Assembly: GCF_004010195.1 (NCBI RefSeq)
Contig: NC_057749.1
Span: forward strand, 15,433,726-15,474,053
Reading direction: 5' to 3'
Source of the DNA: Chiloscyllium plagiosum
Lineage: Eukaryota
Length of the DNA stretch: 40,328 nucleotides
Below, piece after piece: positions 1 to 40,328 of the stretch (positions are counted from its first letter, which is position 1; every line of letters starts with the position of its first letter). The translations under genes were made by a program, and so were the position numbers. Under the pieces are notes generated by a model that worked only from the letters and a program-made list of their open reading frames with translations, was not told the origin of the DNA and made no database searches.

Positions 1-400
1 GCTCTCTGAAATGCCTTAATTGAACCCGTCTCCACCTCATGTCCAGCTGGTGCATTCCAGATAACTCTGTGTGGAAAAAGTTATTTCTCATCTGGTATTT
101 CTTTCTTTTGTAAAACTTTTTAAATCTGTACCCTTTGGTTCTTGATCCTCTTATGGGCTACAACATTTTCTGCCTATTTACTCTATCCAGACCGCTCATG
201 ATTTTGAAAGCTTCTGTCAAATCTCTCCATACCCCTTTCACCTCCAACGAAAACATTCCCAACTCTCTAATTTATCCTCACAACTGAGATTTCCCATCGT
301 TGGAACCATTCTGGTAAAATGTTTCTGCATTCTCTCCAATGTGTTCACAATCTTCCTTAGTGTCATCCAGAATCTGAGGTCTAACTTGTACATTTCTGAT
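1..400 (-). mobile_element. Degenerate CR1 LINE 3' fragment
   Basis: Similar to the CR1 3' ends at 26385-26698 and 34940-35500. Confidence 0.65.
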
Positions 401-505
401 AATTTTAAGCTTTGGGTTTGAGTGTCAGGCTTGGAGACTTTGTTTTTGCACCTGCTCCAGTGCTTGTTTCACGATAGTGGGTAAGTTAGTCAATTTTCAC
501 TTCAC

Positions 506-683
506 CTCTTGACTTGCAGCATGTATTCTTGCTCTCTGCTCCGACTGCACTAGCTTTTCTTCTGGTGGAATCATAATTGCTGCTTCATTTGAGCCATTTC
601 TGTATCTCCGCCCGAATCGCGATCTTTCGTTAGGGGTGTTGGGTGTGATAGCTCCTTCTGAACTTCTGCCAGTGTCACACAAC
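506..683 (-). CDS. Second coding exon of the same unidentified gene
   Basis: Acceptor ttctcctcattccag| at 684. CA+G gives Q, then LCDTGRSSEGAITPNTPNERSRFGRRYRNGSNEAAIMIPPEEKLVQSEQRARIHAASQE. Probable donor GAG|gtgaag at 505, so the gene likely continues left of the window. Confidence 0.7.
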
Positions 684-859
684 CTGGAATGAGGAGAACG
701 TCAAGTAAAATTACAAGATTACATTATTGTACAAGATTTTCCTGTCAAGACACAGTATTCTGTAAAATCATTGTTCACAACTGCATAGCCAAATTATGCC
801 CCACATCATTATTGGTTTTACTCTCTTAAAGGAAAGGTAAGGGTTATTAACCAAAACTA

Positions 860-1475
860 TCAATGTCCTGGGGGTTACCATTGACCAGAAACTCAACTGG
901 ACTTGCCACATAAAAATAACAGCTGCACAAGCAGGTAAGAGGCTAGGAATATTGCAGTGAGTAATTCACCTCCTGACTCCCCAAAGCCTGTCCACCGTCT
1001 ACAAGTCAGGAGTGTGATTGAATACTCCCCACTTGCCTGGATGGGTGTAGCTCCAACAACACTCAACATCCAGGACTAAGCAGCCTGTTTGATTGGTACT
1101 ATATCCACAAGCAACTAATCCCTCCAACACTGATACTCAGCAGCAGCAGTATGTACTATCTACAAGATGCACTACAGCAATTTAGCAGCATCTTCCAAAC
1201 CCATGACCACTTCTATCTGGAAGGACAAGGGCAGGAGATACATGGGAATACCACCTCTGAGCCACTCACCATCCTGACTTAGAAATACATCGTCGTTCCT
1301 TCACTGTTGCTGGGTCAAAATCCTGGATTTCCCTCTCTAAGGGAGTTGTGGGGCAAACATAGACTGCAGCAGTTCGAAAAGGCAACTCAGCATTACCTTC
1401 TCACAGGGTAACTAGGGATGAGCAATAAATGTTGACCCAGCCATGGTTGCGCAAGTGCCATGAGTGAATAAAAAA
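860..1475 (+). mobile_element. LINE 3' fragment (CR1/L2 group)
   Basis: Remnant LTPQSLSTVYK..RSVIEYSPLAW RT C-terminus; tail ..GAATAAAAAA shared with many copies in the window. Confidence 0.75.
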
Positions 1476-1750
1476 TCTTAAATTCACAGGCTCAGAAGCA
1501 CTTAACTGCTAAGGCATTATCCTGAGATAGAATCACTGCTGTAACATGGGAAACACGGGTGTAATTGGCACACAGCATGCTCCTGTAGCGCTGCTATAAA
1601 TATTTGAGATGATGGTAAGAGCTCTCTTTCTGTTTTTGAAACAATACCTTAGGATCTTTTGCATCCACTTGAGTGAGCTTATTGCACAACAGTACAATGG
1701 CATGTAGGCCCAGAGTATACAAGATAAAACACACAACGACGACTAGAAAA

Positions 1751-1795
1751 TCCAGTCCAATCCAGTCCAGTCCAGTCTAGTCTAGTCCAGTCCAG
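1751..1795. repeat. (TCCAG)n pentanucleotide microsatellite
   Basis: Nine imperfect units. Confidence 0.9.
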
Positions 1796-2169
1796 CTGCT
1801 TATTCAGAAAACAGAGAGAACTCACCAGCTCATTATATCAAACCATGGTATCTTGAACACTGGACATAAAAACGGAATTCAAATATTCCTCTGGCAATGA
1901 AGCTTTCCCCCAACAATGCACTTAATCTCGATTATGCACTGAAAACTGTACTGAGGAACCTTACCATACAACCTTCTGTCTCATACGTGAGAATTGGGTC
2001 TACTTGGCATTCAAATAATTAATTAAGTAGCACCAGATCACCAAGATATTGCTTTTTTTAAAAAGATTTTTAAAATAATTTTTAAAAAGTATCTCTTGTA
2101 ATTATAATTAATGATTTGTAATCACAAGTCGTCACTGAGAGATTTGAATGACTGGTGTACCTTTTTGCG

Positions 2170-2408
2170 TCAAAAGGTTGGTGATTATACCTCACTCAAA
2201 TAATTCAAATGTAAAATCTCAGTTGATATTGGAATGCAGTAACAGGGAAGTGCTGCTCTGTCAGAGATGCCACTTTATTGGTACGACATTAAATACCTGT
2301 TGAGGCTCATTTGCTGTCTGAGGTGGATGTAAAATATCTAACACTACTATTTCAAAAAGGGCAAGGGAATAGTCCTGGTCATTATTTATTACGCACTCAA
2401 CCAACAAT
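2170..2408 (+). mobile_element. Deu-domain SINE fragment (SacSINE1/AmnSINE1-like)
   Basis: GTGCTGC..TGTCAGAG..AGGTGGATGTAAAA..ACTATTTCAAAAA..CTCAACCAACA resembles the Deu core as recalled. Confidence 0.6.
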
Positions 2409-2409
2409 A

Positions 2410-3062
2410 GTGTAGGTTCACGCCCCACACAAAGGTTATCATAAAGGACTCTCCTTCTCAACCTCTCCCGCTTGCCTGAGGAGCGCCAGCCAAGATAAAC
2501 AACACTGTGACCATCAGAGCCAGGGGTTCATGACAAATCGCTCCCTTCAATGTAAGCAAATGATTGTCCACGATCTCCACCCTGGCAAACTCACAGCTTC
2601 TCGGACAGAAATTAGGGAAAAACTCGCAAAAAAAAAGCATCCAAAATAATTGCAGATATCATGCCTGATTTTTTGGTGTCAGGAAACAATTTGGTGGCGG
2701 TAAAACAACAGTTTTTGCCATGGTCCACAATTCCTTAGATTACATGAAGAAGAGTGAACCTAAACACAGGCTGGCAAAGCATGGTCTGATGGAGAGAAAG
2801 GTTTCTAGGAAGCAACAAAAGGAACATAAGCACAGAATGAGGAAAGTTCAGGGCATAACTACAGCTAGTACTCGCACTGGGCAAAATAATATAGGGAAAA
2901 AAAATTGAAAGCTCCTTGAAATTCTAATTTATCCATGGATCACCAACTGTAATTATTTGTCCCCTAAATAAATTAGACATGCTAAAAAAAAACACCACCG
3001 GGATCTCTCTCTTATGAGAGAGCAACCCTAAATATGGTAAGAATATGGTATCTGTTACCTTA
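2410..3062 (+). mobile_element. Short SINE-like element split by the RPS24 retrocopy
   Basis: The flanks 2410-2480 and 2993-3062 join to match the uninterrupted copy at about 25765-25915. Confidence 0.7.
2481..2992 (+). pseudogene. RPS24: Processed pseudogene of 40S ribosomal protein S24
   Basis: Intronless match to eS24 ([49 protein letters not shown]). Start is ATA at 2495, frameshifts are present, AATAAA at 2967-2972 and an A9 tail at 2984-2992. Confidence 0.93.
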
Positions 3063-3287
3063 AACAGCATAAATGCAAAGCAGCAACATTTAATATAAAC
3101 AAATACATACAGAAACACTACCAGTTTTTAAGGAAAAACTCAGCAATGAACCGAATATATTTCATTGCTGAACAAATATTCTGAAAAGTACAAGAAGAAA
3201 TAAAATTAAAGGAGGAATTACATTGGCTTTAAATAGGCAAGCTGCCACAAGATTTAAATAAAAAATCAGATGTTAACTCCAACTCAC

Positions 3288-3376
3288 TGTGTTTCCTCTC
3301 CTGCTGAAAATATTCTTGAAGAATCTTCACTGTCTAAATCCTCTTCTGGGTCTTGATCTGACAGAGTACTATTCAT
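3288..3376 (-). CDS. First coding exon of an unidentified gene (MNSTLSDQDPEEDLDSEDSSRIFSAGEET)
   Basis: ATG at 3376, donor CA|gtgagt at 3287 (phase 2). A possible acceptor ttttgtttacag| at 3459 would make 3288-3458 an internal UTR/CDS exon. Phase matches the next exon. Confidence 0.75.
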
Positions 3377-3534
3377 AATTTAAACAGAAAATGCCACACT
3401 CTCCTGAACTTATTGTTGTTTATACGTGATTCATTTTTATATTAAATGTCAGGCTGAGCTGTAAACAAAAGATATTTGCAGAAAATCACACTAAAACACT
3501 TCAACAACAATCCATTCAGGCTTCATTTGTGCAG

Positions 3535-3715
3535 AGCAACGCGCTAGGCCCCGGTTTCCAAGCAACCGGCAAGATGCTGTCAATCATGGCAGGAAACCGG
3601 CCAATCAGAGCAAAGAGGGGCGGGGACTCTCCTCACAACCAGCCAATCAGCGCAGGGAGAGGGTGGGATTTACCTGCCTCCAGGTAAGACCCAGTGAAAA
3701 CCATTACCTCAGGTG
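3535..3715. promoter_or_regulatory. TATA-less promoter: RFX X-box, two CCAAT boxes, GC box
   Basis: GTTTCCAAGCAAC 3554-3566 (X-box consensus), CCAATCAG at 3601 and 3643, GGGGCGGGG 3617-3625, local GC/CpG rise, about 180-270 bp upstream of the ATG at 3376. Confidence 0.75.
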
Positions 3716-3794
3716 GGTTTGGAAGGACAGTGGCAGGTGGAGACCACAACCTTTCAGGGAACGAAAACATCTAAAATACGAGGATAGTAGAATG

Positions 3795-4103
3795 TTATTA
3801 GATCCCCTACAGTGTGGAAACAGGCCCTTCGGCCCAACCAGTCCACACTGACCCTCCGAAGAGTAACCCACCCAGACCCATTTCCCTCTGACTAATGCAC
3901 CGAATACTACTGCAATTTAGCATGGCCAATTCACCTGACCTACACATCTTTAGACTGTGGGAGGAAACTGGAGCACCCGGAGAAAACCCACGCAGACACG
4001 GGGCGAATGTGCAAACTCCAAACAGTCAACCAAGGCTGGAATTGAATCTGGGAACCTGGTGCTGTGAGGTAGCAGTGCTAACCACTGAGCCACCGTGCCA
4101 CCC
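3795..4103 (-). mobile_element. HE1-type tRNA-derived SINE
   Basis: Reverse complement of the GGCACGGTGGCTCAGTGGTTAGCACTGCT head, V-domain and CR1-like tail. Confidence 0.9.
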
Positions 4104-4120
4104 CTCCTTGAGGTATTGAT

Positions 4121-4435
4121 GGGCGGCATGGTGGCACAGTGGTTAGCACTGCTGCCTCACAGCGCCGGAGACCCGGGTTCAATTCCCGCCTCAGGCGACT
4201 GACTGTGTGGAGTTTGCACGTTCTCCCCGTGTCTGCGTGGGTTTCCTCCGGGTGCTCCGGTTTCCTCCCACAGTCCAAAGATGTGCAGGTCAGGTGAATT
4301 GGCCATGCTAAATTGTCCGAAGAGTTAGGTAAGGGGTAAATGTAGGGATATGGGTGGGTTGCGCTTCGGCGGGTCGGTGTGGACTTGTTGGGCCGAAGGG
4401 CCTGTTTCCACACTGTAAGTAATCTAATAATCTAA
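4121..4435 (+). mobile_element. HE1-type tRNA-derived SINE (young, full length)
   Basis: A box TGGCACAGTGG, B box GGTTCAATTCC, CpGs retained, AATCT tail. Confidence 0.92.
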
Positions 4436-4449
4436 ACATGGCCCTCTTG

Positions 4450-5000
4450 TTTTTTTATTCATTCATGCGATGTTGGCATTGCTGGTGGGCCTGCATTTAT
4501 TGCCCGTACCTAATTGCCACTGCATAAGGTGGTGGCTTCTTGAATCACTACAGTCCTTGGATTAAAGGGGCTCCCACAGTGCCTGTAGGGAGGGAGTTCC
4601 AGGATTCTGAACCAGCAACAGGGAAGGAACGGCAATATAGTTTCAATGGTGAGTGGCTGGGAGGGGAACTTACAGGTGGTGGTGTTCCCAAATATCTGCT
4701 GCTCTGTCCTTTTAGGTCATAGTTGTCATGAGTTTGGAAGATTGCTTTGAGTTGCTGCAGTGCATCTTGTAGATGGTACAGACTGCTACCATTCTTTGTG
4801 CTGCAGGGGCTGTTTGTTGTAGATGATGAATTTAGTGCTAATCAAGGAGGCAGCTTTGTCTTGGATACTGTCAAGTTTCTTGAGTGTTGTTGGAGTTGTG
4901 CCCATCCAGGCAGCTGGGGAGTATTCCATTACACTCTTGACTTGTGTCTTTTAGGTTGTGTACAGGCTTTGGGGAGCCAGGAAGTGAGTTACCCACAGGA
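4450..5000 (-). mobile_element. LINE 3' fragment (same family as 860-1475)
   Basis: Reverse-complement similarity including the tail. Confidence 0.75.
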
Positions 5001-5189
5001 TTGCTAAGCCAAGGGTTCAGATACATGATTCTTTGAAATTTTTATCACAAGTAGACAGCATAGTTAAGAAGGCAGATGGGACTGGGTCAAGTTGGGATGT
5101 CTGGTCAGCAAGGACGAGTTGGATCAAGAAGTCTGTTTCCATGCTGTATGACTATAATTCTAATGGTGGTAAAGAACAAACTGGGTTAA

Positions 5190-5435
5190 TTCTGCTGAGT
5201 CATTACTTTTGGTCTGGAACTCCAAGTAGGCTCGATCAAGTAAGGATGACAGGTTTCCTTCTCTACAGGGCATTGGAAAACCCAATGAGTGTTTGCAACA
5301 ATCAGTGAAAGTTTCAAACACTTTCAATTCCAAATTTATTTTTAGTTAAGTGAATTTATTGAATTTAAACAGATAAGGTGCCATGGTAGAATTTGAATTT
5401 GTGTTTGGGGGCCTTTGGATTATTACCACCACCCC
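5190..5435 (-). mobile_element. tRNA-derived SINE fragment (family of 24245-24590)
   Basis: Shared GATCAAGTAAGGATG..TTCCTT..CAACAATCAG..GAATTT blocks. Confidence 0.55.
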
Positions 5436-6194
5436 ACTGTCCTTGAGGTATACTCACTGTCCAATGTCGTCAATGCAGCAGTCATATTGTACAGAGCAAG
5501 ATTCAACAAACAGCCAAAATGATAATGACCAGGACATTTATTTTTAGTGAGGGTTAAGCATTATTTTTCCCTGCAGAAACTTTTAAAATCTCTGTTCCTT
5601 GCACATATTTCCAATATATTACACAGAGGAGATTTACAAAAATAGTGATTGGCACTTCCCTCAGGGGAATGAGTGGTTTTGGGGTTTATGGTTCTTAATG
5701 GTCTCCATCACTGGAGGTTATCTCCACCTCATCTCTGGGTGTGTTGCAGACTTATTGATGGAGATTAATCACTGTGACTAGAAAACCACATCAATTATAT
5801 TTGTACTGTGTGACCACCAGGATGTAAGAAGGTGAATTTGATTGACAATGGTCTTTTATCTTTCAGAAATTCCACAATTTTATTATGAAAATCTAGTGCC
5901 TGACATTAGGGTCAGTCATATTGCAATTTACATGCAGTATCCTCCTGTGACCACATGAGGGTAGTATTGCTTCACAAATGAGAGAATACGGAGCGCTAAC
6001 TGTTCCTGAGAATCTTTTATAAATATTGCAGATCAGAAAATTGAACTGCATTCAAACTCAGACATTTTCCAGCAGGGCTTACAAGACAGACATTGCAAGA
6101 AACATTCTGGCTGATTGCCCCTCTGAACTGTAGCAAAGTGGCAAATGCATCATGACATGTTGGCCAGCTTGAAGGAATTGATCAGGGTCCCTTC

Positions 6195-6590
6195 ATTTAG
6201 AATCCCTACAGTGTGGAACTTGGCCATTTGACCCATTGAGTCAACACCAACTCTCGGAAGAGCATCCCACCTAGACCCACTCCCCTACCTATCCCTGTAG
6301 CCCTGCAATTACCATGTCTAATGCACCTAACTTGCAATCTTTGGAGTGTGGAAGGAAGCCAGAGCACCTGGGGAAAGCCCATACAGACACAAGGAGAACG
6401 TGGGTTGAAAGGTGTGGAGCTGGAAAAGCACAGCAGCATCTGAGGAGCAGAAGAGTCGACCATCAGCAATCCTCACTTTCTCCACGGGGAAAGTGTGCAA
6501 ACTCTGCAGAGACAGCTGCCTGAGGGTGGAATTAAACCCAGGACCCTGGCACTGTGAGGCAGCAGTGCTAACCACTGAGCCACTGTGGTG
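6195..6590 (-). mobile_element. HE1-type SINE with an internal Penelope-derived insert (about 6400-6485)
   Basis: The SINE body is interrupted by GCTGGAAAAGCACAGC..GCATCTGAGGAGCAG..GTCGAC, which matches the reverse complement of 27285-27345. Confidence 0.75.
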
Positions 6591-7048
6591 CTTCCACTTA
6601 CTACCCTCTCCAGTAATCCCCATCCTAGGGGCTGATTTATCCTGCCCAGCCCTGCTAGCCTATCTTGGATCATTCCCTCCATCACCAAGGCGTGTACCAG
6701 CTACAGCCGCTGTGAATTGTGCAGTGAGTAACTCACCTCCTGACTCCCCAAAACCTTTCCACCAAGCACAAAGCACAAGTCGGGAGTGGGATCAAATACA
6801 CCTGGGTGACTGCAGCATCAACAACACTCAAGAAACTCGCTAAGACGTCCTGTTTGATTGATACCTCATGCACCACCTTCAACATTCACTTCATTTATTA
6901 CTGATGCACAGTGGCAGCAATGTGTCTGCAGCAACTCATCAAGGCTTCTCCTACAACACCTTTCAAACCTGCCTCCTCTACCATTAAGTAGGACAAAGGC
7001 AGCAGGTGGATAGGAAGACCGTGAGCTAGCAGGTACAGAGAATTGTAC

Positions 7049-7305
7049 GTCTTGGTTTCTTAAGGTGGGTGATATCATTTCCTGTTCTTTTTCTCAGAGG
7101 ATGGTAGATGGAAATGATATCACCCACCTTAAGAAACCAAGACACATGAACAGAAAGCGGGACATAACACCAGTGCTTCACCTAAGGCTCACTGAAGATG
7201 TTACCTAGTACGGTGGTGAAACGTCTGAAAATGAACCTCCCAGCTCAGCAAGCAAGCTTACATCCAGAACCCCAACCTGAGCTACAAATCTTCTGAAAAA
7301 TCGCA
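7049..7305 (+). mobile_element. Penelope-like element terminus with 34-bp inverted repeat and hammerhead-like motif
   Basis: Perfect inverted repeat 7049-7082/7110-7143; CTGAAGA..GAAACGTC at 7192-7225. Confidence 0.6.
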
Positions 7306-7429
7306 AGCACTGTGGGTGGGCCTACACTACACGGACTGCAGTGATTCAAGAAAGCAGCTCACCAACACATTCTCTGGGGATTGGACAACAACTGTGGGCC
7401 CAGCCAGCAAGACCACAACCCACAAAACA

Positions 7430-7780
7430 AATGGTACAAACCACACCGCCCTGTGGCCCAACATTTCAACTCCCCCTCCCACTCTGCCGAGAACATGGAG
7501 GTCCTGGGCCTCCTTCACCGCCGCTCCCTCACCACCAGACGCCTGGAGGAAGAACGCCTCATCTTCGTCCTTGGAACACTTCAACCCCAGGGCATCAATG
7601 TGGACTTCAACAGTTTCCTCATTTCCCCTTCCCCCACCTCACCCTAGTTCCAAACTTCCAGCTCAGCACTGTCCCCATGACTTGTCCGGACTTGTCCTAC
7701 CTGCCTATCTCCTTTTCCAGCTTTTCCAGCACCACTCTAATCCAGAATCTGGTTTCCAGCATCTGCAGTCATTGTTTTTA
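7430..7780 (+). mobile_element. Penelope-like element 3' fragment (GIY-YIG C-terminus)
   Basis: VAQHFNSPSHS..LEEERLIFVLGTLQPQGINVDF is typical of PLE ORF ends. Confidence 0.85.
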
Positions 7781-8472
7781 TCTCAATGGTATAAAGTGTT
7801 GAGAGAGCTTTAATTTACATCTGACTGTGCTGTGCGTGATTTCTTTGCCCAAAATGAACAAAATGTGGCAGTCTTCCAAATCTTCATTGCTCACATTGGT
7901 AAGGACATAAATAAAAAAAAGTTGCTGGAAAAACACAGCAGGTCTGGCACTATCTTGGAGAGAAAGCAGAGTTAACATTTCAGGTCCATTACCCTTCTTC
8001 AGAACAAAAGAAAAGCATTGTTGGGAGTAGCAGAATTTACGGATCACGGTTATCCAGAGTATAAAGGCAGCACTGAAACTGTTGCCATGGCTGCTTTGCC
8101 TTAACACATTGAGAGCTCAGAACAATCTTTTCTGCTTGGATATTTTATGAAAAGATTTTACAGAATTTATAAAGAATACTTATACCGTGGAATTACCATC
8201 CATATTGGCAATGTCACTGTCTGAAATTTGATTCAATAGCTGAAAGTGGATCAAGGGAAGTCACACAACCTCAAAGTATTATATATCTCCTCCTCTTCTG
8301 TTGCTCATATTTCAAGTATTGGTCATTGATAAAGAGTGGGACTGTTCAGGATTCTCAGTGAATCTGATTAGCACAGAAATGGTTTCATATTCTGCCATTA
8401 ACACCTGAGCCAAATTCCTTCTCTGTAACATTTGCCCTAAAATGAAACAAAGTTCAGTGGATGCTAAAATGA

Positions 8473-8643
8473 AACAAAAACAGAAATTGCTGGAGAAACT
8501 CAGCAGGTCTGGCAGTATCTATGGAGAGAAAGCAAAGTTAATGTTTCAAGTCCAGTGAAGGTGCACCAAAGCATTAACTCTGTTTCTCTCTCCACAGATA
8601 CTGCCAGACCTGTTGGGTTTCTTCAACAATTTCTGGTTTTGTT
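8473..8643. repeat. Foldback of two inverted Penelope-derived terminal units
   Basis: About 75-bp imperfect inverted arms; single copies at about 7915-8005, 9130-9225, 15741-15860, 19480-19550. Confidence 0.75.
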
Positions 8644-8762
8644 ATGTCATTCCTTTGTCTTTTATTCTATGGCATCCAGGATCTCTTATCTCCCTCAGTT
8701 TCTAACCTTCCCCGACTTTCTCTTTTGTTCATTTTCTCTCCCTCACCCTTTGCTGCAGTATA

Positions 8763-9100
8763 TGGCAGCACAGTGGCTAGCACTTCTGCCTCACAGTACC
8801 AGGATCCTGGGTTCGATTCCAGCCTCGGGTGACTGTCTGTGTGGAGCTTGCACATTCTCCCCGTGTCTGTGTGGGTTTCCTCCGGGTGCTCCGGTTTCCT
8901 CCCACAGTCTAAAGACGTGCAAGTGGACTGGGCAAGCTTAAATTGCACATAGTGTCCAGGGATGTGCAGGTTAGGTGGATTAGCCATGGGAAATGCAGGG
9001 TTGCGGGCGGGGGGGGAGGTATCTGGACGGGATGCTCTTTGGAACATTAGTGTGGACTCGATGGGCTGAATGGCCTGCTTCAATACTGGAGGGATTCTGT
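8763..9100 (+). mobile_element. HE1-type SINE
   Basis: tRNA head with B box GGTTCGATTCC and V-domain. Confidence 0.88.
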
Positions 9101-9499
9101 GAAATCCATCACTTCTCTCTCTCTCCATTTCTAAAGAAAAGTTATGTTGAACTTGAAACCTCAAGCCTATTTCTCTCTCCATAGGAGCGGCCGAACCTAC
9201 TCTGTTTCTCCAGCACTTTTTGTTTTTATGATATAAACAGGGAACCAATCAGTGCCTCTCGATCACTGCAGACCCTGGGCCTTCGTAAGCCTCAATGACC
9301 ATGCAGGTAAATACCAAGGGTAAACTCTTTCAACAAACTCTGAATAAACCTGAGAGGAATCAGCCATGAGCTGAGCTCAGAATGTGCTCTTTTCAATCAG
9401 TTAGACCAACCAACTTTACAAGGGTCAGACTAGAGTGAACATGGCTCTAGAATACATTGTCCTCTCATTCTGATCAACTATGTAACTGCAGGGTCCAAA

Positions 9500-9820
9500 T
9501 TCACCACAGCTCCTCAGACAGCGCCTTCCAAACCCACATCAGAAAGGACAAGAGCAGCAGATACATGGGAACACCACCCCCTCCAAGTTCCCCTCCAAGC
9601 CGCTCACCATCCTGTCTTGGAAATATATCGCCGTTCCTTCAGTGTCACTGGGTCAAAGTCTTGGCATTTCCTCCCTCAGGGCATTGTGGGTCCACTTGCA
9701 GCGCATGGACTGTTGCAGTTCAAGAAGGCAGCTCATCCCACCTTCCCAAGGGGCAACTAGGGATGGGCAGGATATGTTGGTCCAGCCAGCAACATCCGTG
9801 TCCATGAATGAATTAAAAAA
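9500..9820 (+). mobile_element. LINE 3' fragment (family of 860-1475)
   Basis: Shared 3'UTR and tail. Confidence 0.75.
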
Positions 9821-10969
9821 GCAAGTGAGAGAGGAGACCAATTCGTGACCCGGAATGATTTGGAAAAATGTGTTTCAATAAACACTTCAGACGTGAAAAC
9901 GTTAACAAGAAACCCACTGAATAATGTTTGGGTTGGGTAGCACAAAAGGTGAAGGCTTTTTGTTAAAAGAGGAAGTTTCAGCCTTGTTCTATCATGGATT
10001 TGAGGAACTAATTGAACTTTGTGCTGACGGTAATAACATGTCTGGTAGTTAATTGTCTTGAAGATGGTATTTTGTTGATGGCCTATTACTGCGCTCTTGA
10101 GTTGTCCAGAAATTATAACTTATTAACATTAGTGGAAGCATTTGATGCATTAATTAAAAATATGTTCTTTTTCCCTACTTTTTCCACAGGCAAATCCCCA
10201 GCCTGTGGAATAATTGGCCTACTGAGGACTGAACCAACATATTTTGTAGTTTATTTTGTATGTCACAGTTTGCAAAAAAATCACAGAATGTTTTCTATTT
10301 TACTTTTACTTTTCTTCAACTTTATGATTAAACTTGTTTACATTGTGAGACAGAGCGCTCCTTTATAACACTTAAATCAATCCTACTCTTTATTAAATTA
10401 GATCTGGTGCTTTCTGTCACCTTCATTACTTCACCTTGGTGACCAAGACTTTCAGCAGGATGGTGGTGATTTTATAGAATGGTTAGAGTTTAGGAGGAGG
10501 CCATTCAGCCCATTTTACCAACAGGTTCAAGAACAGCTTCTTCCCACTGTTATTTGCTGAGTGGGTCTCTCCAATTTCAAATCTAATGTTGCTTTTGTGC
10601 CCCTCCTGTGCAGCCATAACCCTGTATGCCTCACTCTGTCTAAACACCTGATAATCTGCATGTCCTTGTATGTTGTGATTTGCTTGTACTGTCCGCAAAA
10701 CTAAACTTTTCACTGTTCTTAGGTACATGTGACAACAATTAATCAATCAAATGGTATCTCTGATGGCCGTCTATGAGATTGAGTCAGTTAGTTTCACTCT
10801 TCCCCTCCTTTTGCCTGGAGACTTTATTTCTTTCCTATTGGTTAGCCAATTCACTTTTGAAAGCCTCAGTGGAACTATACAGGCATCACATTCCTGATCC
10901 CAGTCACTTTATGCAAGAAAAGGTTTCTCCTTGTATCATTGCTTTTTTTGACAATTACCTTATATCTGT

Positions 10970-10996
10970 CCCCCCCCCCCCCCCCCCCCCCCCCCC
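10970..10996. repeat. Poly-C tract (27 nt) within a degenerate CR1 fragment
   Basis: Directly visible. Confidence 0.9.
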
Positions 10997-11384
10997 GGTT
11001 CCTCATGTTGTCTCTCTCTCTCTCGCTATCTACTCCAGGGCACCCCAAAGTTTTGTTTGGGACCACAAACAGTTTGCAAGGTCTGAGCCAGCAATGATCG
11101 CTGTGGGACATTGACAGAGAGATATATCAGCGGTCCTGCTCCTGGAACAGGCCCTGCACTCACAGTTCTTAGAGTTTACAACAATTTCCAAGCCTCAAAA
11201 TGAGGTCACAGGGTTTGGGATCCTCTGATTTGCTGTGTCCAGACCCTTTCTAATTTTACACACCTCCAACAAATCACCTCCTAATCTTATATTAGCTGAA
11301 CAGTTCCAGATTCTCCAGTCTTACCTTGCAACTGAACATTCTCATTGACGGGATGTTTAGATCTGCTGGAAATTGTCCTATAGG

Positions 11385-11670
11385 ATGTGGGCATCACTGA
11401 CTGAGCCAGCATTTATTGCCCATCCCTAAATGCCCCTCGAGAAGGTGGTGGCGAGGTACCTTCATGACGTGCCGCAGTCTTTGGGGTGTAGTTACACCCA
11501 TGGCACTGTTAGGGAGGGAGTTCCAGGATTTTGACCCAATGACAGTGAAGGAACGGTGATATATTGCCAAGTCAGGCTGGTGTGAGGTGACATTCCCATT
11601 TTTCTTATATTTCTCAGTGGAAGAGATAGGGATTTGGAATATGCTGTTGAAGAAGGTTTGATGAGTTGCT
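11385..11670 (-). mobile_element. LINE 3' fragment (family of 860-1475)
   Basis: Reverse-complement tail match. Confidence 0.7.
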
Positions 11671-12334
11671 CTTGCACCAGTTATGATAAAGCCAAAGTAG
11701 GAAAGGCTGAAACTTGACACCCCGTCTGCGCTGAGATCGGGGAGTTTAGTTGCTGAGTAACCAGTGTGAGGACTCACAGTCCTGAATATTATGGCAGTTG
11801 GTAGGAATCTGGATCGGAGGTGATTCACACTTAACACATGTTCTCAGGACTCGTACAGAAGGGTAATACAGGTTGAGACCCAGAACTTAGGATGGAAGTG
11901 GAACAAAGAGAAAGGCAATTTCAAACACAATTCCAAATGAAAATAAGATATGACTTTCTGCATCTCTTTCACTCAATCTGAGGTACAGCAATTGACGGCT
12001 TCACACAATGCTGTGCACAATTCTCTCCACAAGCGACGAAAATTGACAGGCAAAGCCTTTTTTTTTATTAAATCTGCAAAAGATAAATATATCTGAAATT
12101 CAAAAGTCAATAAAGAACTTGATGGCTGTGTTCACACATCAGAATTGGTGGATTGAAGAGGGCAAAAGTGTCACTCGTGCAGCCCAGTTGAAATTTGTCA
12201 GAATTTGTTCCAGATCTAAAGCAAATGTGATTGCAAATCAAGCTTATCAATTCTAATAAGAAAAATACAAGCTTACTGACAGCCTTTAAGCAATTTTTGA
12301 TGGTGCTTTCCACAGCCTTCATGAAAGATGTAAA

Positions 12335-12870
12335 GTTTTTCTTGGTCATTCATGGGAGGTGGGCATCGCTGGCCGGTCCAGCATTTATTGTCTGTCCTTG
12401 CTCCCTTGAGAAGGTGGGGGTGAGCTGCCTTCTTGAACCACTGCAGTGCATGTGCTGTAGATAGACCCAAAATGCCCTCAGGGAGGGAATTCCAGGATTT
12501 TGACCCAGTGACGCTGAAGGAACAGTGATATATTTCCAAATTAGGATAGTGATAAGCTCAGAGGGGAACTTGAAGGTCGTGGTGTTCCCACTTACCTGCT
12601 GCCCTTGACCTTCTAGATGGTAGCAGCCATGGGTTTAACTGGAAGGTGTTGTCTAAGGATGTTGGGTAAATTTCTGCATTGTATCTCGTAGATGGTACAC
12701 ACTGCAGCTACTGAACGTCGGTGGTGGAGGGAGTGGATGCTTGTGGATGTGGTACCAATCAAGCGGCTGCTTTGTCCTGGAGGGTGTCGAGCTTCTTGAG
12801 TGTTGTTAGAGCTGCCCCCTCCAGGCAAATGGGGAATATTCGATCACACTCCTGACGTGTGCCTTGTAGA
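12335..12870 (-). mobile_element. LINE 3' fragment (family of 860-1475)
   Basis: Reverse-complement match over about 530 bp. Confidence 0.78.
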
Positions 12871-12939
12871 CAATGAAAAGTTCTTAAAGTAGTTCAGCTT
12901 ATAGTTTAATGACATTTCTTCATTTAAAAGGACTCAGTA

Positions 12940-13290
12940 CTCCATACCACATGTTAGAATAGACAGGGTAGATGCAGAAAAGGTGTTCTCAATAATCTGA
13001 CAGTCCAGAACCAGCAACCACAGTCTAAGGAAGAGGGGAAGGACAGAGATAAGGGAGTTTTAACCCAGAGAGTTGTGAGCCTTTGGAATTCTCTGCCACA
13101 GGAAACTGTTCAGATCAAAACATTGAAGAATTTCAAGGAAGATAAAGATATAATTCTTCTAGAGGGATCAAAGGATATGGAAAGACAGCGGGAACCATGT
13201 ACTGAGTTGGATGATTAGCCATGATCATATTAAACAACAGAGCAGGCTTGAAGGGCTGAATGGCCTACTCCTTCTCCTATATTCTATGTT
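12940..13290 (+). mobile_element. CR1 LINE 3' end
   Basis: QRVVSLWNSLP remnant and the GGGCTGAATGGCCTACTCC..TTCTATGTT tail. Confidence 0.75.
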
Positions 13291-13542
13291 TTGGGGAGAA
13301 TGTTGGTAATTGTTGGAAACTGTTCCAATTCCGAAGGGGAGTCAAATTGAAATTGAGTTTGTTTCTCCCTCCACAAATGCTGGCAGAGCCGAGTTTCTAC
13401 AGCACTTTCCAGTTTTATTTGAGAAGACTGAAGAGGTGGCTGGCATGAAGCATGGATCTGTTGGACTGAATGGCCTGTTTGTGGTGGGTGCCTGTCCAGT
13501 TTGTTTTGTTTTATGCTAATTTAACACAGCTCTCTTGGTCCT

Positions 13543-13808
13543 AGATTTGATTACTTACAGTGTGGAAACAGGCCCTTTGGCCCAACAAGTCCACATCGAC
13601 CCACCGAAGCGCAATCCACCCAGACCCATTCCCCTACATTTACCCCTTCTACTAACACTACGGGTAATTTAGCGGGTAATTTTTGGACTGTGGGAGGAAA
13701 CCAGAGAATGTACAAACTCCACACAATCAGTCGCCTGAGGCAGGAATTGAACCCGGGTCTCTGGCGCTGTGAGGCAGCAGTGCTAACCACTGTGCCACCA
13801 TGCCGCCC
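13543..13808 (-). mobile_element. HE1-type SINE (internally deleted)
   Basis: Reverse complement of 4121-4435 with deletions. Confidence 0.88.
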
Positions 13809-16800
13809 ATGGTGTTATCCTAATGTGATAACTGGAGAAATTGTTCAAGGGTACTGTCAAGTTAAATCAAGACAGTATTAGGGCTCCAATCAATTCAGAA
13901 TATACTAAGGAACAGTTTGACTACAAATTAGTCCATGGTCACAATGAGATATGACCTGAAACTGCTAGAATCTAATTAAGGTCATTAAGGACTGAAAACT
14001 CAATATATTAACTGTCATTTTCATACCTCCTTAGTCTGGTCATAAGCCAGATGAATGAGTACACAAAGTTCAGTAGGCATTTCAAAAAACATGATGGGGA
14101 ACTCCTAATGGGGATAAAAATGTAACAGTTCAATCAAATTTTGTCATTTTTAAACGGACTCAGTGCTTCATTCTGAACATTATAAGACAAATATTGTGGT
14201 GTAGCCACTGATTGGCAGTAAGCATGAGGATTTAAAAACAACTTAGTCTTCATTCCTGGTGGTATTGAGTGAAGGAGGTCAGAAAAGTTCCAAAGGTAGT
14301 GAGCTCTGGGGACCATACGGATAGGAGCTCAGCCCCCAAAACTCTGACCTGACCAATCAACTGACATGCCAATCATCACTGCATGGTTCTGTACTTATTC
14401 CTTAAGTATGATGCTTTCCCTAACTTTTTCAGTTATCCATGGATTGTGGATCCTCTCATTAGAATTTTTCTATGTGCTAGGAATAGACTTATTTTGACTA
14501 TTCTGAAATTATCCCCTTAAATGTCTGCCACTGTTGATCTAACACCCAACCTGATATGCAGTTTGTTTCAGCCAGCTCAGCTTTCTGCCCACAACGTTGC
14601 TCTTATTTCAGTTTAAAAAACTTATCCTAGCCCCTACCTTCTTCCTCACAATTGGATATAAAATTCAATCCTATTGTGCTTGCTGCTACCTAGGGGTATA
14701 TTTACTCACGTTATTAATTAATCCTTCACATTATGCGGTGCCAAGTCTAATATAATCTGCTGTTTGTCTATATCCCTCTGCATCATCCTCAGCATGTGTC
14801 TTCCCACCTATTTTTGTCATTGGCAAACTTGGCCATGGTGCATACAATTACTTCTTACAAGTCATTAGGGTATATTTTAAACTATTGTGACCTCTGTGGC
14901 ACTTCACTATAGGTGGTCATCCTGTAGATATGTATATATACATGAAGAATAGCCTATAGAAATTATACCAACTCCTTGGCATCCTTTGATAATTCTTTGA
15001 GGATCTCCAGAGCAGAAGGCAGAAATCAGGAGAAAGGACCATTGAAAGTTTTCCACCATCACTCATCATGTTCCATTGCAAAAATCCCCTTTAGCTTAAA
15101 GAGGCACTGCTTAGAGACTGTGGAGTCCACAAGAGATTAGTCAAGCTAAATAACTCCAAATATGCAGAGGGGAAGGGAGAGAGAACAGGAAATTATTCCC
15201 AGAAAATAATTCCTAATAAATCACAAGTAACCATCTCACTGCAACTGGAAGCATTGTAGCTAAAATCCCCGAGTTCAAAATCTTCAGGGAATCACCGAAT
15301 CACTGAGATGAATAGAGATCTTATTACTTCCAATATAAGGTATTCTCAACGCTGCTTTAGCTGCTGAACATTGATGCTACCGTCGTACTCTGCTATGAAA
15401 TTCTTAAGGTTAAAACTGTGACAGTTAGCCTTATAAAGCATGTCATGTCAAATTAACAAAGCAGAGACAACAAAAGGAAAGAAGTCAGTGAGATAAAATA
15501 ACCAGACCACAGCTCTACAAATCCCATTGCATGAATTGGCATGCTTACTGATCTGTGAAGTTAAATGATTATAATTGCTGAGCTCTGCAAGCTTGGTTCT
15601 GTGCAGCTAATGTTTAATAGAAATCGGAATGGAATTGAGGGAATTATTTGCATCATTATTATCTTTCATTTTCTGAACATACTGTGTCATCAGCGCTTTA
15701 CTTTAAAGGGAATAACTGTTCTCCAAGTTTATTGTCACTTCTGAGGAACGGTCACTGGACCCAAAATGTTAATTCTGCTTTCTTTTTACAGACCTGCTGA
15801 GTTTTTCCAGTAAAATCTGTTTATGTTTCTAATTTCCAGCATCTACAGTTCTTCGCTTTTTTGAGTCATGTAATGTTCCATTCCTCTCTCAAGCCATCAA
15901 CTGTCAATTGTGATTTGAGATTTTCCTTCATGTCATCATATTATTTCATACACAGCTAAAAAAAAAGCCTGCCTGTTTTCAGAGGATTTAATGAAGGTCT
16001 TCAGAATCTTATGCCATCTCTGCTTACTTACACACTTAGCAAATATAGTTCAAATTTATGCAATCAGGTTGACAATAGAATTGTGCTATTGCCTCTCCCC
16101 ATTACCCTCATACAAGCTGTCTCAGACTGGAAGCTGACAAGTGGACAGTCTCTTCCTGTCACACTGAGGACTGGTACTCCACTACAGGTGGCCATCCTAT
16201 AAATATACACTTGTACATGAAAAGCAAGGTATTGAAGAACAGCTTACGTAAATTAAACTCAACCTCTTGGTTTCCTTTGACAATTATTTGAAGATCTCCA
16301 GAGCAAACAGCAGAAATCAGGAGAAAGGACCATCACACCACCCATAAATTCACATATATCATTGTCTGACTGCAATAGGGTGCCTTAAATATTAAATTAT
16401 TTGGAAGAATTTCTGTTCCAGCTACAATTCACATACACTTCACCAATAGCAGAGGGAATGTCACACCTTCCCACCAATGTCGATTATGGAAGTTCTGTAC
16501 TTATTTAAATTCTATTTAATTGTGAATTTATTCTTCAATAACTCTATACCTTTTCAACTAAATGCTTTTACTTTAGTTCCAATCTGTTCATTTACGAACA
16601 AGTGTGTAGCTAATATTTCTGATTTTCTGTATTTGACTAGAAGAGAGTACAATGAGGACGTGAGGGAGAGAAAGCCCATGTCGGATTGAATATTTAGAAT
16701 TTCAATAGCACAAGAGAGAAAAGTTTAAATAAGTAATAATAATGATAACAGAATTGATAAAATGGAAATGGACACAACATTCAAATATTGGATTGGCTTT

Positions 16801-17434
16801 TAAAGCTGATGTATTTTCCAAAATAATTTTGTAATTGAGAAAGGCAAGAGCTGAATATAACTTTAAAGACTACCTACTATATAGATAAGATTGTGTTATA
16901 AACCTCTCAGGAAGTTTGAGTTGTTGTGACAACATATTTATTTTAAGTGCATGTGGTAGCCTAGAGTTATGGCTAATTAAGGTAGAGGTTTCTATATTAT
17001 TTTCCATGATGAGTCTGACCAGGAATTCTGCTGTTCTTATTGCCTGTATTGGAAGAATTTATGGGTTGACAATCAATCTGGTCACATAATGAACAAACCT
17101 TCCTTGGCCAATTCAGTCTTGGAGTGGGACTTGAACCTGGGGTTTCAAGAGGCAGAGACATTACCCCCTCAACCAGAAAATCTCTGAAGTGTGAAAGGAA
17201 CCAACATTAAATGCTGATCAGAGATTCAATCAATAGTTTTAGCTCTGGGGCACGAAGAGTCATATTCTTTGGATGCATCCAGCTCCCAGAGTTTAGCTGT
17301 GACTTTTGTCACTGCAAATGTGTCCACTCAGTCCCAGGTTTCGGGTCAGTTAGATTTGCGTGTACAATGCCTGCTACATCCACTAAGTGCCAAAACCTTC
17401 CACAACCTTCATAATACAGGAATTTACATCAATG

Positions 17435-17750
17435 GGATAGTGACTGTGTTGTGATAATGTCACTGGACCAGCAACTCAGAGCCCCAGGTTAATGTTCTGA
17501 AGGTGTGGGTTCAGATCCCACCATGGCAGCATTTATACTCAATAAAGAGCTGGCTTAATGGTAATCAGTTAACCACTGTCAATTGGTGTAAAAGTCCATC
17601 TTGTTCACTATTGCCCTTTTGATGTCCTTTTCTGGTTTACATGTTTCCGGACCCACAATACAGTGTGGTTGACTCTCAATTACCCTGTTGACAATTCGGG
17701 ATGGGCAATAAATGTTGGCCCAGCCAGTAATAGCCATATCCTATGAACAA
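17435..17750 (+). mobile_element. tRNA-derived SINE sharing the LINE 3' tail
   Basis: B-box-like GGTTCAGATCCC; tail GGGATGGGCAATAAATG..GGCCCAGCCAG. Confidence 0.65.
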
Positions 17751-18969
17751 TCTTTTTGAAAAACTGCCCACACTAAGGCTGGCTGGCACTACCAACATTC
17801 CTTTCAAGCATAATCTTTGAGTTGAACTTGAGATCAGTTCCAGAGATGAAATGTTTGTAATTTGACACTGCTTGTTGCTGGCCCAGAATGAACCATGTTT
17901 AATTTCTCCTGCCATGAACAAAAATGTAACTAATTTATTAAAATGTAGGGGATAGTCAAATGGGGCGTTGCATATTGAATGCATTTATAAAGCACCAGCA
18001 ATATGATAAAACATGGTAAGACACTTCACAGGAGCAGACTCTTAGCCAATGAAGGATACTTTAGTGCAGCTGTTGAAAAGGTTGGTGAGTGAAGTCCATT
18101 TTAGAGAGTCGGAACCTTAAAAGGGAGGGAGTGAGAAGTGGAGATGTTGAAGTGGAGGAAACCAAATCATAAGGTCTGGACAGTTCGGGTATGACTGCCT
18201 GTGGTGAGAGTGAAGGAAGTCAGGGTTATACAAGAAGTCATTGTTACAGAGCTAACTCAACTTAAAGGGATGCTTTGGGTATATAAAGGAGGATTTGAAC
18301 TGGAAAAGAAAAAGGGGAAACAGGGATGGGGAAAATAAAGGAGGAAGAATGAAAGAAGGACTATGGAAATAAAGCTGTGGTAAATGAATGATGAAACTGA
18401 TTATGAAAAAGTATCTAACTCTCTAAGAGATTGTATTTTGTTCAAGTTCCTGTTCAAAGATGAATTATCTGCAGAAATATTACATTTATCATACTGTTTT
18501 TCTTTTAACAGCCTAGTAATGCAACAACATTCAACAATCATAGGGTAAACGCAGTTCAGCGATGGCTTCCCTCATCTTCAGAACCAGAGGCAGTGGGTCA
18601 TGTCACTTACTGAAAACTTTCTCTGAATACCTTTCAGTCGGGGGAAAGAGAGAGTGAAGGCAGCTGGTGACCAGTTTTGCAACAGACAGTCACTTTCACC
18701 TGGAGCACCATAAAATTAAATTAACATTAAAATAAATCAAAGCGAATTTTTGAAAGAAAAATGATCTTACAAAGTTCTTTAAATAATAATGGCACACATT
18801 CCAATCATAAGCTAAAACATGTTTAAATCTTATTTAAATAATTGAGAGTGCTTGCTTTATCTAAAATTAACAGGTTAACTTCAGTACTATAGTCAGTCTG
18901 GGATTTGTGACTTCATACACTATATATGTTTGATAATTAATCTCCTTATAGATTTTTTTAAAAATCACT

Positions 18970-19582
18970 ATGTTCAAGTATGTTATGGCACATTTCTGGA
19001 ACAGGTGGGACTTGAACCTAGATCTCCTATCATAGAATCTCTATAGTGTGAAAGCAGGCCATTTGGCCCATCAAGAGCATCCCATCCAGACTCACCCCCT
19101 ACCCTATCCCTGTAACTCTGTGTTTCCCATTGCCAATCCACTTAACCTGCACATCATTGGACGGTGGGAGAAAATTGGAACACCTGGAGGAAACCCATGC
19201 AGACATGGGGAGAATGTGTAAACTCCATGCAGTTACCTGAGAGTGGAACCCAGGTCCCTGACACTGTGAGGCAGCAGTACCAACCACTAAGCCACCATGC
19301 CATCCTAGTGAGCTTCATGCCGTACCTAGTCCATAGGTAAGGACACTACCACTGCATAACAAGACACAATAATATTACAGATATTTTCTAACCCACCTGT
19401 TCAGAGATGTTATGACGCACCTCTGCAGCAGGTGGGACTTGATCTCTGTCTCTGGCTCAGAGGTAGGAGCTCTGAGCTCAAAACGTTAACTCTTTTTTCT
19501 CTCCAGCCAGATTGGTTGAGTTTCCCGAGAAATTTTTCTGTTTTCGTTTGTTCGGAACACTACCGCTACTCCACAAGAGCCT
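18970..19582 (-). mobile_element. Nested cluster: two short tRNA-like SINEs, one interrupted by an HE1 SINE (about 19031-19305), one by a Penelope-derived unit (about 19475-19553)
   Basis: The uninterrupted reference copy at about 21830-21930 aligns across both insertions. Confidence 0.65.
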
Positions 19583-19714
19583 TCAGTGCGTTTGTCTATT
19601 TGTTTTGATGTTTTAATTTTGAAATTAAACCATGGTCCCAACGAATACACGCAGTATGATGGTTCCTTCTGCCGTGGCCACCCACATTTGGAGATAAGTG
19701 GCAAGGTCTGCCAG

Positions 19715-19800
19715 GGTTGGGCGTGTCAGCATCCTGGACCAGTTATGTGGACAAGTTTGGTGATTATAAAAGGAGGGAGCGATGGCCCATTCAGACAACA
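19715..19800 (+). promoter_or_regulatory. CART-like core promoter
   Basis: TATAAAA at 19765-19771, GGGCGTG Sp/KLF-like box at about 19719, Inr-like TTCAGA about 25 nt past the TATA start, local CpG enrichment. Confidence 0.7.
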
Positions 19801-19803
19801 CCC

Positions 19804-19822
19804 GTGTGTGTGTGTGTGTGTG
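19804..19822. repeat. (GT)n microsatellite in the CART-like 5'UTR
   Basis: Directly visible GT run. Confidence 0.9.
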
Positions 19823-19878
19823 AGTGAGAGAAGTCACTGCAAAGGTTCAAAGACGACGCAGCCGGTGCTTTCAGGACC

Positions 19879-19993
19879 ACGGAGAGTTCCAGTGTTCACC
19901 TGCTCCTGCTGGGTTCTGGTTTCCAACTACCGCTGTGCCAGGGACAGTCCAGGGATACCATCTCCGCGGAAGATTACCCAAGAAACAGAACTG
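19879..19993 (+). pseudogene. CARTPT: CART-like exon 1 coding part (ACG start, frameshift)
   Basis: ACC-ACG-G then ESSSVHLLLLGSGFQLPLCQGQSRDTISAEDY (cf. human MESSRVRLL). The +1 frame ends QETEL (cf. human HEKEL) at donor CTG|gtcagt (19994). 115 nt = phase 1, whereas exon 2 at 22317 needs phase 0. Confidence 0.75.
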
Positions 19994-22900
19994 GTCAGTC
20001 TTAGTAGCACTTCTTATTCTAGCATTGTATTGACTCACCATTTCGCCCAGCCCTTGATACAGTCCCCTCCGTTCCCCTTCTACCCAATAACTCCGCTGCA
20101 CCTGCCACGCTCCCGCATCTTCATCTCCCCAGTCTGCGGAGTGCTGCAGTTGTTTCAAGGTTCTGCTCCTTTCAAAACCATTTCCAATCTAACTTCGAGT
20201 CGGTGTTCCAGTCCAGCTCATTTGCGCTGGAATTTCTATTCCCCCCGCCCCCCCCCCCCAGTCATATTCTCCCCATTGAAATAATCTTGTTCATTTCATT
20301 TGCAAAGAGATTACACTTCCGATTCCAGTTCCTTTCATTATTTTCATTGGAGTCTGGGAACGCGATAACTTAATTTTTGTTTTTAATTTCTTAGTTTCTT
20401 GGTTTTGCAGTTTTGCCTTGCCAGAGCTGTGTGTTTTGCTCAGTTAATCCTCTGAAAAGGAGAGGAATGCAGAAGAGCTTAGAGATTAATTGATTTAGAA
20501 GTTTTGGATTTTTCTCACAGTCATTTCTGAAAGTATTGGTGTTTTAGTTGTTTGGAATAAGATCTCTGACTCCGAGAACTATGTTGCACCTTAATTATTG
20601 GTGCAAAAGGTCTGACTCACAAGAACATCTCTTTTTAAAAAGATGCAAAATAAAGAAGTGAAACTTTTAAGTAAATTGTATCTACAGATTTAAAAGTAAG
20701 TGTAGACATTTTCACATGGCGTAAGCGTCTCTACATTTCAGGCACTTCTCTCTGATAAATCAGATTCAGAAATTTTGTCAGGTGTGACCCAGAGAAAGGC
20801 ACACTTTTTTTGTGAAGTAGACTGGATAATTTCCGATAAAAAAAACTTGTTTCTTTAAATATCCCAATTATATCTTTGATATTCCTCAGTCTTGATGAAA
20901 TGTACCAACCTGAAGTGTTAACACTGACTTTCTCTTCACAGTCACAGCCTGGCCTGTCAAGACTCTTCAACACTTGGTGTTTAGTTCAGATATCCAAAAT
21001 CCACTAACTTTTTACTTCTGCAAATGAAATATTTGAGTAGATAGACTATTGATTTTAATGTAAAAGATACCTTAATTTTTATAATTATTTTATTTACGTC
21101 AGGGTATTTTTCTATGCTGTGTACTTATTAACATGACAAGAATGGATATCTCAAAAATGGTTACACCACAGAAGAAGGCTATTCAGCCCATTGTATCTGA
21201 CCTGGGTCTTTGTAGTGCCATTTCACTGCCTTCACCCCATGACATTTCATTCTTCCTTTTCAAATAATGATTCAATTCCCCTTCAAAAGCCTCAGTTAAA
21301 CCTACCCCACCACACTGTCAGGTTATATATTCCAGATTCTAATCATTTGCTATGTTAAATAGTTTTTACTCACGTCATCATTGCCTCTTTAAATCTGTTT
21401 CCTATTAAATCCTCAATCTTACCAGCACAGGTTACAGCTTTTGCCTATGAACTCTGCGTAGACAGTTATTATTTTCTAATGGGAGATTGATTGGATCTAA
21501 TGGTTACTTTGTCACTGTATATTTGGAATAGATCAGATGATAACACATCACTTCGACAGAGGCTGCCAAGGATACTCCAGGGCTTAAGTAAACAACCTAG
21601 TCTAAATTATGATCATTCATTCTACTATTGATTGCAGAATCATGGTGTGTGCAAACAGCTTTGATGTTGAGTCCATAACAGCAGTAATTGCACACTCAGT
21701 CAGTGTCTTTATACTTCAATCTATGTGAAGTGCTTAGGGACTGTGCTGAAATAAAATATGGTGAAGTGTTAGATAAAGGAAAGACTTTCTTTTGGTATTT
21801 GTGTCAAATTTTAAACATTTTCTAATCAAACTGTTCAGAGATGTTATGATACTTCTCTGGAGCAGATGGGTCTCGAACTCGGACATCCTAGCTCAGAGGT
21901 GGGGACGCCGCCACTGTACCACAAGAAGCTGTAGTGTCCAAATACACTAGTGTTGAGTTTTCCATGTAATAATGAGGGACTGTTAGAATGATGGAGGTGA
22001 CTACTAAGTCCTTTGTTCTGGCAGTTTAGATTGACATTAGTTATTCCATGAAGCTATCCCAGAAAATTAGAGCATTCTCCTGTCAAGCATTCATCCATCA
22101 TTTGACCACCAAATACAAGATTATTCATCCCATTACTATTTAAAGAATCTTGCCATGTGCTTTCTTGCATTCAAAATCTGGATAACATGGTTAAATCTGT
22201 GAGGTGCATAGGAACCATTATGGAATGTAATGATGTGTTAGCTCCATGAAAATCTTGTATTTGTAAATGTTTGTCAAGTAGCAGGAGAACTGATTTTTAA
22301 ACTTTTTAGTTAACAGTTTGCAGCCATGGAAGATATACTCAGGAAAATCCAAAACAGCAGGCTTTCCTCCTATGAGAAAAAGGCTGGACAAATCCCTATG
22401 GTGAGTTTTGGACCAAACCATTTTATTGGCTTTCCGTAGCTGAGTCTATCCCTGGCTGAGGTAATGAAATGAGAAATAATCAGTTGGATCATCAAGACCA
22501 TTCCTTTTTCAGTTCTTACCTCAATCAATGACAACACCAATAAGATTTCTTCTTACGCCAGATCAATCTAACAGATGTATTAAAATATTGCTCCCTTTTG
22601 TGAACAAGTTAAGTTTGACTTTATAGCTTTAATAAGGAACTTATTGTTTGACTTTAAAGAGTCAGTTCATATCACACTATTGGTGAATGAAATTAGTTCT
22701 TAATATTGAGCAAAATTAATTGTTCCATATTTCCATTTTTTTTGCCAGATTAAAATATCATGCATAGTAAAAAGTTTAAATTTACCTGACACATTTCCAA
22801 ACATGACAATTCAAGTGTTATCTTGCTTTCGCTTCAATCCCTCCAGTATTTACAATATACTATAAGAGAGAATTATCATAAATGAGTTCAGGCTGTGAAT

Positions 22901-23741
22901 CTCAGATTATTCTATTGAGGGGATATCTCAACCAAACACATACAAGACCCAAAAATGACCAGACCTGGAATTCCCTCCCTAATGGCATTGTGGGTAAACC
23001 TACAGCAGGTGGACTGTGGAGGTTTAAGACGGCAGCTCACCACCACCTTCTCAAGGGTAACTCAACACAGGCAATAAATGCTGGCCCAGCTAGCAATGCC
23101 CACATCCCACAAATGAATAAATAAAATAAAATAATTTGAGTCTGTCACCCACAGTCGAGATCCAGTTTCCATATTTTGTTTTCTATCCAATAGCTTCTTC
23201 AAATACAATCTCCTTGCAGACATTAAAAAAATCTATTATTACCACAAGATACAGTGTACCTGTTGTACATTGAGAATAATTGAATTATGTATTCTATCTT
23301 TGTTTATTAATTTGAACTGAGGCTCTTTCTGGTGAATGTAAAGATCCCATACAGGTGTTCAAAGAGCAGGAAGATTCTCCCGGCCTACAACCAACATCAC
23401 TGTAGCCTGGTTATTATCAACTTACAGTTTGTGAGAGTTTGCTGTGTACAGACTGAGATCCCCTATTTCTTACATTGTAATTGCAGAGACATTTCGATAA
23501 TTACTTCATCGCCTGTAATACATTTTGACACTTATAAGTCAATATAAAACTGCGAACCTAAGTGGGTTGCTATTTTAAAGCATTTGAGTGTTGGAAACCT
23601 GACTGATCAATGACTCTATTTGTGTTTTGTCAGTGTGATAGCAGAGAGAGATGTGCTGTCAAGCAAGGACCCAGGACTGGTAAACTGTGTGACTGTGCCA
23701 GGGGAACCATCTGCAACTCCTTCCTCCTCAAATGTAGTTGA
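19879..23741 (+). CDS. CARTPT: CART prepropeptide-like gene (3 exons; exon 1 lesioned, possibly an incipient pseudogene)
   Basis: Spliced exons 2+3 read [63 protein letters not shown]. This aligns without gaps to human CART [63 protein letters not shown]. Probably a paralogue rather than the 1:1 orthologue. Confidence 0.93.
22317..22400 (+). CDS. CARTPT: CART-like exon 2 (84 bp)
   Basis: Acceptor ttaacag|, donor ATG|gtgagt; 28 codons [28 protein letters not shown] with the YEKK processing site. Confidence 0.92.
22965..23133 (+). mobile_element. LINE 3' tail fragment in CART intron 2
   Basis: Same tail family, ending in (AATAA)n. Confidence 0.75.
23312..23550 (+). mobile_element. Deu-domain SINE fragment in CART intron 2
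   Basis: GGTGAATGTAAAGATCCCAT..AAGAGCAGG..CAACCAACATCACT core. Confidence 0.6.
23634..23741 (+). CDS. CARTPT: CART-like exon 3 coding part (six-cysteine active domain)
   Basis: Acceptor ttttgtcag|; [35 protein letters not shown] then TGA at 23739-23741. Confidence 0.96.
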   Translation, partial: [35 protein letters not shown]

Positions 23742-24019
23742 TGCTGAGTGGAAAGAAAAGGGAGAAGGTCCTGTGGAAGGAAGTGTAATCAGTTCATTAG
23801 CCATCCCTGAGGAAAAGACAGATGATTTAGCATTGAAACTTCAGTTGATATTCATGATCCATGAATTCCAGAAATGAACTGCAACTTGCACTGAAATTGC
23901 TTATTGTACTAATCATTCTCAATGTGCTCCCTGGTCATTGAAGCATGTCAGTTGAGATTATTAGATGTGAAATATATTACCAGTTTTGCTGAGATGAAGT
24001 GTTTTGCCATTGTTGACCA

Positions 24020-24025
24020 AATAAA
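24020..24025 (+). terminator. Candidate poly(A) signal of the CART-like gene
   Basis: First AATAAA downstream of the stop codon (about 280 nt). Confidence 0.45.
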
Positions 24026-24239
24026 TTATTAGCTGCAGTTATCATGCAGGATGTAACTTGGTTATTACCTATTGGTCAGTTACACATTATGACACCACCA
24101 ATTTCAGGCATCAATGTGAGAAGCAGCTCTTAGCAATCAGGAATTGTTCAAACGCTTGAAAGGGTAATGAGCTGGAAGTAGACTGTTCCCTAATTAGATC
24201 ACATCTTGAATGTTGGGTCACTGAGGGAAACAAGAGAGA

Positions 24240-24590
24240 CTTTATTTACTCGCAGGATGTGGGCAGCTCTGGCTAGGCCAACATTTATTACCCATCCCTA
24301 ACTGCCCAGAGGGAAGTTAAGAGTCAAACACTTTGCTTTGACCTGGAGTCATATGTAGGTCAGATCAAGTAAGGATGGCAGTTTCCTTCCCTAAAGGACA
24401 TTTGTGAACCAGATGGGTTTTTCCAACAATCAGCAATGGATTCACTGTAATTATTAATCTCCTAATTCCAGACTTTTATTGAATTCAAATTCCACCATCT
24501 GTCATGGCGGGATTTGAACCCAAGGTCCCCAGAACATTATCTGAGTTTCTGGATTAATAGTCTAATTATAATACCCACTAGGCCATTACC
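24240..24590 (-). mobile_element. tRNA-derived SINE, near full length
   Basis: Reverse-complement B box GGGTTCAAATCCCGCC plus LINE-derived tail. Confidence 0.75.
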
Positions 24591-25764
24591 TTCTCCTAGA
24601 TGGTATAAATTGCTTGTCAATGTTATCCCAAGATTAATGAATGATGTTCTAGTGAACTGCATTCCAACCCGCCCCCACTCTTATCAGGGAAGGTAAGGTT
24701 CTATTCCCAGACATCTGAACATAAATTGGAGATGTTTGACCAGCTTTCTGACATTTAGCATCAATCAGCCCAACAAACAATGGGAGAAGGAGGCCAGCAG
24801 CCAGTTCCTATTCAAAGGGTACACTTGCACATCCTCAATCTACTGCTGAGCCATGACCTTAAGTTTTGGGTCACCCTCCAAAGCAGCAAGAACTGGAATG
24901 GCTCATGGAAAAGACATCGTAACTACCTTTTCAGGTGAAACAGTTACAGCTTGTCAGTAACAACAAAATACCCAGCTTTTAACAGAATAGTTACTGAAGA
25001 ATTAAGTTGATTCTAGTTTAAAAATGGAACCTCACTCCTTTTGGAATCTTCTCCATCCATTGTTTTCTGAACAGTCAAACACGTTTGCACTGACCAAGCT
25101 TTTACCTAACAGCCGTGTGTGGTAATCATTAGAAATTAAACATCGACAATAAAGATCAATTAGAAAAGAACTTGATGACATACAATTCAATTGAAGAAGT
25201 GACTTAAGTTTGATTAACAATTGCAGTAAAAGTGGATTGGTAACTAAACAAACTTCTGTTATAGGTGATTCACCTCTACTCTACCTTCTTTGCCACAATC
25301 TTCATTATCTTTTCTATTTAATAAATTCTACTAAGAGCTTGGATCTTTTTAATCATCTCTCTTGTTCCATTTAAGCTTAAAATGCTCATTTATAATCTTT
25401 GTATGCTTTCATTATATTGAAAACAAAATGAACTTGTTCTCTATGCCGCTTATTCTTTCTAAGAATCTTAAATCTGTGAAACTCCTCGTGTTCTTCTGTC
25501 TTATAAATTCCGCAGATCATTAGAATCCAATGCTTAATGTTACCTAGTGACCTCTTTCCAATTTTCCCAGGTATTGGTGATGTCCATCCTAGGTCACCAA
25601 GATGAGGAGGTAGTGAGTCTTCTCTCTGAATACCCAGTAATCCATGTGGTTATGTTGCTCCCACAACATGGCAAAATGAAGGATTGTGTGCAAGCACGTT
25701 GTTAAAGCTATCCAAATAGAAAAGAGTTTGGTGATCTGGTTTGTAATTCAGATTGACACTGACA

Positions 25765-25915
25765 GCATGAGTTCAATTCCTGCACCAGCTGAGGTCTCCT
25801 TTTCAATCCTTCCGCTCTCCTGATGTGTGGTGAGCCGAAGGTTAAACCACCACCTGTCGTCTCTCTCTAATGATAAAGCAGTCCTATGGTCTGGTAAGAG
25901 TATGATGATTTTTAC
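25765..25915 (+). mobile_element. Short SINE-like element (uninterrupted copy)
   Basis: B-box-like GAGTTCAATTCC, body matching 2410-2480 and 2993-3062. Confidence 0.6.
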
Positions 25916-26384
25916 AAAACATAAACTTCAAACTTCTTCCTCTGAAGCCAACCACTACTTAAGCAACAACTACACTTTTCTTTCTAATATTGATTAGTAG
26001 ACTAATATTGATTAGTCTACTAACCCACCAAAATTAATATTTCTTGCATTGGAAATTTCTTGAAATTTCTGCTTCTTTTGTATTTCTTTTTAAGTTTCGT
26101 GTCTCTGTCTTATTTTGATATGAAAACCTCTCTTCTGGAACTCTATCCTTAACAGAATTTTGAGTCTATCTACAGCACATGGACTGCAGCGGTTCAAGAA
26201 GGCAGCTCACCACCACTATCTCAAGGGGCAACTATAGACCAGCAATAAATACTGGCCCAGCCAGTGATTCCCACATCCCACAAATGAATAAAACAAAAGT
26301 TCTTCATCTCTCATATCATTTCAAATCTACAAGACTAAATAAAAACCGAAAGAATTGCTGATGATGTGAATCAGCAACAAAAAC

Positions 26385-26698
26385 AGAACATAGAACATAG
26401 AACGTTCCAGCGCAGGACAGGCCCTTCGTCTCTCGAGGTTGCACCGAACTGTGAAACCAATCTGAAGCCCATCTAACCTGCATTATTCCATTTTCATCCA
26501 TATGTTTATCCAATGACCATTTAAATGCTCTTAAAGTTGGTGAGTCTACTACTGTTACAGGCAGTGTGTTCCAAGCCCCGACAACTCTCTGAGGAAAGAA
26601 ACTACCTCTGACATCTGTCCTCTTTCTATCATCCCACAATTTAAAGCTATGTGCCCTCATGCTACCCACCACCATCCGAGGAAAAAGGCTCTCACTGT
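26385..26698 (-). mobile_element. Young CR1 LINE 3' end running into the gap
   Basis: (GAACATA)n tail; FFPQRVVGAWNTLP..FKWSLDKHMD. Confidence 0.85.
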
Positions 26699-27198
26699 NN
26701 NNNNNNNNNNNNNNNNNNNNNNNNNNNNNNNNNNNNNNNNNNNNNNNNNNNNNNNNNNNNNNNNNNNNNNNNNNNNNNNNNNNNNNNNNNNNNNNNNNNN
26801 NNNNNNNNNNNNNNNNNNNNNNNNNNNNNNNNNNNNNNNNNNNNNNNNNNNNNNNNNNNNNNNNNNNNNNNNNNNNNNNNNNNNNNNNNNNNNNNNNNNN
26901 NNNNNNNNNNNNNNNNNNNNNNNNNNNNNNNNNNNNNNNNNNNNNNNNNNNNNNNNNNNNNNNNNNNNNNNNNNNNNNNNNNNNNNNNNNNNNNNNNNNN
27001 NNNNNNNNNNNNNNNNNNNNNNNNNNNNNNNNNNNNNNNNNNNNNNNNNNNNNNNNNNNNNNNNNNNNNNNNNNNNNNNNNNNNNNNNNNNNNNNNNNNN
27101 NNNNNNNNNNNNNNNNNNNNNNNNNNNNNNNNNNNNNNNNNNNNNNNNNNNNNNNNNNNNNNNNNNNNNNNNNNNNNNNNNNNNNNNNNNNNNNNNNN
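26699..27198. other. Assembly gap (500 N)
   Basis: Exactly 500 N. Confidence 1.
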
Positions 27199-27345
27199 TG
27201 CTTTCTCCCCACCCCACCCCCTCTCAGTTATCTCTCCACTCTGTAGGCACCCTGCCTCTATTCCTGATGAAGGGCTTTTGCCGGAAACGTCGATTTTCTT
27301 GTTCCTCGGATGCTGCCTGACCTAATGTGTTTTTCCAGCGCCACG
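27199..27345 (+). mobile_element. Penelope-like terminus with hammerhead-like motif
   Basis: CTGATGA-A-GGGC-TTTT-GCCG-GAAACGTC at 27264-27291. Confidence 0.65.
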
Positions 27346-27349
27346 GTTA

Positions 27350-29060
27350 TCCTATCTTCAATTTACAACTTCAACGTTTAATTCTGCTCTGTCTTTTTCC
27401 ATCACTATTGTAAAACTAATAGAATTATGGATACTGGCCACATATTGCTGCCCCACTGTCACCTCATACATCTGCCAAGTGTAGTTCAAGTTTTAAACCT
27501 TTTCTAATAGGTATATCCAATTACTGAATCAGAAAATGTTATTGTACGCACTTAACAAATACCTCCCCGTCAAAAACCTTAACAATATGGCAGTCGCAGT
27601 GCATGTTTAGAAAGTTAAAGTCCCCTAACATAACCACCCTATTATTCTTACAGATAACTGAGATATCCTTACTAATCTGCTTTTCAATTTCACTCTGATT
27701 ATTAGGGCGTCCACAACACAATCCCAATTAGATCATCATCCGTTTGTTATTTCATAGTTCCACACAAATAACTTTCCTGGATGTATTTTCGGAAATAACT
27801 TTCCTCAGTACAACTGTAATGCTATCCATTATCGAAAATGTTACTCCCCCTCCTCTCTTGTCTCATTTTCTGTCCTTCCTGTAGCATTTGTATCTTGCAA
27901 AATTAAGCTGCCAGTGCTTTCCATCTCTGTGCCTTGTTTCTGTAAATGCTGTGACATCCCAGTTCTATGTTTCTAACTATGCCCTGGGATCATTTGCTTT
28001 CCCTGTTAGTCCTCTTTCATTGAAATATAAGCAGTTTAATTTATCAGTCCTACTTTGTTCTCTGCTTAGTCGCTGTCTGCTCTGATTGTTTGACACACCT
28101 TTGTTCTCCACTTTTCCAGACCCAGATTGATCTCTTTACTCACTATCTCACTGGGCCCCATGCCCTCACCTTACTCGCTTATGTCCTCCCGAGCAGCTCT
28201 AGCAAATCTGCCTGCCAGTATATTGGTCCCCTTCCAATTTAGGTGCAAATCGTCCTTCTCGTAGAGATCACTTCCACCCCCAAAAAGCATTCAATAATCC
28301 AAAAACATGAATCCTTCTCCCACACATCAGCTCCTCAGCCATGCATTCATCAGCTCTATCTGCCTATTACTGCCCTCACTAGCTCGTAGCACCGGGCGTA
28401 ATCGAAACATTACTACTCGTGAGGAACTCGTTTTCAAATTCCTGCCTAACTCTCTGTAATCTCCCTTCAAAATCTGAGCATTTTCCTTCCTATGTCTTTA
28501 GTTCCAATGTGTACAATGACGATCTCCTGGCCGCTCTCCCCTTGAGAACATTCTTCACCTGTCTGAGACATCCCTTGATCCTGGCACGAGGGACAAAATA
28601 CACCATTCTGATTTTTCGCTGCTTGCCACAGAAACGTATGTCTCTACCTTGGACTGGAGAGTCCCCTAACACAATAGATCTCTTGGAACCTGACGTGCCT
28701 CACAATGAACTGGAGCCTATCTCAATACCAGAAACAGTGCTACGTTCCCCTGAGAATCCATCACCCACTACATTATCCAAAACAGCATATTTGTTAGAAA
28801 TACTGAAAGCCATAGAAGAATCGTGCACTCACTGCCGCCTAGTCTTGCATTTGCTCGAGTTAGCCCATCTACATGACTGTATCTGTGACTTTATCCCAGT
28901 CCTGTAACTGCCAGCCATCACATCTCCTTGCTCTTGTAAATTCCTCATTGTCTCTATCTGTCTCTCCAACCAATATATTCTATCTGATAGGATTCACAAC
29001 GAAAGGCATTTATTGCAGACATAATCCTCAGTAACACGTAAACTATCCTTAAACTCACAC
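27350..29060 (-). mobile_element. CR1 LINE 5' part (ORF1 esterase and ORF2 endonuclease), decayed
   Basis: LGDSPVQGRDIRFCG..RMVYFVPRARI (ORF1 GDS esterase); NRVVMLGDFNFLN (APE endonuclease). Confidence 0.85.
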
Positions 29061-30109
29061 ATTCGACAACGAGAGAGGGAATATTTGAGTGTGAATATTG
29101 TTTACAAAGAGAGATTCGACCACATGGAGAGAGGGGATAGATACAGACAGAGACACAGAGACAGAAAACGAGGCAAAGATGGAGTGAGTGAGAGACGGAT
29201 ACAGTCATTCAGTCAAACATAAACTGCATCGAAAGTACACTTCGTAGATGTTTTGAAGGGAGACTTTTGAACAGACTAAGCTTGCTTTTATTTGTGTTAA
29301 CCTGAAACATACTGGAACCTTGAGCGCACCAGCCTACATAAAGATGATTAATTAAATTCAGCACTGATCATACTGTGAATACTTACCTGCTCATGCAAGC
29401 TATATTATTGAAATGATTTTTGATTTTTTTTACAACATATATGTTGATCTACAGACAGCCATCAGTGCAAAGACGTTGGGATATTCATCAATTTGAGTCA
29501 CAGAAATCGAATATTTAATGAAGTCCCGCCAGTATTCCTCCACAACGAATCAATGTAGGGTCAATATTGAATGACCATATGTTTCCTTAACTCATTCCTT
29601 TGAACAATTCAGCTTCGATCATATGTTTTGACGAGGGTTACCAGAGCAGAATCTTTAATTATGCTTTTAGTCTTAAATACTGACAGACCTGCGTAGTTTC
29701 ACCAGTAAATTACTTTGATGCTTAGATCAAGTGAAAACTATTACTGCCTGCAATTCATCTGGTGGGTAATCTATTTGGGAGAGCAACTTTAATATATGCG
29801 CCTGGACAAAGCAGCGTAGCTTATGCAGAGCCTTCTTCAAATGTTCTTTTTAAATGAAACGTTTATAAAGAAAAGATGCAAATTTTATTCTTCAATTAAT
29901 GACCTGGTTGAATCCTTAAGTTGAGTCCATTTCCTGTCTTGGCCAATAGTTCAAAATGTCGAGGTCTCATGCAATAACGGTTAGCTTCACCTTTCAAAAT
30001 GTGTGCAACAACACAATGGTACGCATAGCAACACTTTGGTTAGTCTTACTCTTTTTTTTAGGACAGGAGAATCGTTGGCTGAAAAACATTTATTCCTTTA
30101 AATTAACTA

Positions 30110-33100
30110 TCCGTGAGAAAGTCCTTGTGAGCTGCGTTTTTGTAGAGATGCTGCCCATCCCTGTAGGTCGTCTATCAACGCTAGGAGAGAATGAATTCCT
30201 GGATTTTGACCAAGAAATCCGAATGGAAAGTTGACAAATTTCCAAGTCATGATGGTGCTTGGCTTGTAGACGAACTTCCTGCTTGCGATATCCGCATCTA
30301 TCCGCTGCATTTGTTCTTCTCGATAGACCCGCCAGTCTGTCCACAAGGTTTTGTCGAAGGATATTTCCTAATTTTCTGCACTTTTTTTGTAAATGGAACT
30401 CATCGCCACAATGGAGCATCTTTGGTGGAGGCCGTAGCTTAATATGCATGTGATGTTAATGAACACACTGTTTTGTGCCGAGGCTTTCAAGTTGCTACGG
30501 TCTCATAAAATGGCAAACTTTCGATCATACCCCTGATTTCAGCCATTGAGGTATGGATAGGCTTCGTGAACTCAGGAGGTGTGTCATTGGCTGCTGCTTT
30601 CAAACTGGTCTTGTAGGCCTTTTTGTTTGTGTGGCGAGTTCGTGCTTTTTGATCAATTGTAATGCCAAGTATGATGTTTGTATGGTAACCCGATTGATTA
30701 TGTCATTGACCTGTGGTTTACAGTTGTTCTCACTATAGATTGTCATTACCTGGCATTTCGGGGACGTGATTCGCATTGGCACATGTAATAATAAGCCCAG
30801 TTAATGTCCAGATCTTGTTGCATGCGAACATGAACTGCTTTAGTATCCAATTCGTCGTGAATACTACTGAACATTGCGTAAGTATTGTGCATTATCCCCG
30901 ATTCTGATGCTGGAGGGAGGGCAATTACAGAAACAGCTGAAGACAGTCAGTCAAAGGTATTATCTTGAGGAACTCCTGCAGAGGTGAATTAATTCCAATA
31001 ACTGCAAATATCTTCCAAATGTGCCAGGTATAAATACAAACAGCAGATAATTTTCTCATAGATTTCCTTTGATCCTCGGGTGTTGAGATTCCTTTTTTCC
31101 AAACATGGTAGCATGTGGATTTGATAACACGGGCAGGAACTGCTGCCTCTCCTGTTGCATTCAGCTGTTCAGTCCACGTTGAAAGTATGGCTGCAAGTGG
31201 CACTGCCAGGACTCCAAAAAGGCATTTATGGGCAGGTTGTTGCCATGAGTATGCAGTTTCCCAACATTGTTGAACTGACCACGACTTTATTAAGGATCAA
31301 GAATGGACTGATCTGGTGGTAATTGGCTGTCTTGGATTATCCTGCTTTTTGTTTTGTACAATACAAACCTGAACGTTTTCTTGTCATATAGTTGTCTGTA
31401 TTGTAGCGTTTATGCAGCAAATTGGCTAGAGATCCTGCAAATTCTCCATTAAATGTCTTTGGTGCAAAAGCCAGACATTTTACATCCCCACAGGTGTTGC
31501 ATCATGCAATACATCCAAATGTTTCTTGATTTCAAGTGGAGAACATCTAATTTACTGTCAAGTAGCATTCATGATCGACGGCGCATCAGCAGTCTTTAGA
31601 ATTGTATCCACCACTCGACATTTCTAGATTAAATTTGTTGTGAATACGTGGGACTTATCTACCGCGCTGAGATGCTGTGCTCTTCCATTATTGAGGATGG
31701 AGATATTTGAGGAGCCTCCTACTTCAGAGAATTGTTTAGTTGTTCAACACCATTCATAATTGGATGTGGCAGGGTCTCTGCGCTTAATTGGATTCATTGA
31801 ATTTATGAATGCTTGGGTCTGATTATGAATGTCTGATTATGCTGTGAGGGAGACAAACAGAAAGCTGGAGGATCACAGAAAGCCAACCTAGGCTGCAGAC
31901 ACCTCGACTTTTCTGGCATAACCCTTTCTCCAAAATGAAGGTGATGCTAGTCGGATCTGCAGATGAAGGGGTGGGGTGTTGAATGATTATCGTTGGGGAG
32001 AATTTAGGAATGGTAAGGTAGTGATAGGTGAGAAGTGATGGTGGTTACGACCTGTACAGTTCAGAAGGTTCCTGGAAGAAATCTCAGTAGAAGAAAGGCA
32101 AGGAGGAGGCGGAGATGGAGAGGATTATGGGTGGATGGGAAGGACGATGATTTAAAGTTGGAGGACTCAGATGTTCAGTCCTCCAGACTGTGGACTGCCT
32201 AGATGAAAGACAACGTGTTTTTCCCACACTTTACAGTTTGATTTATTATGGCGACGGAGGAGGTCGAGGATGGACATGAATGAGAGGGACTGGGAAGAGG
32301 AATTGAAATGGATGGTGACCAGAAGGCAGGCTTGATAGGCCAGCTGAGATGTTGCGTGAAATGTTCCCTTCGTTGACATTTGAACTCATCGATGGAGACA
32401 AGACTACATTGTGAGAACCAGATGCAGCAAACTCACTTGGATGAAAGGCAGGTAAAGCTCTGTTTCACGTGGAAGGATTATGTAGAGCCCTGGATGGAGG
32501 TAAACGAGGTGGTATGGTAGCAGCGTTTGCATCTTTTAATTTTAAATGGGAACTTACCATTGTGCTGGGTGTTTGACGCAGAGAGCGATGCAAAGCAAAG
32601 AGTGACGAAGGGAATGGCTGTTGTGGAAGGCAGAAAGAGATAATGACGGGAAGATGCTATTTGTGTTGTAGTCTAATTAGAGTCGTTGGACATGTTTAAG
32701 AATGTTACTCTGGGAATATGAAGACGAATGGTTTGGAAAGTGAGGACAAGTTTACAGCACAGAGGGGAGAAAGCATGCTGTTTAATATAGTGTACATGTG
32801 GTACACTTGGGAGTGGAATGTCTCCTCGTCAGCGCAGATGCGAAGGACATGGAGGAATTGTGGAAAGGAGACGTAGATCTCGCAGGGTACAGCATGGGGC
32901 GTGGTGAATTGCAGATAGTAAGTCGAGTCCGTGGATTGATAGTAAATGTCAGTCCGCAAATTGTCGCTGAAAATGGAAACAGAGAGTTCAAAAAAGGATG
33001 GAGTTTTCCGATGGAGACCAAGGGAATTTACGGGCAGATTGGAAGTTTGCGAAGTCGACGAATTGCTACAGTTCTGCCTGAGTTCAGATGCAGCAAAGAA

Positions 33101-34250
33101 GAAGTTGTAGAGGGTATTGATGGAGGGGACTTAGTGGATCTGTTGGACAGGAAAAAAGACAGTCCCTGCAGGCCGTCATTGCGTGAAATATTCACGTAAA
33201 AGGACTTCAAGTCCATAATGAAGAAGAAGCAATTGCATCCGGGGAGCTGCAAGCCCCAGAAGAGTTGGAGGGCGTAATTGGTGTCCCAGGTGTCGTTGGG
33301 AGTTGTCCGTCAGCAGCAAATAAAGTCCTATTTTCAACTTTCAGCAAATTGCCTCTTTATATTTCGCTATTAATGTGTCTTTCTGCCATGCATTCCTGCA
33401 CTCTGCGTTGAACCAGGCTGGATAACCTTGCTTGATAAAGTGGGGACATGCAACCCATGAGTATGTACATTGTATTGGACTAAAATTGACTTTCCAATTA
33501 GCAAGAAATACTCATTGATTGCCTGTCATGAGGCCATAAATCTGTTAGAAGACTTACTCAGCAGAATGTGAAAGCTACATTAATCAATCAATGACATTAT
33601 TTACATGAAAGTGTGACTTCTTCTCCACAAGGAATGTGCAATTATCAGTCTTGATTGTTGAGGATGACGTCAAGCAAAATTTGTTCTTCTTCTTCGTTCA
33701 AACACGGTGTGCTGCTGATCTTTTTAAAGAGCTATGTCTTTTACAATACGATCAGTCCGAGCAGACATGCTGTCACAGAGTCAAGTTTGGATGCAGCGAT
33801 TATATTTTGCACTGTTACCCTCCTCTGTGTTTTCCAAACTGTGGGAGTACTTACTCATCAGCTGAAGGCAGATAGTGTTTGACGATTAGGAGGCAGTGAT
33901 ATTGTTATTTTTTAACACAATGCAATTTTGAGAAATCACTGGGGATCCCTACTCGGTCTACTCTACGACTTCGAAAAGATGTATCCATGATGAGAATGCT
34001 GGTGCTTGCGATATTATCAGTAATGTATTCCACAATGCTGATATCAACGTTAGGCTATTGTATGCCTTGTCAATGAATTCTAGGACGAGGTTCTCCCAAT
34101 TTTGGAAATACCGATTAGATCTTAGTGTGCAGGTCCTGACAGATTTGGCAGAGCTGTTTTTGACACAGTGTTTCCCATGTCTTCATCAATTCAACGTGGT
34201 CGCCCCATCTTCATTTCATTCATGAAACATTGTCGCAAATTGCACATATG
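30110..34250 (-). mobile_element. Highly decayed long LINE (family of 860-1475) interrupted by a Penelope element
   Basis: The 3' part at 30170-30480 matches TTCCAGGATTTTGACC..TTCCAAGTCA. Continuity further 5' is inferred from weak similarity. Confidence 0.5.
31850..33300 (-). mobile_element. Decayed Penelope-like element (RT and GIY-YIG remnants)
   Basis: MDLKSFYVNISRNDGLQGLSFFL, DIYYQSTDSTYYL..FPQFLHVLRIC and EKHVVFHLGSPQSGGLNI lie in the expected order. Confidence 0.8.
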
Positions 34251-34939
34251 AAGACTTGTTAGCCCATTACAGACGGTACTTAAATGATATTCACATTGCT
34301 GTGGACCTGGCCACTCACGTAGGTCAAGCCAGGTCAGATACGTGTTCACGGCAAAGTTTGTTAATTGCAGGGCATCAGTGTATCAGGTGTCTTTGTTTTC
34401 CTGGCAATTGACAGTGATTTCTTGGTTACTAACCGTTTTGTTATTTTTTCCATTCTGGAAGTGTTTTGAATTATATTTCAAACACTGAAAGTTGCATGAT
34501 ACTGGCAATTTCTACTGAACATTAGCTCAGTTTACAGATTAATGCTTTAGATATAATGCCACTAGGCATACTGTAACTTTTAAATGCGTTGCCAACACTC
34601 CGATGTCAAGAGTGTTTCTGACTGCAAACCACGAAGGTAGGCAGTCAGGAGCAATGGACGAAACGACCAAACAGTAACATTTTACGACAAATTTAAAATC
34701 CTATAAATGTTGCAAAACCTCGAGAAATTCTGAAGGTATAACATCAATAAGGATGGAATGCCCAAAATTGTTAACGTGTAAATATAAGATAAATAAAATC
34801 TGATAATCCCTCAGAGTTCTATAAAGAGAGATCGTGCTCAAGCATGATCTTATTGACACTTAAAATAATAAACTCAGACGTGAGTGATACCATGAAACAA
34901 CGTACCTAACGAATTACTTACCTTCACGGAGAATTACAC

Positions 34940-36880
34940 ATAGAACATAGAACATTACAGTTCAGTACAGGCCCTTCGAACCTCGATGTTGTGCCGACCT
35001 GTCATACCAATCTGAAGCCCATCTCACCTGCACTATTCCATGTGCGTCCATATGCTTGTCCAATGACGACTTAAATGTACTTAAAGTTGGCGAATCTAGT
35101 ACTGTTGTAGGCAAAGCAATCCATGCCCTTAGTACACTCTGAGTAACAAAACTACTCTGACATCTGTCCTATGTCTATCACCCCTCAATTGAAAGCTATG
35201 CCACCACGTGCTCGCCGTCACCATTCTTGGAAAAAGGCTCACCTTGTCGACCCTATCTAACCCTCTGATTATCTTATATGTCTCTATTAAGTCACCTCTC
35301 AAACTTCTTCTTTCTATCGGAAACAATCACAAGTCCCTCTACACGAGGCAACATCCCAGTAAATCTCCTCTGCACACTTTCAAAGCTTCCACATCCTTCG
35401 TATGATGCAGTGACCAGAACTGTACACAATGCTACAAGTGCTGCCGCACTAGAGTTTTGTACAGCTGTACCATAACCTCATGTCTCCGGAACTCGCTGCC
35501 TCTATTAAAAAAAGCTAAAACACTGTATGCCTTCTTAACAACCCTGTCAACCTTGGGAGCAACTTTCATGGATCTGTGTACCTGGAGACCGAGATCTCTC
35601 TGCTCATCTACACTACCAAGAAAATTACCATTAGCCTATTACTTTGCATTCCGGTTACTCTGACCAAAGTGAATCACCTCACACTTGTCCGCACTAAAGC
35701 TCATTTTCCACCTCTCAGCCCAGTTCTGCACCTTATCTATGTCTTTCTGTAACCTAAACATCCTTCGTCACTATCCACAACTCTACCGACCGTAGTCTCG
35801 CCTGCAAATTTACTAACTCACTCTTCTAAACCCTCATCCAGCACGATTAGAAAAATGACGAACAGAAGTGGATCCAACACCGACCCTTGCGGTACACCAC
35901 TGGTAACTGGACTCCAGGAAGAACATTTCCCATCAACCACCGCCCTCTGTCTTCTTTCAGCAAGCCAATTACTGATCCAAACTGCTATATTTCTCACAAT
36001 CCAATTCCTCCCCATTTTGTACAATCGCCTATTGTGGGGAACCTTATCGAACGCCTTGCTTAAATTCATATGCACATCAATCGGTTTACTCTCATCTACC
36101 TGTTTCATCGCCTTTTCAAAGAACTCAATAAGGTTTGGAAGGCACGACCTACCCTTCACAAAACCGTGTTGATATATCCCTAATAAAATTATTCGTTCCT
36201 AGATCATTATAAATCCTATATTTTATATCCTTATCCAACACTTTACCAACAACTGAAGTAAGGCTCACTGGTCTATAATTGCCAGGATTGTCTCTACACC
36301 TTCAACAGGGGAACCACATTTTATATCCTCCAGTCTTCTGGCACGATTTCTGTTAAAAATGACGTTTTAAAGATCAATGCCAAAGGCTCGGCAATCTCCT
36401 CGCTAGCTTCCCAGAGGATCCTAGGATAAAACCAAACCGGCCCAGGGGACTTATCTATTTTCACACTCTGCAGGATTTCTAATACATTTCCCTTGTGAAC
36501 TTCATCACACATAGTCTAGTAGCCTGCATATCAGTAATCTCCTCGACAACGTTGTCGTTTTCTAGAGTGAATACTGTTGAAAAGTATTCATTTAGTGCTT
36601 TACCTATCTCCTCTGACTCTACACACAACTTCCCACTACTATCCGTGATTGGCCCTAATCTTAATCTCGTCATTCGTTTATTACTTAAGTACCTGTAGAA
36701 AGCCTTAGGGTTTACCCTGATCCTATCTGCCAACAACTTCTCATGCTTCCTCCAGTCTGTTCTGTCTCTTTAGGTCTTTCCTGGCTACTTTGTGACCCTC
36801 AAGAGCCCTAACTGAGCCTTCACATCTCATCCTAACATAAGCCTTCTTCCTCTTGACAAGAGATTCCACTTCCTCCGTAA
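34940..36880 (-). mobile_element. CR1 LINE, 5'-truncated (RT to 3' tail)
   Basis: [48 protein letters not shown] tail. Confidence 0.92.
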
Positions 36881-37544
36881 AGTGTTCATTTTCAAAGAAA
36901 TAACTTTGCGTCATTCTGACAAACCACATGGCAAGGTTTGAAACAATATGTTGGAAAACATGGCAGTTCAATTAAACATCCTGCGGATATTATCAACTTA
37001 AATTCCAAAGCCAGTACATATGAGCACAAATCCAAACACTCAGCATGTCAGTACTTCTGTTGACTATCTGGATAAAAAAGAACATTCTCACTTTCTCCAT
37101 ATTAATGAAGCTTCGAAACCTCGTTATTGTGATTCTTAGCGAACGTAAAAATGTAAAAGTCTGATAATTTGTCAAACCTCCATGACAGTCATTGTTGTTT
37201 TTGTGCATTGCCTCCACCAGTAAAATGTACTTACATTAACACATGAATGATAGAGGCAGAGACAAAAGAATAGTCCAACCTGAACTGACAGTATTGTGGA
37301 AGGAGAGACAATGATAAACGTTCAAGTGTAATAAATTAAGATGATTAATTAAAGAATTTGAAATTGAAATGTTAGCGCGATTTCACTCTCCAGTGATGCT
37401 TCCATAACTGCAAATTAGGTTCACCATCTATTTTTGTTCCCAAAAATTCTTATTTCGTCATGCAGTTGATAACTTTGATTCACGTAAAATTCTTGGCAGT
37501 CTGCAAAGGCTTATCTGCATTCCAACGGTTACAAAGTAACGTCA

Positions 37545-38870
37545 TCTGTAGGAGATAACTTTCAGAAAAGTGATCACATTTTCATAACATTTTAGAATTC
37601 TAATGGGTAAAGGCAAGAGTGGTCCCAAAGGAAGAATGCTAAATTGGAGGAAGGCCAACTCTACCAAAATTCGACAGGAGCTGGGAAATGTAGATTGGGA
37701 GTAGCTATTTGAACGGGAAAGCACATTCGATACGTGGGAGGCTTTTAAACAGAGTTTGATTAGAATTCAGGAGAAATATGTTTCTATGAAAATGACGGAT
37801 ACACATGGCAAAATGAGGGAATCATTGATGATAGGTGAAATTGTGAGAATTGTTAAAAGAAGAAAGGATGCATCCGTAAGGTATGGGCGACTGAAGACAG
37901 ACAAAACTTTGGATTAATATTGGAATGCAGGACCCATCTGAAACTAGGAGGTATGAGGGCTAAAAGGGGCCATGAGATATCCTGCGCGAGCAGGGTTAAG
38001 GAATGCCTCAAAGCCTTTTCTTCATATATACATACAAGAGGGTAACTCGGGAAAAGGGTTGGCCATCTGAAAGGACAAAGGAAGAAATTTATGCGTAGAG
38101 TCACAGAAAATGGGAGACATTCTTAAAGTGTATATTTCATTCGTATTTACTGTGGACAGGAGTATGGCGGAAGTTGAAGTTAGGGAAAGATTTTTAATTC
38201 CTCAAGGTCAATTCAACATAAAGGGCAAGGAAGTGCTGTGTATTCTAAAAGGAATTAAGGTGAACAAGTCCCCAGCTCCGGATGGGATCTGTCCCAATTT
38301 AACGAGGAAAGTGAATGAAGAAATAGCTGGAGCTTGAACAGATATGCTTGCAGCATCCTTTAAAATGGGGGATGTTTCAGAGGACTGTAGAATTGCTCAT
38401 GTTGTCCCATTGTTTGTGAAGGGCAGCAGGGATATTCTAGTTAATTGTAGACATGTGAACATGTGTCCGAGGTATGGAAGCTACTGCAGAATATACAAAG
38501 GAATAGGATATATACACGTTTGAAAGAAAATGGGGTTATCAGTGATAGGTAGCATGGTTCTGTGCAGGGAAGATCATGCCTTACTAAACTAACAGTATGC
38601 TTTGAAAAGGTGACAAATTGGATTGATGAGGGAATGGATGTCGATGTCATATACAGGGACTTTTTAAAGCGTTTAATAAGGTTCCTCATAGTTGGCTGAT
38701 GAAGGAAATGAAGTCGCATGTGGTCCAGGGTGTTCTCGCTCGATGGAGCGCAACACGAGAGTAGTGGAAGGGAGATTGTCAAACTGGAGACCTATGACCA
38801 GTGGTATCCCACGGGGATCCTTGCTGGGACCACTGCTGTTTGTGATTTCCATAAATGATTTGGAGGTTTG
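37545..38870 (+). mobile_element. CR1 LINE ORF2 fragment
   Basis: [33 protein letters not shown], with stops. Confidence 0.88.
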
Positions 38871-38880
38871 TGTAGGTTTA

Positions 38881-38891
38881 CTATCTTTCTT

Positions 38892-38972
<81 letters not shown>

Positions 38973-39064
38973 NNNNNNNNNNNNNNNNNNNNNNNNNNNN
39001 NNNNNNNNNNNNNNNNNNNNNNNTATCTATCTATCTATCTATCCAACGTTCTATCTATCTATCC

Positions 39065-39101
<37 letters not shown>

Positions 39102-39102
39102 C

Positions 39103-39141
<39 letters not shown>
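38881..39141. repeat. (TATC)n / GATA tetranucleotide array with an internal gap (38973-39023)
   Basis: Directly visible. Confidence 0.97.
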
Positions 39142-40328
39142 GAGATACCATGCCTACGTATGTTGTGATAATTGCATTGAGTGAACAGCGTTTAATTATC
39201 TTTTCTTCCACACTTGATGCACCTGACATTGTATTCACTTGCAATCACGAAAACGGGACAGTTATATTGGCTGTGTTCTTGCTTATTTTTCGTGCTGTAA
39301 AACATTTTATTATGAATTGTGTTGTGCCCTGCAGGATGTTTACAGGAACTGACAGATATTGAAAATAGATTTTCTGACTATTCTGAAGTATCGGTATAGT
39401 GTTGCTGAGAAACTTAGCAAAAGAATTATTCTTGTTATGGACATGCTTTGGGAAAGAAGATAAAGCAACATTTGATTGCACAACAATACAAAATCGGGAT
39501 ATATGTCATTTACTTGTAATATTGGAAAGGTGTACAGCTTAAGAGTGGATCATAAAAAATATTAATAATGCGTTAATGGGAATATAGATGCAGGGTGCAA
39601 TTCTTATAGAGCATTGGCAAGTGAAAGACAGTGAATTTCTAATTTCATGTAATTGACTTGACAATTTGAATTTCAGCAAAATGTCTTCAAAGATGGCAAC
39701 AATATTTGTCGACGAGTGAGAGGCAGCGGGATAGAGAGAGAGCGAATGAGGCTTACAGAAAGAGATAGATTTACAGGGAGAAGAGAGAGACGCAATGAGT
39801 GCTAACTTAAAAAAACACGTTTTTTGACTTAAACTGAAAACAGTTTGGTCATTCTAAAATATGAGACACTCAACACACAATCCACGTATTTTAATATATA
39901 ATTTCAGTTACGTCGTGCTGTAAACTGTTGCTATAAATTCTGTGTCTTACAATCTTATCCTCTACAATCTCCTAATGAATGAGCAGCGCTCCAAACGATA
40001 GTGCTTCCAAATAAACCTGTTGGACTATAAATTGTATTGTGTGATTTATACCTGAGAGAGAGAGAATCGTATTGCAATTGGGAGATAAAAATCCACAGGA
40101 ATCTTGATTTACGGTATTCAGTAAAGATATTACAACAATAGATAGCTGCCATGCAATTATCTTTTTTTTTGTCGTACAGACAATTAAAATTGCAATAACG
40201 TATTTAATGAGCCAATTTAAATCACGAAAATGATCAGTTGATGAAGTATTGTAATTTTCCTCCTCCACGAAACATCTTCAGGCCAGGATACAATCAGTTA
40301 TGTTCGTGTACATTTACTTCATTAAGTA

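Follow-up and report, generated by a model that had tools for sequence, protein, structure and literature searches.

A CART4-type gene of the shark Chiloscyllium plagiosum with two derived lesions in exon 1: a probable recent unitary pseudogene

The stretch of the Chiloscyllium plagiosum genome analysed here (40,328 nt of contig NC_057749.1, called the window below and used as the reference for all coordinates) contains an orthologue of the gene type that Cai et al. 2015 call CART4. The codon at its initiator position is ACG instead of ATG and 17 nt are missing near the end of its first exon. Both lesions, their absence from two related species, the single-copy status of exon 1 and the orthology of the gene are direct observations. 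We put at roughly 0.85 the probability that this CART4-type gene recently became a unitary pseudogene, or a null allele, through these two derived exon 1 mutations.

In the mechanism that we propose from the comparison of sequences, a T-to-C change would have turned the initiator ATG into ACG, and the 17-nt deletion would then have put the signal peptide out of frame with the remaining part of the precursor. No frame would join the signal peptide to the CART domain after canonical splicing, so that no secreted CART4 peptide could be made. The loss of function that we infer for this gene would be too recent for further decay, which would explain why exons 2 and 3 are still open; it would leave two other CART genes intact in the same animal.

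Layout of the gene and its place in the CART family

The gene has the three exons typical of the family and lies on the + strand of the window; its exon 1 ends at 19993 and is followed by exon 2 (22317-22400) and exon 3 (23634-23741). Its features, and those close to it, are listed below (a slash marks an exon border).

19765..19771, + strand: TATA-like box (tataaaa), about 110 nt 5' of the lost start codon; presumed core promoter, from its position only
19805-19826: (GT)n microsatellite, 3' of the TATA-like box and 5' of the lost start codon
19879..19881, + strand: ACG in place of the initiator ATG (lesion 1), in the context ACCACGG (19876-19882)
19879..19993, + strand: what is left of coding exon 1 (signal peptide, start of the propeptide), with the donor CTG/gtcagt at its end
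19986..19987, + strand: junction of the 17-nt deletion (lesion 2, frameshift), placed from the cross-species contigs
22317..22400, + strand: exon 2, 84 nt, 28 codons, intact; borders cag/TTT ... ATG/gtgagt; KK site
22322..22324, + strand: possible alternative acceptor tttgcag/CC, a candidate for which the exon would start at 22324
23634..23741, + strand: exon 3, 35 codons plus TGA; borders gtcag/TGT ... TGA; CART peptide core, six Cys, ends KCS
24020..24025, + strand: first AATAAA 3' of the stop codon; candidate polyadenylation signal, motif match only

Both the exon 3 and the exon 2 frames are recognised by the Pfam model of CART (PF06373), at 62.3 and 29.6 bits respectively for a cut-off of 27. 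The six Cys of exon 3 share columns with those of 11 orthologues, the dibasic KK site (..YEKK..) is kept in exon 2, and all four splice sites are intact. Exons 2 and 3 are open and, when aligned to 7 shark orthologues, without indels. The preliminary description of this DNA, made from the window alone, was thus right to state that these two exons keep their size, their splice sites, the KK site and the six Cys. At the border between intron 1 and exon 2, three AG dinucleotides lie exactly 7 nt apart (22308-22323), and the possible exon starts are 22310, 22317 and 22324.

A search with the exon 3 frame retrieved 22 proteins, all CART-like and of 105-144 aa, which came from five sharks, a sturgeon, frogs, the coelacanth and a lungfish. 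The best matches were CART-like proteins of 105-110 aa, the Xenopus match being of 108 aa; cluster members add Cetorhinus and Scyliorhinus canicula to the CART4-type set. Comparison of the same frame with proteins of similar length gave no candidate. In the maximum-likelihood tree built on exons 2 and 3 (23 rows), the window gene falls within the CART4 clade (support 100/100) and, inside it, within the shark subclade (93/99). According to Cai et al. 2015 (PMC4436185), there were six ancestral CART genes, CART3 and CART4 adjoin on one scaffold in Xenopus and the coelacanth, the CART4 of Xenopus is of 108 aa, and the C-terminal signature of CART4 is KCI.

Three CART loci are found in the genome at E<=3.4e-7. 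Besides the window gene, there is an intact CART3-type gene about 114 kb downstream on the same contig, in tandem orientation (L006:2849-2992, 3654-3737, 9147-9251); its product is one residue off a protein annotated in a Chiloscyllium species, with which it groups in the tree, and this near-identity by itself makes a bamboo shark (family Hemiscylliidae) the most likely host. The third locus is an intact CART1-like gene, of the mammalian type, located on the minus strand of another contig (L007:2832-2692, 2247-2164, 835-731). Both of these genes have an ATG, a signal peptide and the KR and KK sites. In six other shark species, a CART3-type and a CART4-type protein are listed on a contig of equal size. 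The elephant shark likewise has three CART genes according to a 2026 paper (PMC13364575), where the CART numbering differs. As for synteny within the window, no neighbouring gene was found among the 22 of the 51 open frames of at least 90 aa that were scanned with Pfam, where only a reverse-transcriptase fragment passed the cut-off.

Other features of the window were noted. On the minus strand, 35818-36198 is an open frame, probably a LINE remnant, that encodes a reverse-transcriptase domain (RVT_1, 47.2 bits). Interspersed repeats, which are probably SINE-like elements, are present in both introns (21070-21206, 21755-21891 and 22851-23124); their summed contig depths range from 10^3 to 2.5x10^5 in all four of the sequencing runs described below (three species), with hundreds of loose ends. 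ARAGORN found no tRNA-like head in these repeats, and the tRNA and tandem-repeat scans returned nothing. Similar translated fragments recur on the minus strand at 18867-19040, 19375-19485 and 21734-21892. Two runs of N, at 26699-27198 (500 bases) and 38973-39023 (51 bases), are either assembly gaps or withheld stretches.

Two lesions in exon 1 and their absence in related species

The N-terminus encoded in the ACG frame resembles that of the shark orthologues: in tblastn, 7 out of 7 orthologue N-termini match the window from 19882 to 19977 or 20001 (E from 1.2e-9 to 1e-4). At the column of the ACG an initiator Met is found in 10 of the 11 aligned orthologues, the eleventh, a coelacanth protein, being without its N-terminus. 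The claim that the CART initiator codon is replaced by ACG, in the context ACCACGG, is therefore upheld by the bases at 19876-19882. The ACG frame continues as ..SAEDY-P-R-N-R-T and, when unspliced, meets a stop 9 nt into the intron. The end of the exon, ..QETEL/gtcagt, is read in the frame of 19979; it corresponds to the ..EKEL of the orthologues, but in the next register. The two frames differ by one base (19879 mod 3 = 1 and 19979 mod 3 = 2), as had been noted from the start.

The explanation first offered for this shift, a frameshifting deletion after SAEDY, turned out to be correct as to the event and imprecise as to its place: the deletion is real and removed 17 nt, and its site is behind 19986, i.e. 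three codons past ..SAEDY and not directly after it. The residues encoded by the missing nucleotides are present in 7 out of 7 shark orthologues, and the ends of the deletion carry AG, two bases of microhomology. A different, intact exon 1, which had been named as a possible refutation, was looked for. None was found: the N-termini of the 7 orthologues reveal no second exon 1 homologue in the 40-kb window at E<0.3 (tblastn), and the exon 1 DNA has a single match in the 3.56-Gb genome of the species, which makes it single-copy.

Contigs of four public sequencing runs were compared with the window between 19700 and 23800, the repeat stretch 19793-19836 being left out. Runs X1 and X5 are from the same species, run X9 is from a relative referred to as species B and run X16 from another, species C. 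For species B one contig extends over 19703-20259 and displays 19 substitutions in 557 nt (3.4% divergence); for species C, one contig over 19703-20231 displays 36 substitutions in 529 nt (6.8%). Both relatives read T at 19880, which makes the codon ATG, and both have 17 additional nt behind 19986 (one contig in each case, with a depth of 14.7 in species B and 20.3 in species C). When translated by hand, the additional nucleotides restore the register, so that the exon ends with ..DYPRN-SDSTEKEL/gt, to be compared with ..SDSAEKEL in other sharks. X9 and X16 have a cover gap at 23536-23672, where exon 3 begins, and contigs of both relatives span exon 2; within the gene, the states of the relatives given here are those of exon 1 and the TATA-like box.

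Same-species sequencing had been called for as a check against an assembly error in exon 1. The X1 contig that covers this region (19703-21196, depth 10.3) carries both lesions: it reads C at 19880 and is without the 17 nt. None of the differences listed between X1 and the window is in exon 1 and nine are elsewhere, so X1 is not a mere copy of the assembly. Cover of exon 1 within the species comes from X1 alone, which is possibly from the same project as the assembly, since X5, from a second study, has a gap at 19837-19973; it also has almost no cover at exon 2. Exon 3 is identical to that of the window in the contigs of both X1 and X5. At four of these nine positions (20868, 20963, 22060 and 22709) the letter of the window is unlike that of all four runs: either the assembled haplotype carries private alleles there or the consensus is wrong.

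Since the ATG and the 17 nt are found in both species B and species C, the T-to-C change and the deletion are derived and postdate the split from species B. Both lesions consequently arose in the lineage of the window species after its separation from the nearest relative sampled; the order in which they are placed here, and their date, are inferred. The suggestion of a recent, lineage-specific pseudogenisation, already present in the preliminary description, is supported by the ATG and the 17 in-frame nt of the two relatives and by the agreement of X1 with the window. Within the species, the lesions are seen in the assembly and in X1, a single run that may stem from the project of the assembly; the lesions may be fixed, or they may make up a null allele carried by just one animal or by a few.

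Reading frames, constraint and the alternative explanations

In a secreted precursor, the initiator Met and the signal peptide are in frame with the CART domain, an arrangement that the window gene lacks. After canonical splicing the ACG frame ends at a TGA in exon 2, so that initiation at the ACG alone would be no rescue. Non-AUG initiation, initially put forward as the alternative to pseudogenisation, thus fails as an explanation when taken by itself, the canonical splice being out of frame. The first AUG in the spliced transcript model is that of a conserved Met in exon 2 (22326, context GCAGCCATGG), from which 60 residues without a signal peptide would be translated. Two other candidates were rejected. 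The ATG at 19782, which is the sole ATG from the TATA-like box to the end of exon 1, lies 11 nt past the TATA-like box and leads into a frame of 13 codons in the third register. Among the alternative GT donors, only that at 19894 falls between two codons of the ACG frame, and its use would leave 5 codons.

Some features argue against a pseudogene. The gene has kept exons 2 and 3, its TATA-like box and its four splice sites intact, as would also fit a gene in use, and the acceptor at 22324 would restore the frame of an ACG-initiated protein. When exon 1 is joined to 22324, the ACG frame stays open across 300 nt and enters the CART frame, because the loss of 17 nt plus the skipping of 7 nt amounts to 24 nt, or 8 codons. 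The gene could in that case be in use after re-wiring, with an ACG start and a 99-codon precursor comprising both the signal peptide and the CART domain. Several points favour this: the context of the ACG is strong (A at -3 and G at +4), the sequence upstream of the candidate acceptor contains 12 pyrimidines out of 20 (against 13 out of 20 at the canonical site), and its AG is created by a lineage-specific Glu-to-Ala codon (GCA, then G) where 7 out of 7 other sharks have Glu. However, the canonical AG is 7 nt upstream of the 22324 site and another AG is 14 nt upstream, and it is the first AG past the branch point that is normally chosen in splicing. ACG initiates at a small fraction of the efficiency of AUG, the signal peptide that would be produced is less hydrophobic than any of the 11 others compared, and two improbable steps would have to coincide. 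We consider a re-wired gene very improbable. An error of assembly or consensus, by which the living animal would possess the ATG and the 17 bases, is scarcely credible to us. The four positions at which the window departs from every run indicate that some of its letters are private or wrong, and X5 brings no independent cover of exon 1; on the other side, X1 has both lesions and yet differs from the window elsewhere, and a substitution and a 17-nt loss situated outside simple repeats and within 110 nt would be improbable as two separate errors.

We judge an older decay unlikely: CART4 would have been functionless, or under relaxed constraint, already in the ancestor shared with species B and C, or in orectolobiforms generally, and the two lesions would be secondary. 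The window gene shows signs of relaxed constraint, which count in favour of the recent pseudogene as well as of an older decay. It has the longest terminal branch of the tree (0.42 versus a median of 0.08), and it departs from the 11 other orthologues at 2 of the 31 columns where these are all alike: the Gly of CDxG has become Arg, and the last residue is Ser in place of Ile. In exons 2 and 3, five sharks other than catsharks agree at 58 columns, and the window gene departs from them at 8 of these. The two catshark orthologues, which are annotated as intact, show 7-8 changes out of 58 at the same columns. In relative-rate tests the window gene is faster than that of Carcharodon (9:1 and 10:0, exact p of 0.02 and 0.002) but not faster than those of the catsharks (7:8 to 9:7, p of 0.8-1). 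As the catshark genes are similarly changed yet annotated as intact, acceleration alone is no proof of decay, be it old or recent. A further sign of relaxed constraint is the weak signal peptide: its hydrophobicity (Kyte-Doolittle mean over a 12-residue window) is 1.57, below the 2.34-3.27 of all 11 orthologues, and no apolar run of the N-terminal region exceeds 4 residues, where the orthologues reach 6-13. The Q (CAA) and P (CCG) of the hydrophobic core, which the preliminary description counted as damage, are indeed present; that they belong to the recent damage is doubtful, as no species B or C difference is listed at these codons, even if the lack of a listed difference is not identity. 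At 19922 both relatives have a Ser, which is even less hydrophobic than the Phe of the window. From these two observations, the weak signal peptide may predate both lesions, and CART4 was possibly decaying already in the whole clade; the polar core residues may be shared with relatives whose exon 1 is intact, and thus may lie outside the recent damage. Species B, for its part, reads C at 19765, the first T of the TATA-like box, which may signal drift in spite of its intact exon 1. Finally, none of the 22 CART4-type matches and none of the cluster members inspected is from an orectolobiform, whereas the CART3-type cluster contains four orectolobiform species; this absence comes from a word-based search and is weak evidence. 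An older decay is opposed by the ATG and the open, homologous exon 1 that species B and C have kept, by the lack of any stop or frameshift in exons 2 and 3 of the window, and by the catsharks, whose genes are intact with a similar number of changes.

Significance and comparison with known systems

Read as a recent unitary pseudogene, the CART4 gene of the window would be a loss caught early, at a stage where exon 1 alone is hit and where the sister species keep the start codon and the exon 1 frame. CART peptides regulate feeding in vertebrates and, to our knowledge, the non-mammalian CART paralogues have been barely studied; the gene could serve as a natural knockout through which to study the role of CART4 in sharks, and as a dated point for the study of how the ancestral set of CART genes thinned across lineages. 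For annotation, the locus should be labelled a pseudogene rather than be forced into a protein model with an imposed start. It is otherwise an ordinary case of gene decay. Were the re-wired reading true instead, the gene would encode a shortened yet complete secreted CART4 precursor. Among the papers searched, we found no publication on this gene, on CART in Chiloscyllium or on a CART4 pseudogene in elasmobranchs.

The closest known system is the CART4 of non-mammalian vertebrates, with which the window gene has in common the three-exon layout, the KK site, the six Cys and a CART3-type gene on the same contig. The orthologues are annotated as 'cocaine- and amphetamine-regulated transcript protein-like' in Carcharodon, Cetorhinus, Mustelus, Scyliorhinus, Pristiophorus, Heptranchias, sturgeon, frogs, coelacanth and lungfish, and the nearest of them is 86% identical to exons 2 and 3 of the window over 63 columns. 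All CART4-type orthologues are without a KR site, and so is the window gene. It differs from them by its lack of a start codon and of 17 nt of exon 1, by its weak signal peptide and by its C-terminus, which is KCS where 11 out of 11 orthologues have KCI. Mammalian CARTPT (the CART1 of Cai et al. 2015) and the CART1-like and CART3-like genes share with it the PF06373 domain, the exon structure and the cysteine pattern; the CART1-like and CART3-like paralogues of the same genome are 65-71% identical to it in exon 3.

As in a unitary pseudogene, the lesions of the window gene are derived, its relatives have the ancestral state and there is no intact second copy. Many lineage-specific losses of CART paralogues are inferred in tetrapods and teleosts by Cai et al. 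2015 (PMC4436185). In the lineage-specific unitary pseudogenes of neuropeptide and hormone genes, one old paralogue is disabled while the others are kept, as would be the case here; the CART4 gene of the window would differ from them by its early stage, with exon 1 alone being hit and sister species that are still ancestral at both sites.
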